Source: Patescibacteria group bacterium
Lineage (GTDB): Bacteria; Patescibacteriota; Patescibacteriia; UBA1558; GWA2-36-10
Direction of reading: 5' to 3'
DNA length: 56,817 nt
Assembly: GCA_041650755.1 (NCBI GenBank)
Contig: JBAZKN010000002.1
Coordinates: 135,030 to 191,846 of the forward strand
In this document: positions 1 to 56,817 of the stretch, in pieces
Position numbering within the stretch: position 1 is the first letter of the stretch
Layout of the letters: the number at the start of each line of letters is the position of its first letter
Notes under the pieces: generated by a model
The model's input: only the letters and a program-made list of their open reading frames with translations
Databases searched by the model: none
What the model was told of the DNA's origin: nothing
Position numbers and translations under genes: made by a program

Positions 1-1810
1 TTTGCGAGGGATCAGTGGTAAATAAAAAGCAGAAGCTTTCTAAGTCATTGCGGCCAATGCGTCCTCTAAATTGATGCAATTGCGATAAACCAAATCTTTC
101 CGCACCCTCTATAATCATAATAGTGGCCCCCGGTATGTCCACACCCACTTCGATCACCGAAGTAGCTATCAGTATGGGGAATTTATTAGCTCTGAAATCT
201 GCCATGATATCTTGCTTGGCATCTGATTTCAGCTGACCATGCAGATAGCCGACTTTTAAATCAGAAAAAATCTCATTTTGCAGTTTGTTATACTCTTGGC
301 TGACAGATTTGACGCCTAAGCTATCACTTTCATCTATCAGCGGGCAAATGACAAACACCTGTTGCCCCAGAGCTATTCTTTCTCGGATAAATTTATAGGC
401 ATCAGCCCGCTTTTTTTCAGGGATGATAAAAGTTTTGATAGCCTGTCGCCCCAGCGGCTTATTTTTTATTAGTGAAATATCAAGATCACCGTATAAAGTT
501 AGAGACAGGGTGCGAGGAATGGGCGTGGCTGTCATGGATAATAAGTGGGGAGACAAGTCGCTGGTATTTTTCTGTCTAATGGCCTGTCTTTGTCGTACAC
601 CAAAACGATGTTGCTCATCAATGATGGCCAGGCTAAGATTCTTAAAATCTACTTTTTCTTGGATTAAGCTATGGGTGCCGATAATAAGTTTGAGCTGTCC
701 ATTTCTGATCTTTTTTAAAAGTTCAGTAGTGGATGAATTTTTATCTGCCCCCAAGATTTGTTGATCCTTGGTCAGTAGGCAGACCTGATTTAGATATTGA
801 TTTGGTATTATTTTTTGCGCAGTTTTAAAATGTTGCTCGGCCAGTATTTCAGTGGGTGCCATGAAAGCGGCTTGTTGGTTTTGGCTCATGACATTGATAG
901 CAGCCAGCAGAGCGACAACAGTCTTGCCTGAGCCCACGTCGCCCTCAAGAAGGCGATTCATCGGTTGCTGTTTATTTAGGTCAGCCAAAATCTCTTTGAG
1001 GCTCAAATTTTGATCAGCTGTCAGCTCAAACGGCAATCGTTTGACTGTTTCGGCTATAATTTGATTATTTATTTTGTTGGCCGGCGCTGGCCTGTTTTGG
1101 TAATCTTTTTTGGCTAGCTGATACTTGCATTGCAAATAAAACAATTCCTGAAATTTTAGCCTTTTTATAGCTTGATTCAGTTTTTGTTTTTGGCTGGGGA
1201 AATGAATTTCCTGCAAGGCTAGATGCAGCCAGGGATATTTTTCTTTATTTAGGATATCTACTGGCAGAGGGTCATTTAGATCAACTGTGTTGTTGAGGGC
1301 GCGGTCAATCAAAAAGCGCAGTTGTTTTTGGGTGATGTGTCCGGTCAAATGATAGATTGGCACCAGCCGAGCACTATGCAGAGGATTGGGTTTGACTTTT
1401 TCGTAGGTGGGATTGATCAACTGCCAGGTTTTTTTGTTAAGCTGCGGCTTGCCGCTAAGATATACGGTATCGCCAGATTTTAGTATTTGGCTGACAAATT
1501 TTTGGTTAAACCACAGAGCAGTCAGCTGGCCGCTGGCGTCGCTTAATTGTGCTTCGGTGATAAATATTTTTCTTTGCCAAGAACGATAACTTCTGAGCTT
1601 GTCAATTTTTACCTGAATTGTACACAAAAGATCAGGTTCTAATTCAGAGATCAGCTTTATTTGGCTCAAATCATCATAGCGCCAAGGAAAATACCAGAGC
1701 AAGTCACTGATTGTGTTGAGGCCGATGTTTTTTAGATCACGGGATATTTTGGCAGCAATAGAGTGCAGCTCGATAATTGGTGAGTCAAGGCTGATGGTTT
1801 TTCTGGTCAT
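1..1810 (-). CDS. recG: ATP-dependent DNA helicase RecG (partial, runs off window start)
   Basis: Manual minus-strand translation from ATG at 1810 (MTRKTISLDSPII..., LLWYFPWRYDD) shows EGDVGSGKT, IDEQHRFG, MTATPIPR and HQFRG motifs; absent from the ORF track because it is truncated. Confidence 0.95.
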   Translation of the reverse strand, partial: MTRKTISLDSPIIELHSIAAKISRDLKNIGLNTISDLLWYFPWRYDDLSQIKLISELEPDLLCTIQVKIDKLRSYRSWQRKIFITEAQLSDASGQLTALWFNQKFVSQILKSGDTVYLSGKPQLNKKTWQLINPTYEKVKPNPLHSARLVPIYHLTGHITQKQLRFLIDRALNNTVDLNDPLPVDILNKEKYPWLHLALQEIHFPSQKQKLNQAIKRLKFQELFYLQCKYQLAKKDYQNRPAPANKINNQIIAETVKRLPFELTADQNLSLKEILADLNKQQPMNRLLEGDVGSGKTVVALLAAINVMSQNQQAAFMAPTEILAEQHFKTAQKIIPNQYLNQVCLLTKDQQILGADKNSSTTELLKKIRNGQLKLIIGTHSLIQEKVDFKNLSLAIIDEQHRFGVRQRQAIRQKNTSDLSPHLLSMTATPIPRTLSLTLYGDLDISLIKNKPLGRQAIKTFIIPEKKRADAYKFIRERIALGQQVFVICPLIDESDSLGVKSVSQEYNKLQNEIFSDLKVGYLHGQLKSDAKQDIMADFRANKFPILIATSVIEVGVDIPGATIMIIEGAERFGLSQLHQFRGRIGRNDLESFCFLFTTDPSQ

Positions 1811-1879
1811 ATTTTTTAATAAGCTGAAAAACCCTTTAGTCTTTCAGCTTATTATCTAGTGCCAAATAATATGATTTAG

Positions 1880-2485
1880 TTATAGTTTTAAACGATTGGA
1901 AATCGCTTCGTGGGCAGGCATTTCTTCCTTGCTTAAGTCTTCAGTCAAATAGTGTAAGAGAGCTTGGCGGATGATAACTGGGCTTTCGTTTTCTAAGGGG
2001 ATAATAATCATCGGCCGTAGAAGATTTTTGGGCCGCAGATAGAGATTTTTTATTTGTGGGGGATAATAAATGATGTAAAAGTTGTCCAAATCTTTATATT
2101 CAATCAATTTGTCGTTTAAGACCACGCCATCTTCAGTGATCATTATTTGTATATTATTGATGTCTTTGCGCTCAATGTAGAGATAGACAATGATAAATAG
2201 TACCAAGAGAATGACAAATAAAGGGTTGCGGTCAAAACTCAAAGTAAAGGCTTGTCCTGCCAGATGAAACATGGTGAAGTTGAGTCCATAAATCGAGAGA
2301 AATACCAAAGCAAGCAAAATAATACCAGTTGTCAAATACCATTTTGAGCCGCGTTCGTATTTTATATGTTCAGGGAACTCCCAGGCAGCATAAATTTCTC
2401 CATAGTCGGGCGCCTCGTCGCCATAGTCTTGGGCTTCAAAATTTTCTATTGGCGCTGTCTTTTCTTGGTTTTTTTGCTTAGCCAT
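1880..2485 (-). CDS. Hypothetical membrane protein (two TM segments plus small C-terminal domain)
   Basis: ORF track 201 aa; acidic N-terminus, two hydrophobic helices; function not recognised. Confidence 0.75.
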   Translation of the reverse strand: MAKQKNQEKTAPIENFEAQDYGDEAPDYGEIYAAWEFPEHIKYERGSKWYLTTGIILLALVFLSIYGLNFTMFHLAGQAFTLSFDRNPLFVILLVLFIIVYLYIERKDINNIQIMITEDGVVLNDKLIEYKDLDNFYIIYYPPQIKNLYLRPKNLLRPMIIIPLENESPVIIRQALLHYLTEDLSKEEMPAHEAISNRLKL

Positions 2486-2496
2486 AATTTTATCTT

Positions 2497-2639
2497 TAAT
2501 TTACCCTGTGAAATAATTTTCGCGCATTGCGCGGAAATTACCGCCAAACAATGCTCTTTTTGTGTTTGTTATTTATTTAGCTCTAATTTATATTGTTTAA
2601 ATTAAAGCTGGGGGTGGCGGTATTTCACTGGGTAAATTA
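2497..2639. repeat. Long inverted-repeat (MITE-like) element
   Basis: TAATTTACCCTGTGAAATA (2497-2515) matches the reverse complement of 2621-2639 at 18/19; TACCGCCA (2539-2546) also pairs with TGGCGGTA (2615-2622); internal hairpin CGCGCA-T-TGCGCG. Confidence 0.75.
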
Positions 2640-2644
2640 TAGCA
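2636..2644 (-). promoter_or_regulatory. Extended -10 promoter (TGCTATAAT) upstream of 1880-2485
   Basis: Reverse complement of ATTATAGCA at 2636-2644. Confidence 0.5.
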
Positions 2645-2708
2645 TATTTGGCTAAAAATAAAAAAGCGATCCAGAGCAATTAATAACCATGCCACTATTT
2701 TAATCCCA

Positions 2709-3836
2709 TTAAAGATTCTCGCATTTTTCTAATCTATTTAAAATCGTTGGATAGCTCATCCAAAGCCAGTACCTTGTTAGGTATCTGTCAGTGCGGATGT
2801 CTTTTTTGGGGAAGCCCATTTTCAAACTAAATTTATGATCTGGCTTCATTTCTACAAAAGCATAATAAAAATGTGTATAGTCTTTTTTCTTAAGCCAATT
2901 ATACCATTTTAGTTCCTCTTCCTTAGTGATTGGTTTGCAAGACAGCGGAGTTTTAAATTTGGGGTTTTCTAGATTATATTTATCGTAAATTTCAAAAGAT
3001 TTTTTGAGCGACACAGGATCTTTTGTTAAAGAATTAAAGATTACTTTTATTTTTTTATCTTGCCATTTTTCTTTAAGATATCTCATGGTCACCGGCATTT
3101 CTTTAGTCCCCACTCCACAATCATACCATTGCAGTCTTCCCTTTGGTTTTAGATAAGTAAAAGCCTCATCAATAAATCTTCTGGTGAATTCTGCGCCGTC
3201 CATTCCCGCGTAGCAATAAATTGGATATTTTTTTGGAGTTTCCGGGACAGCAACTGTTGGGCCGTTCCAAATAATCAGATCAAATTTGCGGCCCCTTACA
3301 GGATTAAACAAATCGCCAACCTTGAATTCTATTTTATTTTCAGCATCATTTAAGATAGCATTAAATTTTGCATAATTGATAGCTCGCGGGTTTATATCTG
3401 TAGCAATTACTTTTTTAGCCTTGTCTGCACAGAAAATGGCAATCATGCCCGAGCCAGTTGCCAAATCTAAAACCGTATCGTTTGTATTTACTTTAGCTCC
3501 CTTTGCGATAATTGGTGTTTCTTCTGGTAATATTCCCCACACACCATCCCTTTGGGTTGTATAAGTTTTCCCTATTTTTCTATGGGCAGAATAGTTAAAG
3601 TCAGTAACAATGAATTTGCCGGAGCATGGAAAAATTTGAAAATTGGCACGGAATCTATCTTTGATTTTTTTTAATATACCCAACCGTATCAGCGGACTAA
3701 AAGTAGATTCACTTAGCCTGATGTCTTTTTCATAAAAAAATAAATCTATGTATTTCTTTTTGTGATTTGTATATAGATCATGCAAAATGGGTTTACATGA
3801 TTTTATAAGAGTTTTATTGCTTAAATCTAATTTCAT
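2709..3836 (-). CDS. Class I SAM-dependent methyltransferase (HemK/MTS-like core with extra N- and C-terminal regions)
   Basis: VLDLATGSGMIA motif I, DINPRA, GDLF, DLIIWNGPT in the motif IV position; ATG at 3836 preferred over the GTG at 3890 in the ORF track. Confidence 0.85.
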   Translation of the reverse strand: MKLDLSNKTLIKSCKPILHDLYTNHKKKYIDLFFYEKDIRLSESTFSPLIRLGILKKIKDRFRANFQIFPCSGKFIVTDFNYSAHRKIGKTYTTQRDGVWGILPEETPIIAKGAKVNTNDTVLDLATGSGMIAIFCADKAKKVIATDINPRAINYAKFNAILNDAENKIEFKVGDLFNPVRGRKFDLIIWNGPTVAVPETPKKYPIYCYAGMDGAEFTRRFIDEAFTYLKPKGRLQWYDCGVGTKEMPVTMRYLKEKWQDKKIKVIFNSLTKDPVSLKKSFEIYDKYNLENPKFKTPLSCKPITKEEELKWYNWLKKKDYTHFYYAFVEMKPDHKFSLKMGFPKKDIRTDRYLTRYWLWMSYPTILNRLEKCENL

Positions 3837-3890
3837 TTTTTTATTGGCAGGCTTTATAATAAATGCCTTTTGGTCACGTTTTCGCCACAC

Positions 3891-3950
3891 GCAGCCCTGA
3901 ACTTAGTGAGCGACCCTGCACTATACGGTGCAGGGGAGCCAAATGGTTGA
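3891..3950 (-). repeat. Orphan copy of tRNA-trailer palindromic module
   Basis: GAGCGACCCTGC-N7-GGTGCAGGGGAG at 3908-3938 has both 12-nt arms identical to 11168-11198 (trailer of tRNA-Arg GCG). Confidence 0.85.
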
Positions 3951-4034
3951 TGGGCGTGTGTAATACTCTTCGGCTCACTCTATGTCAATTATTTCTCCAA
4001 TGGTTGAAGCTCCGAATACAATGAGGAGCTGAAG

Positions 4035-4096
4035 CCACCGATTCGGCCCGAGCTCACGGCCGAGGGCGAGCGAGGAGCCGAAGGCGACGAGTCGAG
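4035..4096 (-). repeat. Palindromic trailer of tRNA-Arg(CCG)
   Basis: 4035-4074 is 38/40 identical to 43962-44001 behind tmRNA. Confidence 0.9.
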
Positions 4097-4171
4097 TGGT
4101 GCCTCCGACAGGAATCGAACCCATATCCCAAGCTCCGGAAGCTTGTGTTCTATCCGTTGAACTACGGAGGC
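4097..4171 (-). tRNA. tRNA-Arg(CCG)
   Basis: GCCTCCG/CGGAGGC acceptor stem, CAAGC-TTCCGGA-GCTTG anticodon arm, TTCGATT T-loop, encoded CCA. Confidence 0.95.
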
Positions 4172-4312
4172 ATAAATAAATTGATAAGAACTCGTAAGAA
4201 TTGTAGGAGTTTTTGGCTATTTTGTCTAGTTTTTTTGGATTTTTACATATTTACGAAATGTCTGATTTAAGGTAATATTTAGGTAGTTAATATTGGGTAA
4301 AATATAGTATAT

Positions 4313-6172
4313 ATGACAAAAAATATGGATGAATTTAAGAAGTATAACGCAGAAATTACTGAATCAATCAAGCAGACAAAGAAAAAAATAGCTGGCGATA
4401 AAAAGAATCGCAAGTATGTTAAATATGATAGCTACCCTCTAGAAAAACTCCGCTTGGAGATAGAGGGCATTGTCAGCAAAAAATTGAACATAAAAGATCA
4501 ATTTTCTTTAGAGTTGGTTTTTCCCCCAGCCAATGTGGCTGCTGATCTTTGTTTTGGAGTCTTTGATCTATCCAAAATGATAGGAGAAAACCCAAATGAC
4601 TTAGCTAAGAAAATAAGCCAGGCTATAAATGCAGCTAAGAATGATTTGATTCTTGATACTTCGGTTATTGCCGGATTTGTGAATCTAACGCTTGATAAAA
4701 AGAAATTTTTTCAACAATCGCTGGAGTGTATAGAATCCTTGGGCGCCAAGTTTGGCGAAAATGATGTTTATGCCGGCCAGACTGTTTTGCTCGATTATTC
4801 TGCGCCAAATATTGCCAAACCAATTGGCGTCGGTCATTTGCGCTCAACCATTATTGGTCAGGCTCTGTCCAATTTATATGTGAATTCCGGCTATGTATCC
4901 ATCAAAGATAATCACATAGGTGATTGGGGCACCCAATTTGGCGCTTTGATCTATGCTTATAAAGCCTGGGGCGATGAAGCAAAAATAGAGAAAGATCCGA
5001 TTAATGAACTAAAAAATTTATACGTTAAATTTCATCAAGTTGCTCTGACTAAGCCTGAGATAGAGGAAGAGGCGAGAAATTATTTTTTCCGATTAGAAAA
5101 AAAGGATCCAGAGCTGCTGGCCACTTGGAAACACTTTAGGGATTTGAGCCTCAAAGATTTTGATCGTATTTACAAAATGCTGGGTGTGAGCTTTGACTTG
5201 ACTATCGGCGAGAGCTATTTTGTCGATCAGGCAGAGAAAGTGGTAGATGAGTGTCTGCGCCACAAACTATGCTATCAGGACAAGGAAACAGGGGCGGTTG
5301 TAGTGGGCGAGGCCGATGGTCTGCCATCTTTTCTGTTGAGAAAAAACGATGGTGCTAGCCTCTATATGTCCAGAGATATTGCCACTATACTTTTTAGAAT
5401 CAGCACTTTTCATCCAGATGTTATTTTGTATGTTGTGGGCACTGAACAGGATTTGAATTTCAAACAACTGTTTTCATTTTGTCAGCGCAGTGGCTATCTG
5501 CCCAAAAAAGTAAAAGCCGAGCACATTAGTTTTGGCTTGGTCTTGCTGGATGGTAAAAAGATGTCGACCAGGCGCGGGACAGTCATAGAGCTGGACGGTC
5601 TTATTAAACAGTCAGTTGCCAAGTCAAAAGAAATATTATTGAGCAAAAATAGCAAGTATGAGCCCAAAGAGCTTGATCAGATAGCCAAAACCATTGGCCT
5701 GGGCGCTATCATCTATAATGATTTGAGGCAGTCCAGGACTAAAAATATCTCTTTTGATTGGCAGAGAATGCTCGATTTGGAGGGCGGCAGCGCGGTTTAT
5801 CTTCAATATACTTATGTCCGAATCAATTCAATAATAAAGAAATTGGCAGATCTTGGTGCCATAGCTAAAACAGATAAAAAACAGATTGCTAATCTGGCTT
5901 TTGAAAAAGATATTGAGTTTGCTATTGCTAGAAAAATAGCGATTTTCCCCAGCTTATTATTGCGCGCCCAGCAGTCCAATGCTCCGCATTATGTTGCGGT
6001 GTATCTAGAGGAGTTGGCCCAACTATTCAATAGTTTTTATAATGAGGTCTCAATTGTCAATACCGAAGATGAAAATTTGAAAAAATCTAGAATTATACTT
6101 TCACAATCAGTCGCGCTAGTAATAAAAAAAGGACTATCATTACTTAATATAGACGTCCCAGAGAGGATGTAG
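4313..6172 (+). CDS. argS: Arginine--tRNA ligase
   Basis: DYSAPNIAKPIGVGHLRSTIIG (HIGH region), GDWGTQFG, KKMSTR, YLQYTYVRINSI anticodon-binding domain. Confidence 0.96.
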   Translation: MTKNMDEFKKYNAEITESIKQTKKKIAGDKKNRKYVKYDSYPLEKLRLEIEGIVSKKLNIKDQFSLELVFPPANVAADLCFGVFDLSKMIGENPNDLAKKISQAINAAKNDLILDTSVIAGFVNLTLDKKKFFQQSLECIESLGAKFGENDVYAGQTVLLDYSAPNIAKPIGVGHLRSTIIGQALSNLYVNSGYVSIKDNHIGDWGTQFGALIYAYKAWGDEAKIEKDPINELKNLYVKFHQVALTKPEIEEEARNYFFRLEKKDPELLATWKHFRDLSLKDFDRIYKMLGVSFDLTIGESYFVDQAEKVVDECLRHKLCYQDKETGAVVVGEADGLPSFLLRKNDGASLYMSRDIATILFRISTFHPDVILYVVGTEQDLNFKQLFSFCQRSGYLPKKVKAEHISFGLVLLDGKKMSTRRGTVIELDGLIKQSVAKSKEILLSKNSKYEPKELDQIAKTIGLGAIIYNDLRQSRTKNISFDWQRMLDLEGGSAVYLQYTYVRINSIIKKLADLGAIAKTDKKQIANLAFEKDIEFAIARKIAIFPSLLLRAQQSNAPHYVAVYLEELAQLFNSFYNEVSIVNTEDENLKKSRIILSQSVALVIKKGLSLLNIDVPERM

Positions 6173-6420
6173 CTGGTATCCGATAATATTGTGGCGGTAT
6201 TTATTGGGGAAAATTCGAACTTTGATTTTTAAAAATATTTGTATTACTTGCGGCAGAATTTATCATTTTGCTTTGCGGAATATTCCGCTAAGAGGGGGGG
6301 TTGTGTTTGTCTCATTCGGCTGTCTGCACAAAATAAAGACTCCCTTGCATAAACTAAAGAAAAGATATAACCTAATTAGGCTTTAGATAAAAGTTTTCTT
6401 AATATAAGATATTATACAAT

Positions 6421-7518
6421 ATGAAAAAATTAACAAAATGGGTTATTGGAGTAATTATGGCCATTACCATCATTACAGTTGGCTACTTTGTATCAAGAGG
6501 CCCGAGTGAAGTTTCTCAAAAAACAATCAAAATCGGTGTAATTGCGCCAATGACCGGTAACCTTTCTTTTATGGGTGAAGGTATAAGAGATGCTATTTTA
6601 ATAGCGGAAGAAAACCTTAGGAATACCAAAAATAAATATGAAGTAATATTTGAGGACGACCAACTTGACCCTAAGATGTCTGCAAGTGCAGCTAATAAGT
6701 TGTTAAGTGCCGATAATGTTGATGCACTTGTGACTTTTAGTTCCGTAACCGGAAATGTGGTTACACCTATTGCAGAACAAAACAAAGTTGTGCATTTTGG
6801 CATAGCATCGGATCCTAACGTGGCAAAAGGTGAATACAATTTTATTCACTGGACACCTCCATATGAAGAAAATAAAGTTTTTATTTCAGAATTACAGCGA
6901 AGAGGAATTAAAAAACTTGGAATATTCGAAGGGAATGCACAGGGAGCCGCCGCTGTAATAGCCGATTTAAAAAAACAACTAGAAGGCACCGACATTGAAA
7001 TAGTAACTAATCAGATGTTTAATTTTGGTGAAAAAGATTTCAGAACTACAATTGCCAAGGTAAAAGATAGTGGAGCTGAAATTTACTTGTTACTGGCTTT
7101 CTCGCCTGAATTAGAAATACTAGCTAAGCAGATGAAAGAGGCGGAAATAACTACACCGATCACATCTATAGAGTCTTTCGAACTTAGTGAACAGTTAGCT
7201 CTTTTTGAAGGAGAATGGTATATAAATTCTGCTGATCCAACATCAGATTTTACTAGTAAATTCAATGCTAAAGCCGGCAAATCGCCGACCTTGGGAGCGG
7301 CTAATGCATATGATATATTTAATTTGATAGTTGCTGCTAACGAAAAGGTTGAAGGGAAATTGAAGCCTACAAGTGACCAAGTAGTAGATGAATTAATGAA
7401 GATTACAAACTTCAGCGGTGCGCTTGGCGATCTAAATGTTAATGAAGATGGAATTGTTGTATCAAAGGCAGCCGTCCGTATGATAAAAAATGGAAAACCA
7501 GTTAGCATCGTCAAGTAG
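6421..7518 (+). CDS. Branched-chain amino acid-type ABC transporter substrate-binding protein (LivJ/LivK family), N-terminally anchored
   Basis: IKIGVIAPMTG, FEDDQLDP, GEKDFRTTIAK; followed by livHMGF-like genes. Confidence 0.9.
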   Translation: MKKLTKWVIGVIMAITIITVGYFVSRGPSEVSQKTIKIGVIAPMTGNLSFMGEGIRDAILIAEENLRNTKNKYEVIFEDDQLDPKMSASAANKLLSADNVDALVTFSSVTGNVVTPIAEQNKVVHFGIASDPNVAKGEYNFIHWTPPYEENKVFISELQRRGIKKLGIFEGNAQGAAAVIADLKKQLEGTDIEIVTNQMFNFGEKDFRTTIAKVKDSGAEIYLLLAFSPELEILAKQMKEAEITTPITSIESFELSEQLALFEGEWYINSADPTSDFTSKFNAKAGKSPTLGAANAYDIFNLIVAANEKVEGKLKPTSDQVVDELMKITNFSGALGDLNVNEDGIVVSKAAVRMIKNGKPVSIVK

Positions 7519-7608
7519 AAACTTGGTTGTATATGTTAAACAAAATTACCTCGTAAAACGAGGCAATTTTGTTGAAAAAAAACGATGAAATAGGTAAAAT
7601 AAATTAAA

Positions 7609-8475
7609 ATGGCCATACTTCCACAACTGATCTTAAATAGCATTATTGCTGGATCGATTTATACTTTAGTTGTGCTCGGTTTTAATCTTATTTATGGTGC
7701 AACAAAGTTTTTTAATTTGGCGCACGGCATAATGGTGACAATTGGAGGCTATGCGGTATTTTATTTTGCCAAAACATTAGGATTAAATATGTATGTCGCG
7801 ATTATTCTTGGCGTCATCTTAGCTGGATTGGTTGGTTTTAGTCTGGATAAATTCATTTATTTCCCGCTTCGCAAACGTAAAGCATCAAACATGGTTTTGC
7901 TTGTTGCTTCGCTCGGGGCCATGACTGCTTTACAAGCCGTTATCTCAATTTTATTCTCCAGTCAATTTAAAACTCTTTCACAAAATATTGACACGCAGAA
8001 AATTATTAAAATTTTTGGGGGTGTCATAACACAAATGCAGCTTATTATTTTATTATCTGCTGTTTTAGTTATGGTGGCACTTATTATTCTTTTTTATAAA
8101 ACCCAATTAGGTAAGGCTATACGGGCAATCAGCGACGATGAGGAGGTAGCACGGATTATCGGTATAAATACCAATAAAATAATCGGTTATGTCTTTTTAT
8201 TCGGTTCAGCAATTGCTGGACTTGCCGGAATTTTAGTCGGTTTTGATGTGGGGATTGATCCGAAAATTGGATCAAGCTTACTGTTTAAAGGTGTTATTGC
8301 TTCCATTGTCGGTGGGGTCGGTAATATCTATGGTGGAGTTTTAGGTGCTTTTATTTTGGGATTTGTGGAAAATTTTGGCGTTTGGAAAATATCCAGTGAA
8401 TGGAAAGATGCCATCGCCTTTGCGCTCTTAATTATATTTTTAATTTTCCGTCCACGTGGAATTATTAATAAGTAG
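7609..8475 (+). CDS. livH: Branched-chain amino acid ABC transporter permease
   Basis: GSIYTLVVLGFNLIYG, NLAHG, LGKAIRAISDD, GGVGNIYG. Confidence 0.9.
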   Translation: MAILPQLILNSIIAGSIYTLVVLGFNLIYGATKFFNLAHGIMVTIGGYAVFYFAKTLGLNMYVAIILGVILAGLVGFSLDKFIYFPLRKRKASNMVLLVASLGAMTALQAVISILFSSQFKTLSQNIDTQKIIKIFGGVITQMQLIILLSAVLVMVALIILFYKTQLGKAIRAISDDEEVARIIGINTNKIIGYVFLFGSAIAGLAGILVGFDVGIDPKIGSSLLFKGVIASIVGGVGNIYGGVLGAFILGFVENFGVWKISSEWKDAIAFALLIIFLIFRPRGIINK

Positions 8476-8476
8476 T

Positions 8477-9343
8477 ATGGAATATTTGATACATTTAACT
8501 ATTTTATTTGCAATATACGCTATCCTAGGTGTTAGTTTAAACTTGGTTGTTGGCTATACTGGTCTCTTATCCGTAACTCATGCCGCTTTTTATGGAGTTG
8601 GGGCATATAGTACCGCAATATTTCTGACAAAAAGTGATGTTGGATTTTTTAACTCTTTGGTTTTAGGAATTGCAATAGTACTAGCCTTGAGTTTTCTAAT
8701 CGGCGTAGTTTCGTCTAAATTTAAAGGCGATTATTATGCGCTTAGTACATTTGGATTTAATTCAATTATATTTTCTATTTTTTTGAACTGGCGAAACTTG
8801 ACTAATGGCTCTTTAGGTATTCCCGGAATTTCCAGGCCGGAATTGTTCGGTATAAACTTTGCGAATAATTTTAATTTTATGATTCTTGCTGTGATATTTT
8901 TGGTTTTGACGTATTTAACCTCGCGTTTTGTGGTTAATTCCTCTTTTGGCCTAGTATTGAAAGCAATCCGCGAAGATGAAAGTGCTATTGCCGTTTTCGG
9001 CTATAACGCTCTGTATTTCAAACTGGTGGTTTTTGTTATTTCCGCCGCAATGGCGGCGGTTGCCGGCTCTCTCTTTGCCTCCTACATTACTTTTATTGAT
9101 CCTTCTAGCTTCCAGTTTACTGAGTCGATGTTTATTCTCGTGATTATCATTTTGGGCGGTCTTGCCAACTTGCGTGGTTCGATACTGGGTGCATTGTTTT
9201 TAATACTACTTCCTGAAATTCTACGTTTTGTCGGTTTCTCGTCCGATATCGAAGCTCAAATGCGGCAAGTGATATATGGCATAATTTTAATTTTGCTTAT
9301 GCTCTATAGGCCACAAGGGTTAGTGGGTAGATATAAGTTATGA
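8477..9343 (+). CDS. livM: Branched-chain amino acid ABC transporter permease
   Basis: SLNLVVGYTGLLSVTHAAFYGVGAY, GDYYALST, LKAIREDE; ATG at 8477 chosen, one base after the livH stop. Confidence 0.9.
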   Translation: MEYLIHLTILFAIYAILGVSLNLVVGYTGLLSVTHAAFYGVGAYSTAIFLTKSDVGFFNSLVLGIAIVLALSFLIGVVSSKFKGDYYALSTFGFNSIIFSIFLNWRNLTNGSLGIPGISRPELFGINFANNFNFMILAVIFLVLTYLTSRFVVNSSFGLVLKAIREDESAIAVFGYNALYFKLVVFVISAAMAAVAGSLFASYITFIDPSSFQFTESMFILVIIILGGLANLRGSILGALFLILLPEILRFVGFSSDIEAQMRQVIYGIILILLMLYRPQGLVGRYKL

Positions 9344-10074
9344 AAATTATAGAGACAAAAAACTTAGTAAAACGATTTAATGGCGTACATGCTGTTGACC
9401 AACTTTCGCTCGGGATTGAGAAAGGAAAAATCACCGGCATTATCGGGCCGAACGGTTCTGGTAAAACAACATTCATCAATCTTTTAAGCGGAATTATAGA
9501 AATAGATAATGGAGAAATTATTATTGATGGTACAAAAAAAATTATAAGGATATTGCCACATAAAATTTATTTATACGGTATTACCCGAACATTTCAGGAT
9601 GTTCGACTTTTTGAACAGATAACGGTATTGGACAATATTTTAGTTATCGTGACGAAGAGGAATGTTTTTAGCTCCCTTTTTGAAAAACACACTGAATGCC
9701 ATCATAAAATTGCTGAAACCGTTTTGAATAAAGTCGGTCTTTGGGAAAAGAAAGATCAGTTGGTGATCAATCTTTCATACGGTCAGAGAAAACTTTTGGA
9801 GATTGCTCGAACGCTAGCGATGAAGTCTGAAATTTATCTTTTCGATGAACCTTTTGCGGGGCTTTTTCCAGAGATGAAAAAAATTGTTTCTAACATTATC
9901 CAAGAATTGCGGCAGGATAAAAAAACCGTTGTTTTGATTGAACATGATGTAGGTTTAATCCGAGAGCTTTGTGATCATATTTTTGTGATGGACGAAGGTA
10001 AATTATTGGCTGAAGGTAAACCTGAATCTGTTTTGGAAAAAGCAGAGGTTATCGGGGCGTATATTGGTGAATAA
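9340..10074 (+). CDS. livG: Branched-chain amino acid ABC transporter ATPase
   Basis: GPNGSGKTT, RTFQ, LSYGQRKLLEIAR, DEPFAG, IEHD. Confidence 0.9.
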   Translation: MKIIETKNLVKRFNGVHAVDQLSLGIEKGKITGIIGPNGSGKTTFINLLSGIIEIDNGEIIIDGTKKIIRILPHKIYLYGITRTFQDVRLFEQITVLDNILVIVTKRNVFSSLFEKHTECHHKIAETVLNKVGLWEKKDQLVINLSYGQRKLLEIARTLAMKSEIYLFDEPFAGLFPEMKKIVSNIIQELRQDKKTVVLIEHDVGLIRELCDHIFVMDEGKLLAEGKPESVLEKAEVIGAYIGE

Positions 10075-10083
10075 ATAATAAAT

Positions 10084-10803
10084 ATGAAGAAAGAAATTTT
10101 ACTACAAATTAATAATGTTTCAGTTCACTATGGTGGAGTAATCGCACTCGATGGTGTTGATATTTTGCTTAATGAGGGTGAAATTGTGGCTTTAATGGGA
10201 CCGAACGGCGCTGGCAAGTCAACAATACTTAAAACTATTTTCGGCTTGGGGCCGATTCATTCTGGAGAAATTTTATGGTGCGAAAAAGAAATAATACCAG
10301 TTCCTTATGAAGTAGTGAAACGTGGCATTTCTTTTGTGCCACAAGGCCGACGGGTATTTAGTCACTTAACAGTTGAAGAAAATTTGGAAATTGGCGGCTT
10401 TATTATTAATGATAGAAAGAAATTGAAAATACGAATCACCGAAGTGATGGAAATATTTCCAATATTGAAGCAAAAACATAAATCTCAAGCTGGGACGCTT
10501 TCCGGTGGCCAACAGCAGATGCTCGCTTTAGCACGAGGGTTGATGACTAAACCGAAAGTTTTGCTGCTCGACGAACCATCACTTGGTCTTGCGCCTAAAA
10601 TTGTTAAAGAAGTTTTTGCGAAGATTAAAGAAATAAACGAGAAACACAAAACGGCATTTTTAATAGTTGAACATAATATCAAATCATTGCTTGATATCGC
10701 TAGTCGCGGTTATGTTTTAGACAAAGGGAGCGTGGTAGCAGAAGAGTCTTCACAGAAAATTCTTAAAAGCGGCATTTTAGAAAAGGTATTTGTGGGAAAA
10801 TAG
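10084..10803 (+). CDS. livF: Branched-chain amino acid ABC transporter ATPase
   Basis: GPNGAGKST, VPQGRRVF, LTVEENL, LSGGQQQMLALAR, LDEPSLGLAP. Confidence 0.92.
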   Translation: MKKEILLQINNVSVHYGGVIALDGVDILLNEGEIVALMGPNGAGKSTILKTIFGLGPIHSGEILWCEKEIIPVPYEVVKRGISFVPQGRRVFSHLTVEENLEIGGFIINDRKKLKIRITEVMEIFPILKQKHKSQAGTLSGGQQQMLALARGLMTKPKVLLLDEPSLGLAPKIVKEVFAKIKEINEKHKTAFLIVEHNIKSLLDIASRGYVLDKGSVVAEESSQKILKSGILEKVFVGK

Positions 10804-10851
10804 ATTTTATTTTAGTCACTTTATAGAGACTTAATTTTATATTATTAAGGC

Positions 10852-10887
10852 AAATAAAAAAGATACCAAATTGGTATTTTTTTATTT
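10852..10887. terminator. Bidirectional intrinsic terminator between liv operon and tRNA cluster
   Basis: A-tract, ATACCAA-A-TTGGTAT hairpin, T-tract. Confidence 0.65.
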
Positions 10888-10894
10888 AAGTACC

Positions 10895-11025
10895 TCGTGC
10901 TAGCACGATGTCCCTCGATGCGCTTCGCTTACTTGGGACATTCGACTAGTGAGTGGTAGAAGTCCGAGGCAAGGCCGAGGATGTAGACCATGAGCGACCT
11001 CGAGCGTAGCCGAGAGGGAGTCGAA
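10895..11025 (-). repeat. Multi-module palindromic trailer of tRNA-Ser(TGA)
   Basis: TTCGACTC-hairpin-TCGCTCATGGTCTAC module followed by ATGTCCCAAGTAAGCGAAGCGCATCGAGGGACAT, similar to the module behind tmRNA; ends in the 14-bp palindrome TCGTGCTAGCACGA. Confidence 0.85.
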
Positions 11026-11115
11026 TGGCGGAGAGTGAGGGATTCGAACCCCCGATCCACTTGCATGGATAACAGTTTTCAAGACTGCCGCATTCGACCA
11101 CTCTGCCAACTCTCC
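11026..11115 (-). tRNA. tRNA-Ser(TGA)
   Basis: GGAGAGT/ACTCTCC acceptor, anticodon loop CTTGAAA, long variable arm, TTCGAAT, CCA. Confidence 0.96.
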
Positions 11116-11153
11116 AAAATTTTTTATATTCGACCCAGCTCTATCAACAAAAG

Positions 11154-11203
11154 TGGCCGAAGGCCATGAGCGACCCTGCGCCGTATGGTGCAGGGGAGTC
11201 GAA
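11154..11203 (-). repeat. Palindromic trailer of tRNA-Arg(GCG)
   Basis: TTCGACTC-CCCTGCACCATACGGCGCAGGG-TCGCTCATGGCC directly after CCA. Confidence 0.85.
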
Positions 11204-11279
11204 TGGCGTCCCCGAGAGGAGTCGAACCTCTAACCTCTTGGACCGCAACCAAGTGCTCTATCCATTAAGCTACGGGGAC
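11204..11279 (-). tRNA. tRNA-Arg(GCG)
   Basis: GTCCCCG/CGGGGAC acceptor, CTTGG-TTGCGGT-CCAAG anticodon arm, TTCGACT, CCA. Confidence 0.95.
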
Positions 11280-11348
11280 ATGATAAATATTATTTTTAAG
11301 TAGCGGTAGAGTGTTTAGGTTAAGTGCCTAAAACACGCAAGGTTTTAC

Positions 11349-11374
11349 GCCATGCACCCTACGTGGTGCATGGC
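11349..11374. repeat. 10-bp perfect hairpin overlapping the CCA end of tRNA-Ser(GCT)
   Basis: GCCATGCACC-CTACGT-GGTGCATGGC. Confidence 0.85.
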
Positions 11375-11462
11375 GGAGAGGGTGGGATTCGAACCCACGG
11401 ACCGGTTTAACCCAGTCAACAACTTAGCAGGTTGCTGCTTTCAGCCGCTCAGCCACCTCTCC
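11371..11462 (-). tRNA. tRNA-Ser(GCT)
   Basis: GGAGAGG/CCTCTCC acceptor, anticodon loop CTGCTAA, long variable arm, TTCGAAT, CCA. Confidence 0.96.
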
Positions 11463-11485
11463 ATGTAAAAATATTTAACTGCTAT

Positions 11486-11514
11486 ATCATAATACATTTT
11501 GCTGATTTTGGCAA
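11486..11514 (-). promoter_or_regulatory. Sigma70-type promoter of tRNA cluster
   Basis: TTGCCA-17 nt-TATGAT on the minus strand, ~23 nt upstream of tRNA-Ser(GCT). Confidence 0.6.
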
Positions 11515-11516
11515 CC

Positions 11517-12212
11517 CTAGTTTTTAGCTAAAACTAGGCAAATTATTTGCTTAAAGCCGACCTGTTTTAATATTTTTGCTGCCTGATCTAAGGTGGCGCC
11601 GGTAGTTGCTACATCATCGATTAAAATAATATTATTTTTGCTAATATTAGCCAAATTTGGTATTTTTTTATTGATAACAAAAGCATCTGCTACATTGGTC
11701 TGCCGCTGCTTCTTATTGAGTTGAGCCTGGGTTTTTGTGTATTTTTTTCTGGATAATAGTGGCCAATAGACCAGATTTGTTTTTTTAGCCAAAGCCATAG
11801 CCAAAATTTGTGTTTGGTCAAATCCCCGCTGCCGTGCTTTGCGTGGGTGTAAGGGGATATTGGTAATGATAGTGTTGCTTGGCAGATTTATTTTTTGCAA
11901 GCGGGCAAACAAAGCCATGGCTAAAATGGATGCCAAACTCTCCAGATATTTATATTTAAAATGCTTGATCAGTTTTTGTACCAATCTTTGGTGGTAATCA
12001 AGACAGACATAGCAAGCAGTAAAATGAAAATTTTCTTCTGGCCAGGGTTTGGGCCCTATATTGACGGCCAATAATTGATTGACGCAATTTTGGCAACAGA
12101 GAGATCCTTCTCGACCACAACCCAGACAAAATCTGGGCCAGACATAATCCAGGAGTGCAAAAAATATTTTTTTGACTTCCAGAAAAAAGTTATTTAAAAA
12201 ATAATTAGACAT
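11517..12212 (-). CDS. comF: ComF family competence protein (phosphoribosyltransferase fold)
   Basis: CLGC...CQNC zinc ribbon, RGFDQT, R..NVADAF, ILIDDVATTGATL. Confidence 0.9.
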   Translation of the reverse strand: MSNYFLNNFFLEVKKIFFALLDYVWPRFCLGCGREGSLCCQNCVNQLLAVNIGPKPWPEENFHFTACYVCLDYHQRLVQKLIKHFKYKYLESLASILAMALFARLQKINLPSNTIITNIPLHPRKARQRGFDQTQILAMALAKKTNLVYWPLLSRKKYTKTQAQLNKKQRQTNVADAFVINKKIPNLANISKNNIILIDDVATTGATLDQAAKILKQVGFKQIICLVLAKN

Positions 12213-12242
12213 AGCGCTTTTCTTGGATTTTCTTGTTTAAAA

Positions 12243-14720
12243 TTATTGGATGATGATTTTGTTTTGATGACTTAGAGTAATTTTTATTTTGTCGGTTTTT
12301 TTATTTAATAGATGAGCGGCTATTGGATTGGCTAGTTTTTCATCAATCAGGCGTTTGAGGCCGCGGGCGCCTTCTTTGAGCTGGCTGTGGTGTTTTATCA
12401 GCCAATTGATGACGCGGCTGTCTACTGCCAGCTCGACATTTTGTTCGGCCAAAGTTGCGGTCAAGCGGGCAATATCCTGCCGGATTATTTTTTTGCCAGC
12501 CGTTTGATCGATCGGCTCGAAGACAATGATATTGTTGAGACGATTAATAAACTCAGGCGGTATATAGTTTGGCAGGGAAGAAATGATTTGCTTGCTGACT
12601 GATTCAAATTTATTTTTATTGCCACTATCATCATCGGTGGCGAATCCCAAAGTGGCCTGTTGGTTGAATTCTGATAAGCCGATATTTGAAGTCATGATAA
12701 TGACGCAGTTGCGGAAATTGACTGTTCGGCCAGTAGCATCAGTCAGCTCACCTTCCTCAAGGATGGGTAAGAGTAGGTTAAACACGTCAGGGTGGGCTTT
12801 TTCTATTTCGTCAAATAAAATCAGGATATAGGGCTTATTTTTTACTATATCAGTCAGCTTATTGCCTTCTTTGTAGCCGACATAGCCGGCCGGGGCGCCA
12901 ATTAGCTTGGAAATATTAAAACCTTCACTAAATTCTGACATATCCAAGCGCAGAAGGTTATGAGTGCCGCCAAAGATATATTGAGCCAGCTGTTTGGCGG
13001 TTTCTGTCTTGCCTACGCCGCTCGGCCCTAGGAAAATAAAAGAAGCCAGAGGTTTATTTTTATCAGCCAGACCTGCTTTGGCCTGCCTAATAGTGTTGGC
13101 AATGGTAGCCAGAGCCTTGTTTTGGCCGAAAATGTGCTGGCCCAAATATTTTTCTAGATTAAGCAGACGCTTGTTGTCATCAGTAGTTAATGCCAAAATT
13201 GGCACTCCAGTCATGCCGGAAATAATTTCTTGTATATGGCCAGCGTCAATGCGCCCATATTTAGCTTTTTGCTGTTTATCTTCTTGGGCCTGCAGGCGCA
13301 GGAGCTCCTCAATATATTTTTCTTCCTGGTCGCGGTACTGCAAAGCCGCCAGATAATCTTCGGCTAAAATTGCCTGTTTTTTATTTTGCTGGCTATTATT
13401 TACATTTTCTTGGGCTTGTTTGATTTTTTTAGCTAGACTTTTTTTGGTATTTTGGACACGCAATTTAGCGGCTGCTTCATCGATCAAGTCAATGGCCTTG
13501 TCGGGCAGCTTTTTATCCGGTAAAAAGCGTTTGCTCAAAGTGACGGCCGCCTGAATAGCTTCGTCAGAGATAATGACATGGTGGAATTTTTCATAGTTTG
13601 ATTTTATTCCTTGCAATATTTCCAGAGTTTCCGCTTCACTGGATTCGTTGATGATGATGGCTTGAAAGCGGCGTTCTAGCGCCCGGTCACTTTCAATATG
13701 TTTTTTGTATTCTTCAAAAGTAGTGGCGCCGATACAGTGCAGCTGGCCGCGAGCCAGGGCCGGCTTTAGGATATTGGCCGCATCCAAAGATCCGGCAGTC
13801 GCTCCCGCACCCATGATGGTATGTAATTCGTCAATAAATAGTATGATGTTGGGATCATTTTTTATTTCATTGATGACTTGTTTGAGGCGATTTTCAAATT
13901 CGCCTCTGTACATGGTGCCGGCTATTAGCCCCGAGATATCCAGATTTAATATTGTTTTATTTAATAGGACATCGGGCACTTGACCTTCGGTGATGCGCTT
14001 GGCTAGGCCCTCGATAATGGCTGTTTTGCCGACGCCAGCATCACCCAAAAGCACTGGGTTGTTTTTGGTGCGACGAGATAGTATTTCTATCAGGCGGTCA
14101 ATTTCTTTTTGCCGGCCGATGACTGGGTCGATATCTTTTTGCACCTCCTGGCTAGTCAGATTGATGGTGAAGTTGTGCAAAGCGCTACCTTCGTCTAAGT
14201 TATCTTCAATCAATTTTTCTAGTTCTTGGGCAGCTTCTTCGCTGGTCAGATCGCTGAATTTAGAGGTGCTTTTTAAAATCAGATTCAGATGCTGGCGCAG
14301 GTTAGACAGATTGATGTTGGCTTGGCGGAAAAGATCATAAGTATTTTCATCTTGGCTGTTGGCCAGCCCCCAGAGCAGGTGCTCGGTGCCGATATATTGG
14401 TGCTGAAATTTATAGGCAGCTACCACTGCTTTTTCAATGATAGTCTGAGTTGAGGCTGATGGTTGCGGCAAACTGGCCGGGTCTGCATTGTTTTTTATTG
14501 TGTTGTTATCCGTTGGCTTTAAAAAATCTTGATTGACATGTTGCCTGGTCAGAATATCAGAACCTAGGGCACCTTTGGTGCTGAGCAGTGATGACAAAAG
14601 GTCAGCCGGTTCGATTTGGTCGTTATTTTTGGTAAAAGCTAAATTTTGTGCATTAATCAGCACTTTTTTGAAGTGATAAGTGAATTTATTCAATATGTCA
14701 GAAGTTTGGTCTTGGGCCAT
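12243..14720 (-). CDS. clpC: ATP-dependent Clp protease ATP-binding subunit (ClpC-type)
   Basis: Two N-domain repeats (GTEHLL), [44 protein letters not shown]. Confidence 0.92.
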
Positions 14721-14726
14721 AAAAAT

Positions 14727-15599
14727 TTATATTTTTCTTAAAGCGGCAATCCGTTCCTCAATCGGCGGATGAGTAGAAAACAAATTGGCTACATTTTTTC
14801 CAGAAAAAGGATTGGCGATATATAGGTGAGCAGTGGCTTTATTGGCGTGCTTTAGAGCCTGACTTTGGGCAGAGATTTTTTCTAGAGCTCTGGCTAAGCC
14901 CTCTGGATAGCGGGTCAAAAGGGCGCCGCTGGCATCAGCCAAAAATTCACGCCGACGGGAAATTGATAGCTGGATTAGTTTGGCAAATAAGGGAGATAAA
15001 ATACTTAAGATAATGCCGATTAGCATAATGATGCCATTGCTGCCTCGGTCATTATTATCTCGGCCGCGCCACATAAAACTGCGCAGCAGCCAATCCGCTA
15101 AAAGGGTGATGATACCTACACAGACAATGACAATCATCATCAGGCGGATATCATAATTTTTGACATGAGATAATTCGTGGGCAATGACTCCTTCCAGCTC
15201 TTCATTTTCTAAGCCTTTGATAATCCCGGTAGTTAAGGCAATAGAGGAGTGCTGGGGGTCGCGTCCGGTAGCAAAAGCATTCATGGCCGGATCGTTGATG
15301 ATATATATTTGCGGCATTGGTAGACCGGCAGTGATGCATAGGTTTTCTACCAAGCGGTAAATATATGGGTTGTCAGCTTTGACCAGTGGTTTGGCTCCGG
15401 CAGTAGCTAAGGCGATTTTGTCGCCAGCCAGCCAGCTGATGAGATTTAGTATTGTGGCCAATAAAACAGCGATGATTACTGGTCCATATTGGTCGCCTGA
15501 GTATTTGCCCCAGACCCAGCCTAGAGCAACGATTACTACAGCAAAAATAAGCATCAAAGCCCAGCTTTTTCTTTTGTTATCGTCTATTTGTGAGTACAT
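14727..15599 (-). CDS. htpX: M48 zinc metalloprotease HtpX
   Basis: NAFATG, HELSH, SRRREFLADA, FSTHPPIEERI. Confidence 0.93.
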   Translation of the reverse strand: MYSQIDDNKRKSWALMLIFAVVIVALGWVWGKYSGDQYGPVIIAVLLATILNLISWLAGDKIALATAGAKPLVKADNPYIYRLVENLCITAGLPMPQIYIINDPAMNAFATGRDPQHSSIALTTGIIKGLENEELEGVIAHELSHVKNYDIRLMMIVIVCVGIITLLADWLLRSFMWRGRDNNDRGSNGIIMLIGIILSILSPLFAKLIQLSISRRREFLADASGALLTRYPEGLARALEKISAQSQALKHANKATAHLYIANPFSGKNVANLFSTHPPIEERIAALRKI

Positions 15600-15679
15600 A
15601 AATTTTATAGCTTTTATTATAAAAAGATAACAAAATTAGCACTCGTTGTCAATGTTTGCTAATGATTGTTTGTAATAAA

Positions 15680-15716
15680 AACAACCCGTCAAGTTGGATC
15701 AGTTTGACGGGTTGTT
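15680..15716 (-). terminator. Intrinsic terminator after lemA
   Basis: 13-bp arms AACAACCCGTCAA / TTGACGGGTTGTT, with a T-run on the minus strand. Confidence 0.75.
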
Positions 15717-15727
15717 GATTGAGAAAT

Positions 15728-16285
15728 TTAGAACTTTACTTGAACATTTTCTTTTTCGGCCGGATTGTCTATGCCAAAAAAGTCATAATTTTTGAAGCCC
15801 AGCATATTAGCAAAGATATTGGTAGGGAAGACCTGAATTTTAGTATTGAAATCTCTTACTTGTCCGTTATAGAAGCGTCGGGCAGCTTGGATTTTATTTT
15901 CAGTGTCTGAAATCTCATCTTGTAGTTGAAGAAAATTTTGCGAAGCTTTTAGTTCCGGATAGCCTTCGGCCACAGCGAACAAGCTTTTTAAAGTGTTGGA
16001 CAGAGCATCTTCAGCTTTGGCCTTATCAGCTGTACTGGTAGCTTGCATAGCTTTTGATCTGGCTTCAGTAACCTTGGTGAAAACTCCAGCTTCATGCTTC
16101 ATATATCCTTTGACAGTTTCAATCAAATTCGGGATCAAATCATAGCGTCTTTTTAGCTGTACATCAATATCTGACCAGGCTTCTTGAACGCGATTTTTGA
16201 GTCTGATCAGGCCATTGTATACGCCGACCAGCCACAAAGCAATCAATACAACTATGATCAGGATTATTAATAAGGTTTTTGACAT
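15728..16285 (-). CDS. lemA: LemA family protein
   Basis: YNGLIRLKNRVQEAWSDIDVQLKRRYDLIPNL, YPELKAS, ARRFYN; ATG at 16285 chosen. Confidence 0.95.
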   Translation of the reverse strand: MSKTLLIILIIVVLIALWLVGVYNGLIRLKNRVQEAWSDIDVQLKRRYDLIPNLIETVKGYMKHEAGVFTKVTEARSKAMQATSTADKAKAEDALSNTLKSLFAVAEGYPELKASQNFLQLQDEISDTENKIQAARRFYNGQVRDFNTKIQVFPTNIFANMLGFKNYDFFGIDNPAEKENVQVKF

Positions 16286-16494
16286 AGTTTTGCTAGTTAA
16301 TTTTATTAAATAATAGACTTTTATTGTACTAGAGATTGGTTTTTTTAGCAAATTGACCCTGACTGTATAAAATTTATTTTTTTATCCACAAGTCTAGTAT
16401 TGATATGGCAAAATATGTTATAATTTGGTCATGGAGTTCCCAAAATAGTGGAGCCACTCTTTGATATAATATAGGAATTATTTATTTAAAAAAT

Positions 16495-17979
16495 ATGAAA
16501 AAAACTAAAATTTGGCCATTGTCCGTTTTAGTCATTATAGTTTCTGTTTTGAGCATTGTGGTGATAGAAAACGGGGCAAAGGCTCTCTGGGTGCAGCCGA
16601 CTACTTTACCAGGGACCACTAGCCTCACTAATAATATAGTTTTTACACCGCTGTCTCAAAATTTGGACCTTGGTTCAAGCCAGATTATTAAGGGTGGTAC
16701 GGATTTTTATATTAATCCCGACGGTCTGACCGGCATGAAGATAAGTGGCAGCGGCCTGGGAGCGGATATTAGTAGCCCAGTAGTTGGGGCCAGCATTAGC
16801 GGCACTAATGTCGGCGCAAGCTTGACCGGTACAACCGCCGCCTTGTTTCATGGCCAGATTTGCTTTAATGACCCTAGTGTCCCCAGCAATTGTATTAGTT
16901 CCTGGCCATCAGCCGGGACTTCTTACTGGACATTGGCTGGTAATGATATTAGCAATAACAATTCAGGCAATGTTAATATTGGCTCGTTGTGTTTAAGTGG
17001 CGTATGTCGGACAGATTGGCCAGCAGCTGGAGCTACTTATTGGACCCTGAATGGTAATAATATCAGCAATAACAATTCAGGCAATGTAGGTATTGGCACC
17101 AGCAACCCAAACCGTAAACTGCATGTAGCTGATTCCGCTAATAATGCCGAGATAGACTTGCAGACTGGTAGCAATAATTATTGGGCCATTTATCATGACA
17201 GTGCTACAGAGGATTTGCGTTTTTGGAACAGTGATTCTACTAGTGGTGATCAAAACGTTTTATATCTCACACACAGTGGCAATGTTGGTATTGGCGGTGC
17301 TCCACAGACCGCTCGTTTGAATGTGTTGACTAATACTGACTATATTTTTGCTATCAATGGTGAATCAACTGCTGCCTTGGGTCTTGGTGTGAATGGCAAA
17401 GGTTGGATTGGTTTAGCTGCTCAAGGCGTGGGCTCAAATAGTGTTGCTATGGTTGCCGTGGCTGCTGCTGGCGCTGGCATTACTGGCGCTAGAGCTGCTA
17501 GTTTTTCCGGCGATATTTATGCAGATAGCAATATGGCTATTAGCACTACTCCTTCTTCTAGCTATAAATTACGTGCCGTTGCCAGCGGTACTTCTGGTAG
17601 TGCGACAGCTATTCGTGGCGATAGTGTTACGGGCTACGGTGTTTATGGGTACGCATCGGATCCTACTTCTGGTACGGGTGTTTATGGCCGAGGCATGACA
17701 GGTGTTAAAGGCGTGGCTTTGACTGGCGGCATGGCCGGGTCTTTTGATGGCTCGGTGGAGATTAATAATGCTGGCGTTTTAAATGTTTCTGGCTTGGTTA
17801 CCAGTGCTGGTGGTTTTCGCAGCGTTGGTGTTAATGGATATTTTTACTTAACTAGTGTCAGCGCGCCTACTATCACTTGTGTAGATAATACTAATCGTGG
17901 GGCAATATACTTTGATCAAACTAATCGTTTGTATGTTTGTACCGGAGCGGGTGGCTGGAGATATACTACCCTTAACTAG
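16495..17979 (+). CDS. Secreted Gly/Ser/Ala-rich fibre-like surface protein
   Basis: N-terminal hydrophobic segment, duplicated C..WP..YWTL.GN.ISNNNSGNV unit, GNVGIG repeats, C-terminal GAIYFD...LYVCTGAGGW. Confidence 0.75.
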   Translation: MKKTKIWPLSVLVIIVSVLSIVVIENGAKALWVQPTTLPGTTSLTNNIVFTPLSQNLDLGSSQIIKGGTDFYINPDGLTGMKISGSGLGADISSPVVGASISGTNVGASLTGTTAALFHGQICFNDPSVPSNCISSWPSAGTSYWTLAGNDISNNNSGNVNIGSLCLSGVCRTDWPAAGATYWTLNGNNISNNNSGNVGIGTSNPNRKLHVADSANNAEIDLQTGSNNYWAIYHDSATEDLRFWNSDSTSGDQNVLYLTHSGNVGIGGAPQTARLNVLTNTDYIFAINGESTAALGLGVNGKGWIGLAAQGVGSNSVAMVAVAAAGAGITGARAASFSGDIYADSNMAISTTPSSSYKLRAVASGTSGSATAIRGDSVTGYGVYGYASDPTSGTGVYGRGMTGVKGVALTGGMAGSFDGSVEINNAGVLNVSGLVTSAGGFRSVGVNGYFYLTSVSAPTITCVDNTNRGAIYFDQTNRLYVCTGAGGWRYTTLN

Positions 17980-18002
17980 TCGATTATATTATTTAAGTTT
18001 TA

Positions 18003-20927
18003 ATGCATCTCAATTCCCATTTCCATTTTTATAGCCGGATAGCAGCTAGTGTTTTAATTGGCCTATTTGGCTTTTTTTTGCTGCATATTTCCGTCGATAC
18101 CACTGCCCAGCAGGTGACAGTTTTTCACGAAATTCCAATTAGTGGTTGGGCTTGGTCAGATAAGGCCGGCTGGATTAGTTTGAATTGCATGAATGATTAT
18201 GATGGCGATGGCGATTTGGAAGATGGTTGTGTGGCTGGCCCCTGGGGTCTGCACGTGAAAAATGTCGATAATCAATCTTACATTCAAGGTTGCGCTTATG
18301 GTGTGACCGGCACTAATCAAAATGATACCTTGGGTTGGATATGTTTTTCTGATCCGGGCGGCGCTATCGCTACCCAAGCTCCTGCCAGTGGTGTGTCTTT
18401 TAGTGGTGGGAATGAGGATTATACTTATTATACTTGTGATGTCTTGGGAGGTGTTTGCCAGGCTAATCTATTGAACCCTGCCGATCAAGGTACAGATATT
18501 GGCCGGTCTTGTATGGATTTTTCTATTTGTAGTCAGGATTGCACCTATATTGATCCTAGCGACACAGTAAAACATTGCCAAGGCACAAGTAGAGTTTGTG
18601 TTGATGATAAGGATTGTGAATATGGCTGTGGTGGCGGCCCCAATAATCAATATTTGATGCGCGGTGTTTGTTATAATTATAGAGACGAGTCAGCCTACCC
18701 AGATAAGGAAATACTAAAGACCACTTATGATCCATTTGGTAATAATCCGCCTGTCGGTTGGCGCTATTGCTATGTAGGCCGTGATTGCTCCGGTTATCTT
18801 TCCGGGGGGATGGGGGAAGAGTGTATTTATCCTCAGGTTTTTGATCAGAGCCTTAATCAAGGCAGGGGGCGCTGTTTCAATGGTGTCTCTTACAGTGCGC
18901 AATTTTGTACCTATGATGATGATTGTATAAGTGGTTATTTTTGTTCAGTCACCTTTAATGATAATTTTATTGAATCGCCAGTAGTAGATTGCACCAACAC
19001 CACGCCGCCGTATAGTTGTAGCGATGGTTATCAATGTACAGAACATCAGCAAACCTTTGCTTCATATTCTAATGCCTTAAGCACAAATCCCGAGGATGCC
19101 AATGGCTATGCCAGTGTTTTGAAGCTGGAAAATCCAGCAGCGCCTCTTATTAATAATAAATTAGGGTTTCCATTATTTCTTGAGCTTGATCCAACCGAGC
19201 GTTCCAATATTCACAGCATGCAATATGATCCGGATAATCCAAATATAGATAGTAATAATCCTATTAACGGTTGCTTTAATTGTTATAAGCAGAAGACATT
19301 TGTTTGTAGCGGAAGCGGTGCGGCTTGTTCATGTAGCGATCCGCAGGCCAATAGCTGTAATAGCGCTGATTGCGTTGGCGGTGTTGATGATCGGTGTGTT
19401 TTAGTAGAAACTAAAAATTTTTGTGATAATTGTCTGGAGTATTTTTATTATACAGAGAACGATTTTCCTAAGGTGTGTGATAATAGCCCAGGCACAATTT
19501 GCACCAGTGATGCGTCTTGTCCATCCGGTGGCACCTGTCGGCAAACTACCTCAGGCAACAAATGTGTTGCTTTGCCCGATGAAACCCCAGCTTTGGGCTG
19601 TACTTTGGGGGTAAACTGCCCAGCTATAGATACTGAAGGCATACGGAACAGCTGTGAGAGCAGAAGCATAGGTAATATCAAGAAAGTCCTGATGGGCTAC
19701 AACTGTTTTGACTGTACGGTTGAGAATTTTGGTAATTCTTGCGAGCTAAATTCTTATAATAAAAATATTAATCGTTGTAAATCATGCTTATCTGTGCTTA
19801 GGGTGCCGGGTCTGACTTTGGATAACGAAAAAGACACCATAGTCGCTTCAGCTGATCCATTTGACGCTAATCAATACGGACGCTTATGCGGCTGGAGCTT
19901 TAATGGCGTGGATAAACCGGCCTCTGCATATAATAGTTTATTGGGTTGGATTCAGTTTTCACCGCGGATTACTACTAGCACTAATCCCTATTTCTCCGTG
20001 GACAGGGGCAGTATTTACAGCAAAAACAGAATTGTTTCTCCATATTATCCGCCATTCGGCAAATATAATGCCTCTTACATTATAGAGTCAGGCGGCAACA
20101 TTGTTAATTTTATAAGCTCCAGTACAGCAACCGGCCTATTTACCGGCGAGCTTAGCAATCGTCCGTATATAGATTTTTTGCAGCCAGTCGGTACTGATAA
20201 TAAGTTTGCCAATGCTTTGGGCAAGCTGGATTATAAGGGTCTTATCACCCCAGCTAAGACAGATGGCGTTACTGGTAAAAAATACAATAAATATGGTTCA
20301 GAAATACTTGAGTTTATTGACAGTGATGGGATTATATCTACCAATGATAGCTCTGGCTTTGGTGATCAATTTACCGCACCATTAAATGGCAAGGTTTTAT
20401 ATGTAGCCAAAAATGCCAGTGGCAATGCATCTTTGTATGTCCAAAATGTTTTGACGATTTTGGCCGGCAGCGGCAATACATCTGGCGCCGGTATTATTGT
20501 GGTGGATGGCAACCTGCATATTGATAGAAATATTGATTATGGCAGCAGCGCTAATTTGACAAACTTAAAACAGATACCATCATTAGTTTGGGTGGTGCGT
20601 GGTGATATCAAGGTAGATCCTTCGGTGACTAAAATAGCTGGTACATTTATTGCTTTGGGCAAGCCGACCATAGCCAATTGTTCTGCCGGGGTAGAGGGTT
20701 GCGGCCGATTTGTTTCCGGTTTTTATTATGTCGGCTCGCCAAGCCTGAGCAATCAATTGGTGGTTGTCGGCAATGTTTTGGCTAAAAAATTTATTTTAAA
20801 TAGGACATATATTGACCCCCTTACCGGTGCACCGGCCGAGCAGTTTATAAATGATGGCCGCTTGCAAACCAATCCGCCTCCTGGCATGACCGACCTTAGC
20901 AAAGTTATACCCAGGTTTACCCATTGA
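18003..20927 (+). CDS. Large cysteine-rich surface/pilus-associated protein
   Basis: N-terminal TM helix, GWAWS..GWISLNC, many short Cys modules, C-terminal GIIVVDGNLHI...LVWVVRGDI region. Confidence 0.75.
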   Translation: MHLNSHFHFYSRIAASVLIGLFGFFLLHISVDTTAQQVTVFHEIPISGWAWSDKAGWISLNCMNDYDGDGDLEDGCVAGPWGLHVKNVDNQSYIQGCAYGVTGTNQNDTLGWICFSDPGGAIATQAPASGVSFSGGNEDYTYYTCDVLGGVCQANLLNPADQGTDIGRSCMDFSICSQDCTYIDPSDTVKHCQGTSRVCVDDKDCEYGCGGGPNNQYLMRGVCYNYRDESAYPDKEILKTTYDPFGNNPPVGWRYCYVGRDCSGYLSGGMGEECIYPQVFDQSLNQGRGRCFNGVSYSAQFCTYDDDCISGYFCSVTFNDNFIESPVVDCTNTTPPYSCSDGYQCTEHQQTFASYSNALSTNPEDANGYASVLKLENPAAPLINNKLGFPLFLELDPTERSNIHSMQYDPDNPNIDSNNPINGCFNCYKQKTFVCSGSGAACSCSDPQANSCNSADCVGGVDDRCVLVETKNFCDNCLEYFYYTENDFPKVCDNSPGTICTSDASCPSGGTCRQTTSGNKCVALPDETPALGCTLGVNCPAIDTEGIRNSCESRSIGNIKKVLMGYNCFDCTVENFGNSCELNSYNKNINRCKSCLSVLRVPGLTLDNEKDTIVASADPFDANQYGRLCGWSFNGVDKPASAYNSLLGWIQFSPRITTSTNPYFSVDRGSIYSKNRIVSPYYPPFGKYNASYIIESGGNIVNFISSSTATGLFTGELSNRPYIDFLQPVGTDNKFANALGKLDYKGLITPAKTDGVTGKKYNKYGSEILEFIDSDGIISTNDSSGFGDQFTAPLNGKVLYVAKNASGNASLYVQNVLTILAGSGNTSGAGIIVVDGNLHIDRNIDYGSSANLTNLKQIPSLVWVVRGDIKVDPSVTKIAGTFIALGKPTIANCSAGVEGCGRFVSGFYYVGSPSLSNQLVVVGNVLAKKFILNRTYIDPLTGAPAEQFINDGRLQTNPPPGMTDLSKVIPRFTH

Positions 20928-21058
20928 TATTATTTGGCTCAAAGGGTGAAAATATGTTATAATTTAAGCTACAGTACATGTTCGCTTATCCTGATATGCT
21001 AGGAAAAATTTTAGGATATAAAAAATAAATTTTAGCTTATTTATATAGTAAAGAAAGT

Positions 21059-22240
21059 ATGAAATTATTTGCTAGTAGCGCCAGTTATCTAGGCATTGAT
21101 ATCGGCACTTCCAGTATTAAAATGGTAGAGCTGGAAAATTTGAAGGGTCAGGCGAAGCTCAAAACCTATGGTTATGCTGATGTGGCTACCAACATAATGC
21201 GGGGCACAGTAGAAAAAAATAACCAAGCCATCGCTGATTATATTAACTTGATTGCTCATAAATCTAGAATAGAAACCAAACAGGTGATAGCCGCTTTGCC
21301 CACTTTTTCTGTTTTTAACTTTATTATCTCTTTACCACCTATGCCCAAAAAAGATCTAGCGGCAGCTATTAAATGGGAGGCGAAGAAATTTATTCCAGTG
21401 CCCATTGAGGAGATGATTTTGGATTGGAAAATTTTGAATAAGAAGAAGATTAAGCCCAGCTCCGGAGCCATATCAGGCTTATTTAATAAAAAAATAGGTG
21501 GCAATCAAGCATCAGAAGAAATGCCGAATAGTGATGAACCAAGCGCCAAGGGCAATGTTTTAAATGATATGGTGAGCAATGTGGCCGGCACCAAAAATGA
21601 CGATAAAAATTATCGGATATTATTGACGGCTGCTCCAAAGAATTTAGTAGCCCGCTACATTGATATTTTTAAGAAAGCCAAACTTAATCTTTTGAGCCTA
21701 GAAACAGAAGCTTTTGCCTTGTCGCGTTCTTTGATAGGCAATGATACTTCTACTATTATGGTGGTTGATATCGGCTCCAGTAACTCAGATATATGTATTA
21801 TTGAAGATGGCGTACCAGTTTTAAACCGGGGCATAGATACTGGTGGCGAGTCTATTACTAAAGCTATTATGAATAGCTTGAATATTAATCAGGACAGGGC
21901 TGAGCAGTTTAAACGAGATTTTGGTCTAGCGGCAACCGGTAGCAATCAAAACATTCCCGATGTTATTCAGAAATCATTGAATTCTATTATCAATGAGATT
22001 AAATATATTTTTGAAATCTACCAACGACAGGGAGCGACCACTATTGATAAGATTATTTTGACTGGCGGCAGCGCTTGGTTGCCAAATTTACCCCAATATT
22101 TGTCAGATTTGTTGAAGTTGCCGGTGGTGATCGGCGATCCTTGGGATAGGATTATATATCCTTTGGATCTCAAACCAGTTTTGCAAGAAATTGGCCCGCG
22201 CATGGCGGTGAGCATAGGTTTAGCTATGCGTGATATTTAA
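21059..22240 (+). CDS. pilM: Type IV pilus assembly protein PilM
   Basis: LGIDIGTSSIK, VDIGSS, IILTGGSAWL, AVSIGLAMR. Confidence 0.93.
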   Translation: MKLFASSASYLGIDIGTSSIKMVELENLKGQAKLKTYGYADVATNIMRGTVEKNNQAIADYINLIAHKSRIETKQVIAALPTFSVFNFIISLPPMPKKDLAAAIKWEAKKFIPVPIEEMILDWKILNKKKIKPSSGAISGLFNKKIGGNQASEEMPNSDEPSAKGNVLNDMVSNVAGTKNDDKNYRILLTAAPKNLVARYIDIFKKAKLNLLSLETEAFALSRSLIGNDTSTIMVVDIGSSNSDICIIEDGVPVLNRGIDTGGESITKAIMNSLNINQDRAEQFKRDFGLAATGSNQNIPDVIQKSLNSIINEIKYIFEIYQRQGATTIDKIILTGGSAWLPNLPQYLSDLLKLPVVIGDPWDRIIYPLDLKPVLQEIGPRMAVSIGLAMRDI

Positions 22241-22255
22241 TAATGGCAGATAAAC

Positions 22256-23701
22256 ATGGCTGATGACAAAAAGATCAATTTGATGCCAGAAAATTTGCGC
22301 GGCAAAGAAGAATCCTTTAAGCCGAAGTCCGGTTTGCATTTGTCGCCAGACTTGTCATTGCCTGGTAAAACCTTTTCTCAACCCAAAGGCAGACCCAGCG
22401 GCAGCGATGTTTCTTTTTGGTCAAAATTGATCGGGGTTTTTGGGGCAAAATCAAAAAAAGTCAGTATTGATCAGTCGCCAAAAGTGAAGCAAGAAATGAC
22501 CGGTCCAGCTCACGACTTTGAAATACCAAAATTTGATTCACCGATAATGACAGCCAAGACTGCAGATTTTAAGATGCCAAAAAACGGACCAGAAGTGCGT
22601 CCGGGCATTACTAATAAGGCTAAGGTTGAAGAGAGCGGCAGTAAACCATCTTTTTGGCAAATATTAGCCAAATTTTTTCAAGGCAAGCCAAAAATACCCA
22701 AAGTTCCTCAACCCAAAAAGACCAACGGATCCATACTAGCTAATAGCGCAAAAAAGAATGGTTTTAAGCCAGAAATAGAAATGCGCATGCCCAAATCCGA
22801 GCCAGCACCAAAGGTGTTGCAGGAGTTGAATCGTCCAGCGGTGACAGAAAATAAAGTAGAAGATATTTTAGAAGTAAAAACTACTGCCGAAAAAGTCATT
22901 GCCCCCATACCGGAGCCAGAAATAAAGTTTGTACCAGAAAAAAAACCCGAGCCCTTAGTGGAGCCTATACCAGTGGCGCCGGTGATAGAAAAGAAAGAAA
23001 ATAATTTTATCATCCCAGAAATATCGGCTACCAAAGCCGCTAAACCAGAGGCACCAAGCGTTGAATTGTCGTCAGCTAAATTTCACCAACCAAGTGTTCG
23101 AGACAAGGGGCGTTTATTGGGGAATGGCAACGGCATTGATTTGGTGCCGACAGCCGCTCGGGTGCGCAGCTGGTTGCAGATCAGTGGCTTATTATTTTTA
23201 TCCATCTTAGCTTCAGTGATAGTTTTGGCTTTGTTTTATGGCGCCTTATATCTCCAAGAAAAAGATATAGCCCGCAAACAAAAAGTAGAACAAGAGAAAA
23301 TTACCGAAATAGAAAAGAACATCTTGAATTTTACTGAATTAAATAAAAATATCAGTGATTTGGGAGCAAAGATTAAATTGGTTCAAGAAACCCTGAACAA
23401 GCATATTTATTGGACAAACTTTTTCGCCTTGTTGGAAAAATATACCCTGCCGGACGTATTTTATAGCGGCCTGGCGGCCGGCAATAATGGCGCTTTGACC
23501 CTGTCAGCCACAGCCAGCAGCTATGATTCAGTAGCTAAGCAACTGAAGATTTTAGAAGATTCATCTGCTCAAGAATTTGTCACCTCTGTCAGAATCAATT
23601 CTGCCAAACAAGGTGAAAATGGCAATGTCAGCTTCACTATCAATTTAGTCTTAAACCCGAAATTATTTTATTATTCGCCAACCGATAACAATGGCCAGTA
23701 A
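22256..23701 (+). CDS. PilN-like protein with long low-complexity cytoplasmic N-terminal extension
   Basis: INLMP N-terminal motif (PilM-binding INLLP-like), single TM, coiled coil, C-terminal PilN-like domain; follows pilM. Confidence 0.7.
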   Translation: MADDKKINLMPENLRGKEESFKPKSGLHLSPDLSLPGKTFSQPKGRPSGSDVSFWSKLIGVFGAKSKKVSIDQSPKVKQEMTGPAHDFEIPKFDSPIMTAKTADFKMPKNGPEVRPGITNKAKVEESGSKPSFWQILAKFFQGKPKIPKVPQPKKTNGSILANSAKKNGFKPEIEMRMPKSEPAPKVLQELNRPAVTENKVEDILEVKTTAEKVIAPIPEPEIKFVPEKKPEPLVEPIPVAPVIEKKENNFIIPEISATKAAKPEAPSVELSSAKFHQPSVRDKGRLLGNGNGIDLVPTAARVRSWLQISGLLFLSILASVIVLALFYGALYLQEKDIARKQKVEQEKITEIEKNILNFTELNKNISDLGAKIKLVQETLNKHIYWTNFFALLEKYTLPDVFYSGLAAGNNGALTLSATASSYDSVAKQLKILEDSSAQEFVTSVRINSAKQGENGNVSFTINLVLNPKLFYYSPTDNNGQ

Positions 23702-24473
23702 AAAAAATATCCAATTTGAACAACCCTCCGAGATTTTGATTTTATTTAATCGCTATCTGATTATTATCATTGCGGTGATTGTTTTTGCTGTTTTGATGTC
23801 GGGGTATTTCTTTTTACTGAAACCAAAAATTAATACCAATAATGATTTACAATTAGAATTGAGTCGTATTCAGAATAATCAGCAGACTAGTCAGCATCTG
23901 TTGGATAGCCTTGAAAAACTAAAAGAACAATACGAGAGTATTGAAGTTTCCCGGCAAAATGATCTTGATCGAATTCGCCAGATGATACCCGATAATCCTC
24001 AAATAGCCGAGTTGTTTGTGGTTACCAATAGATTGGCAGTCAGCAAAGGCTTTAAACTAAACGGTATAAACATAGTTGATAATCAGGCAGAAAATACAGA
24101 GACGAAGACAGTCGAGCGAAATGCCAATGCTCTGGATAATGGTGCTCCGGCCACTGAAGTAAAAAAAGAAACAACTACCATTGAGAAGCCAAAAAATAGC
24201 CTAAATAGCATGCTGCTGCAGTTTAGCATTACCAAAATGTCCACCCAAGAATTAGCCGTAGCTAATCCAGATTTGGCCGGCCAATCAATTTTGGACAACA
24301 AGACAAACTATCAATTATTCAAAGAATATTTGGTTGCCCTGGAGGAAAATCTTCGTTTATTTGATATCCAGACAGTCGCTTTTAGCAGCATAGGCGAGAT
24401 CAGTCCGGAGCAAAACCCAAATGAAATACCGCGGCCAAGTTTTACGTTCACAGTAATGACATATTATCGTTAA
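23691..24473 (+). CDS. PilO-like protein
   Basis: TM helix, coiled coil, IPDNPQIAELF, LEENLRLFDI; gene order. Confidence 0.65.
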   Translation: MASKKNIQFEQPSEILILFNRYLIIIIAVIVFAVLMSGYFFLLKPKINTNNDLQLELSRIQNNQQTSQHLLDSLEKLKEQYESIEVSRQNDLDRIRQMIPDNPQIAELFVVTNRLAVSKGFKLNGINIVDNQAENTETKTVERNANALDNGAPATEVKKETTTIEKPKNSLNSMLLQFSITKMSTQELAVANPDLAGQSILDNKTNYQLFKEYLVALEENLRLFDIQTVAFSSIGEISPEQNPNEIPRPSFTFTVMTYYR

Positions 24474-24479
24474 ATATTT

Positions 24480-24836
24480 ATGGAAGATAAAAAGAGACTT
24501 ACTACTTTATTGATTGTTCTAGCTATAGCTTTGATAGCCGGTGGTTTGTATTTGTTTTTCGTAAATCGCGGCCTTGATTTCAGTTTTCTTCCGTGGTTTA
24601 AAAAGGATGAGACCACAACGGTTAGCCAGATACAGCAGATCGAGGCAGCTAAAAGATTGACAGAGCAAAATTTGCAAGATTTTGTCAGGGGTAATCGTTT
24701 GGACGACTTGGCAAGCGATGAGCAGTATCAGGATTTGCAAGGTTTGGATGTGAATATCAGCCTTGATAATCCGGGGAATACCCATCCTTTCACTACGCCG
24801 AGCACTGATGCTCCGGCTGCCAACCCCGGCACCTAA
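24480..24836 (+). CDS. Small membrane-anchored protein (PilP-position, GNTHPF motif)
   Basis: TM helix and C-terminal NPGNTHPF; lies between pilO-like and pilB. Confidence 0.55.
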   Translation: MEDKKRLTTLLIVLAIALIAGGLYLFFVNRGLDFSFLPWFKKDETTTVSQIQQIEAAKRLTEQNLQDFVRGNRLDDLASDEQYQDLQGLDVNISLDNPGNTHPFTTPSTDAPAANPGT

Positions 24837-24878
24837 AAGCTTAATAACAGGCCGGGCGAAATTTTCACCAGAGATTTT

Positions 24879-26615
24879 ATGACCCAAATAGAGACAAAAA
24901 AATTGCTTGACTGGCTCAAGCAGAACAATTTTATAAGCGCCGAACAGTATCAAGAGCTAGCGAATCAAACATTCGCTTCTTTTGCTGATATAGAGAAAGC
25001 AGTGCGTCGTCTGGTTTTGCTGTCAGATGAAGATTGGACGCAGGCCAAAGCAGTTTTTTATGGCATGGAATACGTCAGCTTAATAGGCCAGGCGATTGAT
25101 AGTCGGATATTAAATATTTTGCCAGTCGATTTAGCAGAGAATTATCAATTAGTAGTATTCGCTCAGCAAGGAGATAATATTTCAGCCGGTCTAGTAGATC
25201 CAAACAATCTCAAGGCCATGGAGGCTTTGAATTTTTTGGCGCGCAAAAAAAATTATCAAGTCAAATATTACATTATATCTGTTGATAGCTATCGGGCAGC
25301 TTTAAAACAATACGAAACTTTGGGTGAAGAAGTAGGGCAGGCCTTGGATACGGCAGAGGCCATCTTTGCGCCCCATGAGGAGGAACTGGCTGGCGGCGGG
25401 GAAGTCGGCGAAGTAGTAAAAAGCGCGCCAGTTTCCAAGATCGTGTCGGTGATTCTTCGTCATGCCATAGAAGGCCGAGCCTCTGATATTCATATCGAGC
25501 CAGTAGGTAAACAAAGCAAGGTTCGCTATCGTATTGACGGCATTTTACATACTACGATAGTTTTGCCGATCTATGTGCATGCTGCTTTAGTTTCTAGGGT
25601 AAAAGTCATGGCCAACCTAAAAATTGATGAGACGCGGGTGCCTCAAGATGGCCGTATACGCTTGAATATTCATAATAAAGATATTGATTTTCGTATTTCC
25701 ACTTTGCCACTCATGGGTCAGGAAAAAGTCGTGATGCGTATTTTAGAAACACCAGATAAAGCACCTACTTTCAAAGATCTGGGTTTCTATGGCTTGCAGG
25801 CCAAAGTAATAGAAGAAAATATTGAGAAGCCCCATGGGTTATTTTTGCTGACCGGCCCGACTGGTAGCGGTAAATCAACCACTCTGTATGCCGCTCTAAG
25901 TTATCTCAATAAAGAAGAAGTAAATATTGCTACCTTAGAAGATCCGGTAGAATATTATATACCTGGGGTGAATCAATCACAGATCAGGCCAGAGGTCAAT
26001 TTTACCTTTGCTACCGGCCTAAGATCATTATTACGCCAAGATCCGGATATTATTATGGTCGGTGAGGTTCGTGATAATGATACAGCGGAACTTGCTATTC
26101 ATGCCGGCCTGACAGGCCATTCTGTATTGACCACTTTACACACAAATGATGCTGTCGGCGCTGTGCCGCGCTTATTTGATATGCACGTTGAGCCATTCTT
26201 ACTAGCCAATACCTTGAATGCCGTCGTTGCCCAGCGTTTGGTGCGACGTATTTGCCCAAAATGCAAAACTGAAGAGAAATTACCACCCGCCCTGGACAGC
26301 GAGGTGAGGAATATGATTGCTAAATTACCCGACGAAGCTATATATGGCGGTCTAGACCGCAATAATATTAAGTTTTATAAAGGCCAGGGATGCATTAATT
26401 GCTCGCAAACTGGCTATAAGGGCCGCTTATCCATTGTCGAGGCTATAAACGTCACCCGTGAGCTTCAGGAGATTATTGCTAAGGGTTTTCCGCGCACAGC
26501 CGCTGAAGAAGAGCTAAAAAAGCAGCATTTTATCACCATGGAGGAAGATGGCGTTATTAAGGCGGCTTTAGGCATGACTACCATAGAAGAGGTCCTACGC
26601 GTCAGTAAAATGTAA
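24879..26615 (+). CDS. pilB: Type IV pilus extension ATPase PilB (GspE/PulE family)
   Basis: ASDIHIEP, RVPQDGR, GPTGSGKST, TLEDPVEY, DPDIIMVGEVRD, TGHSVLTTLH, CPKC/CINC. Confidence 0.95.
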   Translation: MTQIETKKLLDWLKQNNFISAEQYQELANQTFASFADIEKAVRRLVLLSDEDWTQAKAVFYGMEYVSLIGQAIDSRILNILPVDLAENYQLVVFAQQGDNISAGLVDPNNLKAMEALNFLARKKNYQVKYYIISVDSYRAALKQYETLGEEVGQALDTAEAIFAPHEEELAGGGEVGEVVKSAPVSKIVSVILRHAIEGRASDIHIEPVGKQSKVRYRIDGILHTTIVLPIYVHAALVSRVKVMANLKIDETRVPQDGRIRLNIHNKDIDFRISTLPLMGQEKVVMRILETPDKAPTFKDLGFYGLQAKVIEENIEKPHGLFLLTGPTGSGKSTTLYAALSYLNKEEVNIATLEDPVEYYIPGVNQSQIRPEVNFTFATGLRSLLRQDPDIIMVGEVRDNDTAELAIHAGLTGHSVLTTLHTNDAVGAVPRLFDMHVEPFLLANTLNAVVAQRLVRRICPKCKTEEKLPPALDSEVRNMIAKLPDEAIYGGLDRNNIKFYKGQGCINCSQTGYKGRLSIVEAINVTRELQEIIAKGFPRTAAEEELKKQHFITMEEDGVIKAALGMTTIEEVLRVSKM

Positions 26616-26629
26616 TTAAATTTATTTAT

Positions 26630-27004
26630 ATGGGATCAAAGAAAATTTTAGTTGTCGAAGATGATAGTTTTCTATTGTCGATGTATAGCACCAAATTAAA
26701 TCTGGAGAATTTTAAGGTTTCTACGGCTACGACCGGTCTTCAGGCTCTAAAAGTAGTAGCCAAAGACCAGCCGGACTTGATTTTATTGGATCTTAATCTG
26801 CCAGAAATGAGCGGTTTTGATGTTTTGGACAACCTTAAAAAAGATGTCGGCACCAAAGATATACCAGTGATCGTTTTGACTAATTATTCCCAAAAGGAAA
26901 ATATTGATAAGTGTTTTGCTTTGGGTGCGGTTGATTATTTAATCAAGGCTCATTTTGTGCCAGCTGAAGTGGTTGATAAGATCAAAAAGATTTTAAATAA
27001 ATAG
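26630..27004 (+). CDS. Single-domain response regulator (CheY-like)
   Basis: KILVVEDD, PDLILLDLNLPEMSG, IVLT, DYLIKA. Confidence 0.92.
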   Translation: MGSKKILVVEDDSFLLSMYSTKLNLENFKVSTATTGLQALKVVAKDQPDLILLDLNLPEMSGFDVLDNLKKDVGTKDIPVIVLTNYSQKENIDKCFALGAVDYLIKAHFVPAEVVDKIKKILNK

Positions 27005-27013
27005 TTTTTTTAG

Positions 27014-28078
27014 ATGTCTGATACTTTATTCATCAACAAAATTTTAAATATTGCTTTAGAGCGTCGAGCCACCGATGTGCATTTGGTGGCTGGGAATAAT
27101 CCTGTTTTGCGCATTGATGGTCGTTTGATAACTTTGACAGAGGAGCAGGTTTTGACGCCGGATCTGATTAGTTCGCTGATCGGTTCTTTTTTGGATAAAG
27201 AATTGGTGGATCGACTCAATGTAGAGCGGGAGATAGTCACTATTTATGCTTGGGCCAATCGAGCGCGTTTTCGAGCTAAGATTTTTTATCAAAAGGGATA
27301 TCTGGCCCTATCTTTGCGTTTAGTGCCGCCGGTCATTATGTCTCCCAAAGATTTGGGCATTCCACCAGCAGTTGCACAAGTTTTGTCCAAAAGCAATGGC
27401 TTAATAATTATTACTGGTCCTTATGGCAGTGGTCGCACAACTACAGCTGCTTCGTTGATTGAAACTTTAAATCATAATCGGGGACTGCACATCCAGACTT
27501 TGGAGCAGCCGATAGAATATTTGTTTACCAACAATCAGTCAATTATCGAGCAGCGCGAAATTGGCCGCGATGTGACTAGCTTTTCCCACGGTCTACAGAC
27601 GGCCGCTGATGAAGACGTGGATGTTATTTTGGTTTCATCTTTACATGAAGACGGTTTAGAAGAAATTATTTTAGAGCTAGCAGAAAGTGGTAAGCTGGTG
27701 ATAGTGATTATGGATGCCGATTCGGTTATTTCAGCTTTGGACAGGTTTATCAGCAATTTAGCTCCAGAAAGAAGGGCTTGGGGTCAGGCATTGTTAGCTG
27801 AAGTGCTACTAATAGCTATGGCCCAGCGCCTGGTCCCTAGAGTTAGCGGCGGCCTGAGTTTGGCTGTTGAGGTTTTGACTATGACGCCAGCCGTCAAATC
27901 CAGTATAAAAGACAGCCATTTATATCAGCTGAATAGTATTATGCAGACTTCGCGTGATGAGGGCATGATTCATATGGATAAATCTTTATGGGATTTGGTG
28001 CATGCGGGAGAAATTAATTCAGACGAGGCTATGAAGCTAGCTGATAATCCGCAAGCCTTTAAACAAAGCATCAAATAA
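27014..28078 (+). CDS. PilT/PilU-family protein with degenerate ATPase motifs
   Basis: ATDVHL, NRARFR, QREIGRD, QRLVP, LAVEVL, GMIHMD conserved; Walker A GPYGSGRTT and Walker B ILVSSLHE are non-canonical. Confidence 0.85.
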   Translation: MSDTLFINKILNIALERRATDVHLVAGNNPVLRIDGRLITLTEEQVLTPDLISSLIGSFLDKELVDRLNVEREIVTIYAWANRARFRAKIFYQKGYLALSLRLVPPVIMSPKDLGIPPAVAQVLSKSNGLIIITGPYGSGRTTTAASLIETLNHNRGLHIQTLEQPIEYLFTNNQSIIEQREIGRDVTSFSHGLQTAADEDVDVILVSSLHEDGLEEIILELAESGKLVIVIMDADSVISALDRFISNLAPERRAWGQALLAEVLLIAMAQRLVPRVSGGLSLAVEVLTMTPAVKSSIKDSHLYQLNSIMQTSRDEGMIHMDKSLWDLVHAGEINSDEAMKLADNPQAFKQSIK

Positions 28079-28081
28079 TTT

Positions 28082-29290
28082 ATGGCATTGTATAAATACA
28101 GGGCAAGGGATATTGATGGGCGGCCTAGCCGCGGTATTGTTGAGTCAGGCACAGAAAACGAAGCAGCTGAACTATTGATTGAGCGTGGCCTGATTATTTT
28201 ATCTTTGCAAGAAACCAAGCAACACAAGCAATTTAAAATAAATATCAATATTGGTAGCGTGGGCCAGAAAGATTTGGTTGTTTTTTCTCGACAGCTGGCG
28301 GTGATGATTCAGGCCACTATTCCAGTGGTACAGGCTTTGCGTATTTTGGCTCAACAAACCACCAATGCTGTTTTTATTGATAAGATTGTAGAAATGGCCG
28401 ATGATGTCGAGGGCGGCATGAAGTTGTCGGATGCCTTGGCTAAGCACAAGCGCATTTTTAGCAATTTTTATGTGGCTATGATCAGGTCAGGTGAAACCTC
28501 CGGTCGCCTAGAGGAGGTTTTGGAATATTTGGCTGGTCAGATGGAAAAAGATTATGATTTGACTTCTCATATCAAGGGCGCCATGATTTATCCAGTGGTT
28601 ATTTTGGTGGGCATGTTGGGCGTGGGCATTTTTGTGATAGTCGGCATTTTGCCCAAGATGATGAGCATGCTCAAAGAAAGCGGCGCCGAATTACCATTGA
28701 CTACCAGGATGCTGATTGGTATTTCTGATTTTATGGTCGGACAATGGATTTGGCTGCTGATCATTGTCGGCGCGCTATCGGCCTTGTTTATCTTTTGGAA
28801 AAAGAGTAAAAGTGGTAAGGTGATGTGGGATGCCCTCAAGATACGCTTGCCGATATTTGGGCCATTATTCAAAAAAATATATATTGTCCGTTTTACCAGA
28901 AGTTTATCAACTTTGATCCACGGAGGCGTGCCAATTGCCTTGGCCTTGCGCATTACGGCCGAGGTTGTGGATAACGAGGCTTATCAAAAATTAATTTTGG
29001 ATACCGTAGCCGAAGTGGAGGGCGGCAGCTCAATTTCTACCTTGTTTGCCAAATCTAATTTGATGCCAAAAATGCTTGCCCAAATGATGGTGATCGGTGA
29101 GCGGACAGGCAAAATTGATACTATTTTGGATAGATTGAGTGATTTTTATGGCCGGGAAATAAGCCTGATGGTGGCCAATCTCACCACCCTGATGGAGCCG
29201 TTGATTTTGATCATTATGGGTGTTGGTGTTGGTGTCATGGTGGCGGCCGTGATGATGCCAATGTATCAATTGGCGCAAAGCATGTCCTAA
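28082..29290 (+). CDS. pilC: Type IV pilus platform protein PilC (GspF family)
   Basis: FSRQLAVMI, GETSGRL, IKGAMIYP, FTRSLSTL, GERTG, LMEP. Confidence 0.95.
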   Translation: MALYKYRARDIDGRPSRGIVESGTENEAAELLIERGLIILSLQETKQHKQFKININIGSVGQKDLVVFSRQLAVMIQATIPVVQALRILAQQTTNAVFIDKIVEMADDVEGGMKLSDALAKHKRIFSNFYVAMIRSGETSGRLEEVLEYLAGQMEKDYDLTSHIKGAMIYPVVILVGMLGVGIFVIVGILPKMMSMLKESGAELPLTTRMLIGISDFMVGQWIWLLIIVGALSALFIFWKKSKSGKVMWDALKIRLPIFGPLFKKIYIVRFTRSLSTLIHGGVPIALALRITAEVVDNEAYQKLILDTVAEVEGGSSISTLFAKSNLMPKMLAQMMVIGERTGKIDTILDRLSDFYGREISLMVANLTTLMEPLILIIMGVGVGVMVAAVMMPMYQLAQSMS

Positions 29291-29315
29291 AGTATTTGTC
29301 TGTTCCGGCAAAAAA

Positions 29316-29437
29316 TGCTATAATTTAATCAGTTAATTTTTTTATCAAACCAAGGCATTCTTTTTATGCGATTAGAGCTTTGGGGTACTCAAGCTTTAAT
29401 CATATCAAGGTAGCTTGGTATGAAAGGGGGTGAAACA
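29316..29437 (+). promoter_or_regulatory. Extended -10 promoter, structured leader and strong SD of major pilin
   Basis: TGCTATAAT 29316-29324; hairpin 29370-29401; GAAAGGGGGTGA before ATG 29438. Confidence 0.55.
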
Positions 29438-29869
29438 ATGAAAAAACTAAAAGGTTTTACATTGATTGAGTTATTGGTCGTCATTGCTATTATCGGTATT
29501 TTGGCTACAGTGGCCATTGTCAACCTAAACACTGCTCGAGAAAAAGCCAGGCAAGCCAATGTTTTATCGGCTTTGAGCTCATTGACTTCAGCTATTATTG
29601 TTTGTATGGATGATGGTGAGCATTTAACCTACACCGGTTCCAGCGTGTGTGATACGGCTACTGCCGGGCATGGAACGCCAGTTGAAGGTCAGCCAGTTTG
29701 CGCGACCGGCGGTTCCAGTGTTTGGCCAACGCTAGAGAGTAGTTGGGATTATAATGATACCTGTACGTCAACGGTTGATGGGACAGGCGCACCCACCTGG
29801 ACAGTTTCCGCATCCGGTCCGACAGCTAGAAGTGTGACTTGTACGCAAACCGGTTGTGTCACTCAATAA
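29438..29869 (+). CDS. pilA: Type IV pilin (probable major pilin)
   Basis: KG|[17 protein letters not shown] class III signal, own promoter, strong SD and terminator. Confidence 0.88.
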
Positions 29870-29892
29870 TTATTTTATCAATATTTCTTACC

Positions 29893-29922
29893 AAAAACTG
29901 CTCCCATTAAGGAGCGGTTTTT
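29893..29922 (+). terminator. Intrinsic terminator after major pilin
   Basis: AAAAACTGCTCC-CATTAA-GGAGCGGTTTTT. Confidence 0.8.
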
Positions 29923-29955
29923 GAATAAAATTGATTATTTTGCTATAATTACCTT

Positions 29956-30363
29956 ATGAAAAAATATATTCAGAATGGGTTTTCCTTGGTGGAGATTTTG
30001 GTGGTGATAGCCATCATTGGTATTTTGGCTAGCCGGCAGATAGTGAACCTAAATAGAGCCAGAGAAAAAGCCAGACTAGCTTCTTTGCAAGAGACATTGC
30101 AGCCACTGGTGCCTTTAGCTCAAATTTGTTTTGATAATGACGAAGAAATTATGGATGGCGCCACGCCAGCTCTTAGGTGTAATAATAGCCCTTGGACTCC
30201 GGAAGGCACTTTTTGTCAAAGTGATGTTTGGCCGCGCTTGAAAAATGGCGCCATACCTGGCACTTGCACTAGCGATCTCACCAATAAAACATTCTCTTTT
30301 TCAGCTAGCGTTGACGGCGTGACTTTTACTTGCAATCAAACTGGCTGCACCAAATCGCCATAA
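29956..30363 (+). CDS. Type IV pilin paralog
   Basis: NG|[17 protein letters not shown]; shares NLN.AREKAR and TC.QTGC with the upstream pilin. Confidence 0.85.
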   Translation: MKKYIQNGFSLVEILVVIAIIGILASRQIVNLNRAREKARLASLQETLQPLVPLAQICFDNDEEIMDGATPALRCNNSPWTPEGTFCQSDVWPRLKNGAIPGTCTSDLTNKTFSFSASVDGVTFTCNQTGCTKSP

Positions 30364-30374
30364 AAATAAAACTT

Positions 30375-30806
30375 ATGTTTAATTATGATCTGAAGACCAA
30401 AATAATTAGCGGTTTTATTTTAGCCCTGTTAATCGCTGGCGCTAGCTGGCTGGTAAGCTACAATCGCAGCCGCAGCCAGGATCTGTTGACCGTTATCCAA
30501 GCAAAAAATCTGGCTATTGCCCTAGAGAAATATTATGACCAGCGTCAAAACTATCCAATTGCCTCTAGTATGCCAGTAGATGATATTATGCAAATCAGCG
30601 AGCAGGGCATAAATCAAGAGGGTAATAAGGTTTATTGGCAGACAACTGGTGTTTGGCCAAGGAGCGCTACTTATGTTGGCCAGAGTGATAATTATGCTAT
30701 TTATTTTACTTTAGAAAATGCCTGGACAATTTGGGGTTTAAAGAGTCTAAAAGGCGGAGTTTGCGGCTTTACTAAAAATGTCGTCTGGCAGTGTCAGGCC
30801 CAATAA
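30375..30806 (+). CDS. Pilin-like membrane protein lacking a clear prepilin cleavage site
   Basis: TM helix then LAIALEKYYD...YP (GspG-like globular start); ATG 30375 chosen. Confidence 0.55.
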   Translation: MFNYDLKTKIISGFILALLIAGASWLVSYNRSRSQDLLTVIQAKNLAIALEKYYDQRQNYPIASSMPVDDIMQISEQGINQEGNKVYWQTTGVWPRSATYVGQSDNYAIYFTLENAWTIWGLKSLKGGVCGFTKNVVWQCQAQ

Positions 30807-30858
30807 TTTTTTATAAAGGGGCCATGACTTTGGGGCCCAATTATGTTATAATAAAGCC

Positions 30859-31641
30859 ATGTTAGTCATAGCTTTAGTTTTTATTTTTGGCCTGATAGTA
30901 GGGAGTTTTTTGAATGTGGTGATATTTAGGTTGCATCGTCAAGAATCTTTTGTCAGGGGTTATTCCAAATGTTTATTTTGTGGTCATCGGCTCTATGCTC
31001 AGGATTTGGTGCCATTATTTAGCTATATTTTTTTGCGAGGCCATTGTCGCTATTGCCGGCACAGATTTTCCGCTCAATACCCTCTGGTAGAGCTATCCAC
31101 AGCCATATTATTTCCCCTGATTTTTATAAAATTTATACCCGGTGATTGGCATCTGATAGTTAGCCAGAATATTTTGGGTCTACTGTTTGCCTGGATTTTG
31201 ACTGCCTTTTTGACTATTATTTTTGTTTATGATTTAAAGTATTATTTGATTTTGGATGCCGTAGTTTTGCCGGCCATTATTCTGGCCCTAGTTTTTAATT
31301 TATTACTAGGAGCCAATTTTATAAATTTGTTTTTAGCCGGTCTGTTTGGCGCCGGCATATTCTTTTTGCAGTTTGCCATCTCCAAAGGCACCTGGATAGG
31401 CGGCGGCGATATCCGTTTGGGGTTTTTGATGGGAGCGGTTTTGGGCTGGCCGGAAGTGGGCATTGCTCTTTTTTTGGCCTATATTTTGGGTGGAGCTTAT
31501 AGCTTGGGCCTGCTTCTTACTGGGAAAAAGCACTTATCCGATAAGGTGGCATTTGGTACATTTTTGTCATTGGCCACTTTTATCACCATGCTTTATGGCC
31601 AGACTATCCTGACTTGGTACATATCTTTATTGGTCGGCTAA
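30859..31641 (+). CDS. pilD: Prepilin peptidase
   Basis: GSFLNVVIFR, CLFC...CRYC, YDLKY, GGGDIRL, AFGTFL. Confidence 0.95.
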   Translation: MLVIALVFIFGLIVGSFLNVVIFRLHRQESFVRGYSKCLFCGHRLYAQDLVPLFSYIFLRGHCRYCRHRFSAQYPLVELSTAILFPLIFIKFIPGDWHLIVSQNILGLLFAWILTAFLTIIFVYDLKYYLILDAVVLPAIILALVFNLLLGANFINLFLAGLFGAGIFFLQFAISKGTWIGGGDIRLGFLMGAVLGWPEVGIALFLAYILGGAYSLGLLLTGKKHLSDKVAFGTFLSLATFITMLYGQTILTWYISLLVG

Positions 31642-31654
31642 TTCATTTAAATAT

Positions 31655-32599
31655 ATGCAAAAATTAAACAATAAGATCATAGCCAGCTATCAATCAGGCT
31701 TTACTTTACTCGAGATTTTGATAGTGATAGCGATTATTTCTATTCTGGCCGCCGCATATTTTAATAGTATCAAGCAGACTAATTTTCAAAAATTAAAAAT
31801 GGCAGGCGAGAAAATGGCATCAGATATCAATTATGCCAGAAATCTGGCCATCTCTCGAGCCACCTATAATGGGTCATACTACCCCGGCTCTTATGGAGTT
31901 GCTTTTTATAATGGCGACGGTAGTACTACCTATAGCCGTTATATTATTTATGCGGGTAATAAAAGCAATGTAATAAAAACCGTAACTTTGTCCGATAAAA
32001 CTTTTCGCTTAGTTGATCCAAACATGTCCCCATTTAATATAAACCAAATTACCTCGGTGTCGTTTGCCTTTATTAGTGAAAATAAGGTTTCGGCTAGTGA
32101 TTTTAAACTGAACTCCAATGGCGAATATCAAATAGCCATTATGCAGTTGGTGCCAATTCAGCAAGGCGCATATACTTATAATACTTATAATAAATTTTTT
32201 GTCAGCTTAGGATCAGTTTCGGGTGATAATTATGCCTGGGGCGGAGGATCCCTGTCTTATGATTATATTAGCCCAGTATGTGGTAATGGTAAGCTGGAGA
32301 CAGAGGCGGGCGAAGAGTGCGACTTGGGGTCGGGCAATAGTGACACTGGTTATTGTTTATTAAGTTGTAAAATTAATGAATGCGGCGATAATCATTTATA
32401 TTTGGGGGTCGAGGAATGTGATAGTCCGGGCATCAGGACTTGTCCGGACCCCACTCAGCCAGTTTGGTGTTATCGATGTGGGACTGACGCAATCTGTGAT
32501 CCTATTTATCAAAATCAAGGTAGTTGTGTCTGGGATGAACTAGGCGCATGCAGGCATTCAAGTTTTGGATGTTCTGCTATATGCCGCGTGCCTTTTTAG
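31655..32599 (+). CDS. Minor pilin (FimT/GspH-like) with C-terminal cysteine-rich repeats
   Basis: SG|FTLLEILIVIAII; CGNGKLE...GEECD and CGD...GVEECD repeats. Confidence 0.8.
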   Translation: MQKLNNKIIASYQSGFTLLEILIVIAIISILAAAYFNSIKQTNFQKLKMAGEKMASDINYARNLAISRATYNGSYYPGSYGVAFYNGDGSTTYSRYIIYAGNKSNVIKTVTLSDKTFRLVDPNMSPFNINQITSVSFAFISENKVSASDFKLNSNGEYQIAIMQLVPIQQGAYTYNTYNKFFVSLGSVSGDNYAWGGGSLSYDYISPVCGNGKLETEAGEECDLGSGNSDTGYCLLSCKINECGDNHLYLGVEECDSPGIRTCPDPTQPVWCYRCGTDAICDPIYQNQGSCVWDELGACRHSSFGCSAICRVPF

Positions 32600-32617
32600 T
32601 GGTAGCAAATTAAAATT

Positions 32618-33280
32618 ATGCGTTTAGATGAAGATATAGCTTTTAAATCAGATAGCGGTTTCACTTTGATTGAAGTGCTTTTGGCTTTGACTATTTTTGC
32701 CATTGGCATTTTGGCAGTAATTACCTTATCGGATGCCAATGTGCGTTTGGCCAAAGAAAGTGCTGATAGGGTTTTGGTAGCTAATTTGGCCAGAGAAGGC
32801 ATTGAGTTGGTAAGAAATGTGCGTGATAGCAACTGGCTAAAAATAGAAGATAATCAGACAGATTGCGGGGGTAGTGATATATGCCCTTGGGATTATCGTC
32901 TGCACGCTGAAGACAATGGCGGTTTTTTTGCTATAGATTATACTTATGAAACTACGGGCCTATTGACCGGCTGTACCAGTTGGGATAATTGTCTTGATAG
33001 CAGCAGCGCTTTGGGCAGGATTTATTTAAATGAAACTACTGGCTATTATAGCCACCAACCAGGGGGTAAGGTCACTAATTTTTCTAGAATAATAAAAATA
33101 GAAAATCTTTGTTTAGCCAATGATGGCACCAGCATTACGGAGACACCCAGATCTACAGTCTGTACGCCCGGTATTGAAGAAAAAGTCGGCATAGTAGTAA
33201 CAGCCAAAGTGCGTTATCGGATTCATGGTAAGACGATTGATTTTGATGCCGTAGAGCATTTATATAACTGGCGCTATTAG
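32618..33280 (+). CDS. Minor pilin (PilV-like)
   Basis: SG|FTLIEVLLAL, LAREGIELVRNVRDSNW. Confidence 0.82.
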   Translation: MRLDEDIAFKSDSGFTLIEVLLALTIFAIGILAVITLSDANVRLAKESADRVLVANLAREGIELVRNVRDSNWLKIEDNQTDCGGSDICPWDYRLHAEDNGGFFAIDYTYETTGLLTGCTSWDNCLDSSSALGRIYLNETTGYYSHQPGGKVTNFSRIIKIENLCLANDGTSITETPRSTVCTPGIEEKVGIVVTAKVRYRIHGKTIDFDAVEHLYNWRY

Positions 33281-33285
33281 ATCAT

Positions 33286-33900
33286 ATGATGTTTAAGTAT
33301 AAAAACTTATTAACAGTAGGCAAAAGGGGGGCTGGTTTTTCTTTGGTAGAAATGTTGGTAGCCATTGCTGTTTTTATGATTTTGACAGTTATTTTGTCCG
33401 GTATTTACGTGGCTTTTAATCGTAATCAGAATCGAGCTAATGTTTCCCAAAAAATGGTCAATAATTTGCAGTATGTTTTTGAGATTGTGTCTAGGCAAAT
33501 CCGGGATAATAGTATCGTTGATTTTTCCAGCACTTGCCCGATAGCAGGCTATACTGATAGTTGTATTTTGCTGCAAAGGGAAGATGGCAGCTTGTTTGCC
33601 TTTGCTCATAATGATCAGGCTTTAGAATATTTGTTGATTAATAAAGATGCCGGTGGCGCTTATGCGATCATCAATGAGCCAGGCAGTTCTATTAAGTTTT
33701 TATCCCCGGATGTTAATAATATAAAAGTTGATTTGGCGAGATTTTATATTCAGCCAAGTATAAATCCATATTTACAGGGTGGTTCAAATCAACAGCCGAA
33801 GGTGACAGTGGCCTTGCAGGTTGTTTATAGCGGTACGGGCAATGTGAGTTCTGTATATAATATACAAACTACTGTTTCTTCACGGATATATAAACGTTGA
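33286..33900 (+). CDS. Minor pilin (PilW-like)
   Basis: AG|FSLVEMLVAIAVF, QTTVSSR C-terminus. Confidence 0.82.
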   Translation: MMFKYKNLLTVGKRGAGFSLVEMLVAIAVFMILTVILSGIYVAFNRNQNRANVSQKMVNNLQYVFEIVSRQIRDNSIVDFSSTCPIAGYTDSCILLQREDGSLFAFAHNDQALEYLLINKDAGGAYAIINEPGSSIKFLSPDVNNIKVDLARFYIQPSINPYLQGGSNQQPKVTVALQVVYSGTGNVSSVYNIQTTVSSRIYKR

Positions 33901-33901
33901 T

Positions 33902-34765
33902 ATGCCAAAGATTTTAAGTAAATTAAATCAAAAAGGAGCATCAGCCATTATCGCTTTGCTGCTTTTATCTTTGATGCTGGCGTCAGTCTTGGGTTTGACC
34001 AGTATTTTATTGGATGAAGTGAAAGTGTCTTTGAATGCAGAAAATGTAGTAGCCGCTTCTTATGTGGCTGAAAGCGGAGTAGAGCAGGCTTTGTATTATA
34101 TAAAGTATTCCCGTCAGCAGAGCGATTTTAATTATTATACTGACTTGCAAGATGAGCAGAAGACTTTGAATAACAATGGAAAATTTCAGATCAAAACAGC
34201 TGCTCTGGATAATATCTCTTTTGATACCTATAATGTGGCTACCAACAGTCCTGCCCACGTCGATATTGTTGATCCAGCCGGCAATATTAGTAATGTGGTC
34301 TGGCCCAATGAAGATCCTAGCCAGCCAGCCAACTATTCAATTAACTGGAGCATTGAAAACTGTTATCCTGACCATGCTTCCGATAGATTGGAAGTGACGG
34401 TCTATTCATTTGGTACTGGCTATCTTGATCCCAGCGGCAGTGTAGCCTCCCCGGACATTACCAAGAATGTTTATGTGTGTGCTTGCGGATATTCTGAATA
34501 TTCAGATACGAGTTGTCTTGGCATCAGTGGGCCAGATTTATCCACTAGTCGCTACTATCGTTTTGTCTTTCGGCCGCTAGATGATACGGCCAAACGCATC
34601 ACCTTTTATTTAAACGGTAAGGGGATATATTCTCAGGCACTGATAGAAGTGGATGGTGTATATCGCACATCTCAATATCGTTTGCGAGCTACATTACCAG
34701 CCCTGAGCCCAGCTTCAGACATTTTTAGTTATGTGATATTTTCCGAGGAAGAGCTGATCAAATGA
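33902..34765 (+). CDS. PilX-like minor pilin
   Basis: KG|ASAIIALLLL without Glu5; YVAESGVEQAL. Confidence 0.78.
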   Translation: MPKILSKLNQKGASAIIALLLLSLMLASVLGLTSILLDEVKVSLNAENVVAASYVAESGVEQALYYIKYSRQQSDFNYYTDLQDEQKTLNNNGKFQIKTAALDNISFDTYNVATNSPAHVDIVDPAGNISNVVWPNEDPSQPANYSINWSIENCYPDHASDRLEVTVYSFGTGYLDPSGSVASPDITKNVYVCACGYSEYSDTSCLGISGPDLSTSRYYRFVFRPLDDTAKRITFYLNGKGIYSQALIEVDGVYRTSQYRLRATLPALSPASDIFSYVIFSEEELIK

Positions 34766-34769
34766 TTAA

Positions 34770-36782
<2,013 letters not shown>

Positions 36783-36791
36783 ATAAAAAAT

Positions 36792-37379
36792 ATGTCTTGG
36801 GTTTACACTAATATCTACATTTTTATTCTGGCAATTTTTTTGGCTATTTTAGAAATTCAGATTGAGGGGCCAAACGGCTGGGCAAAAAATTTACCCACTT
36901 GGCGTCCGCAGAGCAAGCATTGGTTCCTGCGCTTCTATAGAAAATTGATGAGTGACAGGGAAGCGACTGGCTATCATATGGTTATGTTCACTTTTGTGTT
37001 ATTAATTTTTCATTTGCCTTATGTTTTTGGCCTGACTCCGACTTGGGAACATTGGGTGAAAACTTTATCTTTTTTTCTGATGTTCGTGGTTTTGTGGGAT
37101 TTTCTTTGGTTTGTCTTGAACCCTCACTATCCTTTGAAGCGATTTAAGGCCGAGCATATTTGGTGGCACAAAAAATGGTGGGGTGGAGCACCAGCGGATT
37201 ATTATGGCAGCATTATTTTGTCCAATTTGATTCTCTGGCCATATATTTGGCATGCAGATAATTTATCATTAATGGCTTGGTGGTGGCAGAACTTATTATT
37301 ATTTATTGTCCAGACCATCATTGTTATTTTGTTTACTTTGTATATTTTAAAGATAGACAATTGGCATTTTAAAAAATAG
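36792..37379 (+). CDS. Trp-rich integral membrane hypothetical protein
   Basis: ORF track 195 aa with about 5 hydrophobic segments. Confidence 0.7.
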   Translation: MSWVYTNIYIFILAIFLAILEIQIEGPNGWAKNLPTWRPQSKHWFLRFYRKLMSDREATGYHMVMFTFVLLIFHLPYVFGLTPTWEHWVKTLSFFLMFVVLWDFLWFVLNPHYPLKRFKAEHIWWHKKWWGGAPADYYGSIILSNLILWPYIWHADNLSLMAWWWQNLLLFIVQTIIVILFTLYILKIDNWHFKK

Positions 37380-37423
37380 TTTATTTGCGTCGATTTATTT
37401 TTTTAGCTAATATTAATTAGATT

Positions 37424-37711
37424 ATGGTTTTGGACAAAAAAGATATACAAAATTTGGCTGATTTAGCCAAATTAAAACTTAGCGGTCGAGAGATCAGGGA
37501 TTATGCCCGCCAGCTGGACAAAGTTTTGGCTTATTTTGGTAAAATCAAAAAATTAAAGTTAAATCAGGTCAAAGAAAGCCTGTCTGGCGCAGATGAGCGA
37601 GCGACAGTTTGGCGCCAGGATCAGCCAAAAATTTCCGATACTAGCCTTTTACAGCAAGCCAATATGTCAGCTGACGGCTATGTGGTGGCGCCCAATGTTT
37701 TTAAAAAATAA
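37424..37711 (+). CDS. gatC: Asp/Glu-tRNA amidotransferase subunit C
   Basis: LADLAKLKL, WRQD, YVVAPNVF; directly before gatA. Confidence 0.88.
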   Translation: MVLDKKDIQNLADLAKLKLSGREIRDYARQLDKVLAYFGKIKKLKLNQVKESLSGADERATVWRQDQPKISDTSLLQQANMSADGYVVAPNVFKK

Positions 37712-37713
37712 TC

Positions 37714-39147
37714 ATGGCATCGATTGATATAAAAAATTTAACCATTGATCAAATCCAGGCCGGTTTTAGGGCCAAAGATTTTTCTAGTGTGGAGCTGACC
37801 AAGGCCTATTTACAGGCCATCAAAACTGATAAGCTGAATGCATTCATTTCTGTTTCCGAAAATGCCCTAATAGAGGCCAAAGCAGCTGATAAGCTTTTGG
37901 CTAGTGGTCGAGGAACGGTGCTCACTGGTATTCCCTTGGCTGTCAAAGATATTATTCTGGTCAAAGGCTTATTGGCTACGGCAGCTTCCAAAATTTTGGC
38001 CAATTATCGCGCTGCCTATACTGCTACGGCTGTTGGCCGTCTGCAAGCGGCTGGCATGGTGGTTTTAGGCAAGACAAATTGCGATGAATTTGCCATGGGT
38101 GCCTCTAATGAAAATTCTTATTTTGGTCCAGTAAAAAATCCACATGATGCTAGGCGCGTGCCTGGTGGCTCGTCCGGCGGTTCGGCGGCAGCTGTGGCTG
38201 CTGGTCTTGCGCCGCTTGCTCTGGGGACAGACACGGGCGGCTCTATACGTCAGCCGGCGGCTTTTTGCGGTGTGGTTGGGGTCAAACCCAGCTATGGGCG
38301 GGTTTCGCGCTATGGTTCCATGGCCATGGCTTCATCACTTGACCAGATCGGGCCGATAGCCAATACGGTAAAAGATGCCGCCTATTTGTTGCGCACTATG
38401 GCCGGTCAAGATCCTTTGGATGCCACTACCTTAGACCAAGTCGTACCAGATTATATAGAAGCCCTATCCGGCCAAGCTAAGACATTGCGCTTGGGTTTGC
38501 CCAAAGAGTATTTTGGCAAAGGCTTGAGCGTCGAGATCAGGTCGGCTATCAATGATTTAGTAGAGAAATTAAGATCGCAGGGTTTTGATATCAAAAGAGT
38601 GAGCTTGCCTTATTCGGATTATGCTTTGGCCGCTTATTATCTTTTGATGCCGGCTGAAGTCAGCTCCAATTTGGCGCGTTTTGATGGTTTGCTCTACGGT
38701 TTGTCTGATAAGAAAAATTTAAGCCTAGATCAGTGGTACAAGCAGGTGCGAGAAGATGGCTTTGGCCCCGAAAGCAAGCGCCGCATAATTTTTGGCACCT
38801 ATATTTTATCAGCCGGATATTATGATGCTTATTATAAACAGGCCCAAAAAGTCAGGACTTTAATCAGGCAGGATTTTGCAAAAGTTTTCAAAAACACGGA
38901 TGTTTTATTGACGCCAGCCACACCAACTACCGCTTTTCGTTTGGGTGAAAAAAGCCAAGATCCTTTGAGTATGTATTTGTCAGACATTTATACAGTCGGC
39001 GCCAATATCGCCGGTATTTGCGGACTGGTTTTACCAATTGCTAAAGATAAAAATAATTTACCGATTGGTTTACAATTATTAGCGGCGCCCTTGGCCGAGG
39101 AAAAATTATTTACTTTAGCTAATTACCTTGAAAAAATAAATATATGA
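37714..39147 (+). CDS. gatA: Asp/Glu-tRNA amidotransferase subunit A
   Basis: GKTNCDEFAMG, PGGSSGGSAAAV, LGTDTGGSIRQPA, SSNLARFDG. Confidence 0.97.
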   Translation: MASIDIKNLTIDQIQAGFRAKDFSSVELTKAYLQAIKTDKLNAFISVSENALIEAKAADKLLASGRGTVLTGIPLAVKDIILVKGLLATAASKILANYRAAYTATAVGRLQAAGMVVLGKTNCDEFAMGASNENSYFGPVKNPHDARRVPGGSSGGSAAAVAAGLAPLALGTDTGGSIRQPAAFCGVVGVKPSYGRVSRYGSMAMASSLDQIGPIANTVKDAAYLLRTMAGQDPLDATTLDQVVPDYIEALSGQAKTLRLGLPKEYFGKGLSVEIRSAINDLVEKLRSQGFDIKRVSLPYSDYALAAYYLLMPAEVSSNLARFDGLLYGLSDKKNLSLDQWYKQVREDGFGPESKRRIIFGTYILSAGYYDAYYKQAQKVRTLIRQDFAKVFKNTDVLLTPATPTTAFRLGEKSQDPLSMYLSDIYTVGANIAGICGLVLPIAKDKNNLPIGLQLLAAPLAEEKLFTLANYLEKINI

Positions 39148-39932
39148 GCCTGGATACTAGATTAAAACAAAGAATGGCTGAGGCAGTTTCTCACAGTTAT
39201 TATAAGCCTTGGCGCAAGCGCTGGTGGGGGATTTTGATTATGATATTCATCGTGGCGGCAGTTTTGGCAGTGATGTATTTTATTTATTTGCTTTCTGTGC
39301 AGTTCCAGCACTTTAGCAAAGGTGATATTTATAACAAACAAACCGGTATGTGGATTACCGAAGGGCAATATCGTGAAAACCAAAAAATGTTTAATGAAAC
39401 GCTGACTGGCGACGATCCGTATTTGGGTAGCCAAGAACCTTTGGTGTATGTGATTGCCTATGATTCTTTTGCTTGTCCATACAGCAAAGATAATCAGGTC
39501 GACATCCAGCAAATGATTGCTAAATATGGCAAATTCGTCCGCTTTATAGTCAAAGATTTCCCCACCGAAGGCTTGCATCCCAACGTGACTAATGCCCATT
39601 TAGCGGCTGATTGTGCCAACGAGCAAAATAAATATTGGGAATATAGGGATTTGCTTTATGCCAATCAACCCGACGATGCTAATCCGGATGCTTTTTCCAA
39701 AGCAAATCTGGAAGCTTTAGCCGAGAAAGTCGGCGTAAATAAAAAGCAATTTAAGAATTGTTTAGATACGGAGAAATATAATCAAGAAATCAAGCAGGAC
39801 TTTGCTAGCGGAGTGCAGATGGGAGTAGTAGGCACGCCCAGCTACGTTATCAATGGTAATTTGATACCGGGAGAAATAAAATTTGACGTTTGGCAAAAAG
39901 TTCTTGCTTATATTGTAGAGGATACGCCATAA
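39144..39932 (+). CDS. Membrane-anchored DsbA/BdbD-like thioredoxin-fold protein with CPYS active site
   Basis: GDDPYLG, YDSFACPYS, KDFP, AADCANEQNKYW, GVVGTPS. Confidence 0.85.
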   Translation: MSLDTRLKQRMAEAVSHSYYKPWRKRWWGILIMIFIVAAVLAVMYFIYLLSVQFQHFSKGDIYNKQTGMWITEGQYRENQKMFNETLTGDDPYLGSQEPLVYVIAYDSFACPYSKDNQVDIQQMIAKYGKFVRFIVKDFPTEGLHPNVTNAHLAADCANEQNKYWEYRDLLYANQPDDANPDAFSKANLEALAEKVGVNKKQFKNCLDTEKYNQEIKQDFASGVQMGVVGTPSYVINGNLIPGEIKFDVWQKVLAYIVEDTP

Positions 39933-40730
39933 ATGTGGTGGCAAAATTATTGGCCACAAGCAAATATTTTTACTGTCGGCCCAATAGCCGTTCATTGGTA
40001 TGGATTGATTTTGGCTTTTGGTCTGTTGGCGGCTGGTTTTTATTCTTATTATCAGCTGCGCAAAAAACAGATTTTGATTGCCAGCCAATTTGAGGATTTG
40101 ATTTTTTATTTAGTTATCTTCAGCCTGCTCGGCGCAAGAATCGGCCATGTCTTTTTTACTTGGTATTATTATCAGGATCATTTAGCAGACATTTTGAAAG
40201 TTTGGCAAGGAGGCTTATCTTGGTGGGGTGGCTTTTTGGCGGGAGTGTGTGTCTTGATATGGTGGGCCAAGAAACATCAAATGAACTTTTTTGCGATAGC
40301 CGATATTGTAGCTCCGGCCGCAGCCTTGGGGCAGGCTATAGGCCGCTGGGGCAACTATTTTAATCAAGAGCTGTATGGCCGGCCAACCAATGGGTGGTGG
40401 GGCATAGCCATTGCTCCTCAGCATCGCCTGTCGGGGTATGAGCGATATGATTATTTTCAGCCAACTTTTTTTTATGAATTTATTTTAAACTTGCTTTTGT
40501 TTTTTGCCTTAAATAAATTTTTGCAATTTGCCAAAATTAAAACCGGTTTAGTCACCTGGCTTTATCTAGCGGGCTATGCGCTGATTCGTTTTTCTTTGGA
40601 ATTTATCAGAATTGATGATACGCCAACTTGGTGGTTTTTGCGTGCGCCGCAGGTGATTAGCCTGCTAGTATTTATCTTAGCTATATTTAGCATTATTGGC
40701 TTGCGCCATAAACCCTTGTCAAAGTCATAA
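39933..40730 (+). CDS. lgt: Prolipoprotein diacylglyceryl transferase
   Basis: HWYGL, GARIGHV, GRWGNYFNQELYG, QPTFFYE, RFSLEFIR. Confidence 0.95.
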   Translation: MWWQNYWPQANIFTVGPIAVHWYGLILAFGLLAAGFYSYYQLRKKQILIASQFEDLIFYLVIFSLLGARIGHVFFTWYYYQDHLADILKVWQGGLSWWGGFLAGVCVLIWWAKKHQMNFFAIADIVAPAAALGQAIGRWGNYFNQELYGRPTNGWWGIAIAPQHRLSGYERYDYFQPTFFYEFILNLLLFFALNKFLQFAKIKTGLVTWLYLAGYALIRFSLEFIRIDDTPTWWFLRAPQVISLLVFILAIFSIIGLRHKPLSKS

Positions 40731-40744
40731 AAATAGTGTAATAT
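40716..40744 (+). promoter_or_regulatory. Putative promoter for the tRNA-Asp element
   Basis: TTGTCA-17 nt-TAATAT. Confidence 0.5.
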
Positions 40745-40778
40745 ATCCAATGTTTTAAACATGGGTTAGTATAAGAGC

Positions 40779-41126
40779 ATGCGCGCCTGCCTGTGATGGG
40801 ATGATAGTTTCCCGCCGCAGGCGGGACCCCGCCAAAAGCGGTGGCAGCCATCTTGATGTTTTGCCTGTCATCCCGCAGAGCGGGACATAGCGCAGGTATG
40901 GGAATTTATTATTAAGCTCTGCATCTGTCTGATGGGGTGGTAGTTCAGCTGGTTAGAACGCCTGCCTGTCACGCAGGAGGTCGAGGGTTCAAGTCCCTTC
41001 CATCCCGCCAGACAGATGCAGAGCTTTTAAAATTGACGAGCAGGAGGCCTGCCCTGCAAATCGTGAAGCGGTTGTGCGGGGTCGTCCCGCGTTACGGGAT
41101 CCATCCCGCCACAGGCAGGCGCGCAT
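40779..41126. repeat. Nested inverted repeats enclosing tRNA-Asp
   Basis: Outer arms 40779-40803 / 41102-41126 (23/25); inner perfect 18-bp arms 40914-40931 / 41009-41026. Confidence 0.9.
40934..41010 (+). tRNA. tRNA-Asp(GTC)
   Basis: GGGGTGG/CCATCCC acceptor, CCTGC-CTGTCAC-GCAGG anticodon arm, TTCAAGT, CCA. Confidence 0.96.
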
Positions 41127-41190
41127 AGTTATTATCGATCGCTTTTTTAGCGATTTTTTGGTATAATATTAAGGAGTTTGGTAGAATTAT

Positions 41191-42117
41191 ATGATTTGGA
41201 ATTTTATTATCGTAATTTTTGGCTTGGCTTTGTTTGAAATTATCAGTAGTATTGATAATGCTATTATCAATGCTCATGTTTTGCAGACCTTGCCGGAAAA
41301 ATTCCGTAAGATTTTTTTATTTTGGGGCATTTTATTTGCTGTCTTTATAGTGCGCGGCGGTTTGCCATTTTTGATTATTTGGATATCAAATCCTAGCCTG
41401 ACAGCTGGCCAGATATTCACTTCCGCTTTTTCTAATGGCGGAGACGTTAGTCATCACTTGGCACAGTCGGCTCCACTACTGCTTTTGGGAGGCGGCATTT
41501 ATCTTTTTTTGGTATTTTTATCCTGGTTATTCTTGGAAGAAAAAAAATATGCTTTTTTGGTGGAGAATTTTCTTCATCGCCAGGCAGCTTGGTTTTATGC
41601 CATTGCTTCTATTGTGGTTACCTTGGCAGTGTATATTTCTTTGCAGATTAATCCACTACTAGCCCTAGCTGCTACTATAGGCACTAGTGCCTTTTTTATC
41701 ACTGACGGCTTCAAGAAGAACTCGGAAAGCAAGGAGAAAGAACTATTGGGCTCAAACATGAGTTTTTGGAGCAAGATTCTGTATCTGGAGATTTTAGACG
41801 CCTCTTTTTCCATTGATGGCGTGATTGGCGCTTTTGCCTTTACTATGTCCGTGCCCCTGATTTTGATTGGCAACGGCATCGGTGCTTTTGTGGTCAGAGA
41901 GTTTACCATCAAGGGCATAAAAGTAATTGCCAAATTTGCTTATCTAAAAAATGGCGCTATGTATTCTATCGGTTTTTTGGGTTTACTAATGATTTTGGAA
42001 AGTTTTGGCAAAGAGTTTCCTTTTTGGCTGGCGCCACTAAATACCACCTTACTGTTGGTGATTTTTCTTTGGTTGTCTTATCGCGAATTAAGGGCGGTAG
42101 CCGGGCAGGCTAAATGA
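41191..42117 (+). CDS. DUF475 / TerC-like membrane protein
   Basis: EIISSIDNAIINA, EILDASFSIDGVIGAFA, YLKNGA. Confidence 0.85.
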   Translation: MIWNFIIVIFGLALFEIISSIDNAIINAHVLQTLPEKFRKIFLFWGILFAVFIVRGGLPFLIIWISNPSLTAGQIFTSAFSNGGDVSHHLAQSAPLLLLGGGIYLFLVFLSWLFLEEKKYAFLVENFLHRQAAWFYAIASIVVTLAVYISLQINPLLALAATIGTSAFFITDGFKKNSESKEKELLGSNMSFWSKILYLEILDASFSIDGVIGAFAFTMSVPLILIGNGIGAFVVREFTIKGIKVIAKFAYLKNGAMYSIGFLGLLMILESFGKEFPFWLAPLNTTLLLVIFLWLSYRELRAVAGQAK

Positions 42118-42506
42118 AGCTAAATAAACAAGCAAAAAATCAAATAATCTATTTTTTATTAGCCGTCCTGTGGGGCTGCCTTATTTTTTATTTATCTAGT
42201 CAGCCTGATTTGAAAAGCGGTTTACCGTCAGCCTGGGATTTTATTTTAAGAAAATTGGCCCACTTGACTGTTTTTGCTATTCTGGCCTTTTTGTTGGCTG
42301 CTAGTTTTACTAAAAAAAGCAAACCATACTTGCTGTTTGTTATCCTGGCAGCAATCATGTATGCTTTTACTGATGAGCTGCATCAGCTGAGTGTGCCCGG
42401 CCGAGTAGGCAGTATTCGGGATATCTTTATTGATTCCTTTGGAGTGGGCCTAGGAATTTATTTTTTTGAGAGGCTGCACCTATTTAAAATATTTAGAAAA
42501 AGATAA
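42114..42506 (+). CDS. VanZ family membrane protein
   Basis: IFYLSSQP, RKLAHLTVF, YAFTDELHQ..VPGR..SIRDIFID. Confidence 0.88.
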   Translation: MKLNKQAKNQIIYFLLAVLWGCLIFYLSSQPDLKSGLPSAWDFILRKLAHLTVFAILAFLLAASFTKKSKPYLLFVILAAIMYAFTDELHQLSVPGRVGSIRDIFIDSFGVGLGIYFFERLHLFKIFRKR

Positions 42507-42535
42507 AAAACACCCCGGTTAAGGGGCGTTTTTTT
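42505..42535. terminator. Bidirectional terminator between vanZ-like gene and rplT
   Basis: AAAAAACACCCC-GGTTAA-GGGGCGTTTTTT. Confidence 0.75.
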
Positions 42536-42542
42536 GATATTC

Positions 42543-42887
42543 TTATTTTAAGTTTATTATTAGGTTAGCTATCGCTTCTGGCTTGGTCATGGCCAATTGG
42601 GACAAAACTTTACGATCTAGCTCAACTTTGTTTTTTTTCAATAGCGCTATAAAGCGGGAATAATTAAAATTATGTTCTCTGACAGCGGCATTGATTTTTA
42701 CCTGCCACAGGGCTCTAGCGACACGTTTTTTGGCATGGCGATCATATAAAGCATGTTGGCCAGCGTGTAAAATAGCCTCTCGGGCTTGTTTGATTTTATT
42801 TTTGCGGCCCCAATTATAACCCTTGGTTTTCTTCAGGACATTTTTTCGACGCTTGATATGAGCTCTACCTCGTTTGACTCTTGGCAT
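42543..42887 (-). CDS. rplT: 50S ribosomal protein L20
   Basis: MPRVKRG, LWQVKINAAVR, LDRKVLSQLA. Confidence 0.97.
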   Translation of the reverse strand: MPRVKRGRAHIKRRKNVLKKTKGYNWGRKNKIKQAREAILHAGQHALYDRHAKKRVARALWQVKINAAVREHNFNYSRFIALLKKNKVELDRKVLSQLAMTKPEAIANLIINLK

Positions 42888-42975
42888 ATTTTTAATTGCT
42901 TATGGTATATGGTATATAGCTTATGGCCGCCACCTTAGTGGTGACTATATGCCATCAGCTATAGGCGATTAGCTT

Positions 42976-43170
42976 TTATATGTATGGTAATAGTTTTTTA
43001 ACAGCTTTTAAATTGGCGGTGGATAAATTTTTATCACGACGTTTGTTTTTGGTGATTTTACCTGATTCACGAGAATTAAAATGATCTTGACCACCTGGAC
43101 GGATCATAATTTTCTTTTTGCCGGTAATTTTTACCCTTTTACGCAATAGTTTTTTCGTTTTCAGTTTCAT
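42976..43170 (-). CDS. rpmI: 50S ribosomal protein L35
   Basis: MKLKTKK..RKRVKITG, QDHFN; between infC and rplT; ATG at 43170 chosen. Confidence 0.92.
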   Translation of the reverse strand: MKLKTKKLLRKRVKITGKKKIMIRPGGQDHFNSRESGKITKNKRRDKNLSTANLKAVKKLLPYI

Positions 43171-43195
43171 AGGAATTTTCGTTTGTCTGTTTAGA

Positions 43196-43726
43196 TTATT
43201 TTTTAGTAACAATAGTGATGAGTGTGCCGCCCATAATTTCTAGGGGCTTATCTAATTTGTATTCGGTACCTAGGGTTTGCAAAAATTGGTTGATTACTTC
43301 TTTGGCTTTTTCACGAAAGGCTTTTTCTCGGCCCCTAAGGCGGAGCTCAATCTTCACCTTGTGTCCAGCTTCAAAAAATTTTCTGACTTGTTTTTGCCTG
43401 ACCCCAATATCATGCTGGCCGATTTTTAAGGACAACCTGATAACCTTGGTATCTATTTTTTTAGGTTTGTTTTTGCTTTGGCTACGGCTTTGTTGGTATT
43501 GCCATTTGCCAAAGTCCACAATCCGGCAGACAGGCGGCTGAGCTAAGGGAGAAACCTCTACTAGATCCAGTTCTCGGCTAGCGGCTAGGTTGGCAGCCTC
43601 ATTGGTCGGGATGACACCCAGCTGTTCGCCATTTTCGTCGATTACCCTGACTTCGGGCACGCGAATCTGGTGGTTGATACGATAAAATTTGTTGCCGGTT
43701 TGAGAGCGATTAAATTTTGGATTCAA
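43196..43726 (-). CDS. infC: Translation initiation factor IF-3
   Basis: RINHQIRVPEVRVID, LDLVEVSP, DFGKWQY, RGRE; TTG start with an in-frame TAG three codons upstream. Confidence 0.96.
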   Translation of the reverse strand: MNPKFNRSQTGNKFYRINHQIRVPEVRVIDENGEQLGVIPTNEAANLAASRELDLVEVSPLAQPPVCRIVDFGKWQYQQSRSQSKNKPKKIDTKVIRLSLKIGQHDIGVRQKQVRKFFEAGHKVKIELRLRGREKAFREKAKEVINQFLQTLGTEYKLDKPLEIMGGTLITIVTKK

Positions 43727-43805
43727 CTTTTTCTATTTAATAATTAATTTGGTGTTTTTGTTATCCTTTAAGGATAAGAGAAACATGTGATAAATTATAT
43801 GTTTT

Positions 43806-44029
43806 GTCATCCTTCGCCACGGCTACGGATGACATCCTGCGCGAGTTCTGCGAGCTATTTCCGGTGGCCTTCGATTATGAATGTCCTTCGACTCACTTCG
43901 TTCGCTCAGGGCACTCGATTCCAGGGTCGGAATGGTCGGAGGTGCTAATAAGCACCGTAGACCACCGATTCGGCTCGAGCTCACGGCCGAGGGCGAGTGA
44001 GCTTTTTGCGAAGCAAAAGGCGAATCGAG
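43806..44029 (-). repeat. Multi-module palindromic trailer of tmRNA
   Basis: 40-nt block shared with the tRNA-Arg(CCG) trailer, GGTCTAC, CCCTGAGCGAACGAAGTGAGTCGAAGGACAT module, GTCATCC...GGATGAC palindrome. Confidence 0.88.
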
Positions 44030-44407
44030 TGGTGGAGATGAGGGGGATTACACCCCTGTCTGACAAATGTCAAAATAAACGTCTACCAATATAGTTAATT
44101 TTTTCGCTTTGGCTATTGGCTATAAAATTAGCAAAAAACCAATAACCTAGTTAACTTGCGTTTCGAAATATCCAGGTTAACGCTAGATATTCCTAAGCCT
44201 GATAAATGACGCCCCAGCCAAAACCTCAGGCAAGCCATGGTGGAACGGTCTTAAGCGTTAAGCTAAGACTGGTGAAAGTTGAGGAACTTGGAAAAGTTCT
44301 TTGGCTTTCGCAAATAAGTTTTTGGCACTTATTTGGTTACGATTTTACAGTTCGTGAACTGACTGGCAGTTTATCCCTTCACTTGCCGTCGAATATAAAA
44401 CATCCCC
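44030..44407 (-). ncRNA. ssrA: tmRNA; tag peptide (A)KNLFAKAKELFQVPQLSPVLA*
   Basis: 5' GGGGATG pairs with CATCTCC-ACCA including G3-U70; ATAAGT-GCC resume context; lies 5 nt after the smpB stop. Confidence 0.93.
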
Positions 44408-44412
44408 TCAAA

Positions 44413-44859
44413 TTAACGTTTCAAATGACGGGCAATAGTGCGGTTGATTTCCCGCTTTTTTATGTCTTGTCGCTTGTCAAATTGCTTTTTTCCCTTGACT
44501 AAGGCAATTTTTACCTTAATAAGTCTGCGCGTAGTATACACGGAAATAGGCATTATTGTCAAGCCCTTGGAGTCGGTTTTATTGGCCAAATACAGCATTT
44601 CCCGGCGATGCAGTAGTATGGGGCGATCTCTTTCAGGGTTATAAGCGGCTAAATTTTTGGCTGCTTTCTGGTAGGGGGCAATATACATTTTTTTGAGCAT
44701 AGCTCGGCCATTTTTTATAGAGATGAAAGCTCCCTTCAGATCGGCTTGCCCCATTTTTAGCGATTTTACCTCTGGCCCGGTCAACACTAAGCCAGCTTCC
44801 AATTCTTCTAAAACTTGGAAACTGCGGTTGAAGTTTTTGTTGTGGGCTAGGGTTGACAT
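44413..44859 (-). CDS. smpB: SsrA-binding protein
   Basis: EAGLVLTGPEVKSLK, RPILLHRRE, KGKKQFDKR. Confidence 0.95.
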   Translation of the reverse strand: MSTLAHNKNFNRSFQVLEELEAGLVLTGPEVKSLKMGQADLKGAFISIKNGRAMLKKMYIAPYQKAAKNLAAYNPERDRPILLHRREMLYLANKTDSKGLTIMPISVYTTRRLIKVKIALVKGKKQFDKRQDIKKREINRTIARHLKR

Positions 44860-44920
44860 AGGTTTTTTTGCCTGCTTTTCTTAGTTTGACTATAACACAA
44901 ACCATTATTTTTTCAAAATA

Positions 44921-47890
44921 TTAGACAGTCAATAATTTGATTATATCCTCAATTTCACTGGCTAAATTTGTTTTTAAAAAATCTTGGTCAATTTTTAGTT
45001 GATGATTGGCATAACGCCAGCTGGGGTTGTGATCCATTATTTTATCAATTTTTTTAAAATCAATCGCGCCCAAGAAATTGATGGCCAGATATTTTTTATC
45101 CTGACTACGATAAGTATAAATACTGCTGATGTTTTTATTTTGGGCCAAGACTTTGATTTTTTGCAGGAGCCAGATATTTTTTAATGCTTGGTCATGAGCT
45201 TGATTTATTTTTTCGTTGATATGATCAATGTCTCGCTGACGGCTGACTTTTTGATAAAAAACAATTTTGTCGGCCAGACTAGAAAACATTTTATTCGGTA
45301 CTGAAGTGTCAATCGGTAGTTTGATTTCTATGTCCCGCCAAGGTTTATTGATTTGCCCTTTGAGCTCGGCAATAGTTTCGGCTACCAATATCTGATAAAG
45401 TCCCAGACCGATACTTTTTACTTTGCCGGATTGAGCTTTGCCCAAAATCTGGCCTACGCCCCGCAGCTCGAGATCACGGCTGGCGATTTTAAAGCCATCA
45501 CCCAAAGAGCTAGCCTGTTTTAAATGTGCCAAGCGCTGGGTAGGTAATTTGGCTAGGTGGCTGGCCGTATAGAGAAAATAAGCATAAGCCTGAATATCAG
45601 AACGGCCAATGCGTCCCCGTAATTGGTGTAGTTGAGACAAGCCAAAGCGTGTAGCTTCAGTAACAATCAAAGTATTGGCGTTGGGGATATCCAGGCCATT
45701 GGCAATGATAGTTGAGCAGATTAGTATATCAATTTTGCCAGTGTCAAATTTATGCATGATATCGGCTAGTTCAGTATCGGGCAGTTGGCCGTGGGCAATG
45801 GCGACACCGGCTTTGGGAAACATTTTTTTTATTTTTTTGTAGGCAAAATCAATAGTTTCTACCTTATTATGCAAAAAATAAATCTGACCGCGACGTTTGA
45901 GCTCGCGTTCAATAGCTTGTTTGATGGTATCATCATTTTCCGGCAAAACTTCAGTGATGATATCTTTGCGGTTGGCTATCGGATGAGTTATCAGGCTGAT
46001 ATCTTTGATTAGAGAAAGCGCCAGATGCAGTGTGCGGGGGATCGGCGTAGCTGTCAGAGTCAAGACATGGATATTGCTTTTATATTTTTTTAGTTTTTCT
46101 TTATCAGCCACACCAAAATTTTGTTCTTCGTCTATTATCAATAGCTGTAATTTTGGTATTTGGACGTCGCGGGAGAGCAGGCGATGCGTGCCAATCACTA
46201 TATCTATTTGATTATTTTTTAGCGCCTGGCAGGTTTTTTGGATTTGAGCTGGTTTTTGCCAGCGAGTCAAGAGAGCTACCCGGACGCCAAACTTGCTTAA
46301 TCTTTGGGAAAAATTGTCAAAATGCTGCTGGGCCAATATGGTGGTTGGGCAGAGCAGGGCTACTTGGTAGCCGCTGGATACTACGCGAGCGGCTGCCCGT
46401 AAAGCTATTTCAGTTTTACCAAAACCAACATCGCCGCAGATCAGTCGGTCTTGCGGCCAAGTAGCCTGTAAATCGGTTTGGACATCCTGCCAAGCAGCTT
46501 TTTGCGAAGGAGTCAATTGATAGGTAAAGTCTGCGGCCACTTTTTCTTCTAAGTCGGCCTCGTTTATTTTGGGGGCAGAATGCAGCCGGCGGGTAGCTTC
46601 AATAGTCAAAAGCTGATTGGCTAGCTCTAAGGTCTGGTTTTTTATTTTCCGCAAAGTCTGCGGCCAAGCATTGCCGATAGACAAGCGGTTGATTTTTGGA
46701 TTGGCTGGGCCGAGATATTTTTCCACTTTGTCGGCTAGGTCCACCGGCACAAACAGCGTGTCATTTTGCGCGTAAGTCAAGACCAAATATTCGTGCTCTA
46801 CCTCATCAATCGTCATTTTTTGGATGCCGGTAAGCTTGGCTATGCCATGGTCACGATGAACAACCAGGTCGCCGACTGTAAAATCCGGCAGCCAATCAGC
46901 CACTGTTCCGGTGGTGTGGCCAGTTTCAGCCAGAAAGAACAGCTGATCATGGACAGTGATGATTTTGGCTGTCGGCAGGCACATGATTTCCGGCCAGCTC
47001 AAGGCTGCTTGCCAGTCTATGATTTTTGCCGGCAGCTGATATTTTTTGATAATTTCTTGAGCAAGCACCGGTTGTTTGCTAAACCAAAAAATTTGGTAGT
47101 CTGTTTGCTCTTGTAAAAATTTGATTTTGTCAGCTTTTTGGCTGAAAAGAAAATTTAAATTTTGGCCAGGTAGCTCAAAGTCAGGCTTTTTGCTAAGTGG
47201 GTCAATGATAATTTGCTTGTTTTTTGCCAGGGGAAAATTTTCCTGATCAGTCAAATTGTAAATCAGCAGGCAAGCTGCCGGGATAGAGTTGATAAATTTT
47301 TGTTTTTGAAAAATATTATCAGGCCAGATAGTAATATTGGAGACATCTTGGCTTTGATTATCCAAAGTATTGATGACTAGCAGACTTTTGATTTTATTAA
47401 AATCATACTCGATGCGGTAAATGCAAAAATTTTGGTAGATATCCACCAGTTGTCCGCGCACCGCTAGACTGGGATAATTAGCCAGGCTGCTTTCCCGGCT
47501 GAAGCCCATAGCCACCAAGTCAGTCACTAATTGGTGCAAGGGATATTCTTGACCCTTATTTAGCTGAATCTGCCGATTTTTAAAATGCAGCCAATCCGGT
47601 ACCAGCGTTGCTAAATTATTTATTGTAGTCAGTATCAGGTAATTTTGGTTTTTTTGATAAGCCAAAAAGGTGGCGATTGGCATTGGCTCGCTTTCCGGCC
47701 AAGTAATGATTTCTTTTTGCCCTAGAGGTAGATTTTTTTGCCAGCCGACCAAAAGATCGGCCCAGATTTTTATCTCTTTATTATTCTGCAAAAACCAAAA
47801 AGCCGCCCCTTTTTCTTGGTAGAGGGGGGTAGAGATGATGCCCAAAGTTTGGTTGACGGCTGCGTCCGATACAGCTACTCGGTAGGTCAT
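44921..47890 (-). CDS. mfd: Transcription-repair coupling factor with divergent N-terminus
   Basis: GDLVVHRDHGI (RID/CarD-like), DRLICGDVGFGKTE, IDEEQ, TATPIPRTL, QLRGRIGR, DLELRG. Confidence 0.93.
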   Translation of the reverse strand: MTYRVAVSDAAVNQTLGIISTPLYQEKGAAFWFLQNNKEIKIWADLLVGWQKNLPLGQKEIITWPESEPMPIATFLAYQKNQNYLILTTINNLATLVPDWLHFKNRQIQLNKGQEYPLHQLVTDLVAMGFSRESSLANYPSLAVRGQLVDIYQNFCIYRIEYDFNKIKSLLVINTLDNQSQDVSNITIWPDNIFQKQKFINSIPAACLLIYNLTDQENFPLAKNKQIIIDPLSKKPDFELPGQNLNFLFSQKADKIKFLQEQTDYQIFWFSKQPVLAQEIIKKYQLPAKIIDWQAALSWPEIMCLPTAKIITVHDQLFFLAETGHTTGTVADWLPDFTVGDLVVHRDHGIAKLTGIQKMTIDEVEHEYLVLTYAQNDTLFVPVDLADKVEKYLGPANPKINRLSIGNAWPQTLRKIKNQTLELANQLLTIEATRRLHSAPKINEADLEEKVAADFTYQLTPSQKAAWQDVQTDLQATWPQDRLICGDVGFGKTEIALRAAARVVSSGYQVALLCPTTILAQQHFDNFSQRLSKFGVRVALLTRWQKPAQIQKTCQALKNNQIDIVIGTHRLLSRDVQIPKLQLLIIDEEQNFGVADKEKLKKYKSNIHVLTLTATPIPRTLHLALSLIKDISLITHPIANRKDIITEVLPENDDTIKQAIERELKRRGQIYFLHNKVETIDFAYKKIKKMFPKAGVAIAHGQLPDTELADIMHKFDTGKIDILICSTIIANGLDIPNANTLIVTEATRFGLSQLHQLRGRIGRSDIQAYAYFLYTASHLAKLPTQRLAHLKQASSLGDGFKIASRDLELRGVGQILGKAQSGKVKSIGLGLYQILVAETIAELKGQINKPWRDIEIKLPIDTSVPNKMFSSLADKIVFYQKVSRQRDIDHINEKINQAHDQALKNIWLLQKIKVLAQNKNISSIYTYRSQDKKYLAINFLGAIDFKKIDKIMDHNPSWRYANHQLKIDQDFLKTNLASEIEDIIKLLTV

Positions 47891-48018
47891 AAATTAGATA
47901 GTATTTTCTACTATCGCTGATATTTTAGCAGTTCTCAGTAAATAAGCAAGCTTTTGCGTCTTTATTTTAGTTGAAAAATAATTTATAATATAAGTATTAA
48001 TGAATTAACAAGAAAAAT

Positions 48019-48267
48019 ATGTATTTTGGTTATTTTTTGATCTTATTGGGTATTTTGTGGCTACTCCAAGAAATGGGAGTTATTATGGGCAGCTTTTGGG
48101 GTTTTGTCTGGCCAATTTTAGTGATCTTTTTGGGTTTGTCCATTGTGGCCAATAGAAAGGATGGCGCTTGCTATTGTTACTGGCCATGGCACAAGCATCA
48201 TCGTTACTACGATCACGATAAGGCCAAGCCCGAGACGCCGCACAATCATCCGGAAGATAAATTATAA
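48019..48267 (+). CDS. Small membrane protein (LiaI/LiaF-like hairpin, His-rich tail)
   Basis: GYFLILLGILWLL...WPILVIFLGL pattern. Confidence 0.65.
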   Translation: MYFGYFLILLGILWLLQEMGVIMGSFWGFVWPILVIFLGLSIVANRKDGACYCYWPWHKHHRYYDHDKAKPETPHNHPEDKL

Positions 48268-48659
48268 TGCCCATTATTAAGCTAAATAAATCAGCCGACT
48301 TTACCATAAAAAAGTCAAAGTTTTTAAGCTTTGCTTTTTTAGTCAAAAGCGAAGCAGAAATTTCAAAAATTTTAGCTGATATCAAAAAAGAGCATCCCAA
48401 AGCCAGGCATATAGTCTATGCTTATCGTTTGCAGGAGAATAATCAGCTCAAAGAAAGATTCCACAATGACAGGGAGCCTTCTCAATCAGCTGGTTTGCCG
48501 CTTTATAATTTATTAAAAAATCAAGATATTGTAAATTGTTTGGTAGTAGTAGTGCGCTACTATGGCGGCATTAAGCTTGGGGTGGGCGGTCTGGTACGAG
48601 CTTACACAACGAGCGCCAAATTAGTTTTGGAAAATAATTTAGCTCTGGATGGAAATTAA
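48267..48659 (+). CDS. yigZ: YigZ/IMPACT family protein (N-terminal domain only)
   Basis: IKKSKF, ARHIVYAY, DREPSQSAG, VVVRYYGGIKLGVGGLVRAY. Confidence 0.88.
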   Translation: MPIIKLNKSADFTIKKSKFLSFAFLVKSEAEISKILADIKKEHPKARHIVYAYRLQENNQLKERFHNDREPSQSAGLPLYNLLKNQDIVNCLVVVVRYYGGIKLGVGGLVRAYTTSAKLVLENNLALDGN

Positions 48660-49209
48660 ATCAGTCAAAGTCGGCGATCAAGAAATAAAATATAACTTGC
48701 GCCGACGCAAGCGAGTAAGATATTTGCGCTTAAGCGTGGGAGTGGATGGCAGCTTGTCCGTCACTGCCCCAGTAGCTTATCCGCAGTTTTTGATTAGGCA
48801 ATTTATTTTGCATCGTTTTGCTTGGGTGCAATCAGCTATTGCCAAGCGTTTATCCAGACCCAGTATTTTTCGGGAGCAACATAGTGCTCAAGAAATCAAA
48901 CATTATCAAGCGTTGGCTAAAAGAATTATTTTAGAGCGACTGGAGCATTTTAATAAATTCTACCGGCTAAGTTATAAAAAAATTACTATCCGTAAAGCCA
49001 CCACCAGATGGGGGAGCTGTTCCAAAAAAGGTAATCTAAATTTTAATTATCGCCTGTATTTTTTAGCGCCGGAACTGCTGGATTATGTAGTTGTTCATGA
49101 GCTTTGCCATTTGCAGGAGTTTAATCATTCCCAAGCTTTCTGGCGTTTAGTGGGTCAAAAAATACCAGATTATAGACTCTTAAGAAAAAAACTAAAAAAT
49201 TTAAGGTAA
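48649..49209 (+). CDS. YgjP/DUF45 family metal-dependent hydrolase
   Basis: TRWGSCS, LDYVVVHELCHL, NHSQAFW. Confidence 0.9.
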   Translation: MEIKSVKVGDQEIKYNLRRRKRVRYLRLSVGVDGSLSVTAPVAYPQFLIRQFILHRFAWVQSAIAKRLSRPSIFREQHSAQEIKHYQALAKRIILERLEHFNKFYRLSYKKITIRKATTRWGSCSKKGNLNFNYRLYFLAPELLDYVVVHELCHLQEFNHSQAFWRLVGQKIPDYRLLRKKLKNLR

Positions 49210-49212
49210 AAG

Positions 49213-49247
49213 AAAAACCGCCCAGCACCACGCGGGGTGCTGGGCGG
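49213..49247 (-). terminator. Intrinsic terminator of the GC-rich gene
   Basis: 12-bp arms CCGCCCAGCACC / GGTGCTGGGCGG, followed by TTTTT on the minus strand. Confidence 0.85.
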
Positions 49248-49269
49248 CCATGTTGGAGTCGAGGAGAGA

Positions 49270-49944
49270 CTAGCCGTGGGGCATGTACTTCACGCCGATC
49301 GAGAACATGTCCCGCGGCTTGACGCACCAACGGGCGTCGCTGGTGTCGCGGTCCCAGTTCAGCCGGAGCTGGAGCTGGGGCGACAGGCTAATCTTGCCGC
49401 AAGCCCCGATCAGGTCTTGCCGCTGCCCCTTCTGGTAGTTGAGGGCTGCGGCGTAGATCATCCAATGGCTGTAGTCGAGCGCGACCTCTTGGTACGAGGT
49501 CATAAACTTCGTGCCCCAGTGGGGGTTGCCGACTTGGCCCGACGACCAGACGACCCAGTGGGTGGACGACAGATGGGACGAGTAGTTCACCTTGGCCATG
49601 GGTCCGCCCCACGGGGTCTGGCAGAACAGGCCGCCGGTGGCGAGGAGCTCGAAAGGCCCAGGCTTGGAAAAGCGCCACATGCCGTAGCCCTGCTCGGCTT
49701 CGAGCACGACGGTGAACTCCTGATCTCCCTTGACCGGCTGCTTGTTCTGGTCGAGAACCACGCGGCCGTTCTGGTCGACCTGCACCTGGCTCGAGACCAG
49801 GGTGACGTCAAGGCCGGAGCTGAGCGGCCCCTTGCCGTACAGCACCCGGATGCTGTCGAACGCGTAGTTGTACGACTGAGCGAAGCAGTTGGTGGTGGAG
49901 ATCACCATCAGGGCGACCAGCAGGCAGACGAGCATTCTCTTCAC
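49270..49944 (-). CDS. GC-rich secreted hypothetical protein with beta-strand-rich mature part
   Basis: AAGGAG SD then GTG at 49944; signal peptide MKRMLVCLLVALMVISTTNCFA; alternating aromatic/hydrophobic strands. Confidence 0.75.
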   Translation of the reverse strand: MKRMLVCLLVALMVISTTNCFAQSYNYAFDSIRVLYGKGPLSSGLDVTLVSSQVQVDQNGRVVLDQNKQPVKGDQEFTVVLEAEQGYGMWRFSKPGPFELLATGGLFCQTPWGGPMAKVNYSSHLSSTHWVVWSSGQVGNPHWGTKFMTSYQEVALDYSHWMIYAAALNYQKGQRQDLIGACGKISLSPQLQLRLNWDRDTSDARWCVKPRDMFSIGVKYMPHG

Positions 49945-50047
49945 GACTTTCTCCTTCGTTGGGGTTGGGAACGAACCGAGTGGTGAGTAGACTTGATACT
50001 TATCAGCCAAAGCCTTTTTCAAGGCCTGTTTCACCAAAATACCCTAT

Positions 50048-50076
50048 AGTATAGCATTACTATAAAAATTTGTCAA
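50048..50076 (-). promoter_or_regulatory. Near-consensus sigma70 promoter of the GC-rich gene
   Basis: TTGACA-17 nt-TATACT with TGn extension. Confidence 0.75.
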
Positions 50077-50080
50077 GTCT

Positions 50081-50109
50081 TTGGCAAAGTGATTTTTATC
50101 TGATAAAAT
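50081..50109 (+). promoter_or_regulatory. Promoter of dcd operon
   Basis: TTGGCA-17 nt-TAAAAT with TGn extension. Confidence 0.6.
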
Positions 50110-50147
50110 TAGGGTAATTATTTTGTAAAAAGTATTAATTTAAAAAT

Positions 50148-50717
50148 ATGATTTTATCAGATCGCGACATTAAGAAATTTTTAAAATCAGGGGAAATAAC
50201 CATAAACCCATTTGATGATAAGTATTTACAACCGTCCTCTATTGATTTACATTTAGACAGATACTTCTTGGTTTTTGATACAAATCAAAATTATGTTATT
50301 GACCCCAAAAAACCTATTGATAATTTAATGAAGGAAGTCTCTATTGATGAAAAAAAACCATTTGTATTACATCCTGGAGAATTCGCGCTAGGCTTGATAT
50401 ATGAAACTACTGGCGTATCAAATAATATGGTTGGTAGATTGGAAGGCAAAAGTTCAATTGGCCGCATGGGTTTATTAATTCATATTACTGCTGGTTTTTT
50501 GGATCCGGGAAACTGCTTAAAAATGACATTGGAGTTACATAATACTGCTAGTATGCCGATTTTGCTTTATTATAAAATGCCTATTGCTCAAATGGCCTTT
50601 GAACAATTATCTTCACCATGTTTGCATCCATATTCCGCGGAGCATGGGAACAAATATGCTGGCGATGTTAAACCAATGGCAAGTCAGATGTGGAAAAATT
50701 TTAAGAAAGAAGAATAA
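50148..50717 (+). CDS. dcd: dCTP deaminase
   Basis: MILSDRDI, LQPSSIDLHL, LHPGEF, EGKSSIGRMGL, TAGFLDPG, TLELHN. Confidence 0.93.
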   Translation: MILSDRDIKKFLKSGEITINPFDDKYLQPSSIDLHLDRYFLVFDTNQNYVIDPKKPIDNLMKEVSIDEKKPFVLHPGEFALGLIYETTGVSNNMVGRLEGKSSIGRMGLLIHITAGFLDPGNCLKMTLELHNTASMPILLYYKMPIAQMAFEQLSSPCLHPYSAEHGNKYAGDVKPMASQMWKNFKKEE

Positions 50718-51260
50718 ATGGACAAAAAGATTTTAGTTTTTACAGGATTGTTGGCTTGTGGTAAAGGCACGGTTGCTAAATATTTGGTAGAAAAGTATCA
50801 AGCTAGGACTTTTAGATTTTCCACCATGCTAAGGGATGTTTTAACTAGGCTGTATTTACCTGATTCTCGCGAAAATATGCAGACATTATCTCGTATTTTG
50901 CGGGAGAATTTTTCTCAGGATATAATGTCAAAGGTTATTGCTAATGATGCAGCAACGACTAACACTGATTTAATAGTGATTGACGGAGCACGTCGTTTGA
51001 CTGACGTTGAGCACTTGCAAAAGTTGCCTGGTTTTACTCTAGTGGCCATAGAGGTTGATGTTAAAATAAGACATCAGCGTTTAGTGGCTCGTAATGAAAA
51101 TCCAGGCGATGCCGATAAAACCTTCGAGCAATTTCTACAAGATGAAAAAGCTGAACCAGAAGTAGAAATCCCTTTTTTAATGAGTAGGGCTAGCATAAAA
51201 ATCGACAACAACGGTATTTTGGAAGATTTATATAAACAATTGGATAATTTGGTAAAATAA
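50718..51260 (+). CDS. P-loop nucleotide kinase (NMP/dNMP kinase-like)
   Basis: GLLACGKGT, IDGARR, RHQRL, IDNNG; lies within the nucleotide operon. Confidence 0.7.
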   Translation: MDKKILVFTGLLACGKGTVAKYLVEKYQARTFRFSTMLRDVLTRLYLPDSRENMQTLSRILRENFSQDIMSKVIANDAATTNTDLIVIDGARRLTDVEHLQKLPGFTLVAIEVDVKIRHQRLVARNENPGDADKTFEQFLQDEKAEPEVEIPFLMSRASIKIDNNGILEDLYKQLDNLVK

Positions 51261-51264
51261 ATTT

Positions 51265-52617
51265 ATGTCTTTAGCTGATTTAAAACATATATCACGGCCA
51301 CTATCTAGCGGTGGCATGGTCATGCTTTTAGATACTGGCGCGGTCATTGGTCCGGAATCAGAAGCCATGATCCAAGCACTGCATTCGCGCTCTACTGGCG
51401 GTGTCAAACATCATTTGGAAATTTTAGCCAAAAAAGGGTCAGAAGATTTTATGGCTAATTTTTATGTGGGCTATGGACACAAGTCAATCGGTGATTGCGG
51501 CAGTCTGACTTTATTTATTGAAGGCGTGTCCATGCTGGCGGCTAAAGCTATTCAGGACTGGGCCTTGTATAGCGGCCAGGAATCTTCCACTCGCTATGTG
51601 GATTTTTCCCAGCAGCTTTTTATTGATCCGGTTGGCACGGAAGCTTCCAAAGCCATATTAGAAAACTGGCGGCAGTTTTATCTGAATTCTAGAGCCCAAG
51701 TAGAAGAGCATTTGAAAAAGCAGTTTCCCATTCAGGCTGGCGAGGAAGAAAAGATTTATAATAAAGCTATCAGTGCTCGCGGTTTTGATATTTTGCGCGG
51801 TTTTTTGCCAGCCGGCGCATCTACCAATCTAGCTTGGCACAGCAATATGCGCCAAGTTGCCGATAAGCTAATGCTTTTGCGGCATCATCCTTTGGCCGAG
51901 GTGAGGGAAGTAGCTCAAAAGCTGCAGGAAGTATGCCAGGAAAAATATCCCAGCTCTTTTACTTGGGAGATTTTTGACACCACGGAAAATTATAATCAGC
52001 AGTGGCTTACGCAAAATTATTATTTTACTCACGAGACATTCAAAGAAACCAAATTATTGCACGATGGCATTGATAAAGATATTTTGAAGCAATATAAAAA
52101 TATTTTGGAGAATCGGCCTATGAAAACCGAGTTGCCGAAACTTTTAGCTCAAGCCGGCACTTTGCAATTTGGTTTTATGTTGGATTTTGGCTCGTTTCGC
52201 GATATTCAACGTCATCGAGCTGTTGTGCAGCGTATGCCTCTTTTGACCACTGAACACGGTTTTGCCCAATTTTATTTTGACTCTTTGCCTGAAGCAGTCT
52301 GCAGACAAGCCAAAGAACTAGTTGCTTCCCAGGAGCAAAAAATCAAGAGTCTAAATATTGATCCAAAAGTAGCTCAGTATTATACGGCCATGGGCTATGA
52401 TTTGCCCAATATGGTCAGCGGTGATTTGCCAGCTTTGGTTTATTTGATTGAGCTCCGGTCTACCAGATTTGTGCATCCAACTCTGCAAAGGCGGGCTATT
52501 GAAATGGCTCATATTTTGGCGAAAGAATTTGGCGCTTATGGCTTAAAACTGCATTTAGACCAAGAGCCGGGCCGTTTTGATATCAAGCGCGGCGAGCACG
52601 ATATTGTGATGAAATAA
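51265..52617 (+). CDS. thyX: Long FAD-dependent thymidylate synthase (ThyX/Thy1-like, two-domain)
   Basis: YGHKSIGDC, GQESSTRY, RGFLPAG, FRDIQRHR, LIELRS. Confidence 0.8.
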   Translation: MSLADLKHISRPLSSGGMVMLLDTGAVIGPESEAMIQALHSRSTGGVKHHLEILAKKGSEDFMANFYVGYGHKSIGDCGSLTLFIEGVSMLAAKAIQDWALYSGQESSTRYVDFSQQLFIDPVGTEASKAILENWRQFYLNSRAQVEEHLKKQFPIQAGEEEKIYNKAISARGFDILRGFLPAGASTNLAWHSNMRQVADKLMLLRHHPLAEVREVAQKLQEVCQEKYPSSFTWEIFDTTENYNQQWLTQNYYFTHETFKETKLLHDGIDKDILKQYKNILENRPMKTELPKLLAQAGTLQFGFMLDFGSFRDIQRHRAVVQRMPLLTTEHGFAQFYFDSLPEAVCRQAKELVASQEQKIKSLNIDPKVAQYYTAMGYDLPNMVSGDLPALVYLIELRSTRFVHPTLQRRAIEMAHILAKEFGAYGLKLHLDQEPGRFDIKRGEHDIVMK

Positions 52618-52620
52618 AGT

Positions 52621-53166
52621 ATGAAAATCCCATTAGAGCAAATAGTTAAAAAGGAGTGTCAAAGAGAAACCAATATCTATGGTATGAATGCTTATGAGCA
52701 TATTAAAAGTGTAGTAAAATATGCGGAAATGTTGGCACAAAAAAGGAAAGCTGATGAAGAGATAGTAAAGATTTCAGCGTGGCTTCATGACATGGGGAGT
52801 ATTTTAGGTGATACAGAAAATCATCATGTTAGTAGTGGAATATACGCAGAAGAATTATTAAAAAAATATAATTACCCTCAAGATAAAATTGATGCCATTA
52901 AGCATTGTATTTTTGCTCATAGGGGTAGTCAGAATATAAAGAGGGAAACAATAGAAGCAGAATGTTTGGCTGATGCTGATTCTATGTCCCATTTTGACAG
53001 TGTAGTCGGCTTATTTCGATTAGCTCTTATAACTAAAAAAATGACCGAAGCCGAGGCTAAAGAATTTGTCTACAATAAATTAATGAGGTCATGGAATAAA
53101 TTAACTTCAGAAGCCAAAGATATAATAAAAGATAAATATTTAGCTGTTGAAACCTTGTTAAAATAA
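52621..53166 (+). CDS. HD-domain phosphohydrolase
   Basis: EHI..V, AWLHDMG, HHVSSG, CIFAHR, LADAD. Confidence 0.88.
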   Translation: MKIPLEQIVKKECQRETNIYGMNAYEHIKSVVKYAEMLAQKRKADEEIVKISAWLHDMGSILGDTENHHVSSGIYAEELLKKYNYPQDKIDAIKHCIFAHRGSQNIKRETIEAECLADADSMSHFDSVVGLFRLALITKKMTEAEAKEFVYNKLMRSWNKLTSEAKDIIKDKYLAVETLLK

Positions 53167-53168
53167 TT

Positions 53169-53591
53169 ATGAAAATAAAAGCTAAAAAACTATATCCCGA
53201 TGCAATTTTGCCCCAAGCCATGCGCCACGGAGACGCCGCTTTGGATTTGTATAGTTATCGTGATTATACATTGAAACCAGGAGAGCGAGTGGTGGTTGAT
53301 ACCGGGGTGGCATTTGCCATACCCAATGGCTACTGGGGCAATGTCCGTGATCGAGGCGGTCTGCCGGCTAAGCATGGTATTCATACTATGGGGGGCGTGC
53401 TTGATTCCAATTATCGTGGCGACTTAGGCGTTATTGTTATTAACTTAGGAAAAGAAGTTTATCAAATAAAAAAAGGCGATCGCATTGCCCAGATGATTGT
53501 TGAAAAGCATGAAGACATTGAGATAGAAGAGGTCAGCGAGCTTGATGAAACAAATCGGGGAGAAAATAGATTTGCTTCAAGCGGATATTAA
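53169..53591 (+). CDS. dut: dUTP diphosphatase
   Basis: AALDL, RDRGG (RSG-like), GVLDSNYRG, GDRIAQ, RGENRFASSG. Confidence 0.93.
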   Translation: MKIKAKKLYPDAILPQAMRHGDAALDLYSYRDYTLKPGERVVVDTGVAFAIPNGYWGNVRDRGGLPAKHGIHTMGGVLDSNYRGDLGVIVINLGKEVYQIKKGDRIAQMIVEKHEDIEIEEVSELDETNRGENRFASSGY

Positions 53592-53619
53592 TTAAGTATA
53601 AATTTAATAAAGAAAAGCG

Positions 53620-53937
53620 ATGGATAAACAATATTTTGTTTATATTTTGGCAAATTATAAAAATGGGACTTTGTATGTTGGTGTAACCAATGATTTGTAT
53701 CGACGTGTAACTGAACACAAACAAGGTAGGGTAAAGGGATTTACACAAAGATATAAAGTTTATAAATTAGTTTATTACGAAGTCATCGATAATGTCTATA
53801 ATGCAATTACTAGAGAAAAACAAATAAAGAAATGGTATAGAAAATGGAAAATAGAATTAATTGAGAAGTATAATAAAAAGTGGGAAGATTTATATTATAA
53901 TTTATTTGATGGATCTCCGGGTCAAGCCCGAAGATGA
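53620..53937 (+). CDS. Small GIY-YIG nuclease family protein
   Basis: YFVYIL, GTLYVGVTNDLYRRV.EH, KLVYYE, AITREKQIKKW.RKWK.ELI. Confidence 0.92.
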   Translation: MDKQYFVYILANYKNGTLYVGVTNDLYRRVTEHKQGRVKGFTQRYKVYKLVYYEVIDNVYNAITREKQIKKWYRKWKIELIEKYNKKWEDLYYNLFDGSPGQARR

Positions 53938-53994
53938 CAAACATTAGCGGTGTTTTTATTGCTCTGCTAGTCATTCCCACGAAAGCGGGAATCC
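53911..53994. repeat. Inverted pair of GTCAT-tagged palindromes at the GIY-YIG 3' end
   Basis: Minus: GTCATCTTCGGGCTTGACCCGGAGATCC (53911-53938); plus: GTCATTCCCACGAAAGCGGGAATCC (53970-53994, ATTCCC-N8-GGGAAT core). Confidence 0.9.
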
Positions 53995-54017
53995 ATACCA
54001 CACATTAAGATATGTCC

Positions 54018-54445
54018 GGAAAATTTATCGTCTTTGCCGCTCAACTTAGTTCGGGCATGCCCACCATGAGTCGATCGGGACGAGTTATAATAAAAATATA
54101 TGGAGATAAAAAAAGTACAGAAAAAAGTTCATAAAATTTTTTTTGATGATCTAAAAAGCCACAAAATTAAAGCCGGTGACGATTATTTGATTTTAAAAAT
54201 TACCGAAGAGTTGGGCGAATTTGTCCAATCCTATTTGATTCACAAAAAAAGATGCCGACAAGAGAAGTGCTTGTCTATTCAGAAATCCAAACAATCGATA
54301 GCTAGAGAATTGGCCGATGTTTTATGTTTGGTTTTGGTGATTGCCAAAGAACTGGAGATTGATTTAGATGAAGCAGTTTTTAAAAAATGGATTAGCAAAG
54401 AATGGGTAAAATATAAATAATGAACAAAGGAAAATTTATCGTCTT
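54018..54445. mobile_element. mazG cassette bounded by a 17-bp direct repeat duplicating the tmk 5' end
   Basis: GGAAAATTTATCGTCTT at 54018-54034 and 54429-54445; the upstream copy is preceded by ATGTCC (MSGKFIVF remnant). Confidence 0.7.
54100..54420 (+). CDS. MazG-like nucleotide pyrophosphohydrolase
   Basis: KITEELGE...ELADVL...IDLDEA..KK. Confidence 0.85.
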   Translation: MEIKKVQKKVHKIFFDDLKSHKIKAGDDYLILKITEELGEFVQSYLIHKKRCRQEKCLSIQKSKQSIARELADVLCLVLVIAKELEIDLDEAVFKKWISKEWVKYK

Positions 54446-55037
54446 CGAAGGCGGAGAAAAATCAGGCAAAAGCACACAGCTAGAATTGCTGAAAAAATAT
54501 TTGGAAAGTAAAGGCCACCAAGTTGTTTTGACGCGCGAGCCGGGTAGCAAATTGTCTAATATTACCCAAAGCATTCGCGAAATAATTTTAAACAATAAAA
54601 ATACCAACCTGACGGCTCGCGCGGAGCTCCTGCTTTTTTTAGCTGATCGTTCGCAACATGTGTCAGAAATAGTAAAACCCGCCCTAGAACAGGGGAAGAT
54701 TGTACTTTGTGATCGTTTTGACGGCTCCAGTTTTGCTTATCAGGGTGCGGCTCGCCATTTGGATTTAGAGGAGCTAAAACCAATAAATAATTGGGCAAAA
54801 TTCGGCTTAACGCCTGATTTGGTGGTATACTTAGATATAAGCCCAGAGGAGGCGACCAAGCGCAGTCGTGATGAAAAACATGATCGTTTGGATGCTGAAA
54901 ATCAGGCCTTTCATGAGGCAGTACGGGCTGGCTATTTAGAGCAAGCCAAGCAGCCAAATTGGTTTACTGTTTCAGCGGTTGGAGATATCCAAGAAATCGC
55001 TAAAAAAATTCAGCAAGCAGTTGATAAAATTTTATGA
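54420..55037 (+). CDS. tmk: Thymidylate kinase
   Basis: FIVFEGGEKSGKSTQ, TREPG, LFLADR, DRFDGSSFAYQG, PDLVVYLD. Confidence 0.96.
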   Translation: MNKGKFIVFEGGEKSGKSTQLELLKKYLESKGHQVVLTREPGSKLSNITQSIREIILNNKNTNLTARAELLLFLADRSQHVSEIVKPALEQGKIVLCDRFDGSSFAYQGAARHLDLEELKPINNWAKFGLTPDLVVYLDISPEEATKRSRDEKHDRLDAENQAFHEAVRAGYLEQAKQPNWFTVSAVGDIQEIAKKIQQAVDKIL

Positions 55038-55039
55038 GT

Positions 55040-55142
55040 CCTGTTAGAAATTAATTGGAGATTGTAAGATGGGTGAGTATAATTCTATAAAAAAATAACT
55101 TTACTTTAATATAAAATTTTTAATAAATAAATTTCTAACGGG
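55040..55142. mobile_element. 103-bp MITE-like insertion with 13-bp TIRs and ATGAGT target duplication
   Basis: CCTGTTAGAAATT / AATTTCTAACGGG (12/13); ATGAGT at 55034-55039 and 55143-55148. Confidence 0.75.
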
Positions 55143-56648
55143 ATGAGTAAATACGAAACAATAATTGGTTTGGAAATACACATTCAGCTCAAAACCAAGA
55201 GCAAGATGTTTTGCGCGTGCCCAAACCAAGATGGGCAAAAGCCAAACACTAATGTTTGCCCGATTTGTCTGGGGCATCCCGGTACTTTGCCGACAATAAA
55301 TCAGGCTGCCGTGGAGCAGGGCTTGCTTTTGGCCTTGGCCTTGGCTTGCAAAATAAATAAAAAATCGAAGTTTGACCGCAAAAACTATTTTTATCCGGAT
55401 TTGCCCAAAGGTTATCAGATCTCGCAATTTGATGAGCCGCTGGCAGTCAAGGGCAAATTTTTTATTGATATGGATAAAAAAAGAAAGCGGATCGGCATTA
55501 CCCGTTTGCATTTAGAAGAAGATGCGGCCAAAAATATTCATACGGCTGACAAGACTTTGGTGGATTTCAACCGTGGCGGCGCGCCTCTTGCCGAAATAGT
55601 CACTGAACCGGATTTTCGTAATCCCCAAGAAGCCAAAGAATTTTTGAGCCAATTGCGCTTGCTGGCCCGCTATCTCAATGTGTCGGATGCGGATATGGAA
55701 AAAGGACATTTACGCTGTGATGCCAATATTTCTCTGCGCCCCAAGGGAGATAATAAATATTATCCCAAAATAGAGATCAAAAATTTGAATTCTTTTCGTT
55801 CGGTTGAGCGAGCTTTGCAGTATGAGATTGAGCGGCAGAATGCTTTGTGGGATAAAAAGCAGGCACCCAAAATTACCGAAACTCGCGGCTGGGATGAAAA
55901 TAAACAAATGACTGTTTTGCAGCGCACCAAAGAGGGCTCGTCAGACTATCGCTATTTTCCGGAGCCAGATTTGCCCCCGTTGATCATAGATCAGAAAATG
56001 TTGGACAGAATAGCCGTTCTTTTGCCGGAATTACCGCTAGCTAAACAAGATAGATTTGTCAAAGAATATGCTTTGCGCCCAGCTGATGCCAAAGTGCTGA
56101 TTAACCAAAAAGACTGGGCAGCCTACTTTGAAGAGGTAATGTCGGATTTACGGGCTTGGGTTTGCGATTGGAAAAATATAGCCATAGAGTCAGCGGCTGG
56201 TGAAAAACTTTGGGCTGAACACAAGCAGGAACTAGCTCGCCTGACTTGGGCTTGGATTACCAGTGAGTTGTTTAAGCTTATTCCCCATGATTTTACTGTT
56301 AAGGATTTAAGAATTACCGCTGAAAATATGGCGGAGTTTATCAACTTGATCTATCTTAAAAAAATAAATAGTACGGCCGGCCAGCAGGTTTTAGCGGCCA
56401 TGTTTAGTGGCAGTGATGATGATCCTTCTCATATTGCTGATAAGATGAATCTGACACAGATTGATGATGACACAACGCTGGAGGGCTTGGTAATGAAAGT
56501 AATTTTATTATATCCCCAGCAAGTTGAGCAGTATAAAAAAGGCAAAGTTGCCTTACTGCAATTTTTCTTGGGTCAAGTGATGAAAGAGAGTAAGGGTAAG
56601 GCCAACCCCAGTTTAGTGGAAAAAATGCTTAAAGAAAAACTAACTTAG
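55143..56648 (+). CDS. gatB: Asp/Glu-tRNA amidotransferase subunit B
   Basis: IGLEIHIQL, FDRKNYFYPDLPKGYQISQ, HLEEDA, RCDANIS, EIKNLNS, YRYFPEPDL, KGKANP. Confidence 0.97.
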   Translation: MSKYETIIGLEIHIQLKTKSKMFCACPNQDGQKPNTNVCPICLGHPGTLPTINQAAVEQGLLLALALACKINKKSKFDRKNYFYPDLPKGYQISQFDEPLAVKGKFFIDMDKKRKRIGITRLHLEEDAAKNIHTADKTLVDFNRGGAPLAEIVTEPDFRNPQEAKEFLSQLRLLARYLNVSDADMEKGHLRCDANISLRPKGDNKYYPKIEIKNLNSFRSVERALQYEIERQNALWDKKQAPKITETRGWDENKQMTVLQRTKEGSSDYRYFPEPDLPPLIIDQKMLDRIAVLLPELPLAKQDRFVKEYALRPADAKVLINQKDWAAYFEEVMSDLRAWVCDWKNIAIESAAGEKLWAEHKQELARLTWAWITSELFKLIPHDFTVKDLRITAENMAEFINLIYLKKINSTAGQQVLAAMFSGSDDDPSHIADKMNLTQIDDDTTLEGLVMKVILLYPQQVEQYKKGKVALLQFFLGQVMKESKGKANPSLVEKMLKEKLT

Positions 56649-56690
56649 GATTTAAAAATAAATTTACTTATAATTAATAAAAAATAACTT

Positions 56691-56817
56691 ATGTTTAAAT
56701 ATAAAAGATTTTTTCTATTATTCCTAATTAGTTTTGGTCTAGCATCTGCCTTCTTCTATTTCACCACCAAGACTAATGCAGCCACCTCTCTTGTCTCTCG
56801 CCTTTCAGGCTATATCC
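56691..56817 (+). CDS. Secreted protein, N-terminal fragment (runs off window)
   Basis: MFKYKRFFLLFLISFGLASAFFYFTTKTNAATSLVSRLSGYI, signal peptide-like. Confidence 0.65.
   Translation, partial: MFKYKRFFLLFLISFGLASAFFYFTTKTNAATSLVSRLSGYI

Follow-up and report, generated by a model that had tools for sequence, protein, structure and literature searches.

R1, an apparently undescribed non-coding repeat sited directly after the CCA of tRNA and tmRNA genes in Patescibacteria

Directly behind the CCA of tRNA and tmRNA genes in a Patescibacteria genome (1.02 Mb, 41% GC, 10 contigs) we found a small non-coding element, R1, that has apparently not been described before and whose copies are sited exactly at this position. 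The stretch analysed, hereafter the window, comprises 56,817 nucleotides (C2:135030-191846) and contains a cluster of three tRNA genes whose 3′ trailers, according to an earlier note on this DNA, all fold back over their own CCA ends. Our preferred reading, which we hold to be probable but by no means secure, is that R1 is a site-specific mobile repeat that encodes no protein and whose own architecture includes the host CCA: a GC-rich mosaic of palindromic parts that would colonise the bond just 3′ of an encoded CCA.

The tRNA cluster and the R1 family

The three tRNA genes of the cluster are co-oriented (Table 1). The best promoter-like site, TTGCCA-17-TATGAT at positions 11514-11486, is located upstream of tRNA-Ser(GCT). 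The hairpin with a T-run at the other end is, judging from its sequence, likely the intrinsic terminator of the cluster; a consensus terminator scan left this hairpin unflagged and marked only the HP2 hairpin at 11154-11166 on the (-) strand. Should the three co-oriented genes share one transcript, as we infer, both R1 copies of the cluster would be transcribed within it. CCA is encoded in 41 of the 42 tRNA genes of the source genome. No RNase Z was found there above the cut-off, the only match being to a metallo-beta-lactamase at 22 bits, nor did this genome yield a CCA-adding enzyme of the PolyA_pol type.

The 160 nt downstream of all 42 tRNA genes were listed, and an HMM was built from the R1-type trailers. 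About half of the genes have a GC-rich trailer that starts with (C/T)TCGA(C/T)TC at the base right after the CCA. A search of the source genome with the HMM retrieved 20 full R1 copies and two weak partial matches. Seventeen of the full copies begin exactly 3′ of a tRNA or tmRNA CCA; one is located behind a pseudo 3′ end downstream of tRNA-Ala(TGC), one behind a 3′ half of tRNA-Thr(GGT) that has been displaced by 14.3 kb relative to the live gene, and one, an orphan, at a non-tRNA site after ...TCCCA. A covariance model of R1 then gave 121 related copies in 23 sister genomes, 97 of which begin exactly after the CCA of a called tRNA or tmRNA gene (32 anticodons), while most of the others lie behind tmRNA ends or displaced tRNA 3′ ends. 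The orientation is always that of the tRNA strand. Model scores range from 40 to 91 bits, with the same 100-nt architecture behind 32 tRNA kinds in dozens of genomes; the length is 80-150 nt, without an ORF.

R1 was found in 26 of the 39 genomes of the family, at 0-22 copies each, in 47 of the 86 genomes of the order and in 20 of the 300 genomes of a phylum-wide sample. Copy numbers within a single genus were 0, 22, 13, 0, 1, 8 and 4. Comparison with Rfam gave nothing other than tRNA, tmRNA and tRNA-overlap matches, whether at the gathering score or, for positions 10850-11480 and 43780-44040 of the window, at E<=10, and the literature searched contained no report on repeats in tRNA trailers of CPR bacteria or on MITEs that target CCA ends. 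The earlier note, which recognised no named element here, thus agrees with the Rfam, SRM-pattern (see below) and literature searches.

From its 5′ end, R1 consists of junction A (NCCA-YTCGAYTC, the hyphen marking the boundary between host and element); HP1, a hairpin of freely variable sequence; segment B (CTCRCTC-R-TGG-NN), 3′ of HP1; HP2, another hairpin, which differs in length between copies and ends in a closing NNCCA (segment D, which mimics a tRNA 3′ end); segment C (rTCGAR-TG), preceded by an AT-rich spacer; and the terminal hairpin HP3 (TCCYGAGCG...GTCGARGGA), which sometimes has another HP3-like hairpin nested in its loop. B (R-TGG-N) and C (rTCGAR-TG) are two antisense copies of the junction, that is, of the host NCCA and the first element bases. 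The CTCRCTC and TC linkers at the junction are conserved and single-stranded. An extra hairpin is nested before the TGG in the copies behind tmRNA, tRNA-Arg(CCG) and tRNA-Val(TAC); in the tmRNA copy ACCACTCGATTCG and CGAATCGGTGGT form a 12-bp helix that contains one bulge.

Within the cluster, the trailers of tRNA-Ser(TGA) and tRNA-Arg(GCG) are R1 copies. The trailer of tRNA-Ser(GCT) has a palindrome that is not among the HMM or covariance-model matches in the source genome. This palindrome, described before as a perfect 10-bp one, turned out to be a perfect 11-bp one that takes in C72, G73 and CCA of the tRNA. Its core, TGCACC..GGTGCA, resembles HP1 of type I R1 copies, the first hairpin only, and it is only loosely tied to the family. 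A function of R1 itself as an intrinsic terminator was considered and rejected: only HP2 of the tRNA-Arg(GCG) copy, followed by CTTTTGTTG, was flagged as terminator-like, and within a single cluster R1 copies separate or follow tRNA genes that all point the same way.

Table 1. Features of the window, with positions counted from its first nucleotide
Feature	Position	Strand	Details
tRNA-Ser(GCT)	11371..11462	(-)	CCA encoded; ARAGORN and Rfam
Palindrome at tRNA-Ser(GCT)	11348..11375	(-)	perfect, 11 bp; CGCCATGCACC-ACGTAG-GGTGCATGGCG
tRNA-Arg(GCG)	11204..11279	(-)	G73, CCA encoded; ARAGORN and Rfam
R1 copy behind tRNA-Arg(GCG)	11127..11203	(-)	77 nt, truncated, without HP3; 56.2 bits
Junction A of this copy	11196-11207	(-)
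HP1 of this copy	11174-11195	(-)
B of this copy	11162-11173	(-)	TCGCTCATGGCC
HP2 of this copy	11154-11166	(-)	TGGCC-TTC-GGCCA
C of this copy	11127-11134	(-)	GTCGAATA
tRNA-Ser(TGA)	11026..11115	(-)	G73, CCA encoded; ARAGORN and Rfam
R1 copy behind tRNA-Ser(TGA)	10911..11025	(-)	full, 115 nt; HMM and covariance model, 75.2 bits
Junction A of this copy	11018-11029	(-)
HP1 of this copy	10998-11017	(-)
B of this copy	10986-10997	(-)	TCGCTCATGGTC
HP2 of this copy	10954-10990	(-)	with internal CCA mimic
C of this copy	10939-10946	(-)	GTCGAATG
HP3 of this copy	10909-10940	(-)	TGTCCC...GGGACA
Displaced original tRNA-Ser trailer hairpin	10893..10910	(-)	CATCGTGCTAGCACGAGG; sequence and sister-genus comparison
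Hairpin followed by T-run	10852..10883	(-)	AAAAAAATACCAATTTGGTATCTTTTTTATTT; read from sequence, behind the old Ser trailer
tRNA-Arg(CCG)	4171-4097	(-)
R1 copy after tRNA-Arg(CCG)	4001..4096	(-)	nested hairpin CCCTCGGCCGTGAGCTCGGGCCGAATCGG before TGG
Partial second R1 copy near tRNA-Arg(CCG)	3907-3943		behind internal CAACCA
tmRNA gene	44030-44407	(-)
R1 copy after tmRNA gene	43882..44029	(-)	same nested hairpin type as the tRNA-Arg(CCG) copy

Pairing across the junction

All pairings quoted in the earlier note for the three tRNAs of the cluster are present on the (-) strand. At tRNA-Ser(TGA), GCCAT-TCGAC (11029-11020) stands opposite GTCG-CTC-ATGGT (about 10999-10987), and at tRNA-Arg(GCG), GCCAT-TCGAC (11207-11198) stands opposite GTCG-CTC-ATGGC (about 11175-11163). 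The trailers of tRNA-Arg(CCG) and tmRNA, to which the same behaviour had been ascribed, indeed both carry R1 and show CCAC...GTGG together with CGAYTCG/CGAATCG. For the first 70 nt, the predicted probability that the CCA is paired was 0.95, 0.95 and 1.00 at the three loci, and these values were matched by 5, 14 and 1 of 100 dinucleotide shuffles, respectively; the mean over shuffled trailers was 0.33 (0.39-0.55 at the three loci). Judged by single-sequence thermodynamics, the predicted pairing of the CCA at each locus is thus only weakly better than chance. In several other R1-bearing trailers the CCA is predicted to be unpaired, because the TGG pairs with the internal CCA.

Comparison of related copies, in turn, argues strongly for the fold-back. 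The helix formed by N73-CCA-Y and R-TGG-N (junction:B) is paired at 93.5% across the 121 related copies. It is absent from the structure used in the R1 covariance model, and its covariation score is 0.297 versus 0.155 in shuffles (0/500) and at most 0.152 in slid controls. The first element base (+1) and the R before TGG form UA in 69 copies, CG in 50 and another combination in 1. The discriminator (AU 74, GU 16, GC 10, unpaired 20) covaries only partly, and TGGC is present in 11 of 28 hosts with G73 versus 8 of 110 other hosts (p=1e-4). The distal arm had been described as always complementary to the NCCA end; its TGG has the internal NNCCA as a further pairing partner. In this second helix (B:D), TGG-N1N2 pairs with N2′N1′CCA and covaries as well (N1 UA 87/CG 12, N2 CG 81/UA 17). 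The third helix, CA-YTCGAY with rTCGAR-TG (junction:C), is paired at 95.1% and has two covarying pairs; because this helix was part of the R1 model, the alignment is biased in its favour. That the inner hairpins show compensatory change, as also proposed earlier, is supported in related R1 copies, HP2 covariation included.

An element tree was built from the remaining alignment columns. The minimum number of switches on this tree was at least 12 for the +1 base, at least 11 for the proximal R and at least 14 for the distal R, and since so many switches are independent, the covariation signal does not come from a single ancestral split. Near-perfect covariation at three positions could, nevertheless, stem from the copying mechanism instead of selection for folding.

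Could the complementarity be incidental, the trailers being ordinary terminator or stabiliser hairpins, or integrase att scars, with a chance TGG near the CCA? The frequency with which shuffled trailers pair the CCA, the few shuffles that equal the actual loci and the terminator-like HP2 with its downstream sequence at tRNA-Arg(GCG) are what one would expect in that case. We nevertheless consider it very improbable, because the calibrated model recovers one architecture behind so many tRNA kinds at the scores given above, the +1:R pairing is kept in all but one copy through at least 11 switches, the copy of the tRNA 3′ end in R1 is at most 5 nt long with no integrase, and R1 hairpins are generally not followed by T-runs.

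Since B and C are both antisense to the junction, a single strand can take either of two mutually exclusive folds, A:B or A:C plus B:D. In the first, which is the fold of the earlier note, the junction would pair with B and stack on the acceptor stem; the second would combine pairing of the junction with C and pairing of B with D. Energies of the forced folds A:B and A:C plus B:D were -31.3 versus -32.6 kcal/mol for tRNA-Ser(TGA) and -32.8 versus -34.5 kcal/mol for tRNA-Arg(GCG). The two folds of R1 are within 1-3 kcal/mol of each other, i.e., near-isoenergetic. The antisense strand was predicted to fold more stably than the sense strand in 83 of 102 copies, probably an effect of C/T-rich composition, and stem-restricted counts of G.T versus A.C pairs disagree between hairpins (HP1, 0 versus 16; HP2, 23 versus 20; HP3, 28 versus 5). 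The possibility that the closed fold is a tRNA-mimicking RNase P substrate was rejected, the 3′ strand of the closing stem having no NCCA-like tail after it.

Two folds of nearly equal energy, with both junction helices and HP2 covarying, may be expected of a host-beneficial device for 3′ maturation that is inherited with tRNA genes and switches between the folds in processing. Trailer-CCA pairing would then protect the end or guide RNase III, RNase P or some other endonuclease to the CCA-Y bond. The location of R1 within a co-oriented tRNA cluster, always on the tRNA strand, and the enrichment of TGGC in G73 hosts are consistent with such a device, as is the gene content of the source genome, in which an exact 3′ cut without repair should matter. 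Its distribution among genes and genomes, described below, makes us regard this explanation as unlikely.

Mobility of R1 and candidate partners

In the orthologous Ser-Arg-Ser clusters of sister genera within the family, the tRNA genes are mostly separated by 0-22-nt AT-rich spacers and have no R1, and in other genera R1 is located behind a different member of the Ser/Arg/Ser cluster. In several relatives, the palindrome CATCGTGCTAGC(A/C)CGAGG is found directly after the CCA of tRNA-Ser; in the source genome, the old Ser trailer is intact behind the 115-nt insert. Since this trailer is adjacent to the CCA in sister genera and intact behind R1, the insertion point is exactly between A76 and that trailer. 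Comparison of the filled tRNA-Ser(TGA) site with empty sites revealed no target-site duplication. These presence/absence comparisons are between genera; no empty and filled sites of the same species or genus were present among 80 metagenome loci of the neighbouring ABC-transporter protein (up to 84% identity), in none of which the tRNA cluster adjoins the ABC-transporter gene. Of the two suggestions made earlier for the elements, insertion at CCA ends is in line with the exact placement of 17 of 20 and 97 of 121 copies and with variable presence at orthologous tRNAs. The other, regeneration of the CCA, is not supported, as relatives encode CCA without R1 and the trailer behind the insert is intact.

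The nearest relative of an R1 copy is at a different tRNA for 109 of 120 copies (in the same genome for 44 of these) and at the same tRNA in another genome for only 11. Placed on the element tree, the host discriminator changes 35 times versus 39 in shuffles, which is nearly random. The live tRNA-Thr(GGT) gene, the sole one in the source genome, has no R1, whereas R1 is retained behind the 3′ half that a 14-kb island has moved away. By these sequence comparisons, R1 behaves as mobile DNA rather than as a constant component of tRNA genes. The fold-back of the earlier note is thus real, but it appears to belong to a wandering element rather than to the standard make-up of a tRNA gene.

The same observations speak against a maturation device. 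R1 is missing from half of the tRNA genes of the source genome and, within the same genera, from some sister genomes altogether, orthologous clusters work with the short spacers mentioned above, and a functional tRNA-Thr(GGT) lacks what a dead 3′ fragment carries. Some R1 copies, moreover, follow pseudo 3′ ends, one is at a site without a tRNA, and relationships between elements ignore tRNA identity. With two alternative folds that both covary, R1 may nonetheless have a secondary function as the 3′-processing or maturation switch suggested in the earlier note.

We have searched for proteins that could mobilise R1. Neither reverse transcriptase (PF00078) nor the Y1/RAYT transposase (PF01797) tracks R1 abundance, and both were rejected as drivers. 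There is no RT domain in the R1-richest genomes (G003, G016, G012, G054, G010 and G080), and PF01797 is absent from the R1-rich genomes G000, G003, G012, G043, G047, G054 and G069. No transposase or integrase that tracks R1 was found.

The source genome contains three small GIY-YIG genes, one of which, of 86 aa (C2:89454-89711), is located directly behind the R1 copy of tRNA-Pro(CGG). The only PDB relatives of its product are the UPF0213 proteins 1zg2 and 1ywl. NCBIfam has no name for this type of protein, and no described function of the widespread UPF0213 family was found in the literature searched. Orthologues of the gene are single-copy and in every determinable case lie just 3′ of a tRNA gene and on its strand, the tRNA being mostly tRNA-Tyr but also tRNA-Met, tRNA-Ile(GAT), tRNA-Arg(CCT) and tRNA-Pro(CGG). 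R1 is present between the tRNA (Tyr, Met or Pro) and the GIY-YIG gene at 11 loci; at others the gene starts 12-20 nt after the CCA, and in two cases only a YTCGAYTC stub remains. R1 was found in 22 of 26 genomes with an orthologue and in 4 of 13 without (Fisher p=0.003, uncorrected for phylogeny). In about half of the genomes, the gene is located behind a tRNA that has no R1 copy, and the adjacency may therefore reflect only two elements that share one niche. The UPF0213-type GIY-YIG nuclease is, on the evidence of gene co-occurrence, the best candidate partner of R1; joining of DNA is not known for GIY-YIG nucleases.

Under our preferred reading of R1 as a mobile repeat, the helices that span the junction would be the device by which it defines the CCA-Y bond, and from the alignments it is plausible that they mark this bond for cleavage. 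At insertion, guide-like pairing to the CCA end may define the target bond; in the transcript, the same helices may direct precise removal of R1, the host tRNA keeping its CCA. The role of the helices may be targeting, removal at the RNA level, or both. With RNase Z and the CCA-adding enzyme undetected, a precise cut that preserves the CCA matters, and with CCA encoded in nearly all tRNA genes, removal of R1 must stop exactly at A76.

A more specific proposal, which we offer only tentatively and consider doubtful, is that R1 is a guide-bearing selfish element that pairs with CCA-3′ ends and ensures exact CCA-Y cleavage, with the UPF0213 nuclease as its partner. R1 would then direct or itself catalyse the cut by means of two internal guides that span the junction, the nuclease would act on the folded junction, and the position after the CCA would be a safe harbour in organisms without RNase Z and CCA repair. 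Activity may also reside in the RNA. In this case, R1 would be a small self-cleaving or self-ligating ribozyme or a guide RNA (through B and C), with any ...NCCA-3′ end as its substrate, and would release the tRNA as well as attach to new CCA ends. B and C do bridge the junction much as intron guide sequences or a splint for ligation would, the tRNA-type CCA end is the only feature common to all targets, the junction has the conserved single-stranded linkers described above, and no protein tracks R1 fully. On the other hand, no match to a ribozyme or any other family was obtained in Rfam even at E<=10, and fixation in DNA needs reverse transcription, the RT domain being absent from the genomes with most R1 copies. 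We rate activity of the RNA itself as improbable.

Relation to known systems and meaning

Like the REP/BIME sequences of REPtrons (REP/BIME plus RAYT), R1 is a short, GC-rich, non-coding, multicopy element composed of imperfect palindromes in mosaic units, found at 3′ ends of transcription units in copy numbers that vary between relatives and possibly linked to one single-copy nuclease-type gene. REP/BIME are, however, dispersed between genes generally, whereas 19 of 20 R1 copies of the source genome and nearly all of the 121 related ones are at tRNA-type CCA ends. R1 occurs only at tRNA and tmRNA CCA ends, in one orientation and with stems that take in host bases; there are about 1-22 copies per genome, not hundreds, and most R1-rich genomes have no Y1/RAYT gene.

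Ssn nucleases are encoded by a small single-domain GIY-YIG gene that co-occurs with adjoining NTS/SRM hairpin repeats (Chenal et al. 2025, PMC11893778). The likeness to R1 is a GIY-YIG gene beside, and co-occurring with, hairpin repeats whose folded single strands are the likely substrate. However, Ssn repeats are scattered around genes, while R1 is fixed to CCA ends, and the Ssn paper makes no mention of tRNA (PMC11893778). The GIY-YIG nucleases expected beside SRM repeats are of the cd10448 type; a GIY-YIG gene does co-occur with R1, and the only PDB relatives of its product are UPF0213 proteins. The SRM pattern HGTCWYN(0-2)YYVSBRHN(0-5)WNVSBRGN(0-2)RNCYNB had 0 matches in the 20 R1 copies of the source genome on both strands.

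The RtT RNA/178-bp repeats distal to E. coli tyrT/tyrV (RF00391), whose function is unknown, are structured repeats directly downstream of a tRNA gene that contain a sequence like a tRNA 3′ end and are co-transcribed with the tRNA, which is also predicted for R1. R1 differs in having a 5-nt CCA mimic and antisense copies instead of a 19-nt tRNA end, and in its location behind 32 tRNA kinds and tmRNA. RF00391 had no match at E<=10 in positions 10850-11480 or 43780-44040 of the window.

With bacterial MITEs (Correia/NEMIS, RUP, ERIC, RPE) R1 shares the nature of a 100-150-nt non-autonomous structured repeat, insertion polymorphism, the (predicted) co-transcription with neighbours and terminal inverted repeats, CAYTCGAY ... 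rTCGARTG, which are 95% complementary over 8 bp. Unlike in MITEs, the left inverted repeat takes its first two bases, CA, from the CCA of the host, there is no target-site duplication or cognate IS transposase, and the single insertion site is set by the 3′ end of a stable RNA. SegB-type GIY-YIG cassettes of phage T4 resemble the present case in that small GIY-YIG genes are located between tRNA genes and their presence varies between relatives, but R1 encodes nothing and occupies many non-allelic tRNA genes. Since R1 is at 32 different tRNAs, homing via flank homology cannot explain its spread. An integrase att scar, finally, would be bracketed by direct repeats in which the tRNA 3′ end is duplicated over 15 nt or more, and would come with an integrase; R1 has NNCCA (5 nt) and no ORF, and this candidate was rejected. 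R1 thus falls outside REP/BIME, SRM, RtT, classical MITEs and att scars.

A rule of targeting CCA ends is contained in no Rfam family or paper searched. If our preferred reading is correct, ultra-small bacteria harbour a mobile element without coding capacity that is targeted, with the precision of a single bond, to the 3′ ends of all kinds of tRNA and of tmRNA. This raises the questions of how a structured insert is removed from about half of the pre-tRNAs when RNase Z and the CCA-adding enzyme are apparently absent, what task the two covarying junction helices have and whether UPF0213 GIY-YIG proteins act on such folded junctions. In practice, mobile repeats should be excluded before "conserved structures" that flank tRNA genes of Patescibacteria are annotated as regulatory RNAs.

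Copies of R1 at unusual sites

R1, a putatively mobile non-coding element of 80–150 nt, lies directly 3′ of the CCA of tRNA and tmRNA genes, and the only copy in the Patescibacteria genome under study (G000) that has no recognisable tRNA end upstream is found at C5:35804-35920 (-), where it follows ...GATCCCA at the edge of an apparent coding sequence. Another copy has been retained on a displaced 3′ half of tRNA-Thr(GGT) (C1:47896-48063); the live gene lies 14.3 kb upstream and has acquired a new trailer, which is devoid of R1. Since a partial copy containing HP1, the first hairpin of the element, sits behind an internal CAACCA (see the table), R1's own CCA mimics, i.e., internal NNCCA sequences resembling a tRNA 3′ end, may be able to serve as secondary insertion sites.

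Features in the window discussed in this part
Feature	Window position	Strand	Context
Partial second R1 copy, HP1 + GTCGCTCA	3907-3943	-	Preceded by internal CAACCA; tRNA-Arg(CCG) lies ~150 nt upstream
Palindrome CATCGTGCTAGCACGAGG	10893-10910	-	Displaced here by R1 insert
tRNA-Asp(GTC) leader, 14 nt	40916-40929	+	Exact complement of trailer 41011-41024
tRNA-Asp(GTC) 3′-end copy TCCATCCCGCCA, 12 nt	41100-41111	+	Behind GC-rich insert
Single-domain GIY-YIG gene, 105 aa	53620-53937	+	
NTS-like hairpin GTCATTCCCACGAAAGCGGGAATCC	53970-53994	+	3′ of 105-aa GIY-YIG gene

Other structures in tRNA trailers

The tRNA-Asp(GTC) region in which leader/trailer complementarity and a 3′-end copy occur together spans window positions 40916-41111 (+). 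In G000, an insert with a second copy of the last 10–14 nt of the tRNA behind it also lies 3′ of the genes for Trp, Gln(TTG), Gly(GCC), Glu(CTC), Ala(TGC), Cys, Leu(TAA) and Ser(CGA), and this combination is a second type of tRNA-trailer element, distinct from R1. The palindrome CATCGTGCTAGCACGAGG is kept immediately 3′ of the tRNA-Ser CCA in several sister genera and may be an older trailer hairpin of this tRNA.

CCA encoding and 3′-end enzymes

CCA is encoded in 41 of the 42 tRNA genes of G000. The tRNA-Arg(TCT)-like gene at C9:4199-4271 lacks it and in this respect differs from every other tRNA gene of the assembly; it is carried by a contig of 6 kb with 43% GC and may be foreign or phage-derived. 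Neither an RNase Z scoring above the curated cut-off nor a CCA-adding enzyme of the PolyA_pol type was detected in this 99% complete genome (one HMM searched in each case).

GIY-YIG genes

The 105-aa GIY-YIG protein looks like Ssn, the GIY-YIG nucleases with NTS/SRM hairpin repeats (PMC11893778), and the hairpin GTCATTCCCACGAAAGCGGGAATCC is one base short of matching the published, degenerate SRM pattern. The UPF0213-type GIY-YIG gene, a candidate partner of R1, is single-copy and was located at C2:89454-89711 in G000 and, in sister genomes, at loci L040, L047, L049, L067, L076, L094, L102, L108, L127, L129 and L141-L155. In all genomes that allowed its position to be determined, a tRNA gene for Tyr, Met, Ile, Arg or Pro lies directly 5′ of it on the same strand, and this placement suggests that the UPF0213-type gene is a mobile cassette in its own right, with specificity for tRNA 3′ ends.

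Follow-up and report, generated by a model that had tools for sequence, protein, structure and literature searches.

In bacterial rRNA operons, leader and trailer pair around a stable RNA. The tRNA-Asp locus analysed here, which lies in a window (the whole stretch of Patescibacteria DNA under study) of 56,817 nucleotides, has a similar arrangement, with leader-trailer pairing that covaries and an RNase III gene in the genome. However, the helix at this locus, here referred to as the inner clamp, encloses one 77-nt tRNA, stacks on its acceptor stem, sequesters the CA of the CCA end and is 13-22 bp long across loci; its cleavage is presumed here. Prophages and islands that integrate into tRNA genes also share features with the locus: the target is a tRNA, the insert restores the gene and a displaced partial copy remains. 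Unlike these elements, the inserts described below have no integrase and no cargo and measure 20-170 nt (about 400 nt with a nuclease gene). Moreover, displaced pieces are found on both sides, and the nuclease-bearing versions duplicate the 5' part.

Two families of small nucleases are also relevant. Free-standing GIY-YIG homing endonucleases, such as SegB in the tRNA cluster of phage T4, resemble the present case in that small GIY-YIG genes occur in tRNA regions and are present or absent between close relatives. In contrast to SegB, the proteins here are single-domain and 84-105 aa long and are encoded between a tRNA fragment and a full copy, while the window unit has no nuclease. The Ssn nucleases of Neisseria are described as restricting transforming ssDNA, and the published Ssn-related motif (NTS) of SsnA is CGTCATTCCCGCGMAVGCGGGAATCYRG; tRNA genes have 0 occurrences in that paper (PMC11893778). 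The window has a comparable motif, TGTCAT-CCCGC-AGA-GCGGGA versus the NTS form CGTCAT-TCCCGCG-MAV-GCGGGAA, but here it is fused to a tRNA anticodon loop. Lastly, archaeal intron-containing, multi-intron and split tRNA genes likewise carry a tRNA in pieces, with breaks at 37/38 and in the D, variable and T loops, whereas our case concerns a bacterium without EndA or RtcB, whose interrupted copy is decayed and whose insert holds a working tRNA. In the open-access literature we found no description of nested tRNA genes or of tRNA-linked Ssn-type nucleases.

We consider that the window probably contains a nested "replacement" tRNA-Asp locus, arranged like a Russian doll and read as a single transcription unit from 40716-40744 to 41137-41162.

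The live tRNA-Asp gene and its inner clamp

The only intact tRNA-Asp gene found in the genome lies inside two nested inverted repeats (Table 1). The initial annotation had described these repeats together with three GC-rich mini-hairpins and a promoter just upstream, and all of them were recovered, the hairpins where it had placed them. The inner arms begin 2 nt before the 5' end of the tRNA and are perfect. The outer arms (40779-40803 and 41102-41126) match at 23/25 positions and bound a unit of 348 bp, as had been proposed. Within 40700-41200 the perfect inverted repeats reach a length of 18 nt, while 100 dinucleotide shuffles gave a mean of 8.2 and a maximum of 10. RNA of the + strand from 40770 to 41135 folds with -193 kcal/mol (z = -10.3). 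The promoter is kept in relatives as a cttgcCAaa...atagtgtatNat block, 5' of the outer 5' end or of the clamp, and an orthologous ATCGCC...GGCGATTTTTTG terminator stands 3' of the locus in most of them.

Table 1. Features of the tRNA-Asp unit (positions in the window)
Feature	Position	Strand	Basis or remark
Promoter of the whole unit	40716-40744	+	TTGTCA-17-TAATAT, sigma-70-like; consensus scan
Outer clamp, 5' arm (17 nt)	40779-40795	+	CGCCTGCCTGT inside the arm = tRNA-Asp positions 26-36
5' end of older outer tRNA-Asp copy, positions 1-12, GGGATGATAGTT	40798-40809	+	Direct repeat with 5' end of live tRNA
35-nt GC-rich double-hairpin insert, outer D-loop site (between T13 and C14)	40810-40844	+	Same insert at same site in L003, L011
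Anticodon-arm remnant of outer copy, GCCTGTCA	40863-40870	+	Anticodon GTC 40867-40869, A37 40870
Hairpin TCCCGCAGAGCGGGA inserted after A37	40871-40885	+	With preceding GTCA resembles the Ssn-related motif (NTS)
CGCAGG, 3' strand of outer anticodon stem	40891-40896	+	Tail conserved in relatives
Inner clamp, 5' arm (leader)	40914-40931	+	18/18 with 41009-41026; covariation in 20 relatives
Live tRNA-Asp(GTC)	40934-41010	+	ARAGORN; Rfam tRNA, 70.3 bits
Inner clamp, 3' arm (trailer)	41009-41026	+	Starts at CA of CCA; last two T open the TTTT run (41025-41028)
GCAGGAGG, anticodon-stem 3' strand and variable-loop start of outer 3' part	41040-41047	+	Aligns with GCAGAAGG of L007, L020
34-nt hairpin insert, outer variable loop (CCTGCCCyG...GAAGC...CGGGG family)	41048-41081	+	Homologous inserts in relatives
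Hairpin TCCCGCGTTACGGGA in place of outer T-arm, directly after GGTCG	41085-41099	+	Sequence
3' end of outer copy, TCCATCCCGCCA: acceptor 3' strand, discriminator, CCA	41100-41111	+	12/12 direct repeat with 3' end of live tRNA
Outer clamp, 3' arm	41110-41126	+	Pairs with 40779-40795
Canonical intrinsic terminator closing the unit	41137-41162	+	GATCGC-loop-GCGATT and T-run

Rfam searches, both at the gathering threshold and at E <= 10, returned tRNA only, apart from chance miRNA-like matches to the palindrome. The ORFs overlapping the 348-bp unit matched no Pfam family, and no nuclease gene lies inside it. An assembly artefact is an unlikely source of the repeats, because those of the window do not reach the length of the k-mers commonly used in assembly, and independently assembled genomes show the same architecture.

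We then compared the locus with related tRNA-Asp loci, 20 of 32 of which carry an inner clamp in the same register with different sequences. Compensatory double changes affect 16 of the 18 clamp pairs, as counted without correction for shared ancestry, and the observed covariation values were attained in 0 of 500 shuffles. Of the clamp cells, 86.7% are paired, compared with 39-52% in slid controls. The pairs inside the clamps comprise 335 Watson-Crick, 15 G·T and 1 A·C; pairing in the clamps is therefore better in RNA of the sense strand than in DNA or in the antisense strand. The inner clamp is an RNA helix that extends the acceptor stem and is conserved as structure rather than sequence across the order. 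The rRNA-like processing stem among the readings of the initial annotation fits this inner clamp, which covaries in the 20 relatives and accepts G·U pairs, though not A·C, when read on the strand of the tRNA, in a genome that encodes RNase III (rnc) and a type-A RNase P RNA.

Partial tRNA copies and clamps co-occur across the loci (12/0 versus 8/12). Eight clamp-bearing loci have no detectable outer remnants, and therefore the clamp does not need nesting. The genome has three clamp-bearing tRNAs (Asp, Trp and Glu-CTC), all with remnants of an old copy beside them.

Remnants of an older tRNA-Asp copy

The sequences flanking the live gene contain pieces of the same tRNA in collinear order, namely positions 1-12, GCCTGTCA (30-37), CGCAGG, GCAGGAGG (39-46), GGTCG and positions 66-77. 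These pieces align block by block with relatives. The outer 5' end aligns with intact outer 5' halves; the anticodon-arm remnant with the ...GCCTGCCTGTCA that ends perfect outer 5' halves in L002, L007 and L011; and the tail ACnnAGCGCAG(G) is kept in L002, L003, L007, L010, L011 and L020. The outer arms are the acceptor stem (6/7 bp) and the 17-bp leader-trailer helix of an older tRNA-Asp copy and not a separate clamp. The live gene breaks up the body of this copy, as do GC-rich hairpins at the D-loop, the anticodon loop (after GTCA), the variable loop and the T-arm. The initial annotation had overlooked that the outer arms and mini-hairpins are what is left of another, older tRNA-Asp gene.

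The outer clamp pairs at 17/17 positions in the register of the inner one, with TG facing the CA of CCA. Decay is severe elsewhere in the outer copy: it has lost the 3' strand of the D-stem, a hairpin with a 5-nt loop stands in place of the T-arm, and one pair of the acceptor stem is mismatched. The outer clamp is missing from relatives of the same family. The outer copy of the window can no longer form a tRNA. It is a relic rather than a spliced tRNA, because EndA (PF01974) and RtcB (PF01139) are absent from the 99%-complete genome, while the control genomes matched. An archaeal-type spliced or split tRNA was rejected on the absence of these two enzymes and on the lost D-stem 3' strand and T-arm. 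A bulge-helix-bulge reading of the hairpin at 37/38 was discarded on inspection, as its bulge sizes are wrong and it has no 3-nt bulges. A group I intron was also rejected, since Rfam gave no match to any intron family at a cutoff as loose as E <= 10.

The hairpins themselves recur elsewhere. Related copies of the D-loop insert are dispersed in relatives, and its reverse complement adjoins a GIY-YIG gene at tRNA-Ser in the same genome. The junction of GTCA and hairpin is also present in Peregrinibacteria and Peribacteria loci (L145 and L152). Inserts homologous to the one in the variable loop occupy the variable loop or T-loop in L002, L007, L020 and L021, and the module GGTCG-hairpin-TCCATCCCGCCA reappears in L005 and L006. 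One mini-hairpin had been said to carry the same GTCAT tag as repeats near a GIY-YIG gene. The tag is indeed present: it is the anticodon GTC and A37 of the outer gene, joined to a hairpin that is like the Ssn motif. Hairpin and tag together (TGTCATCCCGCAGAGCGGGAC) are similar to the NTS by eye only, with a shorter stem in the window.

Related loci and the link to GIY-YIG nucleases

The Russian-doll layout of tRNA-Asp recurs in ultra-small Patescibacteria, in different states of preservation. First, the outer halves of three genomes (G032, G005 and G023) are 95-100% identical to their own inner tRNA (100% in G032 and G005) and share with it a lineage-specific C6:G68. Second, the outer halves are decayed in G036, G022 and G030, and the decay differs by lineage. 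Third, L041 has an uninterrupted tRNA within the same promoter and trailer as L020 (112/120 and 44/45 identical), and this tRNA equals the joined outer halves of L020. Occupied (L020) and empty (L041) alleles therefore exist in close relatives, with flanks 93-98% identical; the difference may reflect either insertion or collapse by recombination between the repeats. The outer parts of L020 can rebuild a cloverleaf, unlike the outer copy of the window.

An exact search for the outer-arm junction in the genome contig collection gave no match, and a one-mismatch pattern search across the order returned mostly ordinary tRNA-Asp genes. Searches anchored on DUF475 in genome and metagenome contigs found no member of the same genus (best match 82% protein identity). 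Synteny of tRNA-Asp and DUF475 was found in only four loci. In every clamp-bearing relative the tRNA points the same way with respect to promoter and terminator.

Small GIY-YIG nucleases accompany several of these arrangements. In Peregrinibacteria the equivalent tRNA-Asp insert still has a small GIY-YIG nuclease gene, and L145/L151 and L152 show the order 5' half or GTCA-hairpin, GIY-YIG ORF, full tRNA-Asp, and GTCA-hairpin with 3' part. We found no tRNA-Asp cassette with a nuclease gene in the host's order. The genome of the window has single-domain GIY-YIG genes, one of them within the window at 53620-53937 with GTCAT hairpins behind it, and a GIY-YIG ORF lies between a tRNA-Ser 5' half and a full tRNA-Ser. 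Among 30 GIY-YIG genes sampled from the host's family, 16 have a tRNA on the same strand that starts -20 to +60 nt from the gene end. A wider span, with the tRNA start at -20 to +140 nt, covers 21 genes, and 14 of these are preceded by a 5' fragment of the tRNA in question. The tRNA-linked proteins are Ssn-like, and their stop codon coincides with U8-A9-G10 of the tRNA.

Proposed origin and alternative explanations

In the nested replacement locus that we favour, the transcript would begin and end at the promoter and terminator of Table 1. The inner helix of the precursor RNA would lock the ends of the live tRNA together, insulating it and allowing correct folding despite the surrounding decoy fragments. 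It would offer RNase III a near-continuous duplex of about 27 bp, after which RNase P, and trimming of the 3' end back to the encoded CCA, would complete the live tRNA; with its TTTT tail the helix may double as a weak terminator. Against this reading stand the perfect outer clamp on an otherwise badly decayed copy, a clamp that family members lack, and the missing nuclease gene, both in this unit and in the tRNA-Asp cassettes found in the order. Were termination at the inner helix efficient, the outer 3' arm would seldom enter RNA, and its perfection would be unexplained. As for the nesting, we infer at least one "restorative" insertion into a resident tRNA-Asp gene, which would have supplied a fresh copy or fresh ends. 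Such insertions would be akin to those with an Ssn-like GIY-YIG gene in other Patescibacteria and at tRNA-Ser here, the nuclease having since been lost at this locus.

Alternatively, the flanking fragments could be passive scars of tandem duplications, of att-site duplications by integrases at a tRNA hotspot and of later REP-like hairpins, in which case no tRNA-carrying cassette has ever moved and the clamp arose independently, to serve processing or termination. L006, L026 and L005 do contain partial tandem duplications that cover the 3' end and the trailer. L024 has an att-like look: its 236-aa gene is bounded on one side by tRNA-Asp and a terminator and on the other by positions 33-77 repeated, again with a terminator. 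Moreover, 3' fragments begin in the anticodon loop or T-loop, which are reportedly (Williams 2002) the classic sublocations of integrase crossover, and the eight clamp loci lacking remnants agree with a separate evolution of the clamp. However, simple tandem duplication fails, because what precedes the outer 5' halves is the promoter and leader seen at the empty allele and not a copy of the inner leader. The repeats are 60-170 nt apart with no integrase or island in between, and the order of 5' fragment, GIY-YIG gene and full tRNA is too regular for a random scar. We regard this explanation as rather unlikely. Integrase-mediated insertion in particular was rejected: although the 3' part is repeated, what separates the copies is no more than about 90 nt of hairpins without coding sequence, and 5' fragments lie upstream.

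Another explanation takes the inner clamp mainly as an intrinsic terminator with the folded tRNA as its "loop". Pairing would start from the acceptor stem and extend outwards as far as the U-tract, with processing and insulation secondary. By inspection, about 14 of the 20 clamp-bearing loci have at least three consecutive T after the 3' arm, and no other terminator hairpin is seen in the displayed flank of L014, L017 and L018. On the other side, L008, L011 and L021-L023 have no T-run, and the window has TTTT only, with its canonical terminator 110 nt further on. To our knowledge, a structured loop of 77 nt is far beyond known terminator geometry. A clamp serving chiefly for termination is improbable in our view.

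It is less credible still that the palindromes act as DNA, whether as a MITE or foldback transposon, an invertible segment, or a cruciform or replication feature, with the covariation produced by template-switch "correction" of quasi-palindromes. Two nested palindromes, perfect or near-perfect, would suit such a role; the minus strand folds nearly as well (z = -11.9), and the genome encodes Ssn-type nucleases specific for hairpins in ssDNA. Yet the excess of G·T over A·C argues for sense RNA, and arm sequences vary between genomes. The tRNA-carrying MITE of the initial annotation survives in spirit only, in that the tRNA does lie on an inserted segment; the unit is single-copy, the arms sought elsewhere have no copy in the genome, and target-site duplications are absent (flanks AGAGC/AGTTA for the outer arms and TTATT/TTAAA for the inner). 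The invertible unit also proposed there gained no support, given the single orientation in all clamp-bearing relatives. Least of all do we expect the outer copy to work as a split or multi-intron tRNA, whose precursor would yield two tRNA-Asp (the inner by RNase P and 3' processing, the outer from trimmed halves, ligated or in two pieces): although every insert is in a loop (D, anticodon 37/38, variable or T), the outer halves of G032, G005 and G023 are nearly identical to the inner gene, and the window's outer acceptor stem and clamp are well preserved, this is contradicted by the decayed D-stem, T-arm and acceptor pairing, by decay that differs per lineage and by the missing splicing enzymes, group I intron and 3-nt bulges noted above.

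Returning to replacement by insertion, we tentatively extend it to self-complementing tRNA-gene elements, an idea that we hold with somewhat less than even confidence. A single-domain Ssn-like GIY-YIG protein that recognises ssDNA hairpins would promote insertion into one of the loops of a tRNA gene that is essential and present only once, and the insert would survive by bringing a fresh copy or a fresh 5' part. Repeated rounds and loss of the nuclease would leave Russian-doll loci, in which selection would favour a clamp that helps the live tRNA to fold and mature amid decoys. Such elements in Patescibacteria may form a class so far undescribed.

On the reading favoured here, the locus shows how a tRNA gene that is essential and present once can stay functional in a genome of about 1 Mb under repeated invasion. 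It offers a clear case, backed by covariation, of a leader-trailer helix in the style of rRNA on the precursor of a tRNA. It also connects the Ssn hairpin nucleases, described only recently, with tRNA genes, which suggests a role for very common small GIY-YIG proteins. Moreover, tRNA finders and annotation pipelines detect the inner gene only and miss the fragments, and the turnover of tRNA genes in Patescibacteria is invisible in current annotations. The clamp itself could derive in part from the fossil anticodon stem of the previous layer. No sign of this origin was seen at the tRNA-Trp or tRNA-Glu clamps; the two clamps that point to it are the inner clamp of L011 and the outer clamp of the window, whose 5' arm contains CGCCTGCCTGT.

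The tRNA-Asp unit and its older layer

The source genome, a Patescibacteria of Falkowbacteria/Buchananbacteria type (1.02 Mb, 10 contigs, 41% GC), has one tRNA-Asp gene, which lies in a unit of 55–60% GC between AT-rich spacers. The initial annotation placed this gene within two nested inverted repeats, and the repeat search confirmed both as written. Shuffling 40700-41200 by dinucleotides 100 times gave longest perfect inverted repeats with a mean of 8.2 and a maximum of 10. The inner repeat is prolonged through the acceptor stem (30 nt at 87%), and the predicted RNA fold of 40770-41135 on the + strand has -193 kcal/mol (z = -10.3).

Features of the tRNA-Asp unit and its neighbours
Feature	Position	Strand	Description
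tRNA-Asp(GTC)	40934-41010	+	live gene
lgt	39933-40730		neighbour on one side of tRNA-Asp
DUF475/TerC gene	41191-42117		neighbour on the other side
Inner inverted repeat	40914-40931 / 41009-41026		18/18
Outer inverted repeat	40779-40803 / 41102-41126		23/25
Outer copy, 5' end	40798-40809		GGGATGATAGTT, tRNA positions 1-12
Outer anticodon arm	40863-40870		GCCTGTCA, with GTC+A37
Outer anticodon stem, 3' strand	40891-40896		CGCAGG
Outer pieces 3' of live gene	41040-41047		GCAGGAGG, then GGTCG
Outer copy, 3' end with CCA	41100-41111		TCCATCCCGCCA
Insert 1 in old gene			35-nt double hairpin in D-loop, between T13 and C14
Insert 2 in old gene			TCCCGCAGAGCGGGA, immediately 3' of anticodon GTCA
Insert 3 in old gene			34-nt hairpin in variable loop
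Insert 4 in old gene			TCCCGCGTTACGGGA, replacing T-arm

The flanks of the live gene contain pieces of tRNA-Asp in collinear order. Both mismatches of the outer repeat face the discriminator and C74, the same as in the inner clamp (the leader-trailer helix around the live tRNA), so the outer repeat consists of 17 perfect clamp pairs and six acceptor-stem pairs. Hence the outer layer represents an older, second tRNA-Asp unit that has a leader-trailer helix of its own. The mini-hairpins noticed initially are insertions into the old gene, and their "GTCAT tag" comprises the old anticodon, A37 and the first base of the hairpin. The outer clamp is perfect in the window (17/17); same-family relatives have none. 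In its 5' arm, CGCCTGCCTGT matches tRNA positions 26-36 exactly, and in its 3' arm CAGGCAGGCG agrees with CACGCAGGAG at 8/10, so the outer clamp may itself represent a third, even older layer, namely its extended anticodon stem.

We read the unit as a nested replacement locus, in which the live tRNA-Asp and its RNA clamp, taken to be functional, sit inside the relic of a predecessor. One promoter and one terminator would serve the whole unit, and the transcript would pass from RNase III to RNase P and 3' trimming; the source genome encodes RNase III and a type-A RNase P RNA. The nesting works in the manner of tRNA-restoring integrative elements or homing cassettes, and our literature search of open-access papers found no published description of such a nested tRNA layout.

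A spliced outer tRNA was excluded, as EndA (PF01974) and RtcB (PF01139) have no match in the 99%-complete source genome while control genomes matched, no Rfam intron family matches the unit, and the outer copy in the window has lost the D-stem 3' strand and the T-arm. Neither the MITE nor the invertible unit suggested initially fits the observations, nor does an archaeal intron, a group I intron or an integrase island.

Covariation in the inner clamp

We compared 32 distinct tRNA-Asp loci, obtained from a DNA search of 60 relatives and from fetched loci, in an ungapped alignment covering the 18 clamp pairs. Both-sided changes occur in 16 of these pairs, and none of 500 shuffles attained the observed covariation values. 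Pairing is 86.7%, falling to 39–52% once the partner is slid by 1–3 columns. In total, 20 loci keep the register with clamps of 12–20 Watson-Crick pairs, TG at -4/-3 facing the CA of CCA. On these data the inner clamp is an RNA structure. The rival reading, a purely DNA-level palindrome, is argued against by the composition of the 20 clamps (335 Watson-Crick, 15 G·T and 1 A·C pairs), because G·U is tolerable solely in a helix of sense-strand RNA.

The clamp, which works like an rRNA leader-trailer helix, would lock the live tRNA's two ends to each other, keeping it from mispairing with the decoy halves, and would offer a double-stranded entry site for processing. It is present in 12/12 loci with flanking tRNA-Asp fragments versus 8/20 without them (raw counts that ignore kinship). 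Acceptor-extending clamps in the source genome occur at Asp, Trp and Glu-CTC, 3/3 among older-copy remnants. By inspection, about 14 of the 20 loci have a T-run behind the 3' arm, and in some loci this run is apparently the sole terminator. In two loci (L015, L016) a GC-rich repeat module, of the kind that follows most tRNA genes of the source genome, has apparently displaced the 3' arm of the tRNA-Asp clamp.

Nesting in relatives and the GIY-YIG cassettes

Every stage of nesting is represented among the 32 loci. First, L020 (genome G032), L002 (G005) and L007 (G023) have a 5' half (positions 1-38/39) about 100 nt upstream of the intact gene and, some 70 nt on its downstream side, a 3' part (46-77 or 58-77); these pieces show 95–100% identity to that gene, including the lineage-specific C6:G68 pair. 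Second, the outer copy of L011 (G030) reads 1-13, D-loop insert, 22-38, hairpin and CGCAGG, followed by clamp-tRNA-clamp, T-arm 5' side, hairpin, 59-77 and terminator. Third, the outer copy is more decayed in G036 and G022; this decay differs from lineage to lineage. The window aligns with six of these loci block by block, sharing the D-loop insert and the ACnnAGCGCAG tail. Moreover, L041, from a close relative of G032, has an uninterrupted, clamp-less tRNA-Asp whose exact sequence is obtained by joining the outer halves of L020 without its 170-nt and 36-nt inserts; promoter (112/120 identical) and trailer (44/45) are shared. L041 may be an empty site of ancestral type or may have collapsed via recombination between repeats. 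L021 (G054), from a second family of the order, is an independent, double-clamped nest whose inner unit is located in the loop of an anticodon-loop hairpin.

Loci L006, L026 and L005 have the tRNA 3' end plus clamp 3' arm or trailer duplicated in tandem downstream of tRNA-Asp, with a hairpin behind GACA within the duplicated arm of L005. At L024:1041-1970 (G014), an ORF of 236 aa, secreted or lipoprotein-like, lies between tRNA-Asp with its terminator and a repeat of positions 33-77 with the same terminator, which looks like cargo insertion at the anticodon loop.

Searching for 5' halves of tRNA-Asp with a hairpin behind them led to a Peregrinibacteria contig (L145/L151) with the order 5' half (1-38), GTCA-TCCCGATGAAGTCGGGA, 87-aa ORF, full tRNA-Asp, terminator, CCTGCCTGTCA-hairpin, 3' part (51-77) and second terminator; this order recurs on a Peribacteria contig (L152). 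The ORF encodes a GIY-YIG domain protein (PF01541, 3.8e-19) with 39% identity to the product of the window's own GIY-YIG gene (53620-53937), and its stop codon is U8-A9-G10 of tRNA-Asp. Among 50 loci from many phyla that encode relatives of this protein, a tRNA lies within 700 nt in 37, on the strand of the gene in all but one; in several, mostly Patescibacteria, split copies of the same tRNA surround ORF and tRNA.

In the source genome's family, 34 of 39 genomes have 1–6 small GIY-YIG genes (three in the source genome). A same-strand tRNA starts -20 to +60 nt from the gene end in 16 of 30 sampled genes, and 14 of 21 genes with a tRNA start at -20 to +140 nt have a 5' fragment of the same tRNA upstream of the ORF, 13–36 nt long with its start at position 1 or close to it. 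The most likely origin of the unit is restorative insertion, once or more, of a cassette of this kind that has since lost its nuclease gene. The GCAGG (5 nt) flanking the inner unit on both sides could be a target duplication; just as well, two independent insertions, which restored the 5' and the 3' side respectively, could overlap there.

The single-domain GIY-YIG nucleases called Ssn cut single-stranded DNA beside hairpins of the NTS type, CGTCATTCCCGCGMAVGCGGGAATCYRG; the paper does not mention tRNA genes (PMC11893778). By eye, the hairpin after the outer GTCA looks similar to NTS, the published Ssn-related motif (SRM), although its stem is shorter. Behind the window's GIY-YIG gene (53937-54010) lie two hairpins, GTCATTCCCACGAAAGCGGGAATCC and, on the minus strand, GTCATCTTCGGGCTTGACCCGGAGATCC, that both show a close fit to the published NTS/SRM pattern. 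Small single-domain GIY-YIG genes (L151-L200, L281-L310) have a strong link to tRNA genes that reaches far outside Patescibacteria; in Bacteroidota they typically follow tRNA-Val(TAC).

Other tRNA genes of the source genome

At L147:343-755 (G000:C4:31342-31754), a tRNA-Ser(GGA) 5' half, a GC hairpin module, an 84-aa GIY-YIG ORF and the full tRNA-Ser follow each other; the module is the reverse complement of that in the tRNA-Asp D-loop insert. The TAG stop of the ORF is U8-A9-G10 of the full tRNA-Ser. Older-copy fragments fused to GC-rich hairpins also flank tRNA-Glu(CTC) (G000:C5:57900-58230), tRNA-Trp (L149, G000:C1:223700-224400) and tRNA-Cys (L150, G000:C3:77600-78200). The outer tRNA-Cys is split within the anticodon, and its acceptor stem differs yet is self-complementary (GGTCACG/CGTGACC).

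No tRNA-Met, tRNA-fMet or tRNA-Asn was found in the 99%-complete assembly. Outside the window, Infernal called a tRNA (57 bits) at G000:C1:134652-134737 that ARAGORN missed; it has its own promoter, a 21-nt D-loop holding a CCGGCCGG hairpin, and the anticodon loop TTATCGG (anticodon possibly AUC). Most tRNA genes have CTCGAC, TTCGAC or CTCGAT right after CCA together with GC-rich repeat modules, which occur at 4097-4171 and 11026-11462 in the window and at many tRNAs genome-wide.

Follow-up and report, generated by a model that had tools for sequence, protein, structure and literature searches.

A probable Ssn-family GIY-YIG nuclease gene with two tagged hairpins between dut and tmk in a Patescibacteria genome

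The window, a 56,817-nt stretch of Patescibacteria contig JBAZKN010000002.1, contains part of a conserved row of nucleotide-metabolism genes. The host has a 1-Mb, Komeilibacteria-like genome. Its relatives keep a family gene order of thyX-(HD)-dut-tmk-gatB, with a dut-tmk gap of at most 15 nt in six genomes and a gap that holds nothing but a short hairpin in G008 and G011. In the window, a small GIY-YIG gene followed by hairpins is inserted between dut and tmk. We name these features after the Ssn nuclease and its Ssn-related motif (SRM) hairpins, to which they very probably belong (see below):

53620..53937, plus strand: ssn gene, whose 105-aa product is a putative Ssn-family GIY-YIG nuclease with a single domain
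53911..53938, minus strand: putative SRM hairpin of type B, GTC-ATCTTCGGG-cttga-CCCGGAGAT-C(C), with one T/G stem mismatch
53939..53969, no strand: spacer, 31 nt between two inward-facing tags
53970..53996, plus strand: putative SRM hairpin of type A, GTC-ATTCCCaC-gaaa-GCGGGAAT-C at 53970-53993; NTS-like GTCATTCCCaCGAAAGCGGGAATCCAT
54012..54038, plus strand: tmk 5'-end remnant, ATGTCCGGAAAATTTATCGTCTTTGCC, outside the Ssn system
54036..54062, minus strand: decayed tRNA-trailer-type hairpin, consensus TGyCCyGAGCGnAGTCGArGGrCA, not an SRM
C2:89454-89711, outside the window: second small GIY-YIG gene of the genome

As the preliminary description had noted, the gene ends inside a GTCAT-tagged palindrome. 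Its TGA stop (53935-53937) lies within the ATGAC tag (53934-53938) of the minus-strand hairpin, and an inverted second palindrome follows, whose ATTCCC-N8-GGGAAT core at 53970-53993 is the only one in the window (0.05 expected). As single-stranded DNA the type B hairpin folds with −6.6 kcal/mol (z −2.9); its tag is directed away from the ssn gene, so that it would close an IS-like SRM-ssn-SRM unit on the right, and the same hairpin type is found at ssn gene ends in relatives L007, L008, and L016. The plus-strand GTCATTCCCaCGAAAGCGGGAATC hairpin begins 31 nt past the minus-strand one and stands alone, with no outward partner. It departs from the Neisseria NTS core at a single stem base (A in place of G), a mismatch that makes its fold weak (−3.6 kcal/mol, z −1.25), and canonical copies are present elsewhere in the genome (C7:17806, C7:17857, and C1:367483). 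Within 500 bp of the gene there are two SRMs, both 3', and none 5' of it. Each hairpin falls one stem base short of the published strict degenerate regex for SRMs, and the second is weak; the locus may therefore be decaying.

The 105-aa protein matches the GIY-YIG family PF01541 over residues 4-78 (E 4e-18) in a Pfam search that returned only GIY-YIG and T5orf172 and no second domain. By pairwise BLASTP it is 53% identical over 97/103 aa (E 1e-33) to the SsnA orthologue of Neisseria meningitidis, which was read from the genome (L267:1480-1788, where it is flanked by NTS pairs) and not from the deposited CAX49033.1; the per-genome search of N. meningitidis gave E 2e-27. This lies within the published definition of an Ssn homologue, for which a BLASTP match to SsnA must have E<1e-10 and cover 75% or more of the query (PMC11893778). 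Residues Y8, Y19, R29, H33, and E66 are present and invariant across 48 homologues, and Y8, Y19, and E66 align with the catalytic Y6, Y17, and E64 of SsnA (PMC11893778), E66 being equated with E64 by alignment only. An AlphaFold model (pLDDT 90.8) consists of one compact GIY-YIG domain with a low-confidence stretch of about 10 residues at its end, and the PDB structures nearest to it in fold are those of UPF0213 proteins, Slx1, and the N-terminal domain of UvrC. The protein scores 19 bits against TIGR01453, whose cut-off is 56, and no NCBIfam model is specific for it. Two other small GIY-YIG proteins of the same genome reach only 26-29% identity, versus 53% for the window protein. Its best homologues are 66-71% identical and spread over several phyla, with up to about five copies per genome. 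The conserved core stops near residue 96, and the last nine residues (DGSPGQARR) are encoded by the downstream hairpin. Hairpin-coded heads and tails are found in many homologues (GFPLSRE, SPGQAGG, MDSRLRGND, VIPAKAGIQ), and hairpins of the type seen at 53911-53938 also code for tails such as SPGSPGQAGG.

Ssn nucleases and their repeats were described by Chenal et al. (2025, Nat Commun 16:2388, PMC11893778). In that system a ~94-aa GIY-YIG enzyme binds such hairpins when the DNA is single-stranded and cleaves the strand 5' of the tag, at a distance of a few nucleotides; the SRMs of Neisseria are the NTS, a subset of dRS3. The family comprises single-domain GIY-YIG proteins of ~90-150 aa with cd10448 (GIY-YIG_unchar_3) as the top CDD hit, and an SRM lies within 500 bp of 71% of the homologues and on both sides of 42% (PMC11893778). 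The window locus resembles this system in having a single-domain GIY-YIG protein of ~100 aa whose gene adjoins hairpins with a GTCAT tag, a ATTCCCGCG..CGCGGGAAT stem, and a trailing C. It differs in that its host is a member of the Patescibacteria, a group that PMC11893778 does not mention, and in that the ORF extends nine codons into the 3' SRM; its activity is predicted. On sequence grounds, the Patescibacteria locus is very probably a new instance of the Ssn nuclease/repeat system. Our literature search turned up no other publication about Ssn or about GIY-YIG hairpin systems of Patescibacteria.

On the host genome the published strict regex gave seven matches, of which about five were genuine SRMs, and it picked up neither of the window copies; we therefore surveyed SRMs with a narrower, hairpin-aware pattern that has a built-in control. 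The control pattern had no match in 61 genomes. SRM-type hairpins are few in the host genome, with six exact pattern matches and about 13 hairpins at seven loci, one of these loci in the window. Across the 60 Patescibacteria relatives, the presence of SRM hairpins goes with that of an Ssn-type gene (both, gene only, hairpin only, neither: 20/9/2/29; OR 32, p 4e-7), although Fisher p-values overstate independence here, as the relatives share phylogeny; collapsed by genus the table reads 14/7/0/19 (p 6e-6). In all six genera that hold both states plus any SRMs, the Ssn-bearing genomes average more of them. Nor are the repeats equally abundant in genomes lacking the nuclease, with means of 5.2 SRM hairpins per genome with an Ssn-type gene and 0.19 without. 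The nine relatives that have the gene but no match to the narrow pattern probably use variant SRMs. SRMs lie within ~100 nt of 13 to 14 of the 19 ssn genes in the relatives, and full SRM-ssn-SRM units are found in L007, L008, and L018. In 8-kb loci bearing NTS from many phyla, ssn is encoded in only 3 to 4 of 120, which is consistent with dispersed repeats and gives no useful association test. An ssnA orthologue was found in the N. meningitidis and N. gonorrhoeae genomes, while none was found in N. polysaccharea or in N. lactamica NS19, which has only a UPF0213-type gene despite the presence of NTS repeats.

Downstream of the two hairpins, the tmk remnant includes a 17-nt exact repeat (54018-54034) of the real tmk start (54429-54445) and is found at the equivalent place in relatives G003 and G008. 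The trailer-type copy overlapping its end no longer folds (z +0.55). G003 bears an exact CCTGAGCGAAGTCGAAGG at the homologous position, and by eye the copy matches that at tRNA-Lys(ctt) at ~19 of 24 positions.

The preliminary description had gone further, proposing that a single GIY-YIG enzyme nicks or propagates one dispersed palindrome family that marks tRNA and tmRNA ends and accessory genes and so enables cassette capture. Its core idea, a stand-alone GIY-YIG enzyme acting on GTCAT palindromes in a REP/RAYT-like arrangement, is right and has already been demonstrated biochemically for Ssn (PMC11893778). GTCAT-led hairpins are indeed present upstream of tRNA-Asp (40867) and where the tmRNA trailer ends (43806), a TCCCGC..GCGGGA core is common to the type A SRM and tRNA-linked hairpins, Ssn is weakly associated with trailer hairpins in the relatives (OR 3.5, p 0.05), and the dut-tmk junction carries variable cargo. 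However, neither the hairpin at 40867 nor that at 43806 matches the SRM pattern GTCATYCCS-N7-12-SGGRATC when two mismatches are allowed. On this ground the one at 40867 was rejected as an SRM, although it retains the GTC tag and, behind a shorter stem, a C, and could conceivably be a very decayed one. The trailer hairpins have a different consensus (CCYGAGCG..GTCGARGG), lack the GTCAT tag, and track another small GIY-YIG family in the relatives (31/1/11/17, OR 48, p 1e-6), which itself shows no association with SRMs (OR 1.08, p 1) and lies inside tRNA clusters at 28 of 30 loci. SRMs are not enriched at tRNAs, being near them at 1 of 20 loci in G003 (~1.3 expected by chance) and at none of the seven in the host. 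The proposed match of 54038 to the reverse complement of 3891-3911 is real, with 20 matches in 24 columns (54038-54060 against 3886-3911), and is the best non-self match in the window, but 3 of 30 shuffled queries score equally high, so that it is not significant alone; both stretches belong or belonged to the tRNA-trailer hairpin family and not to the GTCAT/SRM one. Judged by their consensus, the repeats flanking tRNA and tmRNA genes in the window are separate families and not predicted substrates of Ssn, and a single family serving all these sites is highly improbable. The second GIY-YIG family and the trailer hairpins instead appear to form a parallel, undescribed pairing, of which our literature search found no description. 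Its logic resembles that of Ssn, with a tiny GIY-YIG gene that has its own hairpin family in front of it and co-occurs with that family across genomes. Its protein is 29% identical to SsnA, and its hairpin, TGTCCyGAGCGnAGTCGArGGACA, lacks the GTCAT tag.

A free-standing homing endonuclease of the T4 Seg type, which would cut double-stranded DNA at an empty dut-tmk junction and be copied in by repair with the hairpins incidental, could account for the GIY-YIG fold, the position between two conserved genes, the patchy distribution, and the distant best matches. T4 SegA-G and I-TevI share the catalytic domain, but they carry DNA-binding domains and cut duplex DNA, whereas the window protein is a catalytic domain only, without NUMOD, zinc finger, or helix-turn-helix; the characterized Ssn members leave dsDNA uncut (PMC11893778), the ssn genes of relatives occupy many contexts other than dut-tmk, and from genome to genome the hairpins vary together with the gene. 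We regard homing as less probable still than the one-family account. Ordinary terminators or operon RNA elements unrelated to the nuclease are the least probable of the three. The hairpins do lie between operon genes, and elsewhere SRM pairs sit in terminator-like stems, but no T-run follows the window hairpins, which were rejected as terminators for this reason, and a terminator scan calls neither. Rfam scans by gathering threshold and by E-value returned no family for them, and the same 24-28 nt, with the tag in a set orientation, are found again in different phyla and track the ssn gene. Very probably, then, the 105-aa protein is an Ssn-family nuclease, the two 3' hairpins are its cognate SRMs, and the whole is a worn SRM-ssn-SRM unit between dut and tmk. 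This reading rests on family membership judged by sequence, on the conserved catalytic residues and the fold, on hairpin identity, on the co-occurrence of gene and hairpins across genomes, and on the insertion relative to the family gene order.

With REP/RAYT systems (TnpA-REP, an IS200/IS605-type HUH Y1 enzyme) the locus has in common a single-copy nuclease gene flanked by hairpins recognized, here by prediction, as ssDNA, and repeats scattered between genes, often as BIME-like inverted pairs. It differs in the fold, which is GIY-YIG and not HUH/Y1: neither an HUH motif nor a Y1_Tnp fold was found in the window protein by Pfam, and its structural matches are GIY-YIG proteins. Unlike for REP/RAYT, we know of no covalent intermediate or strand transfer for Ssn, and by prediction the two ends would be cut on opposite strands instead of on a single one. 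The dRS3/NIME repeats of Neisseria are targets of IS110-family recombinases (Nf prophage integration). The window repeats share the identical ATTCCC-N8-GGGAAT core and a NIME-like paired arrangement, while the oriented GTCAT tag places them in the NTS/SRM subset. Nothing in the analyses made here hinted at an IS110-type recombinase or a filamentous prophage in the window, and the preliminary description saw neither an integrase nor a transposase. Chenal et al. already draw the REP/RAYT and IS-like comparison in their discussion (PMC11893778).

By analogy with the characterized enzymes (PMC11893778), the nuclease would recognize the tagged hairpins solely in single-stranded DNA and place its nick within a few nucleotides of the GTCAT tag, on the 5' side. 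The two hairpins 3' of the ssn gene would be its cognate SRMs, and if the cuts are so placed, both predicted nicks would fall in the 53939-53969 spacer, one per strand. Gene and hairpins together would represent a worn IS-like SRM-ssn-SRM unit inserted between dut and tmk, which would have lost its 5' SRM, acquired a mismatch in both 3' stems, and let its ORF run into the first hairpin. Patescibacteria are regarded as DNA-uptaking (PMC12455944), and the host genome has ComEC. In a host of this competent type the enzyme may act on imported or replicative single strands that bear SRMs, and the outcome might be either a trimming of incoming DNA, as in Neisseria, or a spread of SRM pairs. With ~13 SRM hairpins versus hundreds in Neisseria, a genome-wide role is less obvious here.

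The arrangement of the repeats bears on the second outcome. Here, SRMs occur mostly as outward-tagged pairs in the loops of other, copy-specific hairpins. Copy-specific inverted repeats enclose 12 of 21 pairs, compared with 8% when the flanks are mismatched. G022 and G001 have an empty atpE-atpF hairpin, whereas in G000 and G003 its loop holds an SRM pair, in opposite orientations, and two more nested pairs are present in the host genome. It is tempting, if rather speculative, to assume that SRM pairs (GTCAT-hairpin..hairpin-ATGAC, 55-130 nt) are non-autonomous mobile elements that enter single-stranded hairpin loops, often those of terminators, and are moved by Ssn; we consider this possible but on balance unlikely. 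We found no mention of SRM pairs nested in this way in the available parts of PMC11893778.

Ssn enzymes have been on record only since 2025, and the window locus very probably shows the system in ultra-small Patescibacteria. The 60 relatives provide a clean comparative set, with a specificity matrix for two nuclease/hairpin pairs. For annotation, the hairpins explain very common spurious peptide tails (..PGQA.., ..IPAFAGMT.., ..RFRGND..). Nested pairs, together with one site seen both empty and filled, give a concrete and testable form to the mobile-element question raised in PMC11893778. If the pairs do move in this way, Ssn/SRM would be a GIY-YIG-driven, structure-targeting transposable element and not only a domesticated restriction-like system.

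The window derives from a genome of 1.02 Mb and 41% G+C, whose GatB has its nearest matches in Candidatus Komeilibacteria and other Patescibacteria MAGs. The small GIY-YIG gene of the window, ssn, encodes 105 amino acids with a Pfam GIY-YIG domain (residues 4 to 78, E 4e-18) and no other Pfam match of note. Its product is 53% identical over 97 residues (E 1e-33) to an SsnA orthologue that we retrieved, with pairs of its target hairpin (NTS) on its flanks, from a Neisseria meningitidis genome found by a Correia-repeat scan. Under the published membership rule, this match places the protein in the Ssn family (PMC11893778); the other small GIY-YIG genes of the source genome, C2:89454 and C4:31424 (contig and start), are 29% and 26% identical to the orthologue. 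All residues invariant in 48 homologues are kept, including Y8, Y19, R29, H33, and E66. The AlphaFold model (pLDDT 90.8) is confident save for the last 10 residues; its nearest solved structures are UPF0213 proteins, Slx1, and the UvrC N-terminal domain, with no Ssn-family structure among its PDB matches.

Features at and downstream of ssn
53620-53937, plus strand: ssn
53911-53938, minus strand: first hairpin, GTC-ATCTTCGGG-cttga-CCCGGAGAT-CC
53970-53996, plus strand: second hairpin, GTC-ATTCCCaC-gaaa-GCGGGAAT-CC
54012-54038: 27-nt remnant of the tmk start, matching 54420-54446 (17-nt exact repeat within)
54100-54420: mazG-like gene, inserted between the remnant and tmk

Most of what the preliminary description observed is real. 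As it had stated, ssn ends inside a GTCAT-tagged palindrome and is followed by an inverted second one. Its stop codon (53935-53937) lies within the ATGAC tag of the first hairpin, and a spacer of 31 nt precedes the second hairpin. The latter is the sole occurrence of ATTCCC-N8-GGGAAT in the window (0.05 expected) and equals the NTS core with one base altered. Both hairpins retain the GTC tag and the trailing C. The single-strand DNA fold of the first is stable (-6.6 kcal/mol, z -2.9), and that of the second is weakened by an A/C mismatch (-3.6 kcal/mol, z -1.25). Neither has a T-run on its 3' side or is called by a terminator scan, and an Rfam scan of both returned no family. The conserved core of the protein stops near residue 96, and its tail, DGSPGQARR, consists of codons of the first hairpin; such hairpin-coded heads and tails are frequent in homologues (GFPLSRE, SPGSPGQAGG, MDSRLRGND, VIPAKAGIQ, SFPRKRESI).

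SsnA of N. meningitidis is reported to be a single-domain GIY-YIG protein of 94 amino acids (CDD cd10448) that binds the NTS, CGTCATTCCCGCGMAVGCGGGAATCYRG, an oriented subset of dRS3, as single-stranded DNA only and cleaves a few nucleotides 5' of it, cutting depending most on the 3 bases preceding the palindrome and binding most on the C after it (PMC11893778). Thousands of SsnA homologues with related flanking hairpins (SRMs) are reported there, and Chenal et al. 2025 likened NTS-ssnA-NTS to insertion sequences and REP/RAYT (PMC11893778). By sequence, the window gene and its hairpins are this Ssn/SRM system, so that the earlier idea of a GIY-YIG enzyme paired with palindromes in REP/RAYT-like fashion was correct, yet already described by those authors (PMC11893778). 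We also observed the exact 28-nt Neisseria NTS, CGTCATTCCCGCGCAGGCGGGAATCCAG, in genomes of many phyla (loci L025-L144), labelled Planctomycetes, Dehalococcoidia, Nitrospinota, Fibrobacteria, Bdellovibrionales, and many Proteobacteria. An Ssn-type gene was not found in N. polysaccharea ATCC 43768 or in N. lactamica NS19, the latter having the NTS.

Among 60 relatives from the order and family of the source genome, none of them from its genus, Ssn-type genes were scored as tblastn-type matches (E<=1e-20), SRMs by GTCATYCCS-N7-12-SGGRATC (backwards control pattern, 0 matches in 61 genomes searched), and the hairpin found 3' of tRNA genes, the trailer hairpin, by CCYGAGCG-N1-12-GTCGARGG (0 control matches).

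Co-occurrence of small GIY-YIG genes and repeats (both / gene only / repeat only / neither); the SRM pattern is narrow, and the sampled genomes are mutually related
Ssn and SRMs, per genome: 20 / 9 / 2 / 29; OR 32, p 4e-7
Ssn and SRMs, by genus: 14 / 7 / 0 / 19; p 6e-6
Second GIY-YIG family (C2:89454 type) and trailer hairpin: 31 / 1 / 11 / 17; OR 48, p 1e-6
Second GIY-YIG family and SRMs: OR 1.08, p 1.0
Ssn and trailer hairpin: OR 3.5, p 0.05

Genomes with an Ssn-type gene hold 5.2 SRMs on average and those without 0.19; the repeats are thus not equally abundant where the nuclease is missing. In all six genera with both Ssn states and any SRMs, the mean count is higher in the Ssn-bearing genomes. 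SRMs lie within about 100 nt of 13 to 14 of the relatives' 19 ssn loci, three of which have the complete unit GTCAT-hairpin / ssn / hairpin-ATGAC. In the nine gene-positive, pattern-negative genomes the Ssn proteins are more divergent, and the SRMs in use may be variants. The nearest Ssn proteins in databases are only 66 to 71% identical and come from several phyla, and relatives carry 0 to about 5 Ssn-type copies; these distant matches and variable copy numbers fit a horizontally moving gene. In many genomes, a short purine-rich box, GAAAAGCR, stands just 5' of the ATG in members of both small GIY-YIG families (window 53607-53619; L006-L008, L318-L345).

The gene has entered a row on one strand: thyX, an HD-domain gene, dut, ssn, the mazG-like gene, tmk, and gatB. 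The order thyX-(HD)-dut-tmk-gatB is conserved in the family, the dut-tmk distance being <=15 nt in six genomes. We observed that this junction is a site of variable cargo (window 53591-54420; L289-L305): a short hairpin only in G008 and G011, tdk in six genomes, an inositol-monophosphatase-like gene in G003, and ssn with its SRMs and the mazG-like gene in the source genome. The 27-nt tmk start remnant is common to the source genome, G003 (L289), and G008 (L291), three genera in which it is followed by a trailer-type hairpin upstream of the real tmk, and thus predates the arrival of ssn. The window unit looks worn, having no 5' SRM, mismatches in both 3' hairpins, and an ORF that has run into a hairpin.

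In the source genome and G003, most SRMs are arranged in outward-tagged pairs (GTCAT-hairpin, spacer, hairpin-ATGAC; 55 to 130 nt). Copy-specific inverted repeats scoring >=8 surround 12 of 21 such pairs (G003, L268-L287, contributing 18 and the source genome 3), compared with 8% when flanks of different loci were combined, and many of these stems are terminator-like (A-run, stem, T-run). Sites in the source genome are C1:367425-367506 (the atpE-atpF spacer), C7:16950-17053, and C7:17806-17880, with further nested pairs at C7:25720-25791 and C3:165982-166094. The atpE-atpF hairpin, GCGGCTCGCCCCG-loop-CGGGGCGAGCCGC, is intact and empty in G022 (L350) and G001 (L356), while its loop is filled in the source genome (L348) and in G003 (L355), a member of the same genus as G022; the two filling pairs point in opposite directions with respect to the atp genes. 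Mobility of SRM pairs, with hairpin loops as their target, is supported, though not proven, and this nesting is a modestly novel angle of the Ssn system. In two other genera (G023, L351; G020, L353), the same spacer has another tagged pair variant 3' of the terminator hairpin (GTCATTCTGGA..TAGAATCTAC / GTAGACTCTA..TCCAGAGTGAC).

The preliminary description had further joined the nuclease to stable-RNA loci through one repeat vocabulary. About half of the 42 tRNA genes of the source genome, and the tmRNA gene, have a conserved ~120-nt trailer directly after CCA that ends in the hairpin TGTCCyGAGCGnAGTCGArGGACA. Its layout, CTCGAyTCC-hairpin-GTCGCTCATGGTCTTCGACCA ... GTCGAATGTCCCGAGCGnAGTCGAGGGACA, recurs at window 4023-4096, 10909-11050, 11152-11238, and 43901-44045 and at most tRNA 3' flanks genome-wide. 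Other tRNA genes have a double hairpin, TCCCGCC..GGCGGGA CCCCGCC..GGCGGTGG, beside duplicated tRNA ends. The SRM consensus is absent from both, and the trailer tracks the second GIY-YIG family; a shared vocabulary is thus contradicted. That family, represented by C2:89454-89711, 45.6 kb before the window, lies inside tRNA clusters at 28 of 30 loci in relatives (L318-L347), its position varying by genome (Tyr-x-Thr, Met-x-Asn, Ile-x-Phe, Val-x-Ala, Pro-x), often with a trailer element between it and the upstream tRNA. The 10 of 60 relatives without any small GIY-YIG gene have neither repeat. A tRNA lies within 700 nt of 1 of 20 SRM loci in G003, the SRM-richest relative (about 1.3 expected), and near 0 of 7 in the source genome, leaving cassette capture at tRNA ends by the window enzyme unsupported.

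The hairpins at 40867 and 43806 do begin with GTCAT but fail the SRM pattern even at two mismatches. The alignment of 54038 with 3891 is real (20 of 24 columns, the best non-self match in the window), yet 3 of 30 shuffles equal it, and it belongs to the trailer family. Because G003 has, at the same place, an exact trailer-type hairpin after the same tmk remnant, we take 54036-54062 to be a decayed trailer-type hairpin and not an SRM. Two repeat systems therefore stand side by side in the window, and one alone belongs to the encoded nuclease. As separate observations, a perfect inverted repeat of 17 bp brackets tRNA-Asp (region 40780-41126), and so do outer arms of about 25 bp in which the 3' end of the tRNA is repeated in reverse; upstream of it is the double hairpin TCCCGCC..GGCGGGA CCCCGCC..GCGGTGG, which also stands, at C4:31370, 5' of the third GIY-YIG gene. 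The palindrome GTCATCC-N14-GGATGAC at the tmRNA trailer end (43806-43833) looks like the outer tags of an SRM pair minus the interior, through collapse of a pair or by chance.

By homology with the reported activity (PMC11893778), Ssn would bind an SRM that is extruded as a hairpin from single-stranded DNA, nicking the same strand a few nucleotides 5' of GTCAT. The tags of the two window hairpins face each other, which would place both predicted nicks in the 31-nt spacer, one on each strand. Single strands could arise from replication, transcription bubbles, or DNA uptake. Trimming of incoming SRM-bearing DNA, as in Neisseria, is a plausible role, because the source genome encodes ComEC and natural competence is attributed to Patescibacteria (PMC12455944). 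With only about 13 hairpins in the genome, the role of a selfish element is at least as likely.

What the first reader, a model, noticed from the sequence alone, without database searches (positions are those of the whole stretch)
54012..54445. mazG cassette inserted into the first codons of tmk, leaving a dead start and supplying a new one
ATGTCC-GGAAAATTTATCGTCTT-T (MSGKFIVF) at 54012 is an abandoned copy of the tmk N-terminus, and tmk now begins ATGAACAAA-GGAAAATTTATCGTCTT-C at 54420. The 17-bp direct repeat brackets ~394 bp containing a repeat module, a TATAAT box and mazG, whose stop abuts the new tmk start. This is the attL/attR-like signature of an integrative single-gene cassette that targets and repairs an essential gene, yet it encodes no recombinase.
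Basis: partly seen in the sequence, partly recalled or inferred. Interest (0 to 1): 0.7.

Follow-up and report, generated by a model that had tools for sequence, protein, structure and literature searches.

The report
Recombination scar at the tmk start
The stranded copy of the thymidylate kinase gene start is real, but it looks like a scar from repeated swapping of gene versions between related ultra-small bacteria, not the footprint of a self-inserting mazG cassette.

Summary
The exact 17-nt repeat (54018-54034 and 54429-54445) is real.

- **Upstream copy.** It is a 25-nt relic of a type-A tmk start (ATGTCC...TTTG, MSGKFIVF). The closest tmk relatives (75-89% identical) are mostly 204 aa and start M-x-GKFIVFEGG; the very closest starts MSGKFIVFEGG. 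Joining the two flanks gives exactly such a gene.
- **Working tmk.** It is a chimera. Its first three codons (ATGAACAAA) and mazG match loci ordered dut-mazG-tmkB-gatB, where tmk starts ATGAACCAA or ATGAATAGG. Its body, through the first ~30-100 nt of gatB, is type-A tmk imported from another genus: tmk is 89% identical to that genus, but gatB only 67%, and the tmk and gatB trees disagree.
- **The repeat itself.** It is the stretch that both tmk types share (GKFIV).

The same A/B swap, with breakpoints in the tmk start and at the gatB start, separates two contigs whose gatB is 96% identical. No recombinase, terminal repeats, attC or second occupied tmk site was found.

I read this as a one-off scar of short-homology plus illegitimate recombination in a mosaic locus. 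The order of events is unresolved. A role for the adjacent GIY-YIG nuclease and its hairpins is possible but unproven.

The parts
52621..53591 (+). HD-domain hydrolase (52621-53166) and dut (53169-53591). This is the left flank, of the 'B-type' locus form (HD-dut-mazG-tmkB-gatB).
   Evidence: Pfam HD and dUTPase. An HD gene is found next to dut only in the window and L063, at 77% aa identity. The last 30 nt of dut match L063 at 29/30, against 25/30 for A-type L060 and L002.
53592..53606 (+). Left half of the B-type dut-mazG spacer (TTAAGTATAAATTTA).
   Evidence: 13 of 15 bases match TTAAGTAGAAAGTTA, which leads straight into mazG in L063, L054 and L057. A-type loci have unrelated spacers.
53607..53937 (+). 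Small single-domain GIY-YIG nuclease gene (ORF 53620-53937, 105 aa) with its own 5' flank (..AAGAAAAGCG).
   Evidence: Pfam GIY-YIG 66 bits. Nearest solved structures are the UPF0213 proteins 1zg2 and 1ywl. The gene plus its 5' flank aligns at 67% nt with a GIY-YIG gene that lies directly upstream of type-A tmk in L202.
53911..53994 (+). Two GC-rich hairpin modules. Module a is 53911-53938. Module b is 53970-53994 and contains ATTCCC-N8-GGGAAT. Module b is flanked by ACATTA at 53941-53946 and 54002-54007.
   Evidence: Sequence. Both fold modestly as ssDNA (z -1.4 and -0.9). Module b has 4-5 copies in the genome. Similar hairpins precede type-A tmk in L060, L201 and L202.
54012..54036 (+). Relic of a type-A tmk start: ATGTCC + the 17-mer + TTTG (MSGKFIVF). 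The left repeat copy is 54018-54034.
   Evidence: It matches the starts of the closest tmk relatives codon for codon (L060: ATGTCAGGTAAATTCATCGTATTTGAAGG). Joining 54012-54017 to 54429-55037 gives an in-frame 204-aa tmk whose first 28 residues are identical to P0079.
54037..54083 (+). 47-nt GC-rich filler of unknown origin at the non-homologous junction.
   Evidence: Unique in the genome, in all fetched loci and in 401 class genomes. No viral or phage match. Not a stable hairpin. Weak likeness to the 3' end of tRNA-Ile(GAT), with an 11-nt exact match.
54084..54428 (+). B-type segment: the mazG-proximal spacer, MazG-like NTP pyrophosphohydrolase gene (54100-54420, 106 aa) and the new tmk start codons ATGAACAAA (54420-54428).
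   Evidence: 75-78% nt identity to L054, L055 and L057, running from about 54083-54099 through 54442-54457. mazG is 71-75% aa identical to genes that all lie dut-mazG-tmkB-gatB. Pfam MazG. Weak PDB hits to 5ie9 and 2gta.
54429..54445 (+). Right repeat copy. This is the crossover zone, in the stretch conserved between the two tmk types (codons GKFIV[F]).
   Evidence: Alignment of both copies with A-type and B-type tmk starts. A-type nucleotide homology begins at 54428, and B-type homology ends at 54442-54457.
54420..55037 (+). Working tmk, 205 aa. It is a chimera of a B-type start (MNK) and a type-A body.
   Evidence: TIGR00041 186 bits. 87-89% aa identity to genus g4 tmk, against 66-67% for gatB. 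It nests in a 100/99 clade with the g4 sequences.
55034..55148 (+). 103-bp MITE (55040-55142) with 13-nt terminal inverted repeats and a 6-bp ATGAGT duplication, inserted in the tmk-stop/gatB-start ATGA overlap.
   Evidence: Sequence. Removing the MITE and one ATGAGT gives a junction identical over about 46 nt to the L060 tmk/gatB overlap. The TIR 13-mer occurs 13 times in the genome.
55143..56648 (+). gatB. The first ~30-100 nt are A-type; the rest is backbone, closest to genus g2.
   Evidence: The first 29 nt are identical to L060. From about 360 nt onward the gene is closer to L019 and L020. In the gatB tree the window groups with g2 at 100/99, far from the g4 clade.

Best explanation
**What it is.** The repeat marks a recombination scar in a mosaic thymidylate operon, not a mobile cassette. 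Related genomes carry two interchangeable forms of this locus.
- **A-type:** dut-(variable)-tmkA-gatB. tmkA is canonical, 204 aa, and starts M-x-GKFIVFEGG.
- **B-type:** HD-dut-mazG-tmkB-gatB. tmkB is divergent, about 225 aa, and starts MN(Q/R)GKFIVIDG.

**How the window is built.** The two forms are interleaved:
1. B: HD-dut and the left half of the spacer.
2. A: GIY-YIG, hairpins, tmkA 5'UTR and the first 25 nt of tmkA.
3. 47 nt of filler.
4. B: the right half of the spacer, mazG and ATGAACAAA.
5. A: the tmkA body and the gatB start.
6. Backbone gatB.

**The junctions.**
- The right-hand join lies in the only stretch the two tmk types share (GGAAAATTTAT.GT.., GKFIV). Both flanks of the mazG segment therefore carry the same 17 nt.
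- The left-hand join (tmkA +25 | filler) has no homology and is illegitimate.
- Because tmk is essential, only products with an intact reading frame survive. That alone makes the event look as if it 'targets and repairs' the gene.

**Most likely process (inferred).** DNA from relatives was taken up and integrated by short-homology crossover at one end and illegitimate joining at the other (homology-facilitated illegitimate recombination, or mosaic transformation), in one or two steps.

**Shown versus inferred.** Shown: the anatomy, both parental arrangements in nature, the import of tmkA, and the recurrence of the A/B swap with the same breakpoints. Inferred: the enzymology and the order of events.

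**Function today (from family knowledge).** mazG, a house-cleaning dNTP pyrophosphatase, and tmk are read as one tightly coupled pair (TAATG). The relic is non-functional.
For: 1. **The relic is a type-A start.** Of the 18 closest tmk proteins, 14 are 204 aa, two of 206 aa differ only by a C-terminal extension, and these 16 start M-x-GKFIVFEGG. P0079, P0093 and P0092 have MSGKF. Only the window has MNKGKF. The empty-site join gives a 204-aa tmk, 182/204 identical to P0079.
2. **Empty-type sites exist.** These are thyX-dut-tmkA-gatB in L200 and in the P0093 contig.
3. **mazG and the new start are B-type.** The seven loci with mazG at 71-75% identity all read dut-mazG-tmkB-gatB, with starts ATGAACCAA or ATGAATAGG and no relic.
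4. **The left flank is B-type.** This rests on HD-dut synteny and the spacer.
5. **tmkA is imported.** Window versus L060: tmk 89% aa, but gatB 67%, dut 77% and thyX 78%. L060 versus L002 (same genus): tmk is only 86% while gatB is 92%. The tmk tree nests the window inside the g4 clade (100/99). The gatB tree puts it with g2 (100/99). The tmk/gatB junction is identical to L060 over about 46 nt once the MITE is removed.
6. **The swap recurs with the same breakpoints.** L018 (tmkB) and L201 (tmkA) have gatB 96% nt identical over 1328 nt. L018 versus L202 keeps homology in the upstream gene, in the first 36 nt of tmk (92%) and from the gatB start (88%), but none in the tmk body.
7. **No cassette machinery**.
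8. **Published precedent.** HFIR integrates linear DNA by homology at one end and illegitimate joining at the other (PMC3240628). Single transformation events can leave several discontinuous donor segments close together (PMC13344027). Both are cited from their abstracts.
Against: - The structure is known from one assembly only. No read-level or strain-level confirmation was possible.
- No relative has the same mosaic, and no mazG-tmkA donor was found among 5.8 billion proteins.
- A 17-nt anchor is very short for RecA-dependent integration. At least two events, or one complex event, are therefore needed, and their order is unresolved: either the mazG segment went into an A block, or A pieces went into a B locus.
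- The 47-nt filler is unexplained.
- A GIY-YIG nuclease gene with hairpins sits right beside the relic, and two other gene-end duplications occur in the same genome. Together these hint at a more specific mechanism.
Confidence: 0.6

Rival explanations
1. Nuclease- or hairpin-driven insertion. The neighbouring small GIY-YIG nuclease (Ssn/UPF0213-like) and its hairpin repeats would promote these events. Two routes are possible. It could act as a homing-like selfish block (GIY-hairpins-tmkA) that displaces tmkB alleles after a break in the conserved tmk start. Or it could cut incoming single-stranded DNA at hairpins during transformation. On either route, the relic is the scar of an imprecise event at a locus that carried the extra gene mazG.
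For: - GIY-YIG plus a dRS3-like hairpin (ATTCCC-N8-GGGAAT) lies directly left of the relic.
- In L202 a homologous GIY-YIG with hairpins lies directly upstream of tmkA. Its near relative L018 has neither the nuclease nor tmkA, but tmkB instead.
- Both junctions in tmkA coordinates fall within 17-25 nt of the start, as expected if a break occurs there.
- The same genome holds a 5' half of tRNA-Ser stranded upstream of hairpins, a GIY-YIG gene and an intact tRNA-Ser. It also holds a duplicated folD 3' end around a GC-rich module.
- Ssn-family GIY-YIG nucleases cut ssDNA at flanking hairpin repeats and modulate transformation (PMC11893778).
- Earlier scan notes describe similar start-codon duplications beside such genes. 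These are unchecked leads.
Against: - The nuclease lies outside the repeat-bounded segment.
- The DNA between the repeats is syntenic B-type DNA plus a non-folding, unique filler, not a hairpin element.
- The protein is a bare 105-aa catalytic domain with no DNA-binding domain, unlike Seg/Mob/I-TevI homing enzymes.
- Most tmkA loci lack a GIY-YIG gene (L060, L002, L200).
- Among the tmk-anchored loci, only the window, L063 and L202 carry a GIY-YIG gene.
- No activity data exist.
Confidence: 0.22
2. One reading: a site-specific integrative single-gene cassette. A circular mazG unit carrying its own copy of the tmk start recombines with the chromosomal tmk start through a 17-bp att-like core, by a recombinase supplied in trans. 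This leaves attL and attR and restores the essential gene.
For: - A perfect 17-nt direct repeat flanks a single gene, and the frame is restored exactly.
- The mazG subfamily is patchily spread over CPR bacteria, DPANN archaea and other phyla, so the gene is mobile on evolutionary time scales.
- The genome encodes 5 tyrosine and 3 serine recombinases elsewhere.
- An unchecked scan note reports a 26-bp duplication of a tmk start bracketing one gene in another genome.
Against: - There is no recombinase in or beside the unit, no terminal inverted repeats, and no attC; the mazG stop overlaps the tmk ATG.
- The closest mazG genes are fixed between dut and tmk without relics, and the window shares that HD-dut-spacer flank.
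- More distant mazG genes (66% identity or less) are never next to tmk.
- Only 1 of 32 tmk loci has the duplication.
- The 'core' is just the codons shared by the two tmk families, and base 18 already differs between the copies.
- The tmk body to the right of the 'attR' is itself foreign to the backbone.
Confidence: 0.08
3. Assembly artefact: the contig is a chimera of two co-occurring populations, one with the A-type locus and one with the B-type.
For: - The genome is a metagenome-assembled genome, and the mosaic is seen in a single contig only (one contig for both proteins).
- Both locus forms coexist in closely related organisms.
- An identical stretch of about 46 nt at the tmk/gatB junction could bridge an assembly graph.
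Against: - A 17-nt shared stretch is shorter than usual assembly k-mers.
- The relic/filler junction shares nothing with either parent, so graph mis-joining cannot create it.
- All reading frames are intact and tightly coupled.
- The window's tmkA is only 81% nt identical to any known A-type tmk, so it is not a known contaminant.
- Genome completeness is 99.3% and contamination 0.2%.
Confidence: 0.04

Closest known systems
Homology-facilitated illegitimate recombination, and mosaic outcomes of natural transformation (Acinetobacter baylyi, Streptococcus pneumoniae, Pseudomonas stutzeri, Bacillus subtilis; PMC3240628, PMC13344027)
   Same: - One junction lies in sequence shared by donor and recipient.
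- The other junction is non-homologous and carries filler.
- The donor comes from a related organism with the same locus.
- Donor and recipient segments are interleaved over a few hundred bases.
   Different: - The homologous junction here is only 17 nt if the donor carried tmkB, whereas laboratory HFIR needs anchors of 100 nt or more (my own recollection of that literature).
- The process is inferred from a scar, not observed.
- The event falls in the first codons of an essential gene and swaps its start codons.
Xenologous (in-situ) gene displacement of essential genes
   Same: Two deeply divergent Tmk types (26-33% identical; TIGR00041-type and PRK07933-like) occupy the same slot between dut-side genes and gatB within one family. 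The two types are even found in contigs whose gatB is 96% identical.
   Different: The breakpoints can be read to within a few bases (the conserved first ~36 nt of tmk, and the gatB start). One event left a stranded start.
Ssn nucleases with NTS/SRM hairpin repeats (Chenal et al. 2025, PMC11893778), and UPF0213 GIY-YIG proteins (PDB 1zg2, 1ywl)
   Same: - A small single-domain GIY-YIG protein.
- It is flanked by a dRS3-like hairpin (ATTCCC-N8-GGGAAT) that is dispersed in the genome.
- The family is linked to modulation of natural transformation.
   Different: - Membership in cd10448 was not tested, because no CDD search was available.
- The nuclease is outside the duplicated segment.
- No evidence shows that it made this scar.
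Free-standing GIY-YIG homing endonucleases of T-even phages (SegB-G, MobE; e.g. SegB, PMC2330249)
   Same: - A nuclease gene sits beside, not inside, a nucleotide-metabolism gene.
- Presence or absence of the nuclease co-varies with the allele of the neighbouring gene (L202 versus L018).
- Flanking markers are co-transferred.
   Different: - There is no DNA-binding domain.
- The setting is a bacterial chromosome, not a phage.
- Most tmkA alleles have no such neighbour.
- Cleavage of the rival allele is untested.
Integrative elements that rebuild the end of their target gene (tRNA- or gene-end-targeting islands) and integron cassettes
   Same: A direct repeat of the target's end flanks the insert. 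The target gene stays intact because the insert brings a replacement end.
   Different: There is no integrase, no attC or attI, no recurrence at the site and no element ends. The insert is syntenic DNA of a sister locus form.

Membership tests
Site-specific integrative element (attL/attR, tyrosine or serine recombinase) | Identical core sequence flanking the insert | tested here: met
   Exact 17-nt direct repeat. The 18th base already differs between the copies.
Site-specific integrative element (attL/attR, tyrosine or serine recombinase) | Recombinase encoded in or next to the element | tested here: not met
   Only mazG lies between the repeats. The genome's 5 Phage_integrase and 3 Resolvase hits all lie outside the window.
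Site-specific integrative element (attL/attR, tyrosine or serine recombinase) | The same site is occupied in independent genomes, with empty sites carrying one core | tested here: not met
   Empty-type sites exist (L200 and the P0093 contig). No second occupied site was found among 32 tmk loci. mazG homologues at 66% identity or less are never next to tmk.
Site-specific integrative element (attL/attR, tyrosine or serine recombinase) | Excised circle or restored empty site in reads | not testable with these tools
Integron gene cassette | attC recombination site after the cassette ORF, with intI and attI nearby | tested here: not met
   The mazG stop overlaps the tmk ATG, leaving no room for an attC. 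No tyrosine recombinase lies in the window. No attC model was available to scan with.
IS- or MITE-type transposon insertion | Terminal inverted repeats at the insert ends and multiple copies of the element | tested here: not met
   No inverted repeat pairs the ends of 54035-54428. The filler and the insert are single-copy. By contrast, the MITE at 55040-55142 has TIRs, a 6-bp duplication and other copies.
Homology-facilitated illegitimate / homeologous recombination scar | One junction lies in sequence shared by both parental forms; the other is non-homologous | tested here: met
   The right junction lies in the GKFIV codons shared by the A-type and B-type tmk. The left junction (tmkA +25 | 47-nt filler) has no match anywhere.
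Homology-facilitated illegitimate / homeologous recombination scar | Both parental arrangements exist at the same locus in related organisms | tested here: met
   B-type: L054-L059 and L063. A-type: L002, L060 and L200-L202. The swap occurs between near-identical backgrounds.
Homology-facilitated illegitimate / homeologous recombination scar | The process is observed directly (transformation, RecA dependence) | not testable with these tools
   The organism is uncultured, so this step is inference only.
Free-standing GIY-YIG homing endonuclease (Seg/Mob type) | GIY-YIG catalytic domain plus a C-terminal DNA-binding domain | tested here: not met
   The catalytic domain is present (66 bits). However, the protein is 105 aa with no second domain, and its tail is read from a hairpin module.
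Free-standing GIY-YIG homing endonuclease (Seg/Mob type) | Presence/absence polymorphism with co-conversion of the neighbouring gene | tested here: inconclusive
   L202 (GIY + tmkA) versus L018 (no GIY, tmkB) fits. L060, L002 and L200 carry tmkA without a GIY gene.
Ssn nuclease / SRM hairpin system | Small cd10448-type GIY-YIG protein flanked by NTS/SRM-like hairpins | tested here: inconclusive
   There are UPF0213 PDB hits. A dRS3-like hairpin lies at 53973-53992 with 4-5 genomic copies. CDD assignment and the published SRM search pattern were not available.
MazG-like all-alpha NTP pyrophosphohydrolase | MazG domain with the conserved acidic EExxE metal-binding motif | tested here: met
   PF03819 scores 25.4 bits against a cut-off of 22. 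E36, E37, E40 and D73 are invariant in 33 homologues. PDB hits to 5ie9 and 2gta are weak. Activity and substrate are untested.
dTMP kinase (Tmk) | Full-length match to TIGR00041 / PF02223 with the P-loop | tested here: met
   TIGR00041 scores 186 bits against a cut-off of 83; PF02223 scores 167 bits over profile positions 1-185. tmkB of relatives scores PF02223 59-77 bits and is PRK07933-like.

The most novel reading that the evidence does not exclude
The block GIY-YIG nuclease + hairpins + tmkA is a homing-like selfish unit of ultra-small (CPR) bacteria. It would spread by breaking, or exploiting breaks in, the conserved first codons of rival tmk alleles, and so displace an essential gene in situ.

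The stranded start, together with the similar tRNA-Ser and folD relics in this genome, would be footprints of a general nuclease- or hairpin-assisted process. That process would insert genes into the first or last codons of resident genes and rebuild their ends. It would amount to a recombinase-free form of gene-cassette mobility.
Probability: 0.15. Interest if true: 0.75.

Novelty: new member of a known kind. Interest (0 to 1): 0.4.

Why it matters
- **Resolution.** The window shows, almost to the base, how an essential gene in a tightly packed operon of a reduced genome can be exchanged for a very different version and still keep working. The crossover sits in the few conserved codons at the gene start. 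The old start is left behind as a fossil.
- **A warning for interpretation.** A perfect direct repeat around a single gene, with the target gene 'repaired', can arise without any cassette machinery. Selection on an essential gene filters for exactly such products.
- **Frequency.** Two Tmk types only about 30% identical alternate at one locus, even between contigs with 96% identical neighbouring genes. That suggests frequent DNA exchange among these uncultured bacteria.
- **A testable question.** It can now be asked whether the adjacent small GIY-YIG nucleases and their hairpins drive that exchange.

Tried and rejected
2. **Module c as a dispersed repeat or hairpin.** It is unique in the genome, in the fetched loci and in 401 class genomes. 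It does not fold, has no viral or phage match, and shows only a weak likeness to a tRNA-Ile 3' end.
3. **Other tmk-targeted insertions.** None was found in 32 tmk loci.
4. **mazG as a tmk-linked cassette family.** Among about 140 mazG loci, only the clade at 71% identity or more lies next to tmk.
5. **A donor with GIY-YIG closest to the window's.** The family is huge and the closest member is 72% identical, so this was uninformative.
6. **A recombination breakpoint inside dut.** The identity profiles to A-type and B-type loci are too similar to call one, apart from the last 30 nt and the spacer.
7. **Relic flank as a remnant of a dut stop (ATTAA).** Rejected as too short to mean anything.
8. 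**Promoter claim.** The TATAAT was not supported by the scan.
9. **Integron reading.** Rejected, because there is no room for an attC and no integrase nearby.
10. **Order of events.** Whether the mazG segment entered an A block or A pieces entered a B locus could not be resolved. The first needs a coincidence in spacer coordinates, and the second a coincidence in tmk coordinates.
Full report
**Observation.** GGAAAATTTATCGTCTT occurs exactly twice in the window, at 54018-54034 and 54429-54445. Shuffled sequence expects 0.03 matches even with two mismatches allowed. The first copy follows ATGTCC and opens a 40-codon dead-end ORF. The second follows ATGAACAAA and opens a full-length dTMP kinase (54420-55037; Pfam 167 bits, TIGR00041 186 bits). 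Between the copies lie 47 nt of GC-rich sequence, a short AT-rich leader and a 106-aa MazG-like gene (54100-54420). The mazG TAA overlaps the tmk ATG. Exact 17-nt direct repeats within 1.5 kb are not rare in this genome. What matters is that this one falls in frame on the tmk start.

**Context.** The genome is about 1.0 Mb and belongs to a Patescibacteria (CPR) bacterium. The gene order is tandem-ThyX, HD hydrolase, dut, a 105-aa GIY-YIG nuclease gene with two hairpin modules, the tmk relic, filler, mazG, tmk, a 103-bp MITE, and gatB.

**The relic is a type-A tmk start.**
- The 18 closest Tmk proteins in 5.8 billion (75-89% identity) are mostly 204 aa and start M-x-GKFIVFEGG.
- The closest, P0079, starts MSGKFIVFEGG, as do P0093 and P0092. 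Only the window has MNKGKF and 205 aa.
- The DNA of P0079's contig reads ATGTCAGGTAAATTCATCGTATTTGAAGG. This matches the relic ATGTCCGGAAAATTTATCGTCTTTG codon for codon over 25 nt.
- Joining 54012-54017 to 54429-55037 gives an in-frame 204-aa Tmk whose first 28 residues equal P0079.
- Sites with dut directly followed by tmkA exist in L200 and in the P0093 contig.

**mazG and the new start codons belong to a second form of the same locus.**
- The closest mazG genes (71-75% aa; L054-L059, L063) all lie dut-mazG-tmk-gatB.
- There, tmk is a different type ('B', about 225 aa, only 26-29% identical to the window's Tmk, PRK07933-like). It starts ATGAACCAA, ATGAATAGG or ATGAAATCA followed by GGAAAATT. 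No relic is present.
- Nucleotide homology of the window to these loci runs from about 54083-54099 through 54442-54457. Homology to type-A loci starts at 54428. The 17-mer is therefore the overlap, and it encodes GKFIV, the stretch both Tmk types share.
- More distant members of this mazG subfamily (66% identity or less; about 130 loci in CPR bacteria, DPANN archaea and others) are never next to tmk or dut.

**The window is a nested mosaic.**
- *Left flank.* It is B-type. An HD gene precedes dut only in the window and L063 (77% aa). The last 30 nt of dut match L063 at 29/30. The next 15 nt (TTAAGTATAAATTTA) match the B-type dut-mazG spacer at 13/15, and A-type spacers are unrelated.
- *A-type block.* It follows the spacer. 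It comprises the GIY-YIG gene with its 5' flank, which is homologous to a GIY-YIG gene sitting directly upstream of tmkA in L202; hairpins like those before tmkA in L060, L201 and L202; a tmkA-like 5'UTR; and the 25-nt relic.
- *Middle.* Next come the filler, then the B-type mazG segment.
- *Right side.* The tmkA body follows. After removal of the MITE and one ATGAGT copy, it joins gatB through an ATGA overlap identical to L060 over about 46 nt.
- *gatB.* From a few hundred nt into gatB, the sequence is closest to a third group, genus g2.

**tmkA is imported.**
- Window versus L060: Tmk 89% aa, but GatB 67%, Dut 77% and ThyX 78%.
- L060 versus L002, which share 96% Dut and 92% GatB, have only 86% Tmk.
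- In a Tmk tree the window nests inside the clade holding these genomes (100/99).
- In a GatB tree it groups with g2, which carries tmkB, at 100/99 and far from that clade.

**The A/B swap recurs with the same breakpoints.**
- Across the family, both Tmk types occupy the slot before gatB, and they differ even within a genus (G003 has type A, G022 has type B).
- L018 (G022, tmkB) and L201 (tmkA) have gatB 96% identical over 1328 nt.
- L018 versus L202 keeps homology in the upstream gene (80%), in the first 36 nt of tmk (92%) and from the gatB start (88%). There is none in the tmk body. L202 additionally carries the GIY-YIG gene and hairpins.
- The window's chimeric MNK-tmkA start is what such a swap produces in a locus where mazG precedes tmk.

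**Tests of the cassette model.**
- No recombinase gene lies in or beside the segment. The 5 tyrosine and 3 serine recombinase genes are elsewhere in the genome.
- No inverted repeats pair the insert ends, and there is no room for an attC.
- Only 1 of 32 tmk loci has the duplication.
- The 'repeat module' is unique and unstructured.
- The model explains the repeat, but not the B-type left flank, the foreign tmk body or the fixed position of the closest mazG genes.

**Mechanism (inferred).** Two orders of events fit the anatomy.
- *X.* An A block (GIY-hairpins-tmkA-gatB start) replaced mazG-tmkB. A mazG segment from a co-existing B-type or chimeric sibling was then inserted at tmkA +25. That insertion was homologous on the right and illegitimate on the left.
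- *Y.* The tmk body was swapped by crossovers in the tmk start and the gatB start. Separately, or in the same transformation episode, a donor piece ending at the crossover zone (GIY-hairpins-tmkA 5' end) was captured in the dut-mazG spacer.
- X needs two junctions to coincide in spacer coordinates. Y needs two to coincide in tmk coordinates. I cannot choose between them.
- Both are short-homology plus illegitimate recombination of DNA from relatives. This is documented as HFIR (PMC3240628) and as discontinuous mosaic transformation tracts (PMC13344027).
- Selection on an essential gene explains why the surviving product has a perfect frame.

**Possible role of the nuclease.**
- The GIY-YIG protein resembles UPF0213 proteins. 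It sits next to a dRS3-like hairpin, as Ssn nucleases do; those cut ssDNA at such hairpins and modulate transformation (PMC11893778).
- The same genome has a stranded 5' half of tRNA-Ser upstream of hairpins, a GIY-YIG gene and an intact tRNA-Ser(GGA).
- It also has a duplicated folD 3' end around a GC-rich module.
- Earlier scan notes (unchecked leads) report similar start duplications in other CPR genomes, including one at another tmk.
- This keeps a nuclease-assisted mechanism alive (about 0.2). Here, however, the nuclease is outside the duplicated segment, and most tmkA loci lack one.

**Limits.** The structure rests on one metagenomic contig. No sibling strain exists in the searched collections. 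The 47-nt filler is unexplained.

**Verdict.** The 'dead start plus new start' reading is right. The 'integrative cassette' reading is not supported. The feature is a recombination scar in a locus where an essential gene is repeatedly exchanged, which is moderately interesting, mainly for the in-situ Tmk displacement and the readable breakpoints.

Noticed in passing
L018 (G022), L201 and L202; family-wide in L001-L030: Two deeply divergent Tmk types alternate at the same slot before gatB. Type A is TIGR00041-like and about 204 aa. Type B is PRK07933-like and about 225 aa. They are 26-33% identical. The alternation occurs within a genus, and between contigs whose gatB is 96% nt identical. The breakpoints lie in the first ~36 nt of tmk and at the gatB start.
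   Followed up: partly
window 55034-55148: A 103-bp AT-rich MITE with 13-nt terminal inverted repeats and a 6-bp ATGAGT duplication splits the tmk-stop/gatB-start ATGA overlap. Removing it restores a junction identical to L060 over about 46 nt. The TIR 13-mer occurs 13 times in the genome.
   Followed up: yes
G000:C4:31337-31754 (locus L203): A 36-nt 5' half of a tRNA-Ser-like gene (about 83% identical, ending in the anticodon loop) is stranded upstream of GC-rich hairpins, an 84-aa GIY-YIG gene and an intact tRNA-Ser(GGA). The topology matches the tmk relic.
   Followed up: partly
G000:C4:68271-68420: The last ~45 nt of a folD-like gene (..GGVGPMTVAMLLYNT..) are duplicated with 4-5 mismatches on either side of a GC-rich module. 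This leaves a relic of the gene's 3' end.
   Followed up: partly
window 53941-54007: Hairpin module b (GTCATTCCCACGAAAGCGGGAATCC; dRS3-like ATTCCC-N8-GGGAAT; 4-5 copies in the genome) is flanked by ACATTA on both sides. Without this insert, the sequence resembles the conserved 5'UTR of type-A tmk (..GACAA..ACATT ATG). This suggests a small insertion with a 6-bp duplication.
   Followed up: partly
window 54037-54083: The 47-nt filler shares an 11-nt exact match (CATGCCCACCA), plus flanking similarity, with the 3' end of tRNA-Ile(GAT) at G000:C3:163020-163041. It may be a degraded tRNA-end or trailer fragment. The significance is borderline.
   Followed up: partly
L063-L198: This 105-aa MazG-like subfamily is patchily distributed, as a lone small gene in unrelated contexts. 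It occurs in CPR bacteria, DPANN archaea (Pacearchaeota, Woesearchaeota, Nanoarchaeota MAGs) and MAGs labelled Melioribacter or Gammaproteobacteria.
   Followed up: partly
L055/L056 (dut-mazG spacer): In one B-type relative the 20-nt dut-mazG spacer is expanded to 132 nt by two GTCAT...ATGAC-type hairpin modules. The same spacer is therefore an insertion hot spot elsewhere.
   Followed up: no
window 51265-52617: The ThyX-like protein is 450 aa, about twice the canonical length.
   Followed up: no
G000:C2:132863-134082 and G000:C4:96908-98337: Long exact direct repeats lie just outside the window or on another contig: 172 nt at 1047 nt spacing, and 136 nt at 1293 nt spacing. They were not examined.
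   Followed up: no
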